Shown: positions 1 through 64,000 of the stretch, one piece after another | Layout of the letters: each line of letters starts with the position of its first letter | How positions within the stretch are numbered: position 1 is the stretch's first letter | NCBI RefSeq assembly: GCF_964213995.1 | Contig: NC_135818.1 | Span: 61,690,001 to 61,754,000, forward strand | Direction of reading: 5' to 3' | From: Mustelus asterias | Lineage: Eukaryota | Length of the DNA: 64,000 nt | Position numbers and translations under genes: made by a program | Notes under the pieces: generated by a model | Told to the model about the DNA's origin: nothing | The model's database searches: none | What the model saw: only the letters and a program-made list of their open reading frames with translations

Positions 1-62
1 GACCATGGTTCACCCCCCGCCTGTTACGATTCCCGTGCTGGGCGGGACGGGAGAATTCCCCC
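1..62. mobile_element. Partial short GC-rich MITE (family also at 9204, 22972, 44411, 52357, 61201)
   Basis: Shares 'ccatggt...gattcccgtg...gggcgggacgggagaattccc' with the other copies; truncated by the window edge. Confidence 0.55.
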
Positions 63-69
63 CATTATT

Positions 70-580
70 TCATTGAGGCAGTTCAGAGAAGGTTCATTAG
101 GATGATCCCTGGTTTGGAGGAGTTGTCTTATGAGGAAAAGTTAAACAGGTCAGGACTCTACTCATTGGAATTTAGAAGAAGGTGACGGGATCTCATTGAA
201 GCATATCGGATTCTTAAGGGAACTTGACAGGGTGAATGCTGAGAGGATGTTTCCCCCTCATGGAAGAGTCTAGGACCAGAGGGCGTGGTCTCAGAATAAA
301 GGGCTGCCAATTTAAGACTGAGATCAGGAAGAATTTCTTCTCTCAGAGGGATGTGAGTCTTTGGAACTCCTTGTCACAGAGAGCAGTGGGGGCAGAGTCT
401 TTTCGTATGTTTAAGGTTGAGATTGATTTTTGATCAGTAAGGGAATCAAGGGTTATGGGGAAAGGGCAGGAAAGTGAACGTGAGGAATGTCGGGTCAGCC
501 ATGATCCTATTGAATGGTGGAACAGGCTCAAGTGGCCAAATGGCCTACGCCTGTTCCTATTTCTTTTGGTCTTATGGCCT
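70..580 (+). mobile_element. CR1 LINE 3' fragment (ORF2 C-terminus and 3' UTR)
   Basis: Encodes ..ESRTRG..KTEIRKNFFSQR.V.LWNSL; 3' end 'ggccaaatggcctacgcctgttcctat'. Confidence 0.9.
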
Positions 581-646
581 TACAAATCACTTTCTTTGTT
601 CGAAGGATACTTGTCACAATTATCATTACATGAATGTTTTGAATTA

Positions 647-1112
647 TGAGCTGAACTCAAAAGATGAGGTGAGAGTGACTGCCCTTGACATCAAGGCTCC
701 ATTTGACTGAAAGTTTATGTCTTAGTGTCACAAGTTGGCTTACATTAACATTGCAATGAAGTTACTGTGAAAATCCCCTAGTTGCCACACTCCGGCACCT
801 GTTTGGGTACACTGAGGGAGAATTTAGCGCAGCAATGCACCTAACCAGCATATCTTTGAACTGTGGGAGGAAACTGGAGCACCCGGTGGAAACCCACGTA
901 GACACGGGGAGAACATGCAGAACTCCACACAGACAGTGACCTAAGCTGGGAATTGAACCCGGGTCCCTGACGCTGTGAGGCAGCAGTGCTAACCACTGTG
1001 CCACCGTGCCACTCCTAATGTGGCATGAAGGAGCACACATTTGGACCAAGGCTGTAATGAGGTCAGGGGCTGACTGGCCCTGACCCTGACCTTGACCCTG
1101 AGTGTACTGGGT
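647..1112. mobile_element. CR1/L2-like RT fragment, internally inverted and split by a SINE
   Basis: + strand ELNSKDEVRVTALDIKAPFD (647-709) and WHEGA (~1021-1035); - strand GQSAPDLITALVQ (~1037-1080). Confidence 0.6.
710..1010 (-). mobile_element. HE1-type tRNA-derived SINE, alternative-tail variant
   Basis: Head 'ggcacggtggcacagtggttagcactgctgcctcac', core 'gtgggtttccaccgggtgctcc', tail 'ttttcacagtaacttcattgc...aaacttt'. Confidence 0.9.
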
Positions 1113-1684
1113 TCCAGATTCCTCTTGCGTCCTGCCATTCATACATATTATCAAAGTAATAGTTGCATTTGATGTTGAGTTTCAACATATTCATCCTTTC
1201 GTGATGCAACATCTGAGGAAGGAAGATCAGACAGTCCAGAGAACTCCATCTGGTCTCAGATGGCAGTGAATTAAGAACAGGGCAAAGATACCCCAAGGTT
1301 TCCTTGTGATGACCAGAGGAGCACTCCCTTTCCTCATTACCCACAAGAAAATCAAGACTTCTACTTCCTATGGAGGGAGGGTTGGTAACCAGAGGACACA
1401 TATTTAAGGCAATTGGCAGGAAGGCCATAGGTGAGATGAGGAGAGAGTTTCCATGCAGCAAGTTGCAAGAATTCACTGCCTACTGGAGTGTTGAAGCATG
1501 TTCAATAATAACTTTCAATTGCAAACATTTGCTGCATGTTCTGTTTCGTAGAACTTTATGTGGAAGTCATTTCCCATTCTGTTTACACTATCTTCTGAAT
1601 GACGTCAAAATAGTGAAAAAAATATTCAGGAAAAGACTAACCTCAAAACAGAATAAATGCTGCATGCTGCAGAAAGTGCTGCAG

Positions 1685-2140
1685 AGAGAGAGATCAAGCA
1701 GTGAGCATTAGCAGAGAGGGAAGGGTTATTGAAGAAGGCCAGAGAGTTCACAGTGTTGGAGAGAGAGAGAGATTAAAGGCAAGAGGAGATCATAGGTAGA
1801 GATTGAACAGATGGAAGAAGAGATTGCAGCTCAAGATTGTTGAGGGCAGGAAGAGATCACAAGTAGAGATTGTGGGGAGAGCAAGATCGCAGAGCGGGAA
1901 GAAGAGGTTGGGCAGTGGGAGGGAGAGATTGTAGAGAGGGAGATAAAGATCACGAAGAGAGAGGGATTGCAGTAGAGAGATTGAGGAGAGGCAGGTCACA
2001 TAGAGGGAGGGACAGATCCTGGGGTGGGTGGAAAGGGGAGAGAAGGAGATTTTAGAGAGCAAGGGCTTGTAGGGGAGAGATCAAGTAGCATGAGAGAGAT
2101 ATCACAGAGGAGAGATCCTGGGGGAGAGGCCGAGAGTAAG
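1685..2140 (+). repeat. Purine-rich (GAGA/GAGATT) low-complexity tract; resumes at ~2904-2965
   Basis: Degenerate 'gagagatt/gagagatc' units, very A/G rich. Confidence 0.75.
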
Positions 2141-2149
2141 AAACTGGGG

Positions 2150-2903
2150 TCTTTGTTTTCTACATAATGCAGTATCTTGCTAGGATTTGCTAAGCAGCAA
2201 TAATTCTCTGTTTCGAAAGAAGGTTTTGACACAGTTTGACCTCTGAACAGACCCAGTCCAGGCTGCCATGTTGACAATCCTAAGCTGCCGGATGGTGCGT
2301 TATATACCCGCTTACCTAGGCAATTGTTGAGGAAGGACCAGGATATGACTTTCAGGATGCAAAGCTGACCTCGAGCAGGATGACGAACAAGGAGGGTGAT
2401 AACAACCCTGACAGTTTGGATCCCTAATCTGTAACCATTAGTCAGAATTGTTTGAATAGATGACTGGCACTGGATAAGCTAGCAGCCCCCAGAGAAAGGG
2501 CATATTAACAAGTGCTCAAACACATGGGTTGAATCATATACTGGCGAGGTGCCGGGGAGGTTGCAGTGCTCATCAGTAGCTGGTGCCTTAAGATGAACGA
2601 GGAGGAGGATGGTGCGATCAACCCACTCTGTGTCAAACAGTTTGTCCGCCCTCTAGAACCCAAGTCATGGCTTGTATCATTTTTCTGTCTAATTCGTTAA
2701 TGTATCATATCAGGGAGACACGGTGGCATAGCAGTTAGCACTGCTGCCTCACAGCTCCAGGGACCCAGGTTCAATTTCTCTCTATTTCAGATTCTATCTA
2801 AACTGTTGCTTCTTAATAAACGTAACAAACGATCTTAAAATTACTTATGACTAGTTGACTGCCTATTTGGGTATCTATGGCTCCAAACCTCTGGAAACAT
2901 TAC
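2150..2903 (+). mobile_element. Probable LTR-like element containing an HE1 head fragment (2713-2777)
   Basis: Interrupts the purine tract, has TATA-like and AATAAA motifs, ends in 'cattaca'; left edge uncertain. Confidence 0.35.
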
Positions 2904-3600
2904 AAGAGGGAGAGAGAGATTTGAGAAGTGGAAAGAAACATCGTGGAGAGGAAGGGGGCAGAGTTGGAGACGTTTGTTACGGTCCCTGTAGGGACCGCTA
3001 ACTTTTAAAAAGATATTTGAATTTCCAGCGGCCAACTTAAAAGAATTGCACAACAGGATTTCCAACTTTTAAGTGTTTTACTGTCACAAACAAATCAAAA
3101 GAAACATTGACAAAACAAATCTTAAGGAGGCAACTAATAGACTCTACAGAAAATATAACCTTCCATTAACTTTTAACATGGCTGAAAACTTCATGCCAGA
3201 GCTATATTTTATGTCTATTTTATGCACAATAACCATTTTCCAAATGTAATGCAGAAAAAAGCACACTGAAAGCCTGAAGATTCAATTTCCGCAATTCTTT
3301 ACTCCACTGACATCAAACGTATTAAGTTAAAAAAGATATTTTAAGGAGACAAAATTTGAGCCCAACTCCGAAATCAAACTGTTCAGAGTTGACCAACCAT
3401 CTGCAACATGCTCGATCACCCCACAGGCCTGCCAAAGCTGCTCCAAAAATCCAAGGAAACTCCAGGCACAGATAAGGCAACCTACACCACCCCCCACCAC
3501 CCCCCCAAACACCCAACCCTGCACTGCCATTGACACCAACCAGGAGAGCTGCGCCTGACTTGGTCAACAGCTACCATGGCGACCACAGGGCCTAGCATCT

Positions 3601-3825
3601 AGGCCGATTTCCCCCAATCTCACCAATGCAGAAGTGCCATGCAGAGGTCAGGGAGACACCATGACTCCCTTGCTACAATAAGAACTAGTCCAACAATATT
3701 CCCAGTTCCAATAGGTTTGCTTCTGGGCGCACTTAGGTGAATTTCCGGCTGGACACTGGTAGCGAATCCCGCCACAGCCCTCCCGCTTACTCAAGCAGCG
3801 CAGTGGGCCAGGAAAATTGTGCCCA
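3601..3825. mobile_element. Short Harbinger-like TIR element (MITE)
   Basis: Ends 'ggccgatttcccc' and 'ggaaaattgtgccc', like the other GGGC-terminated elements. Confidence 0.45.
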
Positions 3826-4415
3826 TAGTTCTTGATTTTATTGATATTCTGAAAGCTATTTTCACTTTGTTTATGCAGCGATGATGAAGGTTCAATTGTT
3901 ACAGTACAGTAATGATGGTACATGTCTTACATCATTTGGAACGGTTAACATCCACAGACAAATGAACTGGTGACATTAATAATTAATGAGGATAATAAAT
4001 TGCAAATGTAATGCTGGAGGCAGTAAGTTGGCTAGCTTTACCTGCGAGCACAATATTCAGTTCCCCCCAGCTTGTTCTTGTAATCGCTTCCTGTTATGCA
4101 TCTTAGTGTATTTGTTAATAATAGCAATGTACAATGACTTATTTTCGATACAAAATGTAAACCTTTTAGACAGTGTCAAAAGGGCAAATTAGCCCAGTAA
4201 TTGCTGTGGGCGATAATAGCAGATAAATACTTAATGAGTTCGCCCGGCAGTTCAGTGGCAGCATTTATTAACCTCTCCATTAAAATAATAGAGAAGAATA
4301 CTATTTATATTTATCATGAGCTTGTCCATTCTTATTGCGAACAATAATTTCCAACCTGGTATTGCATTGTACGCACAGCACCGAGGCATGCTGATCCTTC
4401 ATCTCGCACCATATT

Positions 4416-4492
4416 TTAGGGGATTTTTACAGTAACTTCATTGCAGTGTTAACGTAAGTCTACTCGTGACACTAATAAATAAACTTAAACTT
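4416..4492 (+). mobile_element. Isolated 3' tail of the alternative-tail SINE or its partner LINE
   Basis: 'tagggatttttacagtaacttcattgcagtgttaacgtaagtctactcgtgacactaataaataaactt'-type tail without a SINE head. Confidence 0.8.
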
Positions 4493-4804
4493 AATATTTT
4501 GATTTTGACAATGTTGATTTGCCTTTACCTCTCTTGAAGTTACTGAAAAAATATTTGCAATCGTTACATTGGCAGCCCCTCAAGCAAAGACAACCCAACC
4601 TGATTCTGAACTACCATGTATATTGCAAGAGCCTCTCTGCTGCCCTCTCTGTTGGGGATGTGTAAATAAAATTAGTTCAATAATGGCTGCCTTTTCTTCA
4701 GTGCAATACAGAGCAATGCGATAGGGAGATAATTTTATATTCTGAACAACAAATGCCTCGTTAGTTACATCTTTGCAATTGTTTGGTTCTTAAGACAACA
4801 TCTT

Positions 4805-5205
4805 GTCAGAATTTTCTTCCAACATACCCACACACAGAGAGGGTGCTCATTGAGAGGTCTGGAACCCGTTTGTCATTGAAGTGGACTTTGCTGAGGCTTT
4901 TTAACTGATCCATGTCATTAGTGCCCTGCTTCCAGATTGCCTGACCAATCAGAGGAGGCAGGCGGTTTGACTCTGTCAAAAGGAAGGCTTCTGCAGCCAC
5001 AGCAATGGAAAGGAGACCTGGGAAGACTGTCCTCGGGGCCTCTAATGTTCACCTGGACCTCCTGCTGCAGGAAATGAGAAACTGCAGAGAGGTGATGTTT
5101 CCCAAGGATGGGAAGAAGAAGGCAGTCTCGCAGACCAGGCAGAGGGTGATAAAATGGCAGACACAGTAGCAGCAGGAGTGTGGTTACTCGATTCTGGAGA
5201 CAGTG
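4805..5205 (+). mobile_element. Decayed Harbinger/PIF element with Myb/SANT-like ORF remnant
   Basis: From ~5005: MERRPGKTVLGASNVHLDLLLQEMRNCREVMFPKDGKKK..., then frameshifted VVTRFWRQC, resembling the MSANT consensus. Confidence 0.55.
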
Positions 5206-6050
5206 CTCCAAGTGGATCATGGACTTCGGGAAGGCAGGAAATGTGAATGGCACAGCACTTTCAAATGGCAAGCTCTGACTTTCCCACGGAACTTCCCTGT
5301 CAGCATTCCACAGGGACCACTCTCTCCCTGACACCCTGGTCCATTCCTCCATCATGCCCAACTCCCCATCCCCTTCCCAAGGTATCTACTCTTGTAATTG
5401 CAGAAGGTGCAACACCTGCCTCTTTACGTCCTCCCTCCTCACCATTCAAGACTCCAAACACTCCTTTCAGGTGAAGAAGCATTCCACTGCCATCAATTTA
5501 GTCTACTGTATTTGCTGCTCCCAATATGGTCTCCTCTACATTGGGGAGACTAAACGGAGACCTAGTGACCGCTTTGCAGCGCACCTTCACTCGGTCCGCA
5601 AGCACAACCCCGGCTTTCCTGTTGCTTGCCATTTTAAGTCAGCACCTTGCTCTCTTGCCCACATGTCTGTCTTTGGCCTGCTGCAATGCTCCAGTGAAGA
5701 CCAACACAAACTGGAGAAGCAGCATCTCATCCTCTGGTTGGGCATATTTGCAACCCTTGGGACTCAACGTTGAGTTTGACAACTTTAGATGGTGACCCTT
5801 CTCCTCCATCTTAAACCCTTTATTTAAAATATCCCATACATGTATCGCCTCCCCCCTCCCACACCAGGCCATCTGTCTTTTGTTCTTAAAGTCACTGTTT
5901 TTTGTTGTAATCTCTTACAGTTTGAACACATTCTCCCTCCCTTCACTTCTGATGAGGAGATAAAGGGATTCAAAACATGAACTCTGCTTTCTCTCCTGAC
6001 AGTTACTGCCAGACCTGCTGAGTTTTTCCAGCATTCTGTGATCTTGTTTG
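5206..6050 (+). mobile_element. Penelope-like element 3' part with GIY-YIG endonuclease
   Basis: ORF 5354-5773: C..RCNTC...NLVYCICCSQYGLLYIGETKRR..DRFAAHL..VACHF; 3' end with degenerate hammerhead 'ctgatgag' and 'ctgccagacctgctgag'. Confidence 0.9.
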
Positions 6051-6757
6051 ATTTGATTTGATTTATTATTGTCACATGTATTAGTATACAGTTAAAAGTA
6101 TTGTTTCTTGCACACTATACAGACAAAACATACCATACATAGGGAAGGAAAGGAGAGAGTGCAGAATGTAGTGTTACAGCTATCGCTAGGGTGTAGAGAA
6201 AGTTCAACTTAATGTGAGGTAGGTCCATTCAAAAGTCTGATGGCACCAGGGAAGAAGCTGTTTTTGAGACGGTTAGTACATGATCTCAGACTTTTGTATT
6301 TTTTTCCCGTTGGAAGAAGGTGGAAGAGAGAATGTCCGGGGTGCGTGGGGTCTTATGCTAGCTGCTTTTCCAAGGAAGAGCCAATACTTGGGAGGCTGGA
6401 TTGAGTGATGGACTGGGCTTTGTTTACAACCATTTGTAGTTTCTTGCAGTCTTGGACAGAGCAAGAGCCATACTAAGCTGTCATACAGATGGAAAGAATG
6501 CTTCCTATGGTGCATCTATAGAAATTGGTGAGAGTTGTAGCAGATATGCCAAATTTCCTTAGTTTCCTGTGAAAGTAGAGGCGTTGGTGGGCTTTCTTAG
6601 TTATAGTGTCCGCATGGAGGGACCAGGACAGGTTGTTGGTGATCTGGACACCTAAAACCTTGAAGCTTTCGACCATTTCTACTTTGCCTCCGTTGACGTA
6701 GACAGGGGCATGTCCTCCACTACGCTTCCTGAAGTCGATGACTGTCTCTTTTGTTTT
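6051..6757 (-). mobile_element. Rex1/Babar-type LINE 3' fragment
   Basis: KTKETVIDFRK..VEMVESFKVLGVQITNNLSWS..KKAHQRLYF..FYRCTI; (ATCAA)n tail. Confidence 0.9.
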
Positions 6758-6759
6758 CA

Positions 6760-7480
6760 GATGAAGGCATACAAAAATTGAAACCATGTGCAAGAACAAG
6801 CCAGGGGGTTCTCTACCACGGCCTACTGCAAGCCTACCTTAATTGGTTGGGATCCATGCACTATAAGATTGCCCTTATCAGCAAATAGTGCCAGAGCCAT
6901 TCGCTCACTATTCCAGCTTGATGCTGAAATAGGGGATATCTAAGACATCCTGCGGGATAATGGTGACCCTGATCATGTCATTTTGCGTTGTATATCATAC
7001 AAACTTATGAACGGGCCTAAGACCATCACTTGCGGCTCTGAAAAGTGCCCAGTCTATCTCAGACTACCCTGCAATGGCAGATATCTCAAAAATTTAAGCA
7101 ACAGGTGAAGCTAGATCTTTCATGCTGTTACGATGCAGGAGCAACACAAGTGGTGTTCGTCACTCACAGGATACAGCCGTCAAACCTATCACACAAATGA
7201 GTGTCAGCCTGATGCGAGGTATGTAGGTCGTACATCCCAAAGACTGTCGATCATATCAAACAGCCTGTCCCTCCCGCTGTTCACAATGGGAAAGGTACAG
7301 ACCGTACCCGAACTGCCCGTGTTTACAAAACACAAAACACAGTGTCCCACTGTGATTCCGCAATTGGACAACATTTGCTAAATAATCCTCTGTATGTCCT
7401 GTTCTTTGCAAACAGAAAGAACAGGTATACATATTGCATCTGTTTCAGCTAAACAAAATAAGTGATAGCCATGAGCTGGT
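6760..7480 (+). mobile_element. Decayed Penelope-like element, second family
   Basis: Remnants such as YKIALIS..A.AI..L..NG.P and C..DARYVGRTSQRL (GIY-YIG type). Confidence 0.65.
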
Positions 7481-7574
7481 TCTTTTGCTAAAAGTTAATC
7501 GGCAGTCCTGTGACATTGCTCATCCAGGTCTCTAAACAAAAAATACTCTTGTCTCGGAACCAGAATGTTGTATT

Positions 7575-7830
7575 CTCACTTGAGCACTAAAACGGAGGTT
7601 AACACTGCAGTGTAAGTACTGAGGGGGGTACGGCACTCTGAGATGCTGATGAGGAGAAACCAAGATCTAGTTGTCCACCCTCTCAAGCTGATGCATGAGA
7701 TCCCAACGCATCAAATAAGAGCAGGTGAGTTATCCCTGGTTTCCTGGACAATATTTATCCCTCAATCCCTCAATCACATCACAAAACACATTGGCTGTAA
7801 TACACTGGAAAAGTGATATATAAATGCAAT
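7575..7830 (+). mobile_element. Deu-domain SINE (SacSINE1/AmnSINE-like), decayed
   Basis: 'acactgcagtg..gtactgagggg...gatccca...aagagcagg..agttatccctgg..tcctggacaatatttatccctcaa'. Confidence 0.6.
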
Positions 7831-8149
7831 GCTTATTTTCCTTTATTTATTAAACTTTTTATCAACTTGCCCTGAGATCTTCAAAGATTTGTGCAGCGTA
7901 GGTGACAACTCAGATGTCTCTGTTCCTTGCCCCTCCTTAAAATTGTTCCAATTGTATGTGGAAAAGGCAGGAGAATGGCACCAAGTCACAATGCTCATTT
8001 GGAGAGAGTCGGTGCAGACATAATGGGCTGAATGGCCTCCTCCTGCACCATAACAGTTCTGTGATTTGTTTATGTTATCATTGTTCATTATCTTTCCCAA
8101 AACATATCACTTCCTAGGAAATCGTTACCTACAGGATCTCAAACTATAA

Positions 8150-8430
8150 GGTCCACCACAGCAGATGATGAATAAACTAAAAAAATCTGGAATCAGAAAA
8201 GTCTAATGCTGACTATGAAACCATTATCGATTGTCATTAAAAGCCCAGCTGGTTCACTGATGTCCTTTAGGGAATCACATCCATCATCCTTACCTGGTCT
8301 GACCTACACCTGACTCTAGATCCACAGTAATGTGGTTGACTCTTAAATGCCCTCTGAAGTGGAGGGCAGTTAGGGATGGGCAATAAATGCTGGCTCAGCA
8401 AACGATGCCCACATTCCATGAATGAATTTC
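8150..8430 (+). mobile_element. tRNA-derived SINE 'family B' (5' truncated)
   Basis: 'atgaaaccatt..cgattg...ggttcact.atgtcctttaggg...tagggatgggcaataaatgctggc'. Confidence 0.8.
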
Positions 8431-8499
8431 TTTTTAATGTGAGAATTTAACAGGAAAGCAGCAGTTATAGCTCCCATATTAGAAACACATGTGGGATTT

Positions 8500-8972
8500 G
8501 ACCACAAGACCATAAGACCGTAAGACATAGGAGCAGAATTAGGCCACTCGGCCCATCGAGTCTGCTCCGCCATTCAACCATGGCTGATATTTTTCTCATC
8601 CCCATTCTCCTGCCTTTTCCCCATAACCCCTGATCCTCTTATTAATCAAGAACCTATCTATCTCTGTCTTAAAGACACTCAATGACCTGGCCTCCACAGC
8701 CTTCTGCGGCAAAGAGTTTCACAGATTCACCACTCTCTGGCTGAAGAAATTCCTCCTGATCTCTGTTTTAAAGGGTCGTCTCTTTAGCCTGAGGTTGTGC
8801 CCTCTGGTTCTAGTTTTTCCTATTTGTGGAAAGATCCTCTCCACGTCCACTCTATCCAGGCCTCGCAGTATCCTGTAAGTTTCAATAAGATCCCCCCTCA
8901 TCCTTCTAAACTCCAACGAGTACAGACCCAGAGTCCTCAACCATTCCTCATACGACAAGCTCTTCATTCCAA
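8500..8972 (-). mobile_element. CR1 LINE 3' fragment
   Basis: LSYEEWLRTLGLYSLEFRRMRGDLIETYRILRGLDRVD; (CATAAGAC)n tail. Confidence 0.92.
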
Positions 8973-9203
8973 GAATAATTTTTGTGATCAGGTGGCGAGT
9001 GTGGAGAAAAACCCCAGTGGGAACTTGATGGACTGAATGAGGGTTGTTTTTGCTGTAATGTTGCATGGCCCTTGTGCCCAGCCTTGATAGAATTTGAGTG
9101 GAGAGCTAGAAATTTAAGAAATGGAAATAGATCAGATTACCTTTTCCCATCCTGACATCAAATCACATTGCTGTATTCATAAAGCTGACCAAAGTGCTGT
9201 CAT

Positions 9204-9331
9204 AGGGCAGGATTTTCCAGTTGCACTCGCCCCGAAACCAGAAAGTCCCGCCCGAGGTCAATGGGCCTTTCCATGGTCTGCCCCTCGCCCGCTATGATTC
9301 CTGTGGCTGGCAGAACGGGAAGATACACCCC
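9204..9331. mobile_element. ~125-bp MITE
   Basis: Starts 'gggcaggattttcc', core 'cccgcccgaggtcaatgg', imperfect TIR. Confidence 0.7.
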
Positions 9332-10162
9332 ATGTGATTTACAAGATGACCGTGTCCCTTTAAGTAGCAGTTTGCCATTGGAACAGAGAAGTAACAAATA
9401 CCATTTTTTTTCCAAAAGAATTGTTGAACCCGAATATTTGTCTTTGGGGAAAACTTTATATAACATGATATAAGTGCTAATAAAATTAAACGATAATAGA
9501 TTCGTCATCACCCTCTGGCTCTTTTATGTAAATGAGACCAGTGAGTATAATTAAAATAATTTTTCACACACTTGTTGCGAAGCCACATTAATTGATGCAG
9601 TAGTGAATGGATGGAACATACTTGAGCTATAAAGTGTGATTTTAACACAGTATTGCTTTAGAATGTGCATTTGAATCAGTTAAGCATTTTAAGGCTGGAC
9701 TTCTAAAGTATCTAATTTTCAAATCCATCATAATTCTAATTATCCAACACACAAATGAATATTCAGACAGCGACATTTTGGAAATTACATGAAATCACAA
9801 TGGAACATAAAATCCTTCTGTAATTAAAGCTATTAATGTAATATATGGACTGTGACTACCTCTGACTATCATTGCTGTGGCTTTGGGTTGATACTTATCA
9901 GGATTCACAGGACAACTACAGCAAAAGCAGCAATAATATAGACTTGGTAACATTTATTTATTCCTATCATCACAGCTAGTTATCATCCATATATCTTCAA
10001 GCATTCATTACAAGTGTAATATATTCAACAGGTTGTGGTATATCTTATATCTCTGATTTATCTTGGAGCAATGTAGAGATGACACTTGTTCCAAATCTAC
10101 AACAGGTTTATTTATAATACTTGAAAATATCTCAGAACGTACTGAATTTCCTACACACACAT

Positions 10163-10365
10163 GGGCCAGGATTCCCTCCCCCCCCCGCAGCATTATATTT
10201 TCTAGAGACGAATCGCCTTTGGCCATCGATGGGATCTTCTGGTCCCGCTGATTTCTATGGTGTTGTATGGCTCGCCCACCCAACTGCATGGGAACCAGCC
10301 GCCAGGATCACCTTCGGAAGGACTGGAAGATCCCACTGATTGGAAGGTTGGAAAATCCCATCCAT
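10163..10365. mobile_element. Short Harbinger-like TIR element
   Basis: Ends 'gggccaggattccc' and 'ggaaaatcccatcc'; related copy at ~60133-60320. Confidence 0.5.
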
Positions 10366-10973
10366 AGTCTCAGCCCAAAAGCTCCCTGGGAGCTTCTCTG
10401 TTTTAATTAGCTTGCTAGCTCCAGCCTATGATTTAAGCTCTCAAACATAGAAACATAGAAACTAGAAGCAGGAGTAGTGGTGGTACATACATCAATCAGT
10501 TAGTGTAATAACTTAATCAAACACAGATAAATCAAATGACTGAACACTGCTACAAGCAATGCTACAACAATTTATACATCCAGTAATACAGAAATATACA
10601 AGAACAGGAGCGGAATCATATGTCCCATGTTCTTTCTGCCGTTAATAGTGACTACTGTTATCTGTTGTTAATGGATTAGGAACAATTACAAGATGCAGTT
10701 TATCTGGATGTTTGGTTTCCACATTATGGCAATATGAACTCAATGGTGTAATATTACGGAAGGTGGAAAAACAAATAGTCCTGGTGGTGCACGTACACAA
10801 ATCTTTGAAGGTCGTCAGGACCAGAAAGGAACCAGTTCCTCTGGGAGAGAGCCTGGGAGCAGAGTCAGCGAAGTACAATTCTATTTTGCCAACACGCCAC
10901 CCCAGTTATGCGTTCGGAAGCTTTTTCTTTTGGAACTCGTGAAACTCTGAATGTTCGTTGCACATTCTTACAG

Positions 10974-11175
10974 GACGAGCTGCTGATTGTACTGAGAGGA
11001 CAGCAAGAATTAACAACAGTGTTAAATTATTTTGAGGCAGACCCATTCCAGGGTGGTACTGCTGTCTTTGGCCAAATGAGTCGATTTGCAGTGCATTATG
11101 GTGGAAAGGAAGATAACAAATACATTGTGTGGTACAGCAGCTCAATTCTTCTCTCTGGACAATGGAACCAGGCAG
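10974..11175 (+). CDS. Candidate internal coding exon (202 nt) of an unidentified host gene
   Basis: Acceptor 'cacattcttacag|', donor 'cag|gtgatt'; only one open frame: DELLIVLRGQQELTTVLNYFEADPFQGGTAVFGQMSRFAVHYGGKEDNKYIVWYSSSILLSGQWNQA; non-repetitive context. Confidence 0.5.
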
Positions 11176-11649
11176 GTGATTGAGCATGCAATCATCTTTC
11201 CTTAATAGAAGAGCAGGCTCTGCAAAAGCCATTAGTGCTATTAACTGTATTCACGCAGTGATATGAGCTCCCACAGTCAACCCTCAGCATTTTGTTAAAG
11301 AATGGAGTTTTATTCCTTGACTGTGCAACTGGTATCGCCTGAGAATAAAGGCACAGCTTCCTTCATAGTAATGTCAACCACTCAGAGAGCTGCCATAACT
11401 TTCTTTCTGGAGGCTGCTTACAGTCCCGGCTCTCTTTCACACTGAAGGACAAGTCACAGGGTGGATACCTCGGTTACTCGATACTGTTTGAGGAATCACA
11501 CTGTCGTATTTCTGTGACCTCTTCCTCCAGATGAGCTCAGATATGGATGTTTGCTAATCCCGTAGTGAAAAAGATCCCTTGGCCACACTGCCAAGTAATC
11601 ACCTCTCCTCCCTGTGGGAATGACAGTTCACACTACTTGTGTACTGTTT

Positions 11650-11831
11650 CTTAACTTGGCACAGATTTTTTAATTCACTTTGGGGGTTGTGAGGAAGCAC
11701 TAGCAGGCTGATTCTCAACCTATTCAAACCACATCATCAACACTGCCATGCTGGTCAGCAATTCCTGAAGTGGGCCTTGAACCCAGAGCTTCGGGCAGCG
11801 GCTGCCTTCCCTACTGAGTCACAAGACCTCC
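11650..11831 (-). mobile_element. Decayed tRNA-derived SINE, third family
   Basis: Head 'ggaggtcttgtgactcagt' and B-box 'gggttcaag' on - strand; same head as at 41471. Confidence 0.45.
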
Positions 11832-12014
11832 TCTACCTCCTCTATATTGAGTTAGTACAGCTTTCTGCTGAATATGGCTTACATTCTATAAATACAAGGA
11901 TGTGGGTTGATGGAATGTGTAAAAGTCATTCATCCATGTCTTAATCTAGAAGATGTTCGGTTGGACACTGGTGTTTGCAGCAATAAAACAAAGTTGGCCA
12001 TATAACTATACTAA

Positions 12015-13640
12015 TGGACACATATGCCCTCTTAACCACCTTATCTACCTGTCCTTCCATCTTCAGAGATCTATGGACATGCATTCCAAAGTCCCTCTGA
12101 TCCTCTGTACTTCCGAGGTTCTGGCCATTCATACTCCCTTGCTTTGTTAGTCCTTCCAATATGCATTACCTCACACTTTTCAAGATTAAATTCCATTTTC
12201 CACTGTTCTGCCCATCTAATCAACCCATCTGTATCGCTCTGGAAACTAAGGATTTTCTCCTCACAAGTTACCACACCACCAATTTTTGTGCCATCTGCGA
12301 ATTTGCTTATCATACCTCCTACATTCATGTCCAGTTCATTACTGTACACAACAAACAACAAGGACCCAGCATCGATCCCTGAGGATCACCATTGGACTCA
12401 GGCCTCCAGTCACAAAAACAACTTTGGACCATCACCATCTGCCTCCTGCCACTAAGCCAATTTTGGACCCAGTTTGCCAAATTGCCCTGGCTCCCATGGG
12501 CTCTTACCATCTTCATTAGCCTTCCACGTGGGACCTTGTCAAAAGCCTTACTGAAGTCCATGTAGACTACATCAACTGCACCACCCTCATCTACACACCT
12601 AGTCATCTAAAATTTCTAAAACATGATCTTCCATTGACAAAACTACGCTGACTATCCTTGATTGACCCTTGTCTCCCCAAGTGGAGATTCATTCTGCCCC
12701 TCAGAATTTTTTCCAATAGTTTCCCTACCACTGAAGTTTCCACGCTGGCCTGTAACTTCTTGTTTTTCTTGTGCTACCACTTCTTGAGGGCGGCATGGTA
12801 GCACAGTGGTTAGCACTGCTGCTTCACAGCTCCTGGGACCTGGGTTCGATTCCCAGCTTGGGTCACTGTCTGTGTGGAGTTTGCACATTCTCCTTGTGTC
12901 TGCGTGGGTTTCCTCCGGGTGCTCCGGTTTCCTCCCACAGTCCAAAGATGTGCAGGTTAGGTTGATTGGCCATGCTAAAATTGCCGCTTAGTGTCCTGAG
13001 ATGTGTAGGTTAGAGGGATTAGCGGGTAAAATATGTAGGGATATGGGGGTAGGGCCTGGGTGGGATTGTGGTCGGTGCAGACTCGATGGGCCGAATGGCC
13101 TCTTCCTGCACTGTAGGGATTCTATGATTTCCTACTTCCCTTCTTGAGTAATGATACCACATTAGCTGTCCTCCAGTCCTCTGGCTCCTTTCCTGTGGCC
13201 AGAGAATATTTGAACATTATTGTCAGAGCCTTTGCTGCCTCCTCCCTTGCCTCCCACAGCAACCTGGGATACATTTCATCTGGGCCTGGGGTTTTATCTA
13301 CTTTTAGGCTTGTTAAAATCATTAATAGTTCCTCCCTCTCAGTGTTAAGTTGTTTAAGTAAGTTCCAATGCCCCTCTCTGATTTTTATACCTACCTCATC
13401 ATTTTCCATGGTGAACACAGATGCAAAGTAGTTACTTAAAACCTCACCTATGTCTCCCAGCTCCACACACACATTGCTACATTGGTCCCTGATGGGCCCT
13501 CTTCTTTCCCTGGTTATCCCCCTGCCCTTAACATACTTATAAAACACCTTTGGATTCTCCTTTATTTTACCTGCCAGTGTTTTTTCATGACCCCTCTTCA
13601 CTCTCCCAATTTCTTATTTATGTCAACCCCCCTGCACTTT
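12015..13640 (-). mobile_element. CR1 LINE ORF2 (RT) fragment, interrupted by an HE1 SINE
   Basis: KENPKVFYKY..DKTPGPDEMYPRLL..PEDWRTANV; VDVVYMDFSKAFDKVP; ISKFADGTKIGG. Confidence 0.92.
12789..13135 (+). mobile_element. Full-length HE1 SINE with 9-bp TSD
   Basis: Full head, core and CR1-like tail; CTTCTTGAG at 12780-12788 and 13140-13148. Confidence 0.95.
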
Positions 13641-13644
13641 CAAA

Positions 13645-14060
13645 ATGAAGATAGTGATTGAAGATCAGGACTTTATAGGCTGATTATCTCAGCTTGTCTG
13701 AAGATAGCCAAAAAGACCCAATGAAAATATGGACCACAGAACAAGACCAAATACGCATGAAAATCAATTTCTGGATACGTCCGTCTGAATTGATGTCATA
13801 TGGGCAGCAACCGAAAGAGTCAATTGGCCCATTTATCAGTCGCTGCAGGAATTGCAGCTTTTCTGAAGTTGAGTTTTCTGAAAGAATTGCAGGGCTGGTA
13901 ATAACATTGACATCCACTGAAGCGTTTCTAAAGTATTCCTAAAAATGTCAAAAGGTCTCGATATTGAAGCTTTATTAAAAGCCCAATTGTAAATATGAGT
14001 CTGTCCTTGCAGGCTGATAGAGTTTGTCAGCATTAGGTGCAGCTTCAACTATTGGCACAG
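13645..14060 (+). mobile_element. Gypsy LTR-retrotransposon gag remnant
   Basis: KDPMKIW...INFWI...ELMSYGQQPKESIGPFISRCR..FSERIAGLVI..STEAF; homologous to 51430-52350. Confidence 0.65.
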
Positions 14061-14109
14061 GATTGAAGGTGGCAAAAATGGATAAGCTGTGTGGATGGTG
14101 TGGGCCTGT

Positions 14110-15570
14110 CGGGAGAGGGCGATTGGTGGGACTGGCTCTGAATTCGGCTCCCGCCCGGGATTGGTTCCTGACATCAACCTCACGCGGGTTGACCAATTGG
14201 CTGCCAGCCACGGTGTAAAGTGTGCTTGGACAGGTCTTGCACTGTCAGCAGAGCTGGGAAGAGTGCGGGCGGCCGGACCAGTGAAGCTGAGGGCGGGGAC
14301 TTTAAATCGAGCTCCCTGAAGGCCTGGAGTCAGTGCTCAGAGCTTCACGGAGCTGCTTTGGAATGTCATCATTACCCAGAGCCCATGCCAGGCTTGACGG
14401 AAATGTCCAGAGCCAGTCTGCCCCCTGTATTTCGGATGAGTGCCTTAGAGTCTTGCTTGAGGCAGTTAATGGGCGTTGTGACATCCTGCTGCCATAGGAC
14501 AGCAAGACAAGGCCACTTCATGTGATGGAGAAGGAGGTGAAAGGCCTGGGCAGTGGCCATGATGTTGTTTACAGAACCTGGATCCAGTGCAGGACCTTCT
14601 GCGCTCTGCCAGGGTGAACACTGATTCCAGCTGGAACCTTGGATAGATGTCCTTGTGGGTGGCAGCCTTTGTTGGTGCTCATGTGTCTGAAATGCAGACG
14701 GCAATGTGGTACATAATCCTGTGCCTTGATAGATCACAACTGGCAGGTATGTCAGGCTGATGCGCTGCAATGTTGTGGTCAATTGAATCTGCTTCTTTGG
14801 GTGGTGGGGAGGCTGGAATCTCCCGGCATGGTGATGGGGGACTAATGAAAGCACTTCTGTCCCTACAGGAGAAGAGGAGTTACAATGTGCATGAGTGAGG
14901 ACAGACAGGAGGTGGGATCTCAAACCTTCTTCTCCTAAGTCAGGCATAAGAGCAGGCACTGGGAATGGTTTGTGGACATGGAGCCAGGTCCACTGGTTAT
15001 GAAGTGGAAGGGATGTCAGATAAGGGTGAGAATCCAGAAGACAGGGAAGAGTTTGGTGTAGGGCATGAGAGATTTCGGATAGTGATTGTGAGACTGACAA
15101 GTGAAATCCAGTTATCCTTGTTGCTCATCCTTTCAGAGTCCTTGCTCAGCCAGATGTCCATTGTGAACAGCAGCCAGACGGCGCGCACTCTGACTTTGTA
15201 ACAATGTGCGATGCTGACATTTGTACTTCCTCCCTCAAATTCCACATCATTATGACCTCAAAAGAACCCCTAGAACCCACTCTTAACCTCCGAGAATGGA
15301 CAGCTGTCGGGACACCCACATCACATCTTCCCTCTACATGCACCAGCGCAAATACAGGCATGGCAGTGGGCATATACGTGTCGGAGTAGATGGCAGTGCA
15401 CAGTGGTGAAGGCACATCACACTCGCCTAAGAAGCCAGCGAAGGCAGAGAGTCCCCAGGGCACCGGCAATCAGAGGATTGCTGGGAACCAGAAGGATGCT
15501 GAGTCCGAGTCAGGCGATCAGCCTTTGGCGTCATCCAGTACGCGGCGGATGCTGGATTCCAATGGAATGT
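14110..15570 (+). mobile_element. Decayed Harbinger/PIF element with Myb/SANT-like remnant
   Basis: ~14420-14600 gives APCISDECLRVLLEAVNGRCDILLP*DS...RTWIQCR, matching the MSANT pattern; many stops. Confidence 0.55.
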
Positions 15571-15696
15571 GCAAAAGACACAAGGTTGTAAATGTAACGG
15601 CTTGGACCCAGCCGAAGGAATTGTTTACAGACTTTTGTTGCCAGTGTTTCCTTGTATGGACATTGGAATGTCAGCTTTAGGCAATAAGGCCTAAAA

Positions 15697-15878
15697 ACCA
15701 TGATGGGGTCTGGAAGGTCCCGAGCCTCTGTACTGGCTCTATTTGATTGACCTAATCGAACGATGCAATCGAGTTTCTGATCAATTCATTGGCCGGCTGC
15801 CAAGGAACGTTTGGGGTCTAAGGATGCTAACACCAAGGGCTTGTGTGCAGAGTGAAGAACTTGGGACCAAACTCACAG
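15697..15878 (+). repeat. Direct repeat copy 1 (~182 bp; partner 19641-19822)
   Basis: 3 substitutions and no indels versus copy 2 by manual alignment. Confidence 0.95.
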
Positions 15879-16244
15879 GAAGAAGAGGCAACATCTGAGA
15901 GAAAGAAGTAGAGAAGGCTGATATCCATGTGGCAAAATCCTGGCCAAGGTTTCATATGCAAGTGGAAATCAACCTTAAGTTAAATAAAGTAACAGACAGT
16001 GAGTATTTGGTTTAAGCATTGCAAGGATTGACTATGCAGCTATGTTTAATTAGCTACAAAAATAAAGGAAACTGTGTTTAAGTATTTAAAGTTGACTTTG
16101 TGTCTTTATTCGCTTGGAGAGGTTAAAACACACAAAAAAGTTTGGACAACAAGGGTCTCTCCAATGGAAAAGACCCATCACAGATTAAACCTACCCCCTC
16201 TCCACAATCTCCCAATCACCAATCTCTTCGTGGGGCGAGGAGGT

Positions 16245-16728
16245 TAAACAATTGCAGACACCACTTTAGGTCTTCCATATCTGCATGGTTTGTACTCAAA
16301 TTTGCTTGGATGTGGATGAATGCTGTTGATTGAATATATTGAACTGTAAAAGTTGCAGTGGCGCATATTCCCCTCAATTTCTTTTACTATTAAAAGCAAA
16401 GTCTGCAAGATGTGCTGCCTCCATTAGAAGGTGTAAGTTGATGTTGCGTTCCTCCTCCATCTTGCCAATCACAACAATATCATCGGCAATGCAGATACAT
16501 CGTGTCTCCATTGATTCAGTCTATACGCCATTGGAACAAGTCCTGGCTGCTTGATAATCCAAAAGGCAATCTTTAAAACCAACACCTTCCAAAAGGTGTC
16601 CAGAATGCTGTCAACTCCAGTGAGTCTTCTGCCAGATGGACAGAACTGAAACTGCTTTTAACATCCAAATCGAAGAAAGATTTCACATCTACCAATCTTG
16701 AATTCAGCTTCTCGAACATTGGAATCTT
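16245..16728 (-). mobile_element. Gypsy pol reverse transcriptase remnant (3' part)
   Basis: KIPMFEKLNSRL..DLDVK..ELTAFWTPFGR..RLPFGLSSSQDLFQ..CIADDIVVIG. Confidence 0.85.
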
Positions 16729-17869
16729 GGCCGCGGTTCTCCCAAAAGTGCTGAATTGGTGGGAGAACTGTTCTAAATCCCGACTGTTCTGTCAGTTCAG
16801 CTTCTCACCTGAATCTCCGCACTCTGTGCACTGAAGAGGTCCCAGTCATGAATCTCATCAAAAACCTGGGGGTGGGGTGGGTAGCTATTGGCGCCAGAGT
16901 TTGACAGTTCTGGAGCTCTGCACATGCGCAGTGGTCCCGATCTGTCAGACTCCCTGTTTGCTGGCCAGCTCAATCGCTGGCCAGCCCGGGACACCCGCAG
17001 TGCTGCCCCTGCAGCACTCCCCCTTCCCCCCCCCACGGCCCGATCATAGTCTCCACAGCAATTCCCGGGCCAGCCCTGACACCCGCCCCCCCCCCCCCCC
17101 CCCCCCCCAGAGCCCCCTGATGTCCAGCCCCCCGCACCCAGCAATAGCAATCCCCCCACCCCCCCTCACCCTGGCAGACCCCCCCTCCCCACTGACCCCC
17201 CACCCCGGGGTCAGATGCCCCCCCCGAGAGGCAGGCCCTTCCCCCCAGCAGACCCCCACCCCCAGCCCCAGCCTGCCCCAATCGTTGCCCTCCCTCCAAC
17301 CCAGACCGATCACCATGCAGATTGGCAGCAGGACCCCCCACTCCCACCGATTGCACCTTGGCACTTCCCAATGCCTGATGGGCAGTGCCAAGGTGCGCTC
17401 TGGGCATGGGCACTTTGCCCCTTGGGCAGTGCCTGGGGCACAGGCTGGCACTGCCAGGAAGCCCATGCCCAGGGGCATCACTCTCCCCCCGCTGCCCGAC
17501 CCCCCCTGGGGGCCCCGATTGACCCCCTTCATTCCGGCGGTGTCTCTCACTAGTTCCCCGAATGTGGGGAGTTACTCTAAACCCCGCCGGAATTAAGTAC
17601 TCTTGGCAGGGTGGGAGATTCGATCGGGACCAGTAGGTTCCCAATAATTACATTTAAAATACAGTTAAAACATATTTTAAAAAGATTTAAATGACTTACC
17701 TGCCTTCCCGCCGGTTTCCAGCGTGGTCTGACCGGCGACTGTTCTCCGGCTCTGGGAGATGTGCATGTGTTTCCGGCGCATGTGCAAATCCCGGAAAAAG
17801 GCCGGCGGCGCACATCTCCCACGCCGACCTGCCAGAAAAGTTGTGGGTCGGAATGGGAGGTTTGCGGCC
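16729..17869. mobile_element. GC-rich non-autonomous TIR element (Harbinger-like), 3-bp TSD CTT
   Basis: Termini 'ggccgcggttctccca' and 'tgggaggtttgcggcc'; CTT on both sides; removing it restores the Gypsy RT sequence. Confidence 0.75.
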
Positions 17870-17904
17870 CTTGTGCGTGCATTTTATATTACAGACCTAT
17901 ATAA

Positions 17905-18216
17905 AATCATAGAAAACCTACAGTGCAGAAGGAGGCCATTCGGTCTTTTGAGTCTGCACCGATAACAATCCCACCTAGGCCCCAGCCCTGTAACCCCATG
18001 TATTTACGCCATAAGGGGCAATTTAGCACAGCCAATGCACCTAACCCGCACATCTTTGGAGTGTGGGAGGAAACTGGAACACCCAGAGGAAACCCACGCA
18101 GACACGGGGAGAACATGCAAACTCCACACAGACAGAGCGACCCAAGCTGGGAATCGAACCCAGGTCTCTGGAGCTGTGAGGCAGCAGTGCTAACCACTGT
18201 ACCACCGTGCCGCCCA
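17905..18216 (-). mobile_element. HE1 SINE
   Basis: Full head, core and tail on - strand. Confidence 0.95.
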
Positions 18217-18220
18217 TGAA

Positions 18221-19090
18221 CATCTTTTCAATGTTCAGTTAAGAAGTCTCAGGTCTCGACATGCCCTAATGATTCTGTCCTTCTTTACCACACACGTAAT
18301 CGAACTGCACCAGTCCGTCTGCTGTTGGACTTTGTGGATAACACCACGCTGCTCCATTTTGTCTTCTTTGACTTTTAATTTCTCTCGGATATCAAAGTTG
18401 CATTTTCTCTGAGTTTTATTCACAGAATTGCATCCTATTCTTATCCCTTTAAAAGTACCAATTGTATCGGCCAAGTATTTAGATTGCAAGTCGAGAACTG
18501 ATTTAGTGGGGCTGTTCCTGATGTCTGGCATTTCCACCGGCACTTTGATGATCCCATGAATAGTAATGAGCTGAAGGTCTTTGGATGCTGGTTGGCCTGT
18601 TATAGCTGAACCTTGTGTACCAACGAGATAAAAGGCCTGTGACAACCCTGCTGATTGATTGTAAATGCATTTCAGTGTTATCACGCGAATGCAATGAATC
18701 ACCAGTCCATTTTCTGCAGTTCAATTGGCTGTGGTCAGTTGTACCATTGCCTTCCAATGTCGGAGGTACATATACTTGAGTATGCTGAGGGAAAGGATAT
18801 TGGCACATGTCCCAGTATCAGTTTTGGACCTCAATTTCCAATCTTCCTCGGACACAGAACATTAAATGGTTGCAAATACATCCAGTGGTGTGATTGTAAT
18901 TATGAACCTGGCAATGATTACAATGGCAAAATGCTTTCTCACTCTACTTTGTAAGAACTTGGTCACCTTCATTTTCCATTCTGTCCACTTGTTCCGTCAC
19001 TTGTTCGCTTCTATGCTTGGCAAGCTCTCTGTTGCTGTTAGTGCGCTGCATAGACTATGTCTAGTTGTGACTTCTTGCCACAAGTTCTGA
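18221..19090 (-). mobile_element. Gypsy protease-RT remnant (5' part of the element at 16245)
   Basis: KTDTGTCANIL (protease DTG motif); KMEQRGVIHKVQQQTDWCSSITCVVKKDRIIRACRDLRLLN. Confidence 0.85.
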
Positions 19091-19640
19091 ACGAGATTTC
19101 TTACGTTGACATGTCTAATGCCCTTTAATGCCACATGCCAGACAATGATCCTTGGCGGCTGTCCTCTGGTCACCGGAGCCAGTGTAGGTCCGGTCTGGGT
19201 GGGAGAGTCCAGCCTCTTGGCTGGGTACTCTTCAGTCATCGCAGTCTCATTCAATGTGGTGGTCACTGGCAGCGGGGTAGAGGAGATGCTGCCATCAGCA
19301 AGGGCACCTGAGCGGATTCCCCAGATGTGAGCTACTGCTGGAGGGCCAACATGAGGGTTGGTTTGAACCTCCCTGCTCACCATTGATGGACAGGCAGCTA
19401 TCAGAGTGACTAGGGGCCTCATCCATCTCTCATGTTGGCAGTGACAAGCTGAGGTCACTGTCATTGTGTGGGCTTGCAGGTCTGAGAGCAAGCTCAGAAA
19501 GCCCTGATGGAGTTCCAGGAACTGCCTCTCTATGAGAGTCACTGCTCTCTCTATGGAGGCGGCTGTGCATTCAGAGTTCTGGGCTCATGCATGGCATCAC
19601 TTGGCCACAGGAAATCCCAGAATACTTAAAAACAAATTTG

Positions 19641-19822
19641 ACCAAGATGGGGTCTGGAAGGTCTCGAGCCTCTGTACTGGCTCTATTTGATTGACCTAAT
19701 CGAACGATGCAATCGAGTTTCTGATCAATTCATTGGCCGGCTGCCAAGGAACGTTTGGGGTCTAAGGATGCTAACACCAAGGGCTTGTGTGCAGTGTGAA
19801 GAACTTGGGACCAAACTCACAG
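19641..19822 (+). repeat. Direct repeat copy 2
   Basis: See 15697-15878. Confidence 0.95.
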
Positions 19823-19930
19823 AATCAGATTTGCCTGATTGAAGATCTTCCAGCATATTAAAAGTTAAATCTCTGCAGGCCACGCCGCCACACCCTCCAT
19901 TGAACACAGATGCTGCCAGACCTGCTGAGT

Positions 19931-20705
19931 ACGACGGAGTACAGGAAAGAGATAGAGAATCTGGTGAACTGCTACAATGACAAAAATCTCTCCCTCAATG
20001 TCAGTAAAACAAAGGAGATAGTCATTTACTTTAGTAAGCGTAGGGGAGGACATGTCCCTGTCTACATCAACGGGGATGAAGTAGAAATGGTTGAGACCTT
20101 CAAGTTCCTAGGTGTCTTGGTCCATCCACGCCGACGCTATAATTAAGAATGCCCACCAATGCCTCTACTTTCTCAGGCGGCTAAGGAATTTTGGCACATC
20201 TGCTACGGCTCTCACCAACTTTTACAGATGTACCATAGAAACCATCCTTTCTATTTGTATCACAGCTTGGTTATGGCTCCTGCTCTGTCCAAGACTGCAA
20301 GAAACTACAAAGAGTCGTGAACGAAGCCCAGTCCATCATGCAAAGCAACCTCCCATCCATTGACTCCGTCTACACTTCCTACTGCCTTGGAAAAGCAGCC
20401 AGCATAATCAAGGACCCCTCGGACATACTCTCTTACACCTTCTTCCGTTGGGAAAAAGATACCATAGTCTGAGGTCACGCACCAACCGACTCAAGAACAG
20501 CTTCTTCCCTGCTGCCATCAGACTTTTGAATGGACTTACCTTATATTAAGTTATCTTTCTCTACACCCTAGCTATGACTGTAACATTACATTCTGCACCC
20601 TCTCCATTCCTTCTCTATGTACGGTATGCTTCATCTGTTCAACACACAAGAAACAATACTTTTCACTGCAAACTAATACATGTGACAATAATAAGTCAAA
20701 TCAAA
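19931..20705 (+). mobile_element. Rex1/Babar-type LINE 3' fragment inserted into a PLE 3' end
   Basis: EYRKEIENLVN..NLSLNVSKTKEIVIYF..; splits 'cagacctgctgagta|tctccagca'. Confidence 0.9.
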
Positions 20706-21559
20706 TATCTCCAGCACATTTTTCTTTTGCCTTTAATACAGATTTCCAGCATCCTCAACATTTTGCCTTTGCACATCTCTCCCTCTCTGCCTTTCCGTTG
20801 CATTTCCATGTTCGGTTCATCAACCATGGTGTCCTTTGCCGTTGTCTTCTCATTGTCATTGTCACCTGCCAGAGAAACTGAAAAACATTGTCAAGGGACT
20901 TAATTTTAAAAAGCAGCCAGGAGCACTTACCTTTCAAGGGCCGGTATCAGTCAGGAAAACATGAAAAATAAATTAATGAAAATCTTCAGGCACCTTTTAA
21001 TGTTGGGAGGTTTGGCATTATCAGGAGTGTGCAGAGCACTCACTTACCTTCCTACTGGAACCCCAGGGCTGGGAGACAATGATTCTGCAGCAGTTCCTTC
21101 CACTCTGCCTCCTGTTGCCTCGACATCCCATCGATTAGCCTCCCCGCACCTCTTGCCACCTGAGCACTCTAATTATTTGCCTCCACATGTGCCTGAAATC
21201 CGAATTTTGTATTTGAGTGACAGTATGGGATTTCAGTGACCTTCTTCCCGTTACTGTCACATTGTATTGGGAATTCTGAGCTTCAAGTCTAGATTCCTCC
21301 CTCAGGGTCTACATTTTAATTATAAATCGCCATGTGCCTATTAATGTATCAGGTTTGACTTGTGATTCATTCAGCATTACGTCTGAAGTTTTTTAACCTT
21401 TGATTACTCATGTGGAGATGATGAACAACATGTTACCATTGGTGCTAAATACCAGATCGAAAAATATTACTCAAATGCTAAAACCATTTCACACTTAACT
21501 TTCATTTTTACACGCTCAGGAGGCCTGAATTTCCTGAATTTATTGATAGTTGGATTAAG

Positions 21560-22190
21560 CAAAGCCAATATTATGAAATGTGCCCACAAAGATGCTTTCC
21601 AAATAAAAGCTTTCGACAGACAAAACGACAGAACAGTGGTGGGAAATATTTACAATGATAATCACAAGGGTTCCGGAAAAATACTTAAAAAACAAGCACA
21701 AACTAACCAATGATGAAATGCCATTAATGAATAATGAAATAAGGGTAAAATACAAACTGAAGCGAAAGTTAAACATTAAATACATAGGTAACAAAGGAAT
21801 GCTGAGAGGTTAGGAAAGAAGTAAAACAAAATGATTTGGAAAGAAAAAAAAGACCTGCAGAATTAAATGATACAGGAAAATACAAAGAAGTAGTCAGTAT
21901 TCTGTGGACACATAGGTAACAATGGAAAAGTCAGGATGGACAAAATAAACTTTCAGGTAATAGCAGTGAAATGGGTCCAGGGAAACTAACAAGGTGGATG
22001 TAACTTTAGAAGAAAAGTTTAATAAAGGCATTTAGAATGGAAAGAGGACAGATGATTGATAAACTAATCAAACTTAGGAAGGGTAACATGTCTGTATCAG
22101 ATTGACTATATCTGTACATATCTGAAAAGTTAAGGATATCTCAGTTGAGGTGGGATAGGAAGTGAATACCTATCTGTCAGTCTAGCTATT
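21560..22190 (+). mobile_element. Old CR1 ORF2 remnant
   Basis: A-rich; TEQWWEIF...PEKYL..; heavily decayed. Confidence 0.4.
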
Positions 22191-22443
22191 TTATAAAATA
22201 ATGTTTCCTATCTGATTTTCAAACTGGACAATTGCTGGGCTGACAAGATGGCTCCAGTTGGTCAACTGCTGGCTTCTGGATGTTACTGAGCAGTTCAACA
22301 GAACTCAAACACCCTGGAATATAACACTCCTTGCATTGAACAAACATTCCAGCCATTCCAACACAATGGATTCGCAGAGATGTTGGACCCAGCCAGCTAT
22401 GGACAAAGGCAACTGTTTGCAACTCCTGGTCTCCAATATGTTT

Positions 22444-22579
22444 CTAAGTGTTACCTGTACCTAAGTGTTACCTGTTCCTAAGTGTTACCTGTACCTAAGC
22501 GTTACCTGTTCCTAAGTGCTACCTGTACCTAAATGTTACCTGTTCCTAACTGTTACCTGTACCTAAGTGTTACCTGTTC
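22444..22579. repeat. Minisatellite, 8 x 17 bp with a 34-bp higher-order period
   Basis: Unit CTAAGTGTTACCTGT(A/T)C, with A and T strictly alternating. Confidence 0.95.
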
Positions 22580-22971
22580 AAACACACAATGGCTTTCAAC
22601 CAGGAGCCTTGTTTAACAACCAGAAACCAGTGTCACATGACCGAGACCTGAGCTGTCTGACTTCCGTTAAATAACCAGCTGTTGGAAGTTACACAGGCAG
22701 CCATTGCTTTAACCTCCAAAGAGAAACAGTAGCTCCAGGCAAGCAGTCTGTGCTGTCTACCATCAAGCAGGTGATAGCAGAGAGAACTCTGGCCCTCATC
22801 AAAACTGAAATACCGGAACAATGGAACTTGGGCCTTCAAGTCTAACTCAACTCAATGTGGCTTCTCGCTGGTGGAAGTCTTGCTTCTGAGAAGATGGATC
22901 ACTCTGCGACAGTCACCCTCCCCTCTGAAGAAACATTCCATTAGACTCTTGATTCTGGACTCTGGACACTT

Positions 22972-23118
22972 AGGGTGGAATTTTCCCATCCCATCCACCA
23001 TGGGAATCATAGTGGGGTGGGGGTGGGGGTGGGGGGGGGAGGTGGACTATGCAAAGGTCCATTGACCTCGGGTGGGAATTTCCGGCCTTCAGGCGAGTAC
23101 GGTCAGAAAATCCTGCCT
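22972..23118. mobile_element. MITE (same family as 9204), with an expanded G-rich tract
   Basis: Core 'ccattgacctcgggtggga'; end 'gaaaatcctgcc'. Confidence 0.7.
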
Positions 23119-24157
23119 ATAAAACCCTAACCTGTATGTTGTTGTGGTCTGGCCCTCAACGTCCTTCCTATCCCTTGTCCCTCATTGTATTGGATGAGTG
23201 CAAAGGGCTTTCATTGCAAAAACTCTCTCTGTGGTTTTGTGTGTGTGAAAAAAAACCAACCCCTCTTATTTTGTTGTTGAGGATTAACCAGCCAATGCAC
23301 GGTGAGTACTCAAATCTCCTGAGCTTTTATTACTTGCTAGCAAGGAGAACAGACACATTGAATTTCACTATGATGTTCTGTTGATTCATACAGATACTTA
23401 ACAGTTATACTTAATTACAGCAAATGAGAAACGAGCAAATTTCGAATCTTCCATTTACATACATAGTCCTCCAATCATAGCATAGCTTTTTGCTCTTTCT
23501 TATCCAATAAAAAAAACATCTCCTTCATTACCATAATATGTCAACATATCTTGTTTTTGGTATTTGTCATGGTAACTTGTCTTTGTTTCATCCTGTGGTC
23601 AAGACCAGGAATGCAGTGTTCATGAAACGGACACAAGGTTAGATTAGTCTCTTTCCTGAATGTGCAACTGCTGACTTCAATGAGGCCTTGTTTCCATATT
23701 TGCTGACAGAGTTGCCTGCCCTTGTTGTTGTAACTTATTTCCACACCAGCATCTGCAGTTTTTAACTGTTTTTAACTATAGTTTCACATGACCCAGCAAC
23801 CCCCTGGTGCTTTATTTGAAGAGAGCACCCTTAATCTTGCAGAACAAAGTGAATTAAATATTTGGCCATAGTTGGAATTACAACTTAATTTCCACATTAT
23901 CTTAGCTCGGGTTTGCTGTGCAGGTTACTCTTAGAGGATTGGAATGGGGTGGGGAAAATACATCAACACTTGTAAAGGGGGAAATCAAACATTAAAACAA
24001 AATACTTTTCTGTTTATGGAGATCGGGACTATTTAAATTACTTCCCCCCCCGCCTGTCCATAACAAGGATGAGAAAACATTCATGTCATAATGTATATAC
24101 AGTAAGAAGTCTCACAACACCAGGTTAAAGTCCAACAGGTTTATTTGGTAGCAAATA

Positions 24158-24194
24158 CCATAAGCTTTCGGAGCAATGCTCCTTCGTCAGATGG
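24158..24194 (-). ncRNA. Minimal type I hammerhead ribozyme motif
   Basis: CCAT-CTGACGA-A-GGAGC-ATT-GCTCC-GAAA-GCTT-ATGG. Confidence 0.75.
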
Positions 24195-24861
24195 AGTGGT
24201 CTCTGTTCTCAAACAGGGCACAGACACAGAAATCAAATTACAGAATACTGATTAGAATGCAAATCTCTACAGCCAGCCAGGTCTTAAATGCACAGACAAT
24301 GTGGGTGGAGGGAGCATTCAACACAGGTTAAAGAGATGTGTATTGTCTCCAGACAGTACAGCTTGTGAAATTGTGCAAGTCCAGGAGTCAAGCTGTGGGG
24401 GTTACTGATAATGTGACATAAATCCAACATCCCGGTTTAGACCGTCCTCATGTGTGCGAAACTTGGCTATCAGTTTCTGCTCAGTGACTCTGTGCTGTCG
24501 TGTGTCGTGAAGGCCGCCTTGGAGAGCGTTCTCCAAGGCGGCCTTCACGACACACGACAGCGCAGAGCCGCTGAGCAGAAACTGATAAGCCAAGTTTCGC
24601 ACACATGAGGACGGTCTAAACCGGGATGTTGGATTTATGTCACATTATCAGTAACCCCCACAGCTTGACTCCTGGACTTGCACAATTTCACAAGCTGTAC
24701 TGTCTGGAGACAATACACATCTCTTTAACCTGTGTTGAATGCTCCCTCCACCCACATTGTCTGTGCATTTAAGACCTGGCTGGCTGTAGAGATTTGCATT
24801 CTAATCAGTATTCTGTAATTTGATTTCTGTGTCTGTGCCCTGTTTGAGAACAGAGACCACT

Positions 24862-24898
24862 CCATCTGACGAAGGAGCATTACTCCGAAAGCTTATGG
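24862..24898 (+). ncRNA. Minimal type I hammerhead ribozyme motif
   Basis: CCAT-CTGACGA-A-GGAG-CATTA-CTCC-GAAA-GCTT-ATGG. Confidence 0.75.
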
Positions 24899-25112
24899 TA
24901 TTTGCTACCAAATAAACCTGTTGGACTTTAACCTGGTGTTGTGAGACTTCTTACTGTGCTTACCCCAGTCCAACGCTGGCATCTCCACATCATTATGTAT
25001 ATAACCAGAGACTTAAGGACCTCAATAGAGGAAAGGAGGGGAACCCTGCAAGATACGCACTCATCCTGTTTCACACTTCTTCCCCCAGCCCTGCCTATAA
25101 ACATCCCTATAA

Positions 25113-25206
25113 GTCCACTCACCTGATGAAGGAGCAGTGCTCTGAAAGTTCGTGCTACCAAATAAACCTATTGGACTTTAACCTGGTCTTGTGAGACTTC
25201 TTACTA
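25113..25206 (+). mobile_element. Solo PLE 3' terminus with hammerhead motif (25120-25154)
   Basis: CAC-CTGATGA-A-GGAGC-AGT-GCTCT-GAAA-GTTC-GTG, then 'aaataaacctattggactttaacctgg'. Confidence 0.8.
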
Positions 25207-25334
25207 TGAACATCCCGGCAGCGAGATTCAGATCATGAATTGAAACACCAGGTTATTTCAATGGCGTCTACTACAACCATTTAGCTTGAACATCATTCAT
25301 GTGACTGGGAGAGAGAACATCATTGCTGATCCAC

Positions 25335-26346
25335 TGTCACAAAAGTAAAATGATTGATGTGGACCTGACTCATACAAAAAAAAGCTTTGGTGTATATTTT
25401 ATGTTAGTGCATGCATTCTGATTTTTGTAATTTAAGTTACGGTAGATCTGGTAAGAAGTAGTTGAGAAATTGAACTGTCTTATAATTATGGTGCTTCCTT
25501 TCTAAAAGAAAATGGCAGGAGATGTCAAGGAGCTGGGCTAAGATGAAGATTAAAGAAATGGATAAAATGACATTGATAAGGATTCAGCTACATTGAGGGC
25601 TTTTGGTTTGAGGATTAGCCTACTACAGAGTGAACGGGTATTTACCTAAGTGAAGTGGAGAACAATAGGGCATGGGAATGTAGGCATTAAAGATAAAGAG
25701 GGTAGGAGTTCAAAGGGAGAAATAAGAATGGATGTCGGATGAGGGAATTCTAAGACAATTTGTTTAGATAATATGACATCAAAAGGAATAAACAGCATAT
25801 TAGTGGCAGGATTAGCCCTGTACTAGAGGAGAATAGCTGACTGGTGACCACTATGCCCACAGGAAGCAGAGCTCTCCCAAAACAATCTGTTGCTTGAAGG
25901 CTGCTGTTTTACATCCTAAGTGGGCTACTCTAAACCAGAAGGAAATTTCCCAAAAGAAAGATATAGGTCAAGCGTGGTAATTATCACTGGATGTGGCTTA
26001 TAGTGTCAAAATCTATGGGGTATTGTGTTGGGAAGGTCTATTGGAGTTGAGGAAAGTAGGTAGTTTTGGAATAGGGTTAAATGAAGTATACTGTGTGTGT
26101 AGCTTTTACTGCAATTAGTAGTGGTTTTTGTTCTGTATTTTTGGCTTTTTTGTTGTGTGTTTTACAGTTTAATAAACATATTTTATTTGAATGATTACAA
26201 CAAGACCTTAATTTTCCTCACAGGTTTGCATCTCTTTCCTCACATGATACCAAATTGCAAAATATATGGTTAAGAACCGGCTTTCCATGTTTCCCTTCTG
26301 GGATTTGGGATACCCTCGCATTTAAATATCAGGGGGAGTCTTTACA
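25335..26346 (+). mobile_element. Possible long solo-LTR-like element
   Basis: TG...CA ends, AATAAA followed by a T-rich tract; no TSD seen. Confidence 0.25.
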
Positions 26347-26551
26347 ATTCTGCCTGAATAGACGGCCTCTCCACCTCCAAACATGCCATGAGTATGAGCG
26401 TAAACTCCCCCCCCCACCCATATAATCTGCACAACTTTCTCAGCAGCTCAAAGCTCTGGTGGATTTTGTTCCAATTGGAGACTGCAACTTGTGTTAAATC
26501 TGATTTACCCTGCTTTTTGCAAATAAAAGGTTGCATTAGAATTGTTTGCAG

Positions 26552-26626
26552 CAGTATGTTTTGCTGTCTGATTTGCTCAAACTTATTGTTGGCTCCTACG
26601 TACACAGTTGCCAACTCTTGGAACAG
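26552..26626 (+). CDS. Candidate 75-nt exon (phase 0-0)
   Basis: 'attgtttgcag|' ... 'cag|gttagt'; QYVLLSDLLKLIVGSYVHSCQLLEQ. Confidence 0.35.
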
Positions 26627-27085
26627 GTTAGTCATTTTTATAGAGCTGTGAAACACAAATTGCATTTCATGCACCATGCATTTTGGCACTACATTATAGA
26701 GGACAATTCCATTCAGTTGTACCCTTGAGATTGGATATGTTGTAAATGCATGGATGGAACTCATATTTTAAACTGATCTGCAATTTTACTGTAAGTAACA
26801 ATAAAGTGACAAAGTGCACAAGTACTTAAGTGGGACATGCAGTGCGAAAGGAGCAATTATATTTTTTTCTGTATCTTTTATTCCAAATCATTGTGAAGCC
26901 ACATGGAACTACTGTGCAATGGGATGGGAATCACAATAAAATTTGATTTATCACTGGCAATTGTAAACTGTGTTCTATTAATCTGCATTTCATCACACTG
27001 ATTTAATGCCCCAACATCAAATACACCAGCGGCACCTTGCAGTTTTGTAGTTTGTATGTAATAAAACATTCCAGGGCATTTCCAG

Positions 27086-27390
27086 TTTAAAGTTTATTTA
27101 TTAGTTTCACAAGTCGGCTTACATTAATACTGCAATGAAGTTACTGTGAAAATCCCCAAGTCGCCACACTCCAGCGCCTGTTCGTGTACACTGAAGGAGA
27201 ATTTAGCATGGCCAGTGCACCTAACCAGCACATCTTTCAGACTGTGGGAGGAAACCGGAGTACTCGGAGGAAACCCACGCTGACATGGGCAGAACATGCA
27301 AACTCCACACAGACAGTGACCCAAGCTGGGAATCAAACCCGGATCCCTGGCGCTGTGAGGCAGCAGTGCTAACCACTGTGCCACTGTGCT
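27086..27390 (-). mobile_element. HE1-type SINE, alternative-tail variant
   Basis: Same structure as 710-1010. Confidence 0.92.
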
Positions 27391-27536
27391 GCCCTGGAGA
27401 AGGAGCTGTACAAAATAAAATTAGACAACAAGCCACACAAGTGATATTAGAGTAGGCGGCCAAACGCTTGGTCAAAGAGGTATGTTTTAAGGAATACCTT
27501 AAAGGTGTTAGGGGGCCAGATCAGAAACTCCAAGCT

Positions 27537-27705
27537 ATCCAAAGATGTGCAGGTTAGGTTGATTGGCCGTGCTAAATTGACCCTCCGTCTGGAGGATTAG
27601 CAGGGTAAATGTGTGGGGTTACGAGAATAGGGCCTGGGTGGGATTGTGGTCGATGCAGACTCGATGGGCTGAATAGCCTCCTTCTGCACTGTAGGGATTC
27701 TATAT
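27537..27705 (+). mobile_element. HE1 SINE 3' half
   Basis: 'tccaaagatgtgcaggttagg...cactgtagggattcta'. Confidence 0.88.
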
Positions 27706-28130
27706 TATGAAGTTAGCCTAGACCCCAACTATTTTTTTTGGTATTAGTGCGAGCATAATATATTTCGCTCAAGGTGCGCTTCTATTAACTCACAAGGAAG
27801 CTTTTATTAAAACAAACTTTATTAAAATAACATATTAAAGTTCTTGTACCTAGCCGCAAATGTTAAAGCTCCAAAATCCAGTGACAGCCAGCTTCAGTTT
27901 GCATGAAGAACTGCTACGGGCAACCACAAAGAGGGGTTCTGATACAAGTTTGATACTCACTATTTTATGGTCAGAACATCATGAGAAACATAGAAGAAGC
28001 TGATTCAAGCTATAGGTAACAGTTCTGTTCCATCATGTATCCCGGCATTAGTAATAGTTGACAGTACCATGGCACACATACTAAACATCAGCATTTGATA
28101 CTGATGATCAGTATTTCCCTTGATTTGTAG

Positions 28131-28194
28131 AATAAAACCATCACTGTCACTGCCTCTGCAAAGTCACCCCAGAACGACCTGCACTTGTGTTCAT
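28131..28194 (+). CDS. Candidate 64-nt exon (phase 0-1)
   Basis: 'tttcccttgatttgtag|' ... 'cat|gtacgt'; NKTITVTASAKSPQNDLHLCS. Confidence 0.25.
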
Positions 28195-28961
28195 GTACGT
28201 TGGCTCTGTTTGGCGTTCAGTGGCAGCCGGCTCATAAATTCTTCCTGTCGATCGTTTTCATGGCCTGTGCTGCCTGCTGTGAAATGTTGCCTGGTCCAAG
28301 GGAAACAGTGTGCAGGGGAACTTTGCCCTTTTCTTTTAAATAATGGAAGCCTGATAACACAATACTCCATCAAACACGGTGAAGCATGAGTTGCTGCATG
28401 CTGGAAATTTACAGTTTGCAATGGTGCGAGGAGGCAGGTATTATAGTGTTGATCTTTCATCTCTGGGGACACGGGCCAAGATAATTCCAGAGCAACAAAT
28501 TGTTTTCATACACCTTTGTAATTAGTAGAAAGTACCAGCTTCCACTTTTGCGGATAAACTATCTCATTCTACGTGGAATTTGAAATTGAGCTACTTTGCT
28601 AACTTAATACCTCGGCCATGAATTCATTCACCCTCTTTATATAAACTGATTTTTTCTGATAGGTGGCAGTAGAAAGTTACTGTTGATTTGAACGAATGCA
28701 TTGCCTGCTGCAGTATAGTCAAGTTTGATACAATCCATTAAGAAAGAAAGCTGCTTTAAAGGGTGGATTGTGCAAAGTGTACAACAAAGTTTATCCAGCG
28801 ATTCACAGTTCATTCCGACATAGGCTAAAAAAAGAATTCAATCTTCCTGGAGGGAAGTGGTCCCACTCCCCAGATCCTCAGTGCTCATTACCCTGACATG
28901 TGTTTGGAGGTCAACCACTGTCAGAAATATCATTGGCTAGAGTTGTTGGCTTGAATTTCAG

Positions 28962-29108
28962 TAAAGGCGGAGAAGATGATTGACTTTAGTCACAATGGCG
29001 CCCTGATTCCAGAAGTCCTGTCCCTGAGCCTGGCATCTGCCCTTTATGCTAGTGAATGGGGACAATGGAAGCTGGCTGTAGTTTTCACATCAGCGGTTCA
29101 CTGGATGT
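28962..29108 (+). CDS. Candidate 147-nt exon (phase 1-1)
   Basis: 'gaatttcag|' ... '|gtaaga'; KAEKMIDFSHNGALIPEVLSLSLASALYASEWGQWKLAVVFTSAVHWM; phase-compatible with the previous candidate. Confidence 0.3.
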
Positions 29109-30334
29109 GTAAGAATGCTGCTCCTTTCAACAGAATCAATTTTCATTAGTGGGATGTTGCGTCTTGCCGCACAGCGTGTTTTTAACCCTTATATGGTGGA
29201 CAAAGAACTGCGAGTCAACTTCTTATTAATACAATAGCGTTTATTCATTCACACAATTAATATTAGTTCTGGTAGTTACTTTTACAGAACAATCAAGATT
29301 CAAATTTAACATTGGACTTTGACTTAACTTTGAGTGACTGACAAGTACCCAAGCAGATATTGGCCTGTATCCACCTGTGGTCTCTGCAGTCTCCTTGGTA
29401 TGGCCGGGTCTTTGGTCTGGTCTGATCCTCTTCTTTTGGGTCTGGTCTGTTCTTCCTTCTTCTCCTCTGGATGGTCCAGAGTCGTCCTTCACAGTTGTTG
29501 GTCCCTAGAGTCGCCGCTGCTGGTGGTGTGTTGCATAGCACCTTTATCCTTTGATTATTTCGCGTCCTTTAGGACAGGCCCTCGATCACTACCAATCAAT
29601 TGATCAGGGTTCAATCACCCTGATTGATGAAGTCCAATCGGGTGCTGCCACACTGATTTCGGAGTGTGTACCAAGCAGCCATGCCTGAGGGTACTGGAGG
29701 CACGTAGCTCACACACCTCCCTCCCAAATAAGGGGTTAAGCGCCCCTTTGTCTGGTAAACAAGTATGTTTGACCAAAGAGTGTTCATTATCTTGGGGATG
29801 GCCTATTTTCCCGATGTCTAAGGCTACAGACCGCTTGTCTGAGTCCAATATTCATTTAGGGCTGCAGCCTGTTTGTCTCAGTCTTTACACACACTCGGCC
29901 ATCCTATCCCATCATGCTTTGCAATCGCCATCTTTGGTGGACTGTTTGGCCATAATGTCCAAAACACAACTTAAGGGCTTTAGACCTTTCAGAAGAAGGT
30001 CTAAAGCTGCCAGATTTCTTTGGGGAGGCAGGGTCACCTTTTGGATAGGTCCTTGGACACCTTTGGGAGAGATCATGTGCCATTTGGGATTGTTAAAAGT
30101 AGACATGAATGTACATAAATAGTGGAACCGTGAAGCTGTTTATTTCTTTCAAATGTCCACACAACTTTATTTTGATACCATTGATTGTTTCCACTTCCCT
30201 CACTTTGTGGGCAGTGAATTCAAGGCTATTATCATTTGCTCGTAAATCATATTCTTATTGCATCTCTTGCCAAAATCTTATATCGGTGTCTCTGGGCCAT
30301 TGTACTATGCTTTTGGGAATTTATTTGCTTGCAT

Positions 30335-31060
30335 ACCTAATCTAAACTTGTCATAATCTTGTAAAGCTCTATCAAAACTTCCTTCAAATCCTTTGCTCCA
30401 AGGCAAACAATCTCAGCTTTGCCAACCTAACCTTGTGACTAAAATTCTCCATCCTGGGACCTATTCTAGTAAACACTCTCTGCACTGCCTTGAGGACCTT
30501 CATATTTGTCCTAGAGTATGGAGACTGGAACTGGATGCAAATTCTAATTGAGGCCTGATCAGAGCTTTCGAAAGGTTCAGCATAACTTCCTTGCTTTTGT
30601 GCTCGGTGCCTCTGTCTCTGAAGCCCAAAATCCCATAAACTTCGCTATTTAATCTCTCAATATCCCCCGCCACATTCAAAGATTCCTCTGTTCCAGCACA
30701 CTCTTTAGAACTGTGTCATTATGCCGATATTGCCTCTCCCTAAATCTTCTGATAACATAAATCACCTCAGACTTTCCATCTGCCTCTTGTCTGCCCCTTC
30801 TGCTAGCCTCTTCATCTCCTGTTTCAGGCAATTCATATCATCCTCAATGTTTGCCACTCTCCAAGTTTGGTATCACCGCCAAATTTTGAAGTTCTATTTG
30901 ATGTACCAAGATCCAAGTCATTGATATACAGCAAAAAAAGACAGTGGTCTTAGCATTGCCCCTTGTGGAACACTACTGTTTACCACCCTCCAATCTGAAA
31001 AACCATCTCCCATCACTGTCTGCTTTCTGTCCTTAAGCCAAAGTTTTCATCCAATTCAGC
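30335..31060 (-). mobile_element. Old CR1 LINE fragment
   Basis: 'cccttgtggaacactact' (GVPQGS motif on - strand) and decayed ORF2 C-terminal sequence. Confidence 0.65.
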
Positions 31061-31199
31061 ACTGACTCTATTTCACAATTTTGTTTATCAACATTTACGT
31101 TATCTTGTGGTACTTTTGGGGATTTTACTTTCTCCCCTATAGATTGAAATATTGAAAACTGGTGTCTTATTCCACTCTTGGTGTGATTGCTTTTTTTAG

Positions 31200-31495
31200 T
31201 TTTAAGTTTAAAGTTTATTTATTAGTGTCACAAGTATGCTTGCATTAATAATACAATGAAGTTACTGTGAAAATCTCCTAGTCGCCACACTCCGGCGCCT
31301 GTTCGGGCACACTGAGGGAGAGCTTAGCACGGCAAATGCACCAAACCAGCATGTCTTTTGGACTATGGGAGGAAAACCACACAGACACAGGGAGAACGTG
31401 CAGACTCTGAACACACGGTGATCAAACCGGGGATCGAACCCGGGTCCCTGGCACTCTGAGGCAGCGGTGCTAACCACTGTGCCGCCGTGCCGCCC
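31200..31495 (-). mobile_element. HE1-type SINE, alternative-tail variant
   Basis: Same structure as 710-1010. Confidence 0.9.
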
Positions 31496-31667
31496 ATAGA
31501 TTTTAGCTCATGCTTTCTGACAAAATTGTGAAATATGATATTAAGGCAACAAGGAAAATTGTAGAATCCTACGTATTAAAACAAAATTTAACATATTCAT
31601 TACAAATCTGCTCGTGGCCATAAGCCCACATTTCAGTCAATATTTGAATTGTCAGTTTTTTCTTTAG

Positions 31668-31717
31668 GCTGTGCCAGCTTTTTAATGAAGATGTTCATCA
31701 GCTTTTGTGTTGTCTAG
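31668..31717 (+). CDS. Candidate 50-nt exon
   Basis: Strong acceptor 'gttttttctttag|', donor 'tag|gttggt'; LCQLFNEDVHQLLCCL. Confidence 0.25.
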
Positions 31718-31934
31718 GTTGGTGTGCGCTCCTCTGAAAGCAACGAGCCCAGAGAGTCCCCACAGTGATGGCAGCAGTGCAAGGTGCCAATGCATGGAGC
31801 TCCATGGTCTATGAAGGCACTCCTCAGTGCTGCTCCTTAAACCAGGGGATTTAGAATTGGTGCAAGAGGTACAAGAGGGGAATTTACCATCAAAGCACAT
31901 CAATCTCAGATATCACTGCACAACTTATTGAAGT

Positions 31935-32218
31935 AAAGTTTATTTATTAGTGTCACAAGGAGGCTTACGTTAACACTGCAATGAAGTTACTGTGAAAATC
32001 CCTTAGTCACCACACTCCGCCGCCTGTTCGGGTACACTGAATTTAACATGGCCAATGAACCTAACCAACATGTCCTTCCGACTGTGGGAGGAAACCGGAG
32101 CACCCGGAGGAAACCCACGCAGACATGGGGAGAATGTGCAGACAATGATCCATGTCAGGAATTGAACCCGGGTCCCTGGCGCTGTGAGGCAGCAGTGCCA
32201 ACCACTGTACCACTGTGA
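31935..32218 (-). mobile_element. HE1-type SINE, alternative-tail variant
   Basis: Same structure as 710-1010. Confidence 0.9.
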
Positions 32219-32476
32219 TGCAACAAACTTACTCCTAATTTGCAATCTGTAGTTCTTTTATTGAATGCACCCATTTTGGTGGCTGTCTTCATGGTCCCAG
32301 GTTGTGAATTGCAGATTGCTGTCTGCCATTGTACCACCAGGTGTTGTACGATAAGGAAGCAAATAACAAGGCCCAAAAGCAACCATGAGATAAATGATCA
32401 GATAATTTTCCTCATGAATCTGGGAAATTTATCTCCTGGATGTCCCTGTGCCCAGCACTAAATCCCCATAGGGAGC

Positions 32477-32815
32477 TGGCGGAGTAGTGGTGTTGTCACT
32501 AGGCTAGTAATGTTCTGGGGACCCAGGTCTGAATCCCGCCACGGCAGATGGTGGAATTTGAATTCAATAGAAAACATCTGGAATTAAGAGTCTAATGATG
32601 ACCATGAAACCATTGTCGATTGTTGGAAAAACCCATCTGGTTCACTAATGCCCTTTAGGGAGGGAAATCTGCCGTCCTTACCTGGTCTGGCCTACGTGTG
32701 ACTCCAGAGCCACAGCAATGTGGTTGACTCTCAACTGCCCTCGGGCAACTTGGATGGGCTATAAATGCTGGCCCAGCCAGTGACGCCCATGTCCCACGAA
32801 TGAATTTTTAAAAAA
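32477..32815 (+). mobile_element. SINE family B, near full length
   Basis: tRNA-like head 'tggcggagtagtggtgttgtcactag...gaatcccgccacggcag'; tail 'ataaatgctggcccagcc'. Confidence 0.88.
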
Positions 32816-32819
32816 TGCC

Positions 32820-33080
32820 GAGGCCCATGATAATGCCCTGGGGACCAGGGTTCGAATCCCACCCTGGCAGTGGAATTTGAATTCAATAAAAAATATTCGG
32901 GTAAAGCCTAATGATGTTGTTTGCTGAAAAAAGTAATCTTGTCCACCATTTTCCTTTAGGGAAGAAAATCTGCAACCTCACCTGGTCTACAACAACATGG
33001 AAATTCCCTCTTAATAGCAATTTGGAATGGGCAATAAATGCTGCCCTAGGCCACACATTCACGAAATGATTTTTAAAAAA
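32820..33080 (+). mobile_element. SINE family B, older tandem copy
   Basis: 'gggttcgaatcccaccctggcag...gggcaataaatgctg'. Confidence 0.75.
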
Positions 33081-33324
33081 ATGATAATGCGATGGTGGTA
33101 GAGGGATAATTATTGACTAAGACACTAAGAGAATTTCTTTGCTCTACTTCAAGTAGTGCCGTTGTCTTACCTGAAGGACAGCATCTTCAAGCAGTGCTGT
33201 GGCCTCTCAGTGTCAGCCTGGATTATTCTGCTCAAATTACTGGAGCAGGACTTGAACCCCTATCCTCCTGATTCAGAGGTAATCAGTAAACCAACTAGCT
33301 GGCACCGAAGATAAGCAATATACA

Positions 33325-34092
33325 GTGGCGGATGCTGGAATCTAAAACAAGAACAGAGGGTGCTGGAAAATCTCATCTGGTCCGGCAGCATCTGTGAGGA
33401 GAGAAAGCAGAATTAACATTTTGAGTCCTCTTGGCTTTTCATCACAACTGAAGGGAGGGAGAGTGTGTCAGATATTAATCATAGAATCATAGAATCCCTA
33501 TAGTGCAGAAGGAGGCCATTGGGCTCATCAAGTCTGCACCGACAACAATCCCTCCCAGCCCCTATCCCCGTATGTTTACCCCACTAATCCCCCTGGCACT
33601 AGGGTCAATTTAGCATGGCCAATCAACCTAACCCACACATCTTTGGAGTGTGGGAGGAAACCGGAGCACCCGGAGGAAACCCACGCAGACACAGGGAGAA
33701 TGTGCAAACTCTGCAAAAACAGTGACCCAAGCCTGGAATCGAACCCATGTCCCTGGCGTTGTGAGGCAGCAGTGCTAACCGCTGTGCCACTGTGACACCC
33801 CATGTTTAACTGTGAGAGATTGCAACAAGAAGTAGCAACTTTAAGAACAAAAGGCCTGGTATGTGAGGGGGAGGGGGAGGTTTGCATTGAAACAATACAT
33901 GGATGAGATATTTAAGAAAAGGGGTTTACGGTGGAGGAAAATGGTCACAATCTGAAGCTGCCGAACCCAACATTGAGTCCCAAGGGCTGCAACGTGCTCA
34001 ACTGGAAGGTGAGATGCTGCTCCTTCAGTCAGGCTTCACTGGAGCATTAGTGCAGGCCAAGAATGGACACGTGGGGATGAGAACAAGACAAT
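33325..34092 (-). mobile_element. PLE 3' fragment (family of 5206-6050) split by an HE1 SINE
   Basis: Homologous to 5660-6050; degenerate hammerhead and 'cacagatgctgccggacc' on - strand. Confidence 0.75.
33479..33795 (-). mobile_element. HE1 SINE
   Basis: Full length, (ATAGAATC)n tail. Confidence 0.93.
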
Positions 34093-34556
34093 GTAAGTTA
34101 TGTAGTTTTGTAAGTGGATTTAGAGTCATACAGCACAGAAAAGGCCCTTCAGCCCATCGAATCTGCACCAACAATAACTACCACTAAATTTCTCCTCCTT
34201 CAACTCCTAACAGGAACAGATCAAATTTATGCCATCAAATAGATTAGACTGAGGCAACAATAAAGAAGTGTGATAAGTAGATAATTTGCATAAACTGAGA
34301 GTACCTCAGTGATAAGGCTCTATGAGAGTGAATGTTCACTATAATGCTATACTTCAGTCCAATGCCCCAGTTATGTTTCCTTTTTATTAATGGATGGAAA
34401 TTATTCTGTGATGCAATGAACAGAGTTCGGGGGGATTTTAAGTATGATCAGTAACTAACTCTGAAAAATATGAAATCTAATACTACTTTTGCACTGAACT
34501 TCTGAATGTCTACAGAACTGTTTGAATTGGTAACATTTGAATTATATTCTTTACAG

Positions 34557-34638
34557 GAAAGTTTGTCTGCCTACCTTTTGTATTGATAAAGGAAGCACTT
34601 AGTATCCCGTCGCTGGCCACAGACATGGGAATCGCAGT
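34557..34638 (+). CDS. Candidate 82-nt exon (phase 1)
   Basis: 'attatattctttacag|' ... '|gtgagc'; (G)KFVCLPFVLIKEALSIPSLATDMGIA; phase-compatible with 31668-31717. Confidence 0.25.
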
Positions 34639-35094
34639 GTGAGCTTCTGATAACAAAAAGAATCCATCTCTCATGAAGTTCTGCTGGTGCACAGATAACC
34701 TAGGGTTTCAATTACTGATGGCTGCCTCACAGTTTGAGCTCCACTGAATCCACGCTGCAAATGCAATGATTGCAATGAACAATTATTGAAATAATTCAGA
34801 TAGTCAAGATTTCAGCATCAGGAGGCGATGATCCTACAATGTGAAGATGACTTTTGTCGTATTTTGTCAAATTTAATATATAACTGTAAAAATGAGAAAA
34901 GAAGTCCTCGCTGACTGTGGTCAAGGTTCCTGCAGTGAACAAAGACTCCTGACTCACATGGTGAAGAACATCTGAAATGTATTGCTGAAAATATTGCAAG
35001 AAGAATCAAACCTGGGACTTCATTTCAATAATATTTGGTGAGCACCACTGCCACAAGGCTTGTGTCAACTTTTTGAATTGTGCACCACTTGCAA

Positions 35095-36492
35095 GGTGAG
35101 AGATAAAAATAATTGCCCTTGACATCAAGGCAGCATTTGACCAAGTATGGCATCAAGGAGGCTTAGCAAAACTGGAGGCAGTGGGAATCAGGGGGAAAAT
35201 TCACCCCTCTTTTGAGTCATACCTGGGACAAAGGAAGATGGTTGTGAAGGTTGATCAATCATCTCACTTCCAGACATCACTGCAGGAGCTCCTCAGGGTA
35301 GTGTCCAAGGCCCAATCATCTTTATCAATCACCTTCTGCCCATCATAAGGTGGGGATGTTATGTTTGCTAAAGACTACATAATGTTCAGCACCATCCGTG
35401 ACTCCGCAGATATTGAAGAAGTCCATGCCCAAATGCAGCAAGTTCTGGACAGTATCTGGGCTTGGGCTGACAAATGGCAAGTAACATTCGCTCCGCACAA
35501 GTGCCAGTCAATGACCATCTCCAACAGGAGAGAATCTAACCATTGCCGCTTGACATTCAATGGCATTACCATCGCTGAATTCCCCACTATCAACATCCTG
35601 GGGGTTACCATTGACCAGAAACTGAACTGGACCAGCCATGCAAATATTGGGGCTAAAGGAGCAGGCCAGAGGCAGGAATCCTGTGGCGAGTAACTCATCT
35701 CCTGATCTCCAAAGCCTAACCGCCATTTACAAGGCACAAGTCAAGAGTGTGATGGAATAATCTCCAATTGCCTGGATGAGTGCAGCTCCAACAACACTCA
35801 TGAAGGTTGAAACTATTCAGGACAAAGCAACCTACTTGATTGATACCCTTTCCACAAATCACACCCTCCAGCACCAATGCACAGTGGCAGCAGTGTGTAC
35901 CATCTAAAAGATGGTACCCTTGGGACTCAATGTTGGGTTCGGCAGCTTCAGATTGTGACCTTTTTCCTCCGCCGTAAACCCCTTTTCTTAAATATCTCAT
36001 CCATGTATTGTTTCAATGCAAACCTCCCCCTCCCCCCTCACACACCAGGCCTTTCGTTCTTAAAGTTGCTACTTCTTGTTGCAACATTGTACACGCAGGA
36101 ACTCACCAAAACTACTTGGGGAGCACCTTTCAAACACGAGGCCGCTACCATCTGGAAGGACAAGAGCAGCAGATACCTGGGAACACCAGCACCTGGAAGT
36201 CCCCCACAAGTCATTCACCATTCTGACTTGGAAATATATCACCGTTCCTTCACTGTCGCTGGGTCAAAATCCTGGAAATCACTCCATGACAGCACTGTGG
36301 GTGCTGTCAGACCTTTGAATGGACCTACCTTGCATTAAGTTAATCTTTCTCTACAGCCTAGCACCTATACCTCAGGGACGGCAGCAGTTCAAGAAGGAAG
36401 CTCACCACCAACTTCTCAATGGCAACTAGGGATGGGCAATAAATGCTGACCTAGCCAGTGAAGCCCACATCCCATAAATTAATTTAAAAAAA
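35095..36492 (+). mobile_element. CR1/L2-like LINE 3' part (partner of SINE family B) carrying two foreign inserts
   Basis: ALDIKAAFDQVWHQG..PQGSV..WADKWQVTFAPHKCQSM..NILGVTIDQKLNW; tail 'tagggatgggcaataaatgctg'. Confidence 0.88.
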
Positions 36493-36769
36493 GTAAGTTC
36501 CAGAGTGGGGATGGTAGAGTTGCAATGGTTGAGGGGGAGGGTGTAGAGATCACTGTACTTTGTTGGTGGGCGGGGCTTCTGCTCCATGTGGTTCCGTAGG
36601 AACAATATTTCAAAGTTTGATAAGCATTGTGGGGCTGACGAATCAAAAGGGGAACAGGTATGGCTCCTCTCCACTCATCCCAACATCATGTAAGGTTAAA
36701 TGTAAGGTTTTCAGGCCTCATTTGGTGGCAGACTGGGAGTTGGGAGGCCTCATAAAATGGTGGCGGGTG

Positions 36770-36843
36770 TTGTTGGATGGGGAGTCCAATGGGGATTGTT
36801 GGATGGGGAGTCCAATGGGGATTGTTGGATGGGGAGTCCAATG
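36770..36843. repeat. Tandem repeat, 26 bp x ~2.8
   Basis: TTGTTGGATGGGGAGTCCAATGGGGA. Confidence 0.9.
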
Positions 36844-37401
36844 TCTTCCCACCTCCGCCGAATATTCTTAGCGTTGTGAACGGGGCGATGCCCGTGGGGA
36901 TGATCAGGGGTGGGGGGATGGAGGGGGGGTGGGGGGGGGGGCAATGTCCGTGAGTGGGAGGGAGTGACAGATCTCCCAGTATACTGTGTACACTGTGTAC
37001 ATAGTATACTTGGAGATCAAAGGCGCCTGCACTGGCGCCACTAGTGCTCAGCAGCTGGCTTCCTGGCGAGCTGAGATTCTATGCGCTCCCTACTGGTGAG
37101 ATTCACATTACGGCCTCTCTATTGCACAAAGTGCCATAAATCACCACCACTTATCTGGTTGGAAAAACTTTTTCTGAGAAAATTCCGCCTAAATGCTTTG
37201 TCGTTGCTGTTTTTTGGTTTTATAGTTGGTAATGCACCATATGGACCCTAAAGGGAAGATTATAGCAAAAGATAGATTAGATTAAAATAGTAAGATTGGA
37301 GACAAGTAAATTAAATATTAAGCTGCAATCTCACAATGCTTGATACGGAAAAAAAGTTATAAGATTTGGTTTGGTTTATTGTTGTCACATGTATTAACAT
37401 A

Positions 37402-39481
37402 GAACAAACAAAGACCAATACAGCACAGGAACAGGCCCTTCGGCCCTCCAAGCCTGCGGCGCTCATGTGCCCACTAGACCATTCTTTTGTATCCCTCTAT
37501 TCCCAGTCTGTTCATGTGGCTATCTAGATAAGTCTTAAACGATCCCATTGTGTCGACCTCAATCACCTTGCTTGGCAGTGCATTCCAGGCCCCCACCACC
37601 CTCTGTGTAAAATACATCCCCTTGACATCTGTGTTGAACCTTGCCCCCCTCACCTTGAACCCGTGACCCCTTGTGTTCGTCACCTCCGACCTGGGAAAAA
37701 GCTTCCCACTGTTCACCCTATCTATGCCCTTCATAATTTTATACACCTCTATTAGGTCGCCCCTCACCCTCCGTCTTTCCAGGGAGAACAACCCCAATTC
37801 ACCCAATCTCTCCTCATAGCTAAGACCCTCCATACCAGGCAACATCCTGGTAAACCTTTTCTGTATTCTCTCCAAAGCGTCCACGTCCTTCTGGTAGTGT
37901 GGCGACCAGAACTGGACGCAGTATTCCAAATGTGGCCTAACCATCGTTTTATACAGCTGCAACATCATATGCCAACTTTTATATTCTATGCCCCGTCCAA
38001 TAAAGGCAAGCATGCCATATGCCTTCTTGACCACCCTCTCCACCTGTGCTGCCACCTTTAAGGATCTGTGGACTTGTACACCCAGTCCCTCTGTGTGTCT
38101 ATACTCCTGATGATTCTGCCATTTATTGTATAGCTCCCCCTTACATTAGATCTCCAGAATGCAACACTTCTCATTTATCTGGATTAAATTCCATCTGCCA
38201 TTTCTCCGCCCAATGTTCCAGCCTATCTATATCCTGCTGTATTCTCTGACAATGTTTCTTCACTATCCGCAACTCCAGCAATCTTCGTGTCGTCTGCAAA
38301 CTTATTGATGACACCAGTTACATCTTCCTCCAAATCATTTATATTTATCACAAACAGCAGAGGTCCCAGTACAGAGCCCTGCGGAACACCACTAGTCACA
38401 GACCTCCAACTGGAAAAAGACCCCTCCACTGCTACCCTCTGTCTTCTATGGCTAAGCCAGTTCTTCACCCATCTAGCTAGCTCACCTTTTATCCCGTGAG
38501 ATTTAACCTTTTGCACCAGCCTGCCATGAGGGACCTTGTCAAACGCTTTACTAAAATCCATATAGACGACATCCACGGCCCTTCCCTCGTCAATCATTTT
38601 TGTCATCTCCTCAAAAAACTCAACCAAATTTGTGAGGCATGACCTCCCTCGTACAAAACCATGCTGTCTATCACTAATGAGATTATTCAGTTCTAAATGT
38701 GCACATATCCTATCTCTAAGAATCTTCTCCAACAACTTCCCTACCACGGACGTCAAGCTCACTGGCCTATAATTACCCGGGTTATCCTTGCGACCCTTCT
38801 TAAATAACGGGACCACATTTGCTATCCTCCAATCCTCTGGGACCTCACCTGTGTCCAGTGAAGAGACAAAGATTTCTGTTAGAGGCCCAGCAATTGCATC
38901 TCTCGCCTCCCTGAGGAGTCTAGGATAGATGCCTTCTGGCCCTGGGGATTTGTCTGTCTTAATGTTTCCTAAAAAACCTAACACTTCCTCCCTTGTAATT
39001 GAGATTTTTTCTAACGAGTCAACACATCTCCCTGAGACACTACCAGTCAACATGTCCCTCTCCTTTGTGAAGACTGATGCAAAGTATTCGTTTAGGATCT
39101 CACCTACTTCCTTTGGTTCTAAGCATAATTCCCCACCTTTGTCCCTGAGAGGTCCGATTCTTTCCCTAACAACCCTCTTGTTCCTAACATATGTATAAAA
39201 TGCCTTAGGATTCTCCTTAATCCTGTCTGACAAGGACATTTCATGACCCCTTTTTGCCCTTCTAAGTCCCTGTTTGAGTTCTTTTCTACTTTCTCTGTAT
39301 TCCTCCAGTGCTCCATCTGTTTTTAGCTGCCTGGACCTCATGTATGCCTCTTTTTTCTTTTTGATTAGACCCACAATTTCACTGGTTATCCACGGTTCTC
39401 GAATCCTACCTTTCCTATCCTTCCTCTTTACAGGCACATGCCTGTCCTGCAGTCCTATCAACTGCTCCTTAAAAGACTCCC
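37402..39481 (-). mobile_element. Young CR1 LINE, 5'-truncated, with near-intact RT
   Basis: ORFs 38223-39485 and 37474-38055: NYRPVSLTS, QHGF, DFSKAFDKVPH, GVPQGSVLGP, KFADD; frameshift near 38255; ACATA on both sides. Confidence 0.96.
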
Positions 39482-40545
39482 ACATACAGTGGAAAGTACT
39501 GTTTCTTGCTATACAGCCAAAACATACCGTTGATAGAGAAGGAAATGAGAGAGTGCAGAATGTAGTGTTACAGTCATAGTTAGGCTGTAGAGAAAGATTA
39601 ACTTAATGCAAGGTAGGTCCATTCAAAAGTCTGACAGCAGCAGAGAAGAAGCTGTTCTTGAGTCGGTTGATATGTGACCTCAGACTTTTGTATCTTTTTC
39701 CCGACGGAAGAAGGTGGAAGAGAGAACGTCCTGGGTGCATGGGATCCTTAATTATGCTGGCTGCTTTGCCGAGGCAATGGGAAGTGTAGACAGAGTCAAT
39801 GGATGGGAGGCTGGTTTGCGTGATGGATTGGGCTACATTCACGACCTTTTGTAGTTCCTTGCGGTCTTGGGCAGAGCAGGAGCCGTACCAAGCTGTGATA
39901 CAACCAGAAAGAATGCTTTCTATGGTGCATCTGTAAAAGTTGGTGAGAGTCGTAGCTGACATGCCAAATTTTCTTAGTCTTCTGAGAAAGTAGAGGCGTT
40001 GGTGGGCTTTCTTAACTATAGTGTCGGCATGGGGGGGACCAGGACAGGTTGTTGGTGATCTGGGCACCTAAAAACTTGAAGCTCTTGAACCTTTCTACTT
40101 CATCCCCGTAGATGTAGACAGGGGCATGTTCTCCTTTGTGCTCCCTGAAGTCGATGACTATCTCCTTCATTCTGTTGACATTGAGGGAGAGATCATTGTT
40201 GCCGCACCAGTTCACCAGATTCTCGATCTCATTCCTGTACTCTTTCTCGTCATTGTTTGAGATCCGACCCACTACGTGGTGTCATCAGCAAACTTGAAAT
40301 CGAATTGGAGGGGAATTTGGCCACTCAGTCAAAGGTGTATAAGGAGTATAGTAGGGGTCTGAGAACACAGCCTTGTGGGGCACCGGTGTTGAGGATAATC
40401 GTGGATGAGGTGTTGTTGCCTATCCTTACTGATTGTGGTCTGCGAGTTAGGAAGTTCAGGATCCAGTCGCAGAGGGCGGAGCTGAGGCCCAGGCCATGGA
40501 GTTTGGAGATGAGTTTCATGGGAATAATGTTGTTGAAGGCAGAAG
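39482..40545 (-). mobile_element. Rex1/Babar-type LINE; its last ~40 bp are displaced to 37360-37401 by the CR1
   Basis: [48 protein letters not shown]. Confidence 0.93.
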
Positions 40546-40699
40546 GTATTATACTTCATTAGATTTCAACAAATTGCATAAGTTCTCAATGCATTCCCAC
40601 TGTCAGGAAAGAGAGATAAGAGAAAACGCTATGGATAGCTTAAAACCATAAACTGTTTCCCCCTTCCTTCTTGCAATTAAAACTAGTTTTTGCAGTAAC

Positions 40700-40886
40700 A
40701 AGTCTCTGTTGCTGGGTCAAAACCCTGGAACTCCCTCCCTATAAGCACTGTGGATGTACCACACCTCAGGGACTGCAGTGGTTCAAGAAGATAGTTCTAC
40801 ACCACCTTCTCAAGAGCAACAAGGGATAGGCAATAAATGCTGGCCTAGTCAACGACATCCATATCCTGTAAAATGAATTTTAAAAA
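40700..40886 (+). mobile_element. 3' end of the 35095-type LINE
   Basis: 'tgctgggtcaaaaccctggaactccctccct...gcaataaatgctggcc'. Confidence 0.8.
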
Positions 40887-41469
40887 TATGTTGAGATGAT
40901 ACATCATCCTGCACCTGCTCAAAAGTCAGTTTGAAAACTTAATGCAGCATAATTTGCAGAACAGCAGTTCCAACCCACGCTTGGAGTCATTTAATTATTT
41001 TGGGCTTAGACCCTCTAACACTCTTACAAGCCTATATTTCTTACAATATCCATCCAGATACACTACAGAGTCATATGCCTAAGTCCATCTGTTCCTCTGC
41101 GCATTTCTATATTCACACCAGGAATTTCCTCGAGGCTTTTCCTTAATTGCTGCTTAAATGTAGAGGTGGATAGGTGAATTGGTACAAGTTGTTTTGGCTT
41201 CCACCAATCTTCCTGCCTGTATGGGAGATCCCAAAGAAATTCTTCATATCTAGCTGTATTGTAAAGGCCTTGTCAGTGTGAACTCGCAGGTTAAGCTACT
41301 TTACTGCAGCTACGTCTAAATGATTAAAATGTGGAATAAACATAAGTAATCAGGACATATCCTTCTTCTACAAAATGGTTGATGTTATTTAATTGCTTAT
41401 GTAGATTTATCAAAAATATATATTAAAATAAGACATTCCTTTACTTCAGATTTCTAGCTGCAGATGGTG

Positions 41470-42440
41470 GGAGGTCTTGTGGTGCAGTGGTAGTGCCCCT
41501 ACTTAGAATCGGAAAATCCCTACACTGCAGAAGGAGGCCATTCGGCCCATCCGGTCTGCATCGACCACCATTCCACCCAGGCCCTATCACCACAACCCCA
41601 TGCATTTACCCTAGCTAGTCCCCCTGGCACTAAGGGGCAATTTAGCATCTAATCCAATCCCGCTTAACTCGCACATCTTTGGATTGTGGGAGGAAACTGG
41701 AGCACCCGGAAGAAATCCACGCAGACATGGGAGAATGTGCAAACTCCACACAGACAGTGACCCAAGCCGGGAATTGAACCCGGGTCCCTGGCGCTGTGAG
41801 GCAGCAGTGCTAACCACTGTGCCGCTTCTGGGCCAGAAGCTCTACGTTCACAGAAGCATTAAAAATGGGAGCAGGAGGAGGCCAGTCGGCTCTTCAAGCC
41901 TGCTCTGCCATTCATTATGATCACGGCTGATCTTCAACTTGACAGCCTGATCCCGCCTTCCCTCCATATCCTTTGATTCCCTTTGTCTCAAGTGCTGTAC
42001 CCAACTGCCTCTTGAAAACATGTTTTGGCCTCCACTACTTTCTGTGGTACTGAATTCCACAGGCTTACCATTCACTGAGTGAAGAAATTTCTCCTCATCT
42101 CTGTCCTAAACGGTCTATCCTGTATCCTCAGACTGTGACCTCTGGTTCTGGATACCCCCACCATCGGGAACATTCTTCTTGCATCTACCTGTCTAGTCCT
42201 GTTTGAATTGTATAGATTTTTATGACTTGATGGCCATAGGAGGTGTATCTGAAATGTGGCCAGACAGGTGATTATCAGCCTGCAAATCCTTCCAATATGT
42301 CTGATGGCAGGCGGTAAAGGCAGGAGCTTTTCCTGGTCAGCATACCACAGTAGGCAAAAACAAAACCACTGCCGTACTTAACCAGGAATAATCATGGACT
42401 AATCCAACAGAATTCCATGGTTGTCAAACCTGAAGGAGAA
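41470..42440. mobile_element. Nested stack: third-family tRNA SINE (+) interrupted by HE1 (41505-41825, -) and a CR1 3' fragment (41850-42225, -)
   Basis: Head 'gggaggtcttgtggtgcagtggtagtg' continues as 'tctgggccagaagctctacgttca' and then 'gacttgatggcc...'. Confidence 0.7.
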
Positions 42441-43282
42441 GAGTTATGGATGGGATTTGGGTAATTCCTGCCTGCTTATATCTGTTGGTTCAAAAACTTA
42501 AATTCTTTACTAGAAGAGATTTTAATCACAGCTGAAATGAGTTAAACACATGTTGATACCTTCTCTATTTTTAGTTAATTTCATTAGCATTACACAAATG
42601 ATTTTGGCAGAGCATTTGTCAGAAAAGAAAGTTATGTTAAACATTTTCCATTTGTTGAATAAATAGCACAGCAAGGAATGTTAGAGTTGCTGTTGCCAGG
42701 TGTTGATGGTAATACCTCCGGCGTTACAAACCTCATATTTGAACCATGTCTTCTTTGGCTCACACCCAAACATCATCAAATAATCCATCTCCTTGACAAT
42801 GTCTTGCGTCAGTCTTCCATAACGCTTTTGGGAACTTAGCAAACAGGCTCAGTCAGGTATAGGTACATCGCCGTGCTGCTCCGACCCAGCTCCTAATACA
42901 GTTTGTTTATCTCCTGACTTGACAGTTTGGTTCTAGCCTGAAGAAATATTTTGTGTTATAAATATCGTATTTTGTGTCAGCTGAAATGACAGAAATTCTT
43001 TTCTTATCATCCGCCTGTCAAGGAGATGCTATGTTGACTTGTCACTATTGAATGTGTTTTGAGGAAAGGATAAAATGATTATCAGCGCTTGATGGGTAGA
43101 GTAAGATTTTTGTGTGAAATGAGTCACAGTTACAAGACTATTGAAAACCTTCACACATTACAGCTTTACTAGTTAAACAGTCAATACCCGATCAGTTTGA
43201 TATACAAACAGTTAAATACTTACTTGGGTAGATTTCTATAATGAAAGGAATGGAACACAATGACAAAAATGTGACAGTAAAT

Positions 43283-43452
43283 ATAGAAACATAGGAACTA
43301 GAAGCAGGAGTAGGCCATTCGGCCCTTCGAGCCTGCTCCGCCATTCATCTTGATCATGGCTGATCATCGAATTCAATATCCTGATCCCCCCTTCCTCCCA
43401 CATCCCTTGATCCTTTTAGCCCCAAGAGCTATATCTAATTTCTTCTTGAAAT
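43283..43452 (-). mobile_element. CR1 3' UTR fragment
   Basis: 'agaagcaggagtaggccattcggcccttcgagcctgc'. Confidence 0.85.
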
Positions 43453-43454
43453 CA

Positions 43455-43775
43455 GGGTGGCACAGTGGCACAGTGGTTAGCACTGCTGCCTTAAAGCGCC
43501 AGGGACCGGGTATGGTTCCCGGCTTGGGTCACTGTCAGTGCGGAGTCTGCATGTTCTCCCCATGACTGCGTGGGTTTCCTCCGGGTGCTCCAGTTTCCTC
43601 CCACAGCCCAAAGATGTGCGGGTTAGGCGGATTGGCCATGCTAAATTGCCCTTTAGTGTCAGGGGGATTAGCAGGGTAAATACATGGGGTTACAGGGATA
43701 GGGCCTGGGTGGGATTGTTGTCAGTGCAGGCTCGATGGGCTGAATGGCCTCCTTCTGCACTGTAGAGATGCTATC
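43455..43775 (+). mobile_element. HE1 SINE
   Basis: Full length. Confidence 0.93.
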
Positions 43776-44410
43776 AGAAAACATTTTGGCCCCAACTGCA
43801 TTCTGTAGTATATATTAAGTGTTTAGCACAAAATCTGAGATACTGTGGCATAAACACAATTTCATATTTGCTTCCTGCACTGTCACCCATCCCCCCAAAC
43901 AACAATGACCTATTGTTGGATTTCATCATTCTGTCTTTCAGGAAGTAGGTGCAAACAAGGTCAGCACTTTCCACGCTGCTTGCCAAAGTAATGTTCAGCC
44001 TGCAAAATTCTATTTCTTCCTTCACATAGCACTCAGCCTGGCAGCCCTAATACCACCCGCCTGGTGCCATCGTGCAGGATTTTTGCCTGTTTTGAAATGA
44101 ACTTTTGTGGGAATTATTCGCTCCAACTCTTAATTACCACTGTTGGTGGGTGAGCCCTCTTTCTTGCTGTAAGGCGACATCAGTGGAGTTGTGTGAAGTA
44201 GCAGGCCCTGAAAATTACAACTTTGATATGAACACTGACCTCCACTAACCCTGCCTTTGAAGACATTTCCAATGTACAAAATTACTCACTGTTAGCACCA
44301 CAGCTAAACAGAAATTTCAACTAGATTCGTTATCACCTTTCAAATAGTCAGAATAAGGCAAGAGATAGCGGATTCATTACTGTCTGTAGTATAAGGGTCA
44401 GGCACATATA

Positions 44411-44525
44411 GGCCAGAACTTTATTGTCCCACCCGCCATGGGAATCGGAGCGGGCGAGGGGCAGACCATGAAAAGGCCCGCTGACCTCGGGTGGGATTTT
44501 ACGGTTTCGGGATGAAATCCCACCC
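44411..44525. mobile_element. MITE (family of 9204)
   Basis: 'ccatgggaatcggagcgggcgagg...tgacctcgggtgggattttacgg'. Confidence 0.7.
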
Positions 44526-44529
44526 GTAA

Positions 44530-44779
44530 TGTTAATATGGGACTGTGTACAGTACTGTACATGGAGTGATGTGAGAGAACACATGACTCAGACTTAGGGT
44601 CAGTGTAGTGTTCCGTGGGGATGTGATAGACTTTAAGCATGGAGACAGCTCCTACCTTATACTCTTTGCTGCACATGTGTTAATTGTTCTAGCGGTCAAT
44701 AAAGACTTACAGTTAACTTACAGAAGACCACGGAGCCCTCTTGAAGACATACTGTTCTATAACAAACACACTCCCAACA
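44530..44779 (+). mobile_element. Probable solo LTR
   Basis: TGTT...AACA termini, AATAAA at ~44698; no TSD seen. Confidence 0.5.
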
Positions 44780-44795
44780 ATGTCCTTTAGGTCAG

Positions 44796-45093
44796 TGTGG
44801 TGAACCATTGTTGGTTCCCACTAGGTAGTGCTGAGCCATGGTCTGGCCAGTACTATGAGTCTGTATATATGTTACTGTTGGGGTTAGGGTTGGGCTGTTC
44901 TACCTGTTAATATAGTTGTTATGGTACACCCCAGTCGGCTCTGCCTCCTGGGAGAGGTATAAAGGTCACTGCTCTGCCTGGTGACCCTTTAGTCTGGGAT
45001 CGTGTACTGTATATGGTAGCTCTGTTATTGTTGGCAACAAAAGCCTTTATTTCCCGAGTACATCACGCCTCTCGTGTGTTATATCGCGCATCA
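44796..45093 (+). mobile_element. Solo LTR with 5-bp TSD, inserted into a family B SINE (44780-45280)
   Basis: TG...CA, TATA 'ggtataaagg', GTCAG at 44791-44795 and 45094-45098. Confidence 0.88.
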
Positions 45094-45953
45094 GTCAGGA
45101 AATTTGCCATCCTTACCTGGTCCTGCTACATGTGACGCCAGACACACAGCAAAGTTGTTGACTCTTAACTGCCCTCTGAAATGGCCCAGCAAGCTAAGCA
45201 GTGCAAGGACAAATACCGATGAGGCAAAAAATGCTGGCTTTGCCAGAAGTGCCCACATCCCATCAAAGAATAGAGAAAAACATAATGTCAACATCACTTA
45301 TTGATCTCCGACTTTGAAGTTACATTTTTTCGAAGTCAATTAATTCTGAGAGTGATTCTTTTGCTATTTGACATTGCCAAAAATGGATGCTGCACTGGAA
45401 TTATCATTGCTTCTCATGCTACTGAAAATTCCACCCATCTGGTTTAAAAATGCTGCTTCTTTAAGGTTAATCTGATGGCAAAATTTAATGCTCATGATAG
45501 TATTAGCACATGCCAAGCTGTCAGACCAGCAGTTGTCATAGTAACAACATCTTGGCAACCATTGAATCCAGCTGTCCTCAGTCTTTTTATAAAACAGCCT
45601 CATCACTTAGTGTTCAGCTTTCTCATGGACAGCACAGCTGGGATGTGGTAGATATGTAATAGTCATGATGAGATTGCATTCAGCGACCTGTTGGGACGCA
45701 TTCCTTCACTTCATTACAAGCTATTTGTAGTTTGTAATGTTATTTCAGCCCCTTTGCCTTGTTTCGAGATTTATAGGTGATAAATTCACAAATGGTAATG
45801 CTTGGTTAGTCAACATTTGAAAGGCTTCTTCTACTCTTTTGTTTGCTTGATTACTCAGACACACGGCACAATCCTCCAGTGGATCATGAGAAAACAGATA
45901 GAATACTTGCCCCCCACCCCCCACATGAATGGTGTGAAACCCAAGGAGACGTA

Positions 45954-46785
45954 GGGCCCTATTTTACCATTTTGATCCTAAGTGCTGGGCGGACTTGAAA
46001 CTGGGAGTGTTTCAGATCTGATTTTTAGGCCCGTTCTCAGACGCTCCCATACGCATTCTGCCTGAAGAAATATCAGCGATTCCGAATTGCACACCAGAAG
46101 CCTGTGGGCGGGGCTTAATGCGCCCGAAATCCTGAAGTTCCAATCAGCACTTCCAACTGCGCATGCGCAGAAAAAAAATGATAGAATGTGGCTCCCCTGC
46201 CACATCGCTCCCGGGCTGGATAATGCCACCCCCTGGTGCCCACAGACATTGTCCCACCCCCCCAACATTACTCACCCCCTTACTCCCCCACCCCCTCTGC
46301 CACCCAGATCGATCATGGGCCCCTCCCCCCCATCGATCTCAGGCAGAGTGGCAGCGGACCCCCCTCCCCCCCCACTGATCTCAGGCAGAGTGGCAGCGGA
46401 CCCCCCTTCCCCCCACTGTTCTCAGGCAGAGTGGCAGCGGAACCCCCCCCCTTTCTGCTCCCCCAACCGATCTCAAACAGAGCGCTGCCGGACATGAGGC
46501 ACTCACCTCCTCACTAACTGGAGCGCCCAAATCAGACTTTTGTGGACCGTTTTTGGCGCAGATTCTGGATGGACGAACGTGGTGGTAAAGGGGGAAGTGC
46601 AGCCCATTAAGTCAATTTAAATGCATGGAAATTTTGGGCGTGGAGCCAGTCTCGGCCATTTTCGGGCCTTAGTAAAGGGCGAACCGGTGTGGAGGCTGGC
46701 ACGGATCACGCTACTCACCTCATGCCCGACTTTACCAAGTCTTTGCGCCCAAAAATGGGCATAACGCAATGATAAAATCGGGCCC
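45954..46785. mobile_element. GC-rich non-autonomous TIR element (Harbinger-like)
   Basis: TIR 'gggccctattttacc' / 'gataaaatcgggccc'; three internal copies of 'tctcaggcagagtggcagcgga'. Confidence 0.75.
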
Positions 46786-46869
46786 ATAGTCACATTTTGC
46801 AGTCTGTTAGAATCTTAAAGGACCTCGACTCTTGAATGTACTGACAATAATACAAACAATGGCAGCATA

Positions 46870-47190
46870 AAAACAAAGAACAAAGAACAAAGAAAAGTAC
46901 AGCACAGGAACAGGCCCTTTGGCCCTCCAAGCCTGCGCCGATCATGATGCCTGCCTAAACTAAAACCGTATCCACTTACGGAGTCCGTATCCTTCCATTC
47001 CCATCCTATTCATGGATATGTCTAGTTGCCCCTTAAATGCCGCTATCAACACCACCCCGGGCAGCGCGTTCCGGACATTCATCACACTCAGTGTAAAAAA
47101 CCTGTCTCGCACATCTCCTCGAAGCTTTTTCCCATGGACTTTAAACCTATGCCCCCTACTCTAGGAAAGAGCATCTGACTATCCACTCCA
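46870..47190 (-). mobile_element. CR1 3' fragment
   Basis: (AACAAAG)n tail and 'acagcacaggaacaggccc'. Confidence 0.85.
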
Positions 47191-47449
47191 ACTTTAACAA
47201 ATGCCTTTAACCTGTGAGAAATTTCAATGGCATTTCGTTGATTGGTGTCTGGAAAATGGATATTGAGTTAGGAAAGGAGAAATTAACCTCATGCTTTGTC
47301 AAGTAAATGGTTTCTCGGTTGGGGATGGGGTTTAGATACCGTTAGAAAGACAGAGAGGTTCAAAGAGTGAATTCCGGAGAGTAGGAACAGTGAGGGTGTG
47401 GAGAAGGGGTGGGGGTGAAAAGCTGGGGCAGAGTCCAGGAAAATGTAGG

Positions 47450-47765
47450 CATAGAATAGAATCCCTACAGTGCAGAAAGAGGCCAGTTAGCCCATCGAGC
47501 ATCCACAGACAACAATCCCATCCAGGCCCTATTGCCACAACCCCATGTATTTACCCTGCTAGTCCCCCTGACACTAAGGGGCAATTGAGCATGGCCAATC
47601 CACCTAACCTGCACATCTTTGGACTGTGGGAGGAAACCAGAGCACCCGGAGGAAACCCATGTAGACACGTGCAAACTCCATACAGTCACCCAAGCTGGGA
47701 ATCGAACCCGGATCCCTGGCACTGTGAGGCAGCAGTTCCTAACCACTGTGCCACCATGCTGCCCA
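47450..47765 (-). mobile_element. HE1 SINE
   Basis: Full length. Confidence 0.93.
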
Positions 47766-47809
47766 TACATGTACACAAGGTCTACAGGTCAAGGTCTCCT
47801 TTCAAGATC

Positions 47810-49378
47810 TCTAATAAATTGATTAAACATGATTTCCCATTCACAAAACTATGTTGACTCTTCCCAATTACCCTGAGTTTCTCTAAGTGCCCAATTATTA
47901 TGCCCTCAATGATCAATTCTAACACCTTCCCCAAGACAAATGTTTCCCCTTTTCTGTCTCCTTCACTTCTTGAATAGAGGGGTTATATTTGCTACTTTCC
48001 AATCTGATGTATTCTTTCCAGAACCTAGCTAGTTTTTGAAAATTAACACCCAGGGCACCTCCAACCTCATTAGGCATCTCTTTTAAGACACTAGGTTGAA
48101 GTTCTTCTGGATCCTGAGACTAGGCAGCCCACAGCTCCATCAGTTTGCTCTGTACTGCTTCCCTGGCTATTGTAGTTTCACCAAGTTCTTCTCTCCCTTC
48201 CACCCCTTAACTTATAGCTATTACAGGGATGTTTTTAGTATTCTCTATACTGAAGACACAAGCAAAATATCTGTTCATTTCATTCACCATTTCCTGATTA
48301 TCTGCTGTTAACTTCCCTCTCCCTTTTGCCACTCTCTAGAAACTAACACTCACTTTACCTACTTGTTTTCTTTTTATATACCTGTAAAAGCTCATCCATT
48401 TTTATATTTCTAGCTAGATTTCCCTCATACTTTCCTTTCTTTCTCCTCATTAACCTTCTAGTCATTCTCAGTCGCTCTTTATATTCTGACCAACCATCTG
48501 ATCTCATAGCGTCATAGAGGTTTACAGCATGGAAACAGGCCCTTCGGCCCAACTTGTCCATGCCACCCTTTTTTTTTAAAGCCCCTAAGCTAATCCCAAT
48601 TTCCCACATTTGGCCCATATCCCTCTATACCCATCGTACCCATGTAACTATCTAAATGCTTTTTAAAAGATAAAATTGTACCCGCCTCTACTACTACCTC
48701 TGGCAGCTTGTTCTAGACACTCACCACCCTCTGTGAGAAAAAATTGCCCCTCTGGACACTTTTGTATCTCTCCCCTCTCACCTTAAACCTATGCCCTCTA
48801 GTTTTAGACTCCCCTACCTTTGGGAAAAGATATTGACTATCTACCTTGTCTATGCCCCTCATTATTTTATAGACCTCTATAAGGTCACCCCTCAGCCTCC
48901 TACGCTCCAGAGAAAAAAGTCCCAGTCTATTCAGCCTCTCCTTATAACTTAATCCATCAAGTCCTGGTAGCATCCTAGTAAATCTCTTCTGCACTCTTTC
49001 TAGTTTAATAATATCCTTTCTATAATAGGGTGACCAGAATTGCACACAGTATTCCAAGTGTGGCCTTACCAATGTCTTGTACAACTTTAACAAGACGTCC
49101 CAACTCCTGTATTCAATGTTCTGACCGATGAAACCAAGCATGCCGAATGCCTTCTTCACCACTCTGTCCACCTGTGACTCCACTTTCAAGGAGCTATGAA
49201 CATGTACCCCTAGATCTCTTTGTTCTGTAACTCTCCCCAACGCCCTACCATTAACTGAATAAGTCCTGCCCTGGTTCAAGCTACCAAAAATCTGCCACAA
49301 ATCTTTGCGCAGTTATATGCTTTTTCCTTAAGTTTCTTTCCTTAACTTCTTTAGTTAACCACGGATTGTGGGTCCTCC
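47810..49378 (-). mobile_element. Old CR1 ORF2 fragment with a younger CR1 (~48504-49290) nested inside
   Basis: Young copy ORF 48713-49300: LYKTLVRPHLEYCVQFWSP..RRRLRGDLIEVYKIM; flanks encode KYEGNLARNIK. Confidence 0.9.
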
Positions 49379-49384
49379 CCTTAG

Positions 49385-49687
49385 GGCAGGTGGTGGCGTA
49401 GTGGTATTGTCACTGGACTAGTAATCCAGAGACTCAGGGTAACGTTCTGGAGATCCGAGCTTGAATCCCCCCACGGCAGATGGTGAAATTTGAATTCAAT
49501 TAAAAAAATCTGGGAAGGAAATCTGCCATCCACACCTGGTCTGGCCTACATGTGATTTGCAGACCCACAGCAATGTGGTTGACTCTGAAATGGCTTCGCA
49601 AACCACTCAGTTCAAGGGCAATTAGGGATGGGCAATAAATGCCCTCCCAACCAGTGATGCCCACATGCCCTCTACAAATAAACAAAA
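49385..49687 (+). mobile_element. SINE family B with an internal deletion
   Basis: 'ggtggcgtagtggtattgtcactggactagtaatccag'. Confidence 0.88.
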
Positions 49688-51429
49688 ATTGTACTCTGAG
49701 AGATCCTATGTATGCTTAGCTCTGTTTACTTCAGCCTATGCAAAAGCTTCATTTTAAGATATTTCTGCCTATGCAATTATATTTAAATGCTAGACTGTAG
49801 GGGTTAACTAACATTGTTAACTTTTAAACCTAAATTGACTACATTTTAAAACTCAGAAGGCATGCTGGGTTAGCTGAAAATTGACCGCGTTCCTGAAAAG
49901 TACACAGCAAGCAAAACAAGTTTTGATAACAATAGCTGCAAAGCCGGTTTTCTCTGGACAGAGACAGCTTGCGGAAAACATTTCCAGTAATGAGATATGA
50001 ATTAAGATACGTTTTGGTTTCAGTGTGTGTTCAGAGTTCAGTTTGTTTTCGAGTTCAGTGTGATCAGTACAGAGATGGCAGAAAAAGTCTGTCTCTCCAA
50101 CTTTCCTCTTTCTTTTCACTTCTGCAGTAATTTAATTTTCTCTAAATTCTGTTCAATAAAAGAAATTCATTGTACCAGTGCTGTCCCCGTCTATTCAAAG
50201 GAATGAATGGGCCCTGCATATTCCGACCTGAGGCGATGTAAGTCAAAGGGAGAATTTTCCTAACCCTGTGGAGCTGGGTTTGGAGATGGAGACTGGAATA
50301 AGAGGGGAAGCCATGCCTTCCTGATGTCTTTCTACCTCTGGACGAATATCCCAGGGGATGACTGAGAACAAACATCCCAACCTTCATGGAAGCTGGCAGC
50401 CACTGAACTAAATTAAGGGCCCACTTGTGGGGCAATTTTCTCAAAGCAAAATCAGATTCTGCCATTAGAGTGCCCTTGCCCCACCCAATGCTTTCACAAC
50501 ATGGACCAATCAGTCCAAAATCATCGGAGCCATCGGTGTGATTCATTCCATTTTTCGCGCCAGAACCAGCACTCTGCCAGATTCTGGTAAGGTTGTCCCC
50601 ACACGCTAATCTTGCTGTCATAGTTTCTGCAGTAGAGCACTCATTTTATGAAAATAATGTATCACTCCATTCCATGCATATATTCTCAAGGCAACACAGA
50701 TAAAACTTCCTTCAAGGCTCAAAACTAAAGGCACTGGAACAGATGAGCCAAGCCATGCAGATGAGCAAGATTCCACATTCAAGTGTTTACTGGATGACCT
50801 TAGCGGGGCTGGAAGCAAGCCTGCTATAATTAGGCTCATTACTCTTGGCTTAGTGAAGTGAAGGAAGAAATCATTCTGCTCTTGATTACTGTTCAGTGAC
50901 CTTTGCTGGAAAATGGATTGGACTTCGCTGTGAGATTCTCAATGGCTGAGTACAATGCTACCATCATACAGAAAATCATTGAGGACATCATCAAGTTCCT
51001 CACTGTTCCCACCACTCTCACCATCCCCAGTCGCCAGTCTCCCCCTCTCAGCTTCTTACTCACCACACCCGCATCCCAGCTGGCAGCCTCTCTCCCTCCA
51101 CCCCCCTCCCCCCCACCCCCAGCCTCCATTTCCTCTCTGATCTTCAGGCCACAGGCTGAGCAATGCGACTCACCATCCCACAGTTTGATGGTCCTTCAAT
51201 CACAGACTCTCCTGCATTTGCTCTGGGCTCACTAGACGTCGTAGGAGTAGCTTCTGAGGTTGATCTGTCCTGTGATGTCTGACTAATTCCGTGGAATTTT
51301 ACTAGTGTGAGATCTGCAACTGTTGGACATTTAGTTTCCATGATGTGGAACATCTGCAAAACCCAGGAGGATTGATTATATTTGCGGTCCTGCATATGGA
51401 ATTAGTGAGCCATTGTACACTGAAAGTTT

Positions 51430-52350
51430 CACAGTAGTAGTTTCCATCCTGGCCTTTCATGTCTATGGAAACATCTTTTAGAACTCGCAGAAGTTGTATG
51501 TTGGCATCTGCCTTGCGTCAACCTTGGCCAATAATAAATAGTTACTTTCTTAGGACGGATAAATTGAATCTTGGCAAACGTTTTGGATGGTTTGGCAGCA
51601 TCTGTGATTGACGGTGTGTTCTCCACTCTTTATCTTATTGACAAACCAGAAAATGACGATATATGCACAGGGCATATGTTTCTGATGGGATACCGGATGG
51701 TCATTCTTATTGCTTGAAAGTATCTGTTTTGTCTGGTCTGTTTGGATCAGTTCATGGCTCTTTGAAGCTGTATCAGCTTTCCTGCTGCCACTGTCAATGG
51801 CCCTTTCTCCCACATGCCTTGCAGAGTTGATGGAAAGCTAGGCATTTCCTTGACGAAGGTAGAAGGCCACACCTTCCACATCTCTTGCTATGTTTGTGTG
51901 TCCTAGTGAGTTTGTCAATAATTGAGGTTACATTGAAGCTTTGTCAAACTATGAGGATTGCATTGTATTTATACCCAACCTAGAGTAAGCTGTTCAATCC
52001 TAAACATTTCAGGCTTGTCTACCAGATCTCTCTGGAATGCTTTCACGGGAGTGGATACGATCATCAACTCACCAATTCTGCCTGGCATCTTTGTGTTTGA
52101 AAACTCAAAGTGCATAACCCTTTCTCTGCACCTGCTGGTGATGTAGCCTGTGGTTCAATAGACTGTTGTTGAAATACAGAAGTTTAAACTGATTCTGAAC
52201 CAGTCTTCCAATGTCATCCACATCTTTTGGGGATCCTTTAGCTCTTCTTCTGCTGATCCTGACATGTTCTGCCAATGTCCACCTTCTCTCCAGATTGACA
52301 GATGATGTTTTATGGCTTGCTTGTCTGGTTCAGACACACCCTGAATCAAG
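51430..52350 (-). mobile_element. Gypsy gag remnant
   Basis: KDPQKMWMTLEDWFRISLNF..RIGELMIVSTPVKAFQRDL; decayed CCHC region. Confidence 0.65.
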
Positions 52351-52356
52351 AAATCA

Positions 52357-52480
52357 TGGGGGGAGGTTTCCCATTCCGCCCGCCATGAAAATCATAGCGG
52401 TGGTGGACCATGCATAGGTCCATTGACCTCGGGTGGGAGTTTCCGGTTTTGGAGTGAGCACGGCCAGAAAATCCCATCCC
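52357..52480. mobile_element. MITE (family of 9204)
   Basis: 'ccattgacctcgggtgggagtttccgg...gaaaatcccatccc'. Confidence 0.7.
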
Positions 52481-52809
52481 ATGACCCCGTACACATTTTG
52501 AATACGGATAGTAGGTTAGCTGCACCCCAGTTCAAACTGGGGAATTTTGTGGACATTCTGACAATGTCCTATGAACCTTTTTTCCTCTGTAGTCTCTGGG
52601 ATAAGTGTCGCTGTAGCTGCTTTCATGCGCGTTTCTGAAGCTCTGCCCACAAAGACAGGTTGTGGGATGAATGGGCCATGGATTAACAGCATCTTTGCTT
52701 TTTATTAAATTTATAGTTCAGCAGCTCCCAGAGCTGCCCATTATCATCACAACCTTCTCTGGCCTGACTGATGATTTTCTTTAGTTTGACTCTCCCTTGC
52801 TCACTGTTC

Positions 52810-53140
52810 ATAGAAAATCATAGAAACCCTACAGTGCGGAAGGAGGCCATTCGGCCCATCGAGTCTGCACCGACCACAATCCCACCCAGGCCCTATCCCC
52901 ACATATTTACTTGCTAATCCCTCTAACCTACGCATCTCAGGACTCTAAGGGGCAATTTTTAACCTGGCCAATCAACCTAACCCGCACATCTTTGGACTGT
53001 GGGAGGAAACCGGAGCACCCGGAGGAAACCCACGGAGACATGAGGAGAATGTGCAAACTCCACACAGACAGTGACCCGAGCCGGGAATCGAACCCAGGAC
53101 CCTGGAGCTGTGAAGCAGCAGTGCTAACCACTGTGCTACC
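52810..53140 (-). mobile_element. HE1 SINE
   Basis: Full length. Confidence 0.95.
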
Positions 53141-53384
53141 GTTGATCCAGCCCTCACCCTGGTCACTTACCTCTTCCGACTGAGCTAACCTGGTGCTGTT
53201 CCTTTCAATGGGCTGTCCCTCTCACTGAACTGACAGCCCATACACTGCCATCTTGCCACAAGGGTTCCATCTGCTAAGCAGCTCTTTATTTGAGAACTAT
53301 CTCAACGCTCTGCCTCCAATGCTTTTCCTTGCAATCGGCATGCTGCACTTTCAATACTCTCCAACACGGCACCTTTGATACAGT

Positions 53385-54042
53385 CTGAATGGTCGAGAAC
53401 TTCAAGTTTCTTGGTGTTCAGATCACCACCAACCTGTCCTGGTCCCTCCACACCGATGCCATTGTTAAGAAAGCCCATGAACGCCTCTACTTTCTCAGAA
53501 GGCGAAGGAAATTCAGCATGTCCGCTACGGCTCCCACCAATTTTGCACCATAAAAAGCATCCTTTCCGGATGTATCGCAGTTTGGTATGGCTCCTGTTCT
53601 GACTAAGACCGCAATTAGCTACAGAGAGTTGTGAACATAGCCCTGTCCATCACGCAAACCAGCCTCCCATCCATTGACTCTATCTATACTTCCCACTGCC
53701 TCGGAAAAGCAACCAGCATAATCAAGGACTCCACGCACCCCGGACATACTCTCTTCCACCTTCTTCCATCGGGAAAAAGATATAAAAGTCTGAAAACACA
53801 TACCAACCGACTCAAGAACAGCTTCTTCCCTGCTGCCATCAGACGTTAGAATGGTCTTCTCCCATATTAAGCTGACCTTTCTCTTCACCCTATCTGTAAC
53901 TGTAACACTATATTCTGCACTCTCTCCTTTCCTTCTCCCCTATGTACTCTATGAACGGTATGCTTTGTCTGTATAGCTCTCCAGAAACAATGCTTTCCAT
54001 TGTATACCAATACATGTGACAATAATAAATCAATTCAGTTCA
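53385..54042 (+). mobile_element. Rex1/Babar-type LINE 3' fragment
   Basis: ITQTSLPSIDSIYTSHCLGKATSIIKDSTHPGH..LPSGKRY..RLKNSFFP. Confidence 0.9.
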
Positions 54043-54394
54043 AAACAGTGAAGGTTGCCTCATGCCATATGACATGTTCAAGGCTATTCATCATGCACTT
54101 AATCTTACTGCTACCTGTATTACCAGCACTGGCCACCATGTCATGTTATTGTAATCATATAAAACTTTGGGCTTATTTATTGTACAAGATACAAGGCACC
54201 AATCTCTCATAAGGGATTGGCTAAACCCGTTGTTGGTTCATTTATTAAGATTAGGTACATGAGAACAATTATACATTGGTATAAAGATTGAAGGCATCAG
54301 AGCTGTGCTGTGCTCTAAGCAAAACTAGGACTGGATCACATGACACATTTCCTTTCTAGTGATGTCACACTGATGGCCCTTAAAGGTATATTAC

Positions 54395-54788
54395 AACAAA
54401 GAACAAAGAACAATACAGCACAGGAACAGGCCCTTAGGCCCTCCAAGCCCGCGCCGCTCCCTGGTCCAAACTAGACCATTCTTTTGTACCCCTCCATTCC
54501 CACTCCATTCATGTGGCTATCTAGATAAGTCTTAAACGTTCCCAGTGTGTCTGCCTCCACCACCTTGCCCGGCAGCGCATTCCAGGCCCCCACCACCCTC
54601 TGTGTAAAATACGTCCTTCTGATATCAGTGTTAAACCTCCCCCCCCTCACCTTGAACCTATGACCCCTCGTGAACGTCACCACCGACCTGGGAAAAAGCT
54701 TCCCACCGTTCACCCTATCTATGCCTTTCATAATTTTATACACCTCTATTAGGTCACCCCTCACCCTCTGTCTTTCCAGTGAGAACAG
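54395..54788 (-). mobile_element. Young CR1 3' fragment (subfamily of 37402)
   Basis: ..RVRGDLIEVYKIMKGIDRVNGGKLFPRS..GYKRMV*. Confidence 0.93.
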
Positions 54789-55309
54789 GATGTGCGAGAT
54801 TTTCTTCATGTTGGAGTATTTGGCAGAATAAAGGCTCTCTGATGCTTTCGCAACATGGATTATTCTCCTTGCGTAATAAAGAATATCAATAATAATTCAC
54901 ACATTGCTTAACAATCAGCCTCTAACAATTGTACAAAAGGATGGATAGGTTGAAAAGACATTGATCAAAACCTGGCAGTGACACAAACATGCCATAAACT
55001 ATACATATATTCCATCAATGTTATCAATAAAACCCAGAATTCAAACGCAAGGGATATATTTCTTTGGTTATGAGTAAAGATTATGTGTTCCTTTCTATTT
55101 TAACGAGGTTCAGAGAAACTTAACAACTCAAATTGCAGTGCCAGAGGGTTACTGATCCCACCATCTCATCCCCCTGAGCTGTATAACTCTTGCTCTGCTT
55201 ACAGTGTAATCATTACCTTCCATTAAAAAAGCTTAAAGTGAACTCAATTAATTTCAGCTTGCATAAGTTGTCTTGGCTGCCAGATACAGAAAATCGATAA
55301 ATTATGTTA

Positions 55310-56430
55310 TAGAATGATAGGACTTTACAGCACAGGGTCGGATTCAGCCCACCAGGTCTCTGAAGGATCCTTGCAGAAGCAGTTTGAACACTTAGCCCAC
55401 CATTCTGTTCCCTATTCCTAGCTTTTAACTTCCTCAACTTCAATTGTTTATCCAGTTTTCCCTTCAAAAATGTAACAATCTCTATCTCATATATTCCATG
55501 TGGAATTCTTTGCTTCAACAACCCTCTGCTTAAACTCTTTCTCGTGCCTCTCTTTTCTTCTTAGTGACACTTTTAAACTCCTAATAGACTCTGAACAACA
55601 GGACCAATCTAACCCTATTCACTCTATCAAAGACCTTCGTAATTTTGAAAATATGCGCTAAATCTCCTCTTAGGCTATTCTTCTCTGGTGGAAATAATTC
55701 CGTTATCTCAAGTACCTGTATAAGATTTTCGTGCTCTTTTCATAATGGAGTGCTCAAAGTTGCACTAACTGTAGCCTGATTATTGCTGAATACACATTTT
55801 TCATTCAATTCATCACTCTGGTGTGCTATCCTCCCATTTATAAAACCCAACATGACCTATCTATCTGCATTTGCATCTTGTAGGAAAAATGTGTTGAAAC
55901 TCCTTGAGCATCCCAGTTCATCCATATGCATTAGTTTCATCCCATTCAATGTATACTCTCATTCATTGCTTTTTAATGCCAAAATGTTTTACCTCATTCT
56001 CCACATTAAGTTGCTTCTCCCACCTGTCTGCCCATTCCAAAAACCCACTGATGTCCTCCTGAAATCATGTATCGCTCTTCTTACCTTTTGCTAAACCACT
56101 CACTTTCATATGTGATCTGCATATTTCATGATGCGCTCCACATTTCTCAATCATCTCTATACATTGAGTGTAACACTGGACCCAGCACTGACCCCTGTGG
56201 TTTAACCACTTCAATCCAAGCCAAGGGCAATAATCAGAAATGTCTGTTACATGTCCACCCACTTTTCTCCAAGCTGCCGCATTTCCTTGTAAATCTGATG
56301 TTTTCAACAACTCCCTAGTGAGATACTTCATCAAAAACCTTTCAAAGAATGTGTGTAAACCACGTCTTTTGCACTCCTTTCATTGAGCGAAATGTCACTT
56401 CCTTCAAGAAGTTTATAAAGTTTTTGAAAG
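55310..56430 (-). mobile_element. Very old CR1 fragment
   Basis: 'ggacccagcactgacccctgtgg' (PQGSVLGP motif on - strand); heavily decayed. Confidence 0.55.
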
Positions 56431-56481
56431 GTGATTTACGTTTCACAAAGTGGTGTTGAAAGTCCTCAATTAACGCATGCA

Positions 56482-56820
56482 TTTTTAAAAATTCATTTGT
56501 GGAACATGGGTGTCACTGGCTGGGCCAGCATTTATTGCCCATCCCTTGTTGCCCTTGGAGAGCAGTTGAGAGTTAACCACATTGCTGTGGCTCTGGAGTC
56601 ACATGTAGGCCAGACCAGGTAAGGACGGCAGATTTCCTTTCCTACAGGACATCAGTGAACTAAATGGGTTTTTCCGACAATTGTTTCATGGACATCAGTA
56701 GATTCCAGATATTATTAATTGAATTCAAATTCCATCATCTGCTGTGGCGGGTTTCGAACCCGGATCCCCAGAGCGTTAGCTAAGTTTCTGGATTATAGTC
56801 CAGCAATAATACCACCAGCC
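56482..56820 (-). mobile_element. SINE family B
   Basis: Reverse complement of the 32477-type element. Confidence 0.88.
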
Positions 56821-57389
56821 TTTTCTAAATGCTTGTTCAGTTATTTTGAAGTATGGATTTTTGCGATAAACATTTGTCTTGGGATTAAACACTAGGCAGG
56901 GTGTGTAACTCTCAGCCAACACAATACATGCCTGTCCTAGATAAATTTATACCCTATGAGTTTGGCCTCAACTGATGTTAGACAAATTGATCGATATTCA
57001 TCCACTTCATCCCTCTGCACTTTCCTGAACAGAGGCACTAGATTGCTTATTCTCCTTTCGCACAGAACAATTTGCATTTCTAAGGAGAAGTTAAAAATCG
57101 TGGTTAGAATCTGTTTTTTAGTTTCTTTCATTGCTGATGCTGTGTGCCAATAGTGACCAGTGATTTATTCACCATGAGTTTTGTATTTTCTAGATATCAA
57201 TTATTTTACAATTAGCTTTATCACTATTTTCCTCATCTGGAGCAGCTAGGTCATTTGTAAAAACTAGCTTAAAATATTCATCATTCAAGTAAATTTACTC
57301 TTTGCTAGTCTTGTATTTATGATGGTGCTTTACACTTTAGTGCTTTACTCACCCCTCCATCCTTGCCGATCGCTGCTCCATCCCCATCT

Positions 57390-57830
57390 TCTTCCACCAG
57401 CCCAAATTCCTTGATCCTCTCCCAAATCTGTTCCCGACTTTCCGAGAACTTTTATGTTTGAATTCCACAAATCAGGTTTCTCACACTACAAAATAGCATT
57501 TACCCAAGTCATGAATGACACGCTATATGACTGTAACTTAGTTAAATGCTCACCCCTTGTCCTTCATGAGCTGTCTGCCATCTTTCACTTAGTTGACCAC
57601 ACACTCGCATCCTCCTCCAATGACTCTCCACCATGTCCATCTGGATGGTACTCACCTGGCTCCATTCTTACCTAATCCAGTCTTTGGCTTCCTTCTATTT
57701 CTCATCCATCTCCTGTCCCCTGGCGACATCATCTGAAAACACAGCATCGGTTTACCCAAGTACAACCAGTTCTGCCTCCCCACCACCTCTCTCAGCCCTT
57801 CCATTCTTCCTGCCGTTAATTGTATGTTAA
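57390..57830 (+). mobile_element. L2 LINE RT remnant
   Basis: KSGFSHYKIAFTQVMNDTLYDC..LVLHELSAIFHLVDH. Confidence 0.6.
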
Positions 57831-58417
57831 TTGTGTACAAGTGCTGGGCATTATCTGAGGATTCATTTAGCCCCTTAATGAAGGATCAGACTGAAACAGT
57901 GAGGGGATGCATGTTTGTGACCTGATTCTCTGTAAATTAATTCTTCTAAATGGGTATGAAGATTGGCCGTAGTGCTATCCTTCACCAGTTAGATTTCTGG
58001 GATGTAATATGGTAGCTGGCTATCTAAAAATGAAGTGTGAAGGTTAGAAAAGAAATCATGCGTAAAGCTACAAACTTAGTCGTCATTGTGGAAAATGGCG
58101 GAATCTGAGTGTAAATCATTAATCTATGATTATCCTCTAATATTCTTGGAAGGCTATAGAGGGAGCTCTTATACATAAAATTCAACTTCATTCATCTAAT
58201 TCAATCCAGATGAAGCTGATTCTGTTCGTTTAGTTGAGATTGTTTGGAAGAAAACAGTTGCTGTATTATGTAGAATATTTTTGTATTGTGAAGAACCATT
58301 GAAGTATTATGACATAAATTTGTTATGTTAGATCTGATGAGCAACCACCAGTATGGAAGTATTGGAAATTATCTGAGGTGACTGTAGCTTTGAACACAAA
58401 CCTTTGATATAAATATA

Positions 58418-59575
58418 TCTTCTTCTTCTTAGGCAGTGCTGCGGGCTTGTGGATCACTTGCTCTCCAGTTCAATGAGTTCCGAGGTGGTTGGTAAGTCCA
58501 GTACGTGACCCTGCCACATGCAGGTCAGGTGGTGCTTGAAAGATTGGGTTAATGGATTGTTGTGTCCTCCCTCTAATGCATTGGCTTCACCTCTGCACGT
58601 TCCTGATGTAATACGGGATGTTACGGCCTCACTCCAGCTGGCCAACATTTATTGTCCATCCCTAGTTGCCCGAAGGCAGTTGAGAGTCAATCACACATTG
58701 GGTAATCACACATTGCTGTGGTTCTGGAGTCACACTCAGGCCTGACCGGGTAAGGACGGCAGATTTCCTTCCCTAAAGGACATTAGTGAACCAGATGGGT
58801 TTTTCCGACAATCGACAATGGTTGAATGGTCATCAGTAGATTTTTAATTCCAGATTTTTAAAAAATTGAATTCAAATTCCACCATCTGCTGTGGCAGGAT
58901 TTGAACCCAGGTCCCCAGAACATTATCTGAGTTTCTGGATTAATAGTCTAGTGATTATGCCACTAGGCCATCGCTTCCCCTTTGGTGCCTTCCCTGACAA
59001 ACCTTCCCTAATCACAAGCCAGGGACATCCATGAGTAAGCCAGGATGTTTGACCTCTTTGGGGATGCTTTGAGATCACCTTTGAAGTGTTTCCTCCATCT
59101 TGCTGGGAGTCTCCTGCCATAGCCGAGTTCCGAGTAGAGCAGTTGCTTCGGGAGTCTGGTGTCAGACATCAAAACTAACATATTCCAACGAGCAGAGCTG
59201 GTTTTGAGTGACTAACCACTGGATGCTGAGCAAGTTGGCTTGTGAGAGGAGGTTGCTTTTGGACCATGTTCTTGCCACTGGATTTGGAGGATTGGCAAAG
59301 ACTGCTCTGATGGTACTTCCCCAGTGCTTTGAGGTGACTGCTGTAGGTTGTCCAGGACTCTGATGCATGTATACTTGGTAATCACTGCAGCAAACCATGA
59401 CCTTAGGCTCAGGTTTGAGATCCTTGTCCTCAAATATTCATTGATTGAAATCAATGGCGAGATCCCGGGAAATGTGAGCCATTTTCCGTATCATGGGAGC
59501 CTCCTGTGGACAAAGGCAGATGGTGATGATGAACTTCATCAGCACCTCCAATGTTCCACTTCAGCCTTGAGCCAG
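58418..59575 (-). mobile_element. RTE-clade LINE 3' fragment with inverted 5' segment (~59440-59575)
   Basis: (AAG)n tail at 58418; - strand FEDKDLKP..SDTRLPKQLLYSEL; + strand INGEIPGNVSHFPYHGSLL..ADGDDELHQHLQCSTSA. Confidence 0.7.
58635..58975 (-). mobile_element. SINE family B inserted in an RTE
   Basis: Full head and tail on - strand. Confidence 0.88.
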
Positions 59576-61200
59576 CAGCTTTACACTGGCGACCTCCCTT
59601 TGTGCTTGGGGTGAGAGTGTAGAGGCTGTCACATCACTTCTTGCTATTTCAGGCATGCACCTAACCATGGAGTAGCCTTAATCTCATGCAGTTGTGAAGC
59701 AAATTAGTTTTAAATGAATTCCTGTATCTTTTAAAACCCAGTACTCAAACCTTACATATCATTGCTATCAATAATAGATCACTTTACATTTAGCATGAAA
59801 TAGATGATTCCCTGGTGGAGCTGTAAAGGTAGGTAAGACTGGTTCAAATTTGATGCGAGTGAATAAAAGCATTAGTCACTGAAAAATAATTTTCACCCAG
59901 CGAAGTTTCAGCTTGAAATTCAGGACACAGTGGCCGGAATTCTCCAGCCGTTCACGCCCCAGCGCCGCTGCCAGCGAGGATGGCGAGTTTGGAGCTCAGC
60001 CAAATCTTCATTCCCTGCAGTGGGATGGGAGAATCGCGGCCGCAGGCAAGGTCGGAGAATCCTGTCCAAAATTTATTGTTGGAGAATTTTAGCGGAGGGG
60101 ATAATAATTTTCTTTATGTGGTGATACACAAATGGCGGGATTTTCCAGTCCTTCCTGTCGTTGGGACCTTCCGGTCCTGCTGAAGGTGATGCCTGCCCCC
60201 CCCAACTGTGGCGGGTTGGATGAGCCATCTGCAGAACTGGGAGATCCCATTGGTGGTCAAGGGTGAGCCGCCTCTGCTGCCGGAAAGTACGTCGCGGGGA
60301 GACTGGAAAATGCCACGCCTAGTTAATCTGTGATGCCAATTTCAGACTTCGGTTTGAGCTTCAATAGATCTTTCTTGTGTTTATGTATTTTCAGTCCATC
60401 TGCCCAATGATAAAACAGCTTAATTTGTCTTTTGCAAATGTACAGGCGAGGGGAAATGTCATTTCCTGGCTGAGTTGTGCTTTTATTTTATAAACATAAG
60501 TTTTGTGGGTAAAATCCCTTTAGAACTTCACCAGAATTGTAGGATGACAAGACAGTGAGTATTTGAGTATTGTTCTCCGTGCCCGTGCAAAACCCATAAA
60601 CCTATCTGTGAATTGACACATGTGTATTGGACCACCATTCTAAACATCTTTCTTTTCATCTTAAATCCTGAGTGGCTGCTGTTGTTTTTATTTGGATCTC
60701 TGTCAGTATCCAGTAGCTTCAGCCATACATGGTCAGATTCAGAAATGTGAAGCAACAAACAAGTGGATCTTAACACAAAGATAAGAACATTCCGATCTCC
60801 TCCAGCTTGTAAAGATTACAACTCCCTTCTACTTTCTGAACTTGCATCAACGTATCCCTGGCTCACGTCAACTCCCTTCAGCTGAAAAAATATTTAAGCA
60901 AACAGTTCACCATCTTTCTAATTTAACATAAATCTCCTCCCAGCTTCCTAAAATTGAATGGAATGGAAAATTGTTTTGGTTGCTTCATGTTATGAAGCAA
61001 AATTGCACACTTCGGGCTGGAAATCTGTCTCGGGACTGAGATAAAGTGGGTGATATTGGATTGGTCGCCATTTTGCACTTCCTGATCTTGTTGATGGGTT
61101 TGTCCATTCGATTGATGGACTTCTTCTTGTAGACGATACAAGTATGCTTCTGTTCCTTCTCACTGTCCCATTTTCTGTCTGTACACGATCGCAGAAGCAA

Positions 61201-61326
61201 GGGTGAATTTTACCCTCCCACTCGCCACGGGAATCGGAGCAGGCGAGAGACGGACCATGGAAATGTCCATTGACCTCGGGCGGGATTTTCCGGTTTCGGA
61301 GTGAGCGAGGCTGAAAATTCCTGCCC
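61201..61326. mobile_element. MITE (family of 9204)
   Basis: 'gggtgaattttacc...ccattgacctcgggcgggattttccgg...gaaaattcctgccc'. Confidence 0.75.
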
Positions 61327-61859
61327 GTAGTGTTTTGGCCAAAACCCGGCCTTCCTGATTCTGGTCATGAAGCCATACTGATTCTCCTGGCTGGAGTTCT
61401 GGTAAATCAGGTCCTCTATGACATTGAGTATGGTTTCTGCTTTGAGTTGCACGACACCCATCTCTTTCTCTCTATGTATCTGCTGCTTTGATATCTGGAA
61501 TGAGTGCGTGTGGAAGAGCAGTTTGAATCATTTCTCTTGCTGCTTTTACCAGTTGCTGGATTCTTTATTTGGTGATTTTCCTGTCATCTTTTCTGCTGTC
61601 ACCATCTATTATCATTGGTGTGGATCTTAAATGATGTTGTCCATGGTCAGGATTAATAGAGACCGCTGGAGTCAATGCTGTGGTAAACTTTACCATATAT
61701 TAAACATTCTACTCACTCAATGCAAGGTTCAGCATGAGGTTTCACATAGAACTATCTCTCATTCCATTGTAATGTGCTCTTACAACTGATGATCCACCAC
61801 TGTCCAAATATTTAACCTTACACTTTTACAGTACAAAATTGAAACCATCTTTTCTGGTT

Positions 61860-62500
61860 TTGTTGTCTACCTGATACGCTGCAGGAAAGGATGTCCCGAG
61901 GCGTGGTACATTGGCGAGACCATGCAGACACTACGACAACGATAAACGGACATCATGCGACAATCGCCAGGCAAGAGTGTTCCCTTCCAGTCAGGGAACA
62001 CTTCAGTAGTCAAGGGTATTCAGCCTTCGATCTTCGGGTAAGCGTTCTCCAAGGCGGCCTTCAAGACACATGACAAAGCAGAATCGCCAAGCAGAAACTG
62101 ATAGCCAAGTTCTGCACGCATGAGGATGGCCTCAACCAGGATCTTGGGTTCATGTCACACTACACATAACTCCCACCATTTGACCTAGGCTTGCAAAATC
62201 CGACTAACTGTCCTGGCTTGAGACAATTCACACCTCTTTAACCTATGACTTTCCCTCTCTCCGCTCGCACAGTCTGTACCTGTAAAGACTTGATTACCTG
62301 CAAAGACTCGCATTCCAACCATTATCTTGCAATTGTGTCTTTGCCTATATGTGCCATGTTTGTTAACTTACCTCTCCACTCACCTGATGAAGGGGCAGCG
62401 CTCTGAAAGCTCATGGTTCCAAATAAACCTGTTGGACTTTAACCTGGTGTAAGACTTCTTACTGTGCCCACCCCAGTCCAACACCAGCATCTCCACGTCA
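61860..62500 (+). mobile_element. Penelope-like element 3' part (family of the 24.1-25.0 kb palindrome), with GIY-YIG and hammerhead motif (62381-62415)
   Basis: VVYLIRCRKGCPEAWYIGETMQTLRQRINGH..SVLQGGLQDT; CAC-CTGATGA..GAAAGCTC. Confidence 0.9.
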
Positions 62501-63036
62501 TCTTTTCTGGCCAGTCTCTGTGCATCCCCAATAGACATCTGACGCTCACTGGTCTCATCTAGAGCCTTAAGGCCCAATATTGGGTGCACCTTAAACCTGT
62601 CCATTCTGGACTGAACCGATTTCCAAACCTTCGACTCTTGTAAATCCTGTCATGTCAGCATCCAAACAAAAGACTTGTACTCACAATTTAGAAGTGATTT
62701 GACCAAAGTTGGAAATTCCTGCTCAACAAGCTTTCGGGCAGAGTAAACTTCACTTTTGATTAGGGCTTTGTTTAGGCAAAATCGAAGCTGTTTGGTTATC
62801 ATCAGCAACATTGGCACTGACTCTATCTACTTCCATACTGCTTCCTAGGCTGAGCTCAGTGGACCAGAGTGGTGCTTGCTGCCCAGAAATGGTCTGTATT
62901 CAAGGCCAGCTTCATCCTCATCCAGAATATTGTCCATTAAGCCTGCCATTGTTGGAGACTTGTTTACACCTTGATCATGGTGATAGATTGATTTTTTTAA
63001 TGCTCTCCCCACCAAACACCACACCTGTGTCAGGAG

Positions 63037-63423
63037 TCATAGAATCCCTACAGTGCAGAGGAGGCCATTGAGTCTGCACTGACTCTCTGGCAGAGTACCT
63101 TACCCAGGCCCTTTCCCCCACCCTATCCCCGTAGCCCCGTGGCTAATCCATCTAACATTTCCCATGGCTAATCCATCTAACCTACACACCTTTGGACACT
63201 AAGGGGCAATTTAGCATTGCCAATTGCCCTAACCTAAGGGGTAATTTGGCATGGCCAATCCACCTAACCTGCACATCTTTGGACTGTGGGAGGAAACTGG
63301 AGCACCCGGGGGAAACCCACGCAGACATGGGGAGAACGTGCAAACTCCACACAGTCATCCAAGGTCAGAATTGAACCCGGGTCCCTGGTGCTGTGAGACA
63401 GCAGTGCTAACCACTGTGCCACC
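63037..63423 (-). mobile_element. HE1 SINE with short internal duplications
   Basis: Full length; 'ggctaatccatctaac' occurs twice. Confidence 0.9.
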
Positions 63424-63868
63424 CTTCATCCTTACACCTTCATCATGGTGATTGATTTCTCTAATGCTTTCCCCACGAGACTCCATGCCTTCATTAGGAA
63501 TCCGGTAAGGACATATTCGTGGCACTCTGTGACGAGGTGTGTTTCATGCTAGAATCAGAGCATTAGAAAATAAGCTGTCTGCACTTGAGGCTGTAATGGA
63601 TTCAATCTGCTATTAGAAGGGAAATGCTATAATTTCATGCCTCACATGATGCGCTTTGTAAACTAATTTGAGCATAATAAAGTAGAGCAAGGATAAGGGG
63701 AATGCAGCAGTAAAATATCATATATGCATCAACAATATTTTAAAAAATCAGCATTGGGCTGGCAAAGTGGGTGCAAATTCCAAGTGCCCTCTAATCAAAT
63801 AGAAAAGATCCCAATCTGCTTCAATTTATAGAACAGCTTATACAACCCACAATAACCAGGAAAGAAAG

Positions 63869-64000
63869 TGTGGTAAACCACTGTTAGCTTATTACCTGTA
63901 TATGTGACATGCCTGGACATATCCCTACTGGCCCTACCTGAGACTCCTCCCCCCCCGGTCCAGGTATAAAGGCGACTGCTCCCCACCCCCCTGCCTCAGT
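63869..64000 (+). mobile_element. Start of an LTR related to 44796, truncated by the window edge
   Basis: Start 'tgtggtaaacca' and TATA 'ggtataaagg'. Confidence 0.6.

What the first reader, a model, noticed from the sequence alone, without database searches (positions are those of the whole stretch)
15697..19822. Unexplained ~182-bp, ~98% identical direct repeat bracketing 3.8 kb of ancient debris
Seen: 15697-15878 and 19641-19822 differ at 3 positions with no indels, and similarity stops sharply at both ends. The unit keeps several CpGs and matches no other repeat in the window. The enclosed DNA (decayed Gypsy protease-RT, TIR element, HE1) is far older than the repeat identity implies, and I see no TSD, PBS or PPT. 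Inference: it could be a recent local templated copy, gene conversion between old LTRs, a young unrecognised short element, or terminal repeats of a composite or non-autonomous unit that could delete or circularise the interval.
Basis: seen in the sequence. Interest (0 to 1): 0.7.

Follow-up and report, generated by a model that had tools for sequence, protein, structure and literature searches.

The report
Flipped DNA with locally copied patch
The two near-identical 182-base copies mark a 4-kb stretch of shark DNA that was flipped and a 177-base piece copied next to the break, likely in one repair or replication accident of a kind already known from human genomes.

Summary
The repeat is real (3 mismatches, no indels) and not a misassembly: contigs of a matching run span three of the four junctions with no difference. 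It is not a unit of its own. Copy 1 is the middle of an old ~713-bp solo LTR (TG..CA, 4-bp TSD; other copies 72-87% alike). Copy 2 is a 177-bp copy of it inserted into the 5' part of the same LTR. The inversion split the LTR, whose AGGG target duplication survives at 16152 and 19893, and an older host repeat; two related organisms lack the junction. Before the flip, the copy would have been an inverted duplicate about 192 bp from its source. Best reading: one template-switching or break-repair event made the inversion, two small deletions and the insertion (0.55); a fold-back copy that later provoked the inversion is the main rival (0.3). Known kinds: repair-mediated duplication (Pace 2009) and CNV-flanked inversion. 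Such local pairs occur at about 5-15 per Mb here, and this scan has noted similar local copies elsewhere in this genome. Ordinary, but unusually well resolved.

The parts
14363..15571 (+). Left arm of an old host repeat (family not identified), cut at the left inversion breakpoint
   Evidence: Paralogue L043 aligns over 14363-15569; this arm adjoins the reverse of 19400-19599 in 17 of 19 paralogous loci
15572..19599 (.). Inverted segment, 4,028 bp
   Evidence: Split host repeat, split LTR, matching TSD, junction absent in two related organisms
15572..16151 (+). 3' part of an old solo LTR, ending in CA
   Evidence: Paralogues align over 15572-16156 at 74-83%; termini
15702..15878 (+). Donor of the copy (copy 1; 15697-15878 with the shared junction letters), internal to the LTR
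   Evidence: 37 and 38 paralogue hits cross its left and right edges
16152..16155 (+). LTR target-site duplication AGGG, 3' side
16156..19122 (.). Passenger debris inside the inversion (old retroelement fragments, a GC-rich element, a SINE); no role shown
19123..19599 (-). Right arm of the host repeat, reversed by the inversion; about 60 bp lost at the join
   Evidence: gap 19-78 bp in 15 of 19 loci
19600..19645 (-). 46-bp LTR piece between the right inversion breakpoint and the insertion; about 16 bp of LTR lost at the breakpoint
   Evidence: Adjoins the start of 15572-15701 on the opposite strand in 24 of 37 loci, with a 16-bp gap in 19
19646..19822 (+). Templated insertion (copy 2), 177 bp, 2 differences from the donor
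   Evidence: Empty site in 36 of 38 paralogues; no paralogue hit crosses either edge; junctions spanned by contigs
19823..19892 (-). 5' end of the same solo LTR, beginning TG
19893..19896 (-). LTR target-site duplication AGGG, 5' side

Best explanation
A 4,028-bp segment (15572-19599) is inverted with small losses at both ends, and a 177-bp copy of LTR sequence sits 46 bp outside its right breakpoint; all four junctions likely formed in one germline template-switching or break-repair event. Shown: the inversion, the empty site, the donor, and that the junctions 19599/19600 and 19645/19646 lie on one contig. Inferred path, reading the + strand: synthesis leaves the host repeat at 15571, copies 4 kb backwards on the other strand, returns to copy 46 bp, switches about 190 bp back at a 4-nt microhomology (ACCA) to copy 177 bp, and resumes at 19823 with about 1 bp lost. 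The direct orientation and 3.8-kb spacing are by-products of the flip. The repeat most likely has no function; it could in principle allow deletion of the interval by single-strand annealing, which was not tested.
For: Host repeat arms adjoin on opposite strands in 17 of 19 loci. LTR pieces adjoin on opposite strands in 24 of 37 loci, most others with larger gaps. TSD AGGG/AGGG; the family has 4/4 TSD matches in 8 and 3/4 in 6 of 23 loci. Empty site in 36 of 38. Orthologous contigs of organism A (98% over 19356-19597) and organism C (18240-19602) stop matching at the breakpoint and run on for about 2,000 and 800 letters. The insertion is 46 bp from one breakpoint and its donor 130 bp from the other; with about 5-15 local pairs per Mb, chance placement is below 1% by a rough estimate of mine. 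Copy divergence 1.1% is below the 3.2% to organism A, so both changes fit the same branch. Templated insertions accompany inversions in human germline cases (PMC7702065, passages), and tightly clustered local jumps are read as single events (PMC7025897, passages).
Against: Nothing here dates the inversion against the insertion. An insertion older than the split from organism A is not excluded (P = 0.079), and its presence in relatives could not be read. Microhomology is clear only at one junction (4 nt); at the other three it is 0-3 nt and uncertain because paralogues are 20-30% diverged. Cut-and-join repair of two breaks explains the inversion and deletions equally well. Direct local copies also arise without a flip: the pair 104 kb upstream has an empty site in 18 hits and no real inversion signal. 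The left junction 15571/15572 was not checked against reads.
Confidence: 0.55

Rival explanations
1. Two linked steps: a short-range template switch first made an inverted 177-bp duplicate about 192 bp from its source; this hairpin-prone repeat later broke in its loop, and repair inverted 4 kb, turning it into a direct repeat.
For: Undoing the flip on paper gives arms of 177 bp and a 192-bp spacer, the geometry of the inverted-repeat type 1-4-3-2/3-2-1-4 of PMC5453318 (passages). The right breakpoint lies inside that spacer. Short inverted local pairs exist nearby (spacers 255 and 520 bp).
Against: A 192-bp spacer makes a weak cruciform (my knowledge). The break is 46 and 130 bp from the arms, at neither a tip nor a base. 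It needs two rare events in one lineage, and no intermediate allele was seen.
Confidence: 0.3
2. Independent events: an ordinary repair-mediated duplication and an ordinary inversion that happen to coincide, in either order.
For: Local pairs are common (15 in 1.264 Mb within 5 kb), in both orientations, and 3.8 kb is inside the known range (PMC2671141).
Against: Donor and acceptor both hug the breakpoints (130 and 46 bp). None of the other 11 pairs tested showed a real inversion signal, though the search set was richer in paralogues for the focal pair.
Confidence: 0.1
3. The copies are terminal repeats of a composite or non-autonomous element, a young short element, or converted remains of two LTRs.
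For: Young elements with ~300-bp direct repeats about 4.1 kb apart do exist in this genome, so the geometry is suggestive.
Against: Copy 1 is internal to an old LTR; copy 2 interrupts the same LTR; no TSD brackets the pair; no other copy above 87% among 40 scored.
Confidence: 0.03
4. Assembly artefact.
For: The copies are nearly identical and the interval holds a long C run.
Against: Contigs of run X16 span 19361-19694 and 19722-19859 with 0 differences, and the copies differ at 2 internal sites. That run may be the assembled sample, so it shows presence in reads, not in other individuals.
Confidence: 0.02

Closest known systems
Repair-mediated duplication, proximal class (Pace, Sen, Batzer, Feschotte 2009, PMC2671141; parts 1-3 of 8 and passages read)
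   Same: Insertion of 50 bp or more into a transposable element, donor within 5 kb, length near their mean of 162 bp, 2-9 nt microhomology with a small loss, no polyA/T tail.
   Different: Here the donor is a piece of the same old element, which their filters could have removed; an inversion breakpoint lies 46 bp away; no shark was in their species table.
CNV-flanked complex inversions, delINVdel type (Collins 2017, PMC5338099) and inversions with templated insertions (PMC7702065); passages read
   Same: Inversion with deletions at both breakpoints and a templated insert; ascribed to MMBIR/FoSTeS or to joint repair of several breaks.
   Different: Far smaller (4 kb; losses of about 16 and 60 bp); the insert lies 46 bp outside the breakpoint; a fossil in a shark lineage, not a patient allele.
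Four-point short template switch (Loytynoja and Goldman 2017, PMC5453318) and local n-jumps (PCAWG, PMC7025897); passages read
   Same: Before the flip the insert is an inverted copy from within 400 bp; four clustered junctions with mixed orientation.
   Different: The four-point model covers one switch and return and excludes multiple rounds; local n-jumps are somatic.

Membership tests
Repair-mediated duplication (Pace 2009) | Insert of 50 bp or more interrupts a transposable element whose two parts are otherwise contiguous | tested here: met
   177 bp; flanks within 1-5 bp of each other in 36 of 38 loci
Repair-mediated duplication (Pace 2009) | Donor within 5 kb and more than 50 bp away | tested here: met
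   3,762 bp now, about 192 bp before the inversion
Repair-mediated duplication (Pace 2009) | Microhomology, small deletion or filler at the breakpoints; no polyA/T tail | tested here: met
   4-nt microhomology at the left junction, about 1 bp lost, no tail
Repair-mediated duplication (Pace 2009) | Insert found at only one other place and not itself a nested element | tested here: inconclusive
   One donor at 98-99%; other copies 72-87%; only 40 of 534 candidates scored
Repair-mediated duplication (Pace 2009) | Empty orthologous site in a relative | tested here: inconclusive
   Skips across 19644-19823 occur in contigs of organisms A and C but cannot be told from paralogues
Complex inversion (delINVdel with templated insertion) | Segment reversed relative to the ancestral order | tested here: met
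   Two split repeats, matching TSD, junction absent in two relatives
Complex inversion (delINVdel with templated insertion) | Losses at both breakpoints | tested here: met
   About 16 bp and about 60 bp, inferred from paralogues, not from an orthologue
FoSTeS/MMBIR single event | Microhomology at each switch | tested here: inconclusive
   Clear at 1 of 4 junctions
FoSTeS/MMBIR single event | All junctions arose together | not testable with these tools
   Needs alleles or orthologues with intermediate states
Solo LTR (the ~713-bp host of both copies) | TG...CA ends and a short TSD | tested here: met
   Window AGGG/AGGG; 4/4 in 8 and 3/4 in 6 of 23 loci
Solo LTR (the ~713-bp host of both copies) | Link to an internal region that names the family | tested here: inconclusive
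   An exact pattern for LTR end plus primer-site start found 0 matches
LTR pair or composite element bounded by the 182-bp copies | Shared element ends, TSD outside the pair, other pairs in the genome | tested here: not met

The most novel reading that the evidence does not exclude
A germline cascade caught in the fossil record: a repair-made inverted duplicate formed a hairpin, broke in its loop and drove a 4-kb inversion that defused it by turning it into a direct repeat. An intermediate allele (insertion without inversion) should survive in a close relative, and slowly evolving shark genomes, with several such local copies per Mb, would let the link between local duplication and inversion be counted.
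Probability: 0.3. Interest if true: 0.5.

Novelty: new member of a known kind. Interest (0 to 1): 0.27.

Why it matters
It removes the idea of a new mobile unit and shows how a kilobase-spaced direct repeat can be a by-product of an inversion. All four junctions can be read from old repeats, so the locus is a clean test of one-step against two-step origins of complex inversions once a relative's locus is assembled. No gene effect was shown.

Tried and rejected
Young short element or composite element: rejected. Gene conversion between two LTRs: only one LTR is present. Naming the LTR family by an LTR-end-plus-primer-site pattern: 0 matches. Pfam and PDB on two frames inside the interval: 0 hits. 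Rfam over 13000-37000: 5 matches, all below gathering score, reflecting hairpins. Looking for the same flip around 11 other local pairs: the signals at 2 pairs examined in detail came from palindromic or nested repeats; those at 4 others were not examined in detail; 5 had none. The left junction and the relatives' state at the insertion site remain unread from sequencing runs. Paper search for shark plus repair-mediated duplication, templated insertion, inversion (3 of 4 terms) listed 3 papers, none on sharks by title; a search for templated micro-insertion distances listed 0. Earlier-finding look-ups near this place and by words returned nothing. No supplements were opened; the tables of PMC2671141 might give donor orientations.

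Full report
Observation. The two stretches align without gaps and with 3 mismatches, and similarity stops at both ends. The first mismatch (15701/19645) sits in the junction; the other two are internal.

What the unit is. A search of the own genome gave 534 candidates, 40 scored; besides the two window copies all were 80-87% alike. In those loci homology continues past both ends of copy 1 but past neither end of copy 2 (37 and 38 crossing hits against 0 and 0). Copy 1 is therefore internal to an old repeat. That repeat has TG..CA ends and 4-bp target duplications (4/4 in 8 and 3/4 in 6 of 23 loci with both ends found by motif), so it is a solo LTR of about 713 bp. Its family could not be named.

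Copy 2 is an insertion. Its flanks, 19600-19645 and 19823-19892, lie within 1-5 bp of each other in 36 of the 38 loci that hold both (42 loci examined). The insert is thus about 177 bp (19646-19822), with 2 differences from 15702-15878. Acceptor and donor share ACCA before the left junction, and about 1 bp is lost. There is no tail and no TSD of the unit.

The interval is inverted. The flanks of copy 2 belong to the same LTR as copy 1, on the other strand: 19600-19645 adjoins the start of 15572-15701 in 24 of 37 loci, with a 16-bp gap in 19, and the other 13 have larger gaps. The LTR's target duplication is intact across the flip, AGGG at 16152-16155 and on the reverse strand at 19893-19896. 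An older host repeat is cut at the same two places: its part up to 15571 adjoins the reverse of its part up to 19599 in 17 of 19 loci, within 19-78 bp in 15. So 15572-19599 (4,028 bp) is inverted with about 60 and 16 bp lost. Before the flip the insert would have been an inverted copy about 192 bp from its source.

Sequencing runs. Of 19 runs listed, 4 were laid on 18240-19935; all are contigs. Run X16 spans 19361-19694 and 19722-19859 with 0 differences, so three junctions are real; it may be the assembled sample. Organism A (36 differences in 1,137 letters) and organism C (102 in 1,343) have orthologous contigs that stop matching at 19597 and 19602 and run on, so the inversion is younger than both splits. 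Whether they carry the insert could not be read, and the left junction was not checked against reads. Copy divergence is 1.1% (95% interval 0.14-4.1%); an origin before the split from A is not excluded (P = 0.079), before the split from C it is (P = 0.0001). With the per-generation rate of another shark species (7e-10; PMC10587355, passages) this would be millions of generations, a crude figure because copying errors at formation would inflate it.

How common. In 1.264 Mb (464 kb around the window and four arbitrary 200-kb stretches), pairs of 60 bp or more, 94% or more alike, outside tandem arrays and with no similar third copy in the pool numbered 15 at spacers of 50-5,000 bp and 11 at 5-200 kb. 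Dropping the focal pair, one 7.6-kb duplication and two pairs that look like young LTR pairs leaves 11: 7 in 464 kb and 4 in 800 kb, about 15 and 5 per Mb. An empty site was seen for 5 of the 12 pairs tested, the focal one included. Only the focal pair gave a real inversion signal, with the caveat that the search set held more paralogues for it.

Mechanism. Shown: inversion, losses (from paralogues), donor, empty site, and two junctions on one contig. Inferred: coupling, because the insert is 46 bp from one breakpoint and its donor 130 bp from the other. I put one event with four switches at 0.55, a fold-back copy that provoked the inversion at 0.3, independence at 0.1, and a mobile unit or artefact at 0.05 together. 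Microhomology is clear at one junction only, so replication switching cannot be told from end joining with templated fill-in.

Comparison. The insert meets the tested features of proximal repair-mediated duplications (PMC2671141; parts 1-3 of 8 and passages; human density 0.62 per Mb of element DNA, not comparable like for like with my count); uniqueness and the orthologous empty site stay inconclusive. The whole fits CNV-flanked inversions and inversions with templated insertions (PMC5338099, PMC7702065; passages) and local n-jumps (PMC7025897; passages); the pre-flip geometry fits the four-point switch model (PMC5453318; passages). That the genome is a shark's is inferred from run labels, earlier notes and recalled repeat types.

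Verdict. A real, well-resolved rearrangement scar of a known kind, not a new element. Interest 0.27.

Noticed in passing
window 33820-33986 and 35917-36084: A second local templated copy in the window: 168 bp, 97%, inverted, 1.9 kb from its source, inserted into a common repeat (empty site in 13 hits; CR1-like by recall).
   Followed up: partly
window 24099-24957: Near-perfect palindrome: outer 370-bp arms 100% complementary, inner arms about 90%, 4-nt loop; Penelope-like ends by recall. The contrast between perfect outer and imperfect inner arms is unexplained.
   Followed up: partly
G000:C18 about 104 kb upstream of the window (window-relative -104009 to -103183) and window-relative 81973-85089, -29851 to -28544: Further local copies with empty sites: a 129-bp direct copy 0.6 kb from its source, and inverted copies of 446 and 394 bp.
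   Followed up: partly
G000:C18 window-relative 89218-93946 and 94772-99494; also the C1, C6, C11 and C23 samples: A young family with ~300-bp direct repeats about 4.1 kb apart (96-99% alike), probably LTR retrotransposons; about 8 pairs in 1.264 Mb; unrelated to the 182-bp unit.
   Followed up: no
1.264-Mb sample: Local near-identical pairs at about 5-15 per Mb, some 50 times denser per kb of spacing within 5 kb than at 5-200 kb; possibly higher than the human figure, but the methods differ.
   Followed up: partly
G000:C11:30061000-30200000: A 7.6-kb tandem duplication at 99.4% and a multi-copy segmental array at 95-98%.
   Followed up: no
window 22405-22608: 17-bp tandem repeat, about 9 overlapping registers.
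   Followed up: no

What the first reader, a model, noticed from the sequence alone, without database searches (positions are those of the whole stretch)
24099..24994. Near-perfect 428-bp-arm palindrome with a 4-nt spacer, built from a Penelope 3' end
Seen: arms 24099-24525 and 24530-24957 differ by about 4 substitutions and 1 indel around spacer GCGT, and the unit is flanked by ATGTATATA on both sides, so it looks like one insertion. Known: PLEs often leave inverted pseudo-LTR arrangements. Inference: a virtually spacerless palindrome this long is normally unstable; it could extrude a cruciform, and intronic transcription in either direction would give a ~430-bp dsRNA hairpin (ADAR/Dicer substrate).
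Basis: partly seen in the sequence, partly recalled or inferred. Interest (0 to 1): 0.7.

Follow-up and report, generated by a model that had tools for sequence, protein, structure and literature searches.

The report
Young spacerless Penelope retrotransposon palindrome
This mirror-image stretch is a single young insertion of a Penelope-like jumping gene in an already described head-to-head layout, likely made when both cut DNA strands copied the element's RNA; long gapless ones like it are common among young sister copies but scarce among older ones, so they are likely lost or altered over time.

Summary
Observation confirmed: arms 24099-24525 and 24530-24957 differ by 4 substitutions and 1 indel around GCGT. 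It is the 3' end of an endonuclease-bearing Penelope-like element of Neptune/Nematis type (sister copy with RT, linker zinc finger, GIY-YIG). The layout is inverted copy + sense copy + one-sided ~35-nt tail + target-site duplication, which is published for PLEs. Corrections: the TSD is by family register 12 bp with one mismatch, in a symmetric TG-N16-CA target (54 of 75 sisters). GCGT is native element sequence. A relative's contig shows the empty site. It is not exceptional: 9,893 tail ends genome-wide, roughly 90-1,200 long near-spacerless palindromes. The best mechanism is two-ended target-primed reverse transcription, since the tail-less arm is the longer one in 12 of 42 young copies. Extra result: spacers of 20 nt or less occur in 8 of 23 young, 1 of 18 middle and 1 of 23 old long pairs (p=0.003), which fits the instability idea. 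dsRNA and an intronic position are untested. This scan has noted this family's palindromes and target rule many times on other DNA; I found no note of the age trend.

The parts
24083..24085 (+). Left half of the symmetric target site (ATG, family consensus [C/A]TG), 2 nt outside the TSD
   Evidence: logo and window line
24088..24099 (+). Left copy of the 12-bp target-site duplication (exact 9-bp core 24091-24099)
   Evidence: empty-site contig
24099..24525 (-). Inverted, 5'-truncated, tail-less copy: end of the GIY-YIG coding region (stop at 24402-24404) plus pLTR, ending at the element's short 3' end
24158..24194 (-). Minimal hammerhead-ribozyme motif in the inverted arm (stem II intact); cleavage untested
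   Evidence: sequence; fold; features as in PMC4209133 passages
24526..24529 (+). 4-nt loop GCGT, native element sequence belonging to the sense arm; 1-nt microhomology at 24525
   Evidence: same letters upstream of this point in the older copy at 62041
24525..24957 (+). Sense, 5'-truncated copy: about the last 42 codons of the endonuclease (frame broken by a 1-nt insertion at 24588; stop 24652-24654) plus pLTR
24862..24898 (+). Minimal hammerhead motif in the sense arm; G>A at 24882 weakens stem II (-8.8 vs -11.4 kcal/mol)
24958..24991 (+). One-sided ~34-37-nt PLE tail
   Evidence: loose contig ends pile up at 24958-59 and 24992-93 in other runs
24992..25003 (+). Right copy of the 12-bp TSD (one mismatch at 24994 against 24090)
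25006..25008 (+). Right half of the symmetric target site (CAG)

Best explanation
This is one 5'-truncated insertion of a young Neptune/Nematis-type Penelope-like retrotransposon, two copies of its 3' end set head to head between a 12-bp target duplication, likely made by two-ended target-primed reverse transcription. Inferred steps: a paired RT-endonuclease nicks both strands of a symmetric TG-N16-CA site 12 nt apart. Each 3' end primes cDNA on RNA from the same source, one from the tail end and one from the start site about 37 nt inside. Both cDNAs stopped at nearly the same point, probably the broken 5' end of the template, and were joined through a 1-nt microhomology, leaving a 4-nt loop. 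The product has no coding capacity and no selected function is evident. It would be prone to hairpin or cruciform processing, and such long spacerless copies appear to be lost or altered with age.
For: [quoted passage not shown] Inverted arms end at reference about 2443-2451 and tail arms at about 2480-2484. Among 42 young two-armed copies the tail arm is longer by >20 nt in 14, the tail-less arm in 12, and 16 are within 20 nt, with both signs; a fold-back of the tail-bearing cDNA cannot make the tail-less arm longer. Near-equal stop points: 8 of 20 pairs chosen only for both arms reaching 300 bp, permutation mean 2.2, 1 of 20,000. The target is two-fold symmetric in 54 of 75 inverted and 8 of 12 solo insertions against about 1% background. 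Arms share variants: 14 private + 11 polymorphic shared in 16,023 bp; 7 + 9 in 8,894 bp. In vitro the anole Poseidon protein cleaves and extends both strands, starts RT at two sites bounding the tail and is a predicted dimer (PMC11167929, parts 1-2 of 4 read).
Against: For this copy alone (sense arm 5 nt longer, 1-nt microhomology, 4-nt loop) a cDNA fold-back fits equally well. All six small positive offsets carry 1-3-nt microhomology and loops of 3 nt or more, as hairpins would. 'Same RNA molecule' is not shown: shared variants also follow from one source locus or later gene conversion, and arms disagree at a common family polymorphism in this copy (reference 2061, a CpG) and in L153 (2087). 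The in vitro data are for a Poseidon element with an ATT preference, not this clade. No spanning reads.
Confidence: 0.62

Rival explanations
1. Fold-back (self-priming): the tail-primed cDNA stopped, its 3' base paired back across a 4-nt loop and was extended on itself to make the second arm, which was then joined to the second target end.
For: Loop of hairpin size on the tail-bearing arm with 1-nt microhomology; the same at L007, L049, L154. Self-priming was proposed for PLE junction palindromes in PMC3846280 (passages), there on an antisense template.
Against: Cannot give the 12 of 42 copies with a longer tail-less arm or the four small negative offsets. Does not explain why the second arm stops at the same place about 37 nt short of the tail in spacerless and long-spacer copies alike.
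Confidence: 0.27
2. Post-insertion origin: a solo copy was later duplicated in inverted form by replication template switching or break repair, or a second copy landed at the same site.
For: Repeated hits at one target site occur: L127, L151, L155 and L158 share a TSD.
Against: One TSD encloses both arms. The inverted arm ends at the family's fixed short end. 52 of 70 consecutive tail-bearing copies had an inverted partner called (a few are doubtful). All 20 pairs among 100 listed matches are head to head.
Confidence: 0.07
3. Assembly or read fold-back artefact.
For: No read or contig spanning the locus in four runs.
Against: Flanks are not mirrored and are joined in the right order by a relative's contig. 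Arms differ at five sites and in the tail. The joint position differs from copy to copy across dozens of loci with proper TSDs.
Confidence: 0.04

Closest known systems
Endonuclease-bearing PLE insertions with an adjacent inverted 5'-truncated copy and one-sided 30-40-bp tail (PMC8557442, passages incl. Fig. 2 legend; Pen2a_Av in PMC3846280, passages)
   Same: Head-to-head inverted copy, tail on one end only, TSD, palindrome at the inverted junction
   Different: Here the arms reach into the ORF and mirror each other almost completely (428 bp, 4-nt loop); the passages read give no target consensus and no statistics on stop points
Neptune/Nematis clades of C-terminal EN+ PLEs (PMC8557442, passages)
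   Same: C-terminal GIY-YIG with Cys pair between the motifs, CX2-5CxxC linker, DKG, hammerhead in the pLTR
   Different: Targets a spaced symmetric site rather than the microsatellites that the linker was proposed to favour; no tree was built
Poseidon of Anolis carolinensis, PAc (PMC11167929, parts 1-2 of 4)
   Same: Two RT start sites bounding the tail match the two genomic ends; both strands cut and extended; predicted dimer
   Different: Different clade (no linker finger); ATT cleavage preference; inverted products not described in the parts read
Inverted Alu pair exclusion in human (PMC3215922, passages; review PMC7999016, passages)
   Same: Closely spaced ~300-bp inverted pairs are scarce below about 24 bp of spacer; here older long pairs pile up just above 20 nt
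   Different: Alu pairs arise from two insertions and part of the deficit may be insertional; here the pair is born in one event and subfamilies give a time axis
L1 twin priming (recalled, not from a call)
   Same: Second target strand primes on the RNA and gives an inverted 5' part
   Different: In L1 the inverted part is a different, upstream stretch; here both arms carry the same 3' sequence

Membership tests
EN+ Penelope-like element | Single ORF with RT and C-terminal GIY-YIG endonuclease | tested here: met
   In sister copy L031 (788-codon open frame): RVT_1, GIY-YIG 23.9 bits vs cut-off 22.6. The window holds only about the last 42 codons.
EN+ Penelope-like element | CCHH motif with two Cys between GIY and YIG; DKG motif | tested here: met
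   Read from P0001; motif definitions from PMC8557442 passages
EN+ Penelope-like element | 30-40-bp tail on one end; inverted 5'-truncated copy | tested here: met
EN+ Penelope-like element | Minimal hammerhead motif in the pLTR (extra base between 9 and 10.1, G10.1-C11.1, palindromic helix III) | tested here: met
   Read by eye from the sequence against PMC4209133 passages; local fold shows stems I and II but z only -0.7 to -1.3; Rfam found no hammerhead; cleavage not tested
EN+ Penelope-like element | Full-length copy with a direct upstream pLTR | not tested
   The longest copy fetched (L031) lacks the ORF's start; no full-length copy was sought
Neptune/Nematis | CX2-5CxxC linker between RT and EN | tested here: met
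   CX4CxxC at residues 650-658 of P0001
Neptune/Nematis | Phylogenetic placement of the RT | not tested
   No reference sequences were fetched
Penelope/Poseidon clade | Linker zinc finger absent | tested here: not met
   Finger present
Endogenous dsRNA/siRNA source | Transcription across both arms, editing or small RNAs | not testable with these tools
   No RNA reads for this locus were available

The most novel reading that the evidence does not exclude
This retrotransposon constantly seeds a vertebrate germ line with long, spacerless palindromes (about a third of young two-armed copies), and the host genome then removes or centre-edits nearly all of those with arms of 300 bp or more and spacers under about 20 nt, while short ones survive. 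The subfamilies would form a dated natural series for measuring palindrome fragility and its repair outcome in a non-mammalian vertebrate, and this 1.2%-diverged copy would be caught in mid-course.
Probability: 0.45. Interest if true: 0.62.

Novelty: new member of a known kind. Interest (0 to 1): 0.38.

Why it matters
As a locus it is ordinary for this genome. As a family it bears on two open questions. First, how PLEs make inverted insertions, which PMC8557442 calls undefined: the symmetric 12-nt staggered target and the two fixed ends give a direct in vitro test of two-ended priming. Second, how fast long spacerless palindromes are removed in vertebrates: the age trend, if it holds genome-wide, is a ready-made measurement. 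Whether such insertions feed ADAR or Dicer remains open.

Tried and rejected
Spanning evidence: four contig runs laid on 23500-25600 and four on 24972-25105; no piece spans the element and run X4 laid nothing. No RNA holder listed. Host gene: 209 unmasked stop-to-stop frames of 55 aa or more gave no Pfam match above a curated cut-off, only three sub-threshold hits; shorter exons were not examined. Rfam on L001, L031, L048: only sub-threshold miRNA hairpins, a by-product of the palindrome, and no hammerhead. PDB sequence search: nothing below E 0.84. The ESM Atlas gave no answer. Clustering of arm differences near the centre: 4 of 5 lie within 60 bp of the loop in this copy and spacerless sisters show the same trend (19 observed vs 7.3 expected), but long-spacer copies show it too (partly alignment-end noise, and the inner region is CpG-richer), so a specific stabilising effect is not supported. 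The first age test dropped distinct loci through a faulty duplicate filter and was redone. L048 was left out of the 42 because its partner was misassigned. Literature: searches for Penelope + palindrome + shark, + twin priming, + both strands/dimer/insertion preference, + symmetric/staggered target listed no paper describing the target rule or an age trend for PLE palindromes; only listings were seen for most hits, and subscription papers (e.g. Arkhipova 2006) are not in the library. bioRxiv 10.64898/2026.07.22.740005 (term search only) has no passage on it; its supplements were not seen.

Full report
Observation. The arms 24099-24525 and 24530-24957 align with four substitutions and one extra base around GCGT, and ATGTATATA occurs only at 24091 and 24995 in the window. 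The fold is far outside shuffles (z -86). A 34-nt stretch (24958-24991) lies between the right arm and the right TSD and has no mirror on the left.

Identity. The right arm has 2,838 first-look candidates in the genome; the 40 scored are 99% identical. [quoted passage not shown] Its last ~42 codons are the start of the window's arm. DKG, the Cys pair inside the GIY-YIG and a CX4CxxC linker are present; by PMC8557442 (passages) the linker marks Neptune/Nematis rather than Penelope/Poseidon. No tree was built. Each arm holds a minimal hammerhead motif with the features listed in PMC4209133 (passages; fold). That the host is a shark comes from earlier scan notes and my recall of its SINEs, not from a call.

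One insertion. A 206-nt contig from a run labelled as another organism aligns to 24990-25105 and is preceded by 55 letters, the 30 shown matching the left flank 24056-24085 with two differences: the empty site, from one contig in one run. Among 75 inverted sister insertions with an exact TSD, lengths are 12 in 35 and 13 in 20, and 54 of 75 lie in TG-N16-CA (background 1.2%); so do 8 of 12 solo insertions. The window's site fits with ATG at 24083 and CAG at 25006, which puts the TSD at 24088-24099 / 24992-25003, one mismatch. No read spans the element, but unmirrored flanks, the one-sided tail and the family pattern make an artefact unlikely.

How common. A 33-mer across the tail junction has 9,893 exact matches, from several subfamilies. 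Of the first 70 on contig C1, an inverted partner was called in 52 (a few doubtful; of the 18 without, four run off the fetched flank and two have tiny inverted arms seen). Spacers are 10 nt or less in 18 of 70 and 20 nt or less in 22 of 70; 3 of 70 combine that with arms of 300 bp or more, about 420 genome-wide (95% interval 88-1,189, assuming C1's start is typical). A young-subfamily 38-mer 300 bp inside the end has 616 matches; the 100 listed include 20 close pairs, all head to head (counted by eye). The layout is described: inverted 5'-truncated copy and one-sided 30-40-bp tail (PMC8557442 passages), palindromes at the inverted junction (PMC3846280 passages), inverted pLTRs as a curation hint (PMC8969392 passages).

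Mechanism. Shown: tail-less arms end at one fixed point and tail arms about 37 nt further on (loose ends). In 42 young two-armed copies the tail arm is longer in 14, the tail-less arm in 12, and 16 stop within 20 nt of each other, with offsets of both signs. In the 20 pairs chosen only for length, 8 stop within 20 nt (one has a 120-nt insert at the centre); permutation mean 2.2, 1 of 20,000. Arms of one insertion usually share variants, with exceptions at reference 2061 in this copy (a CpG) and 2087 in L153. Inferred: a symmetric target with a 12-nt stagger gives two equivalent 3' ends; both prime cDNA, from the two start sites shown in vitro for anole Poseidon, which also cuts and extends both strands and is a predicted dimer (PMC11167929 parts 1-2); equal stops would reflect a shared template end. 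Fold-back cannot be the general route but remains possible for this copy (loop on the tail arm, 1-nt microhomology). I began at 60% for fold-back and moved after earlier notes.

Stability. Among pairs with both arms reaching about 300 bp, spacers of 20 nt or less occur in 8 of 23 young (median arm identity 99.4%), 1 of 18 middle (97.9%) and 1 of 23 old (94%) insertions; Fisher p=0.003. Adding six pairs, among them two older-subfamily spacerless copies (L077, about 95% arm identity, and L118), gives 9 of 24 vs 4 of 46, p=0.007. In the old set the smallest offsets are 21-43 nt, while short old palindromes (arms 82-92 nt) keep 1-3-nt spacers (L090, L100, L105, L119). This resembles the scarcity of inverted Alu pairs below about 24 bp (PMC3215922 passages) and the length and spacer rules reviewed in PMC7999016 (passages). 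Caveats: small samples from the first part of four contigs, selection by exact patterns (both arms exact in most young and all middle pairs), spacer estimates inflate as arms diverge, and subfamilies could differ in mechanism; short palindromes may arise by a different stop. The window copy itself has survived to 1.2% arm difference.

RNA. If transcribed through, either strand would fold into a ~430-bp duplex that also buries both hammerheads. Nothing here shows transcription; no host exon was found.

Verdict. Real, a new member of a known kind, and one of hundreds. Interest 0.38.

Noticed in passing
window 25112-25208 (+): Older, about 81% identical Penelope pLTR fragment with a hammerhead-like core, about 110 bp right of the insertion; present in the relative's contig too.
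   Followed up: partly
window about 61880-62501 (+): Older solo copy of the same family's 3' end (74%), with GIY-YIG coding remnant and tail.
   Followed up: partly
L127, L151, L155, L158 (different places on C1, C2, C3): Four insertions with different joints share one 12-bp TSD, inside what looks like a CR1-type LINE; other near-shared TSDs at L046/L049 and L007/L023.
   Followed up: partly
L031:3093-7926: 4.8-kb palindrome with 2.4-kb arms and a 72-nt spacer, each arm with a long open RT-EN frame lacking the start.
   Followed up: partly
L164: Spacerless young palindrome with another repeat fragment of about 120 nt inserted at its centre, a possible trace of a break repaired at the axis.
   Followed up: no
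L051-L120: Many short stubs join at reference about 2345-2393, at and just upstream of the hammerhead.
   Followed up: no
window 26345-26767 (-): Sub-threshold Ndc10_N match (E 2.4e-4), possibly a Crypton-like tyrosine-recombinase remnant (recalled association).
   Followed up: no
window 22439-22580: 17-bp tandem minisatellite, about 8 copies.
   Followed up: no
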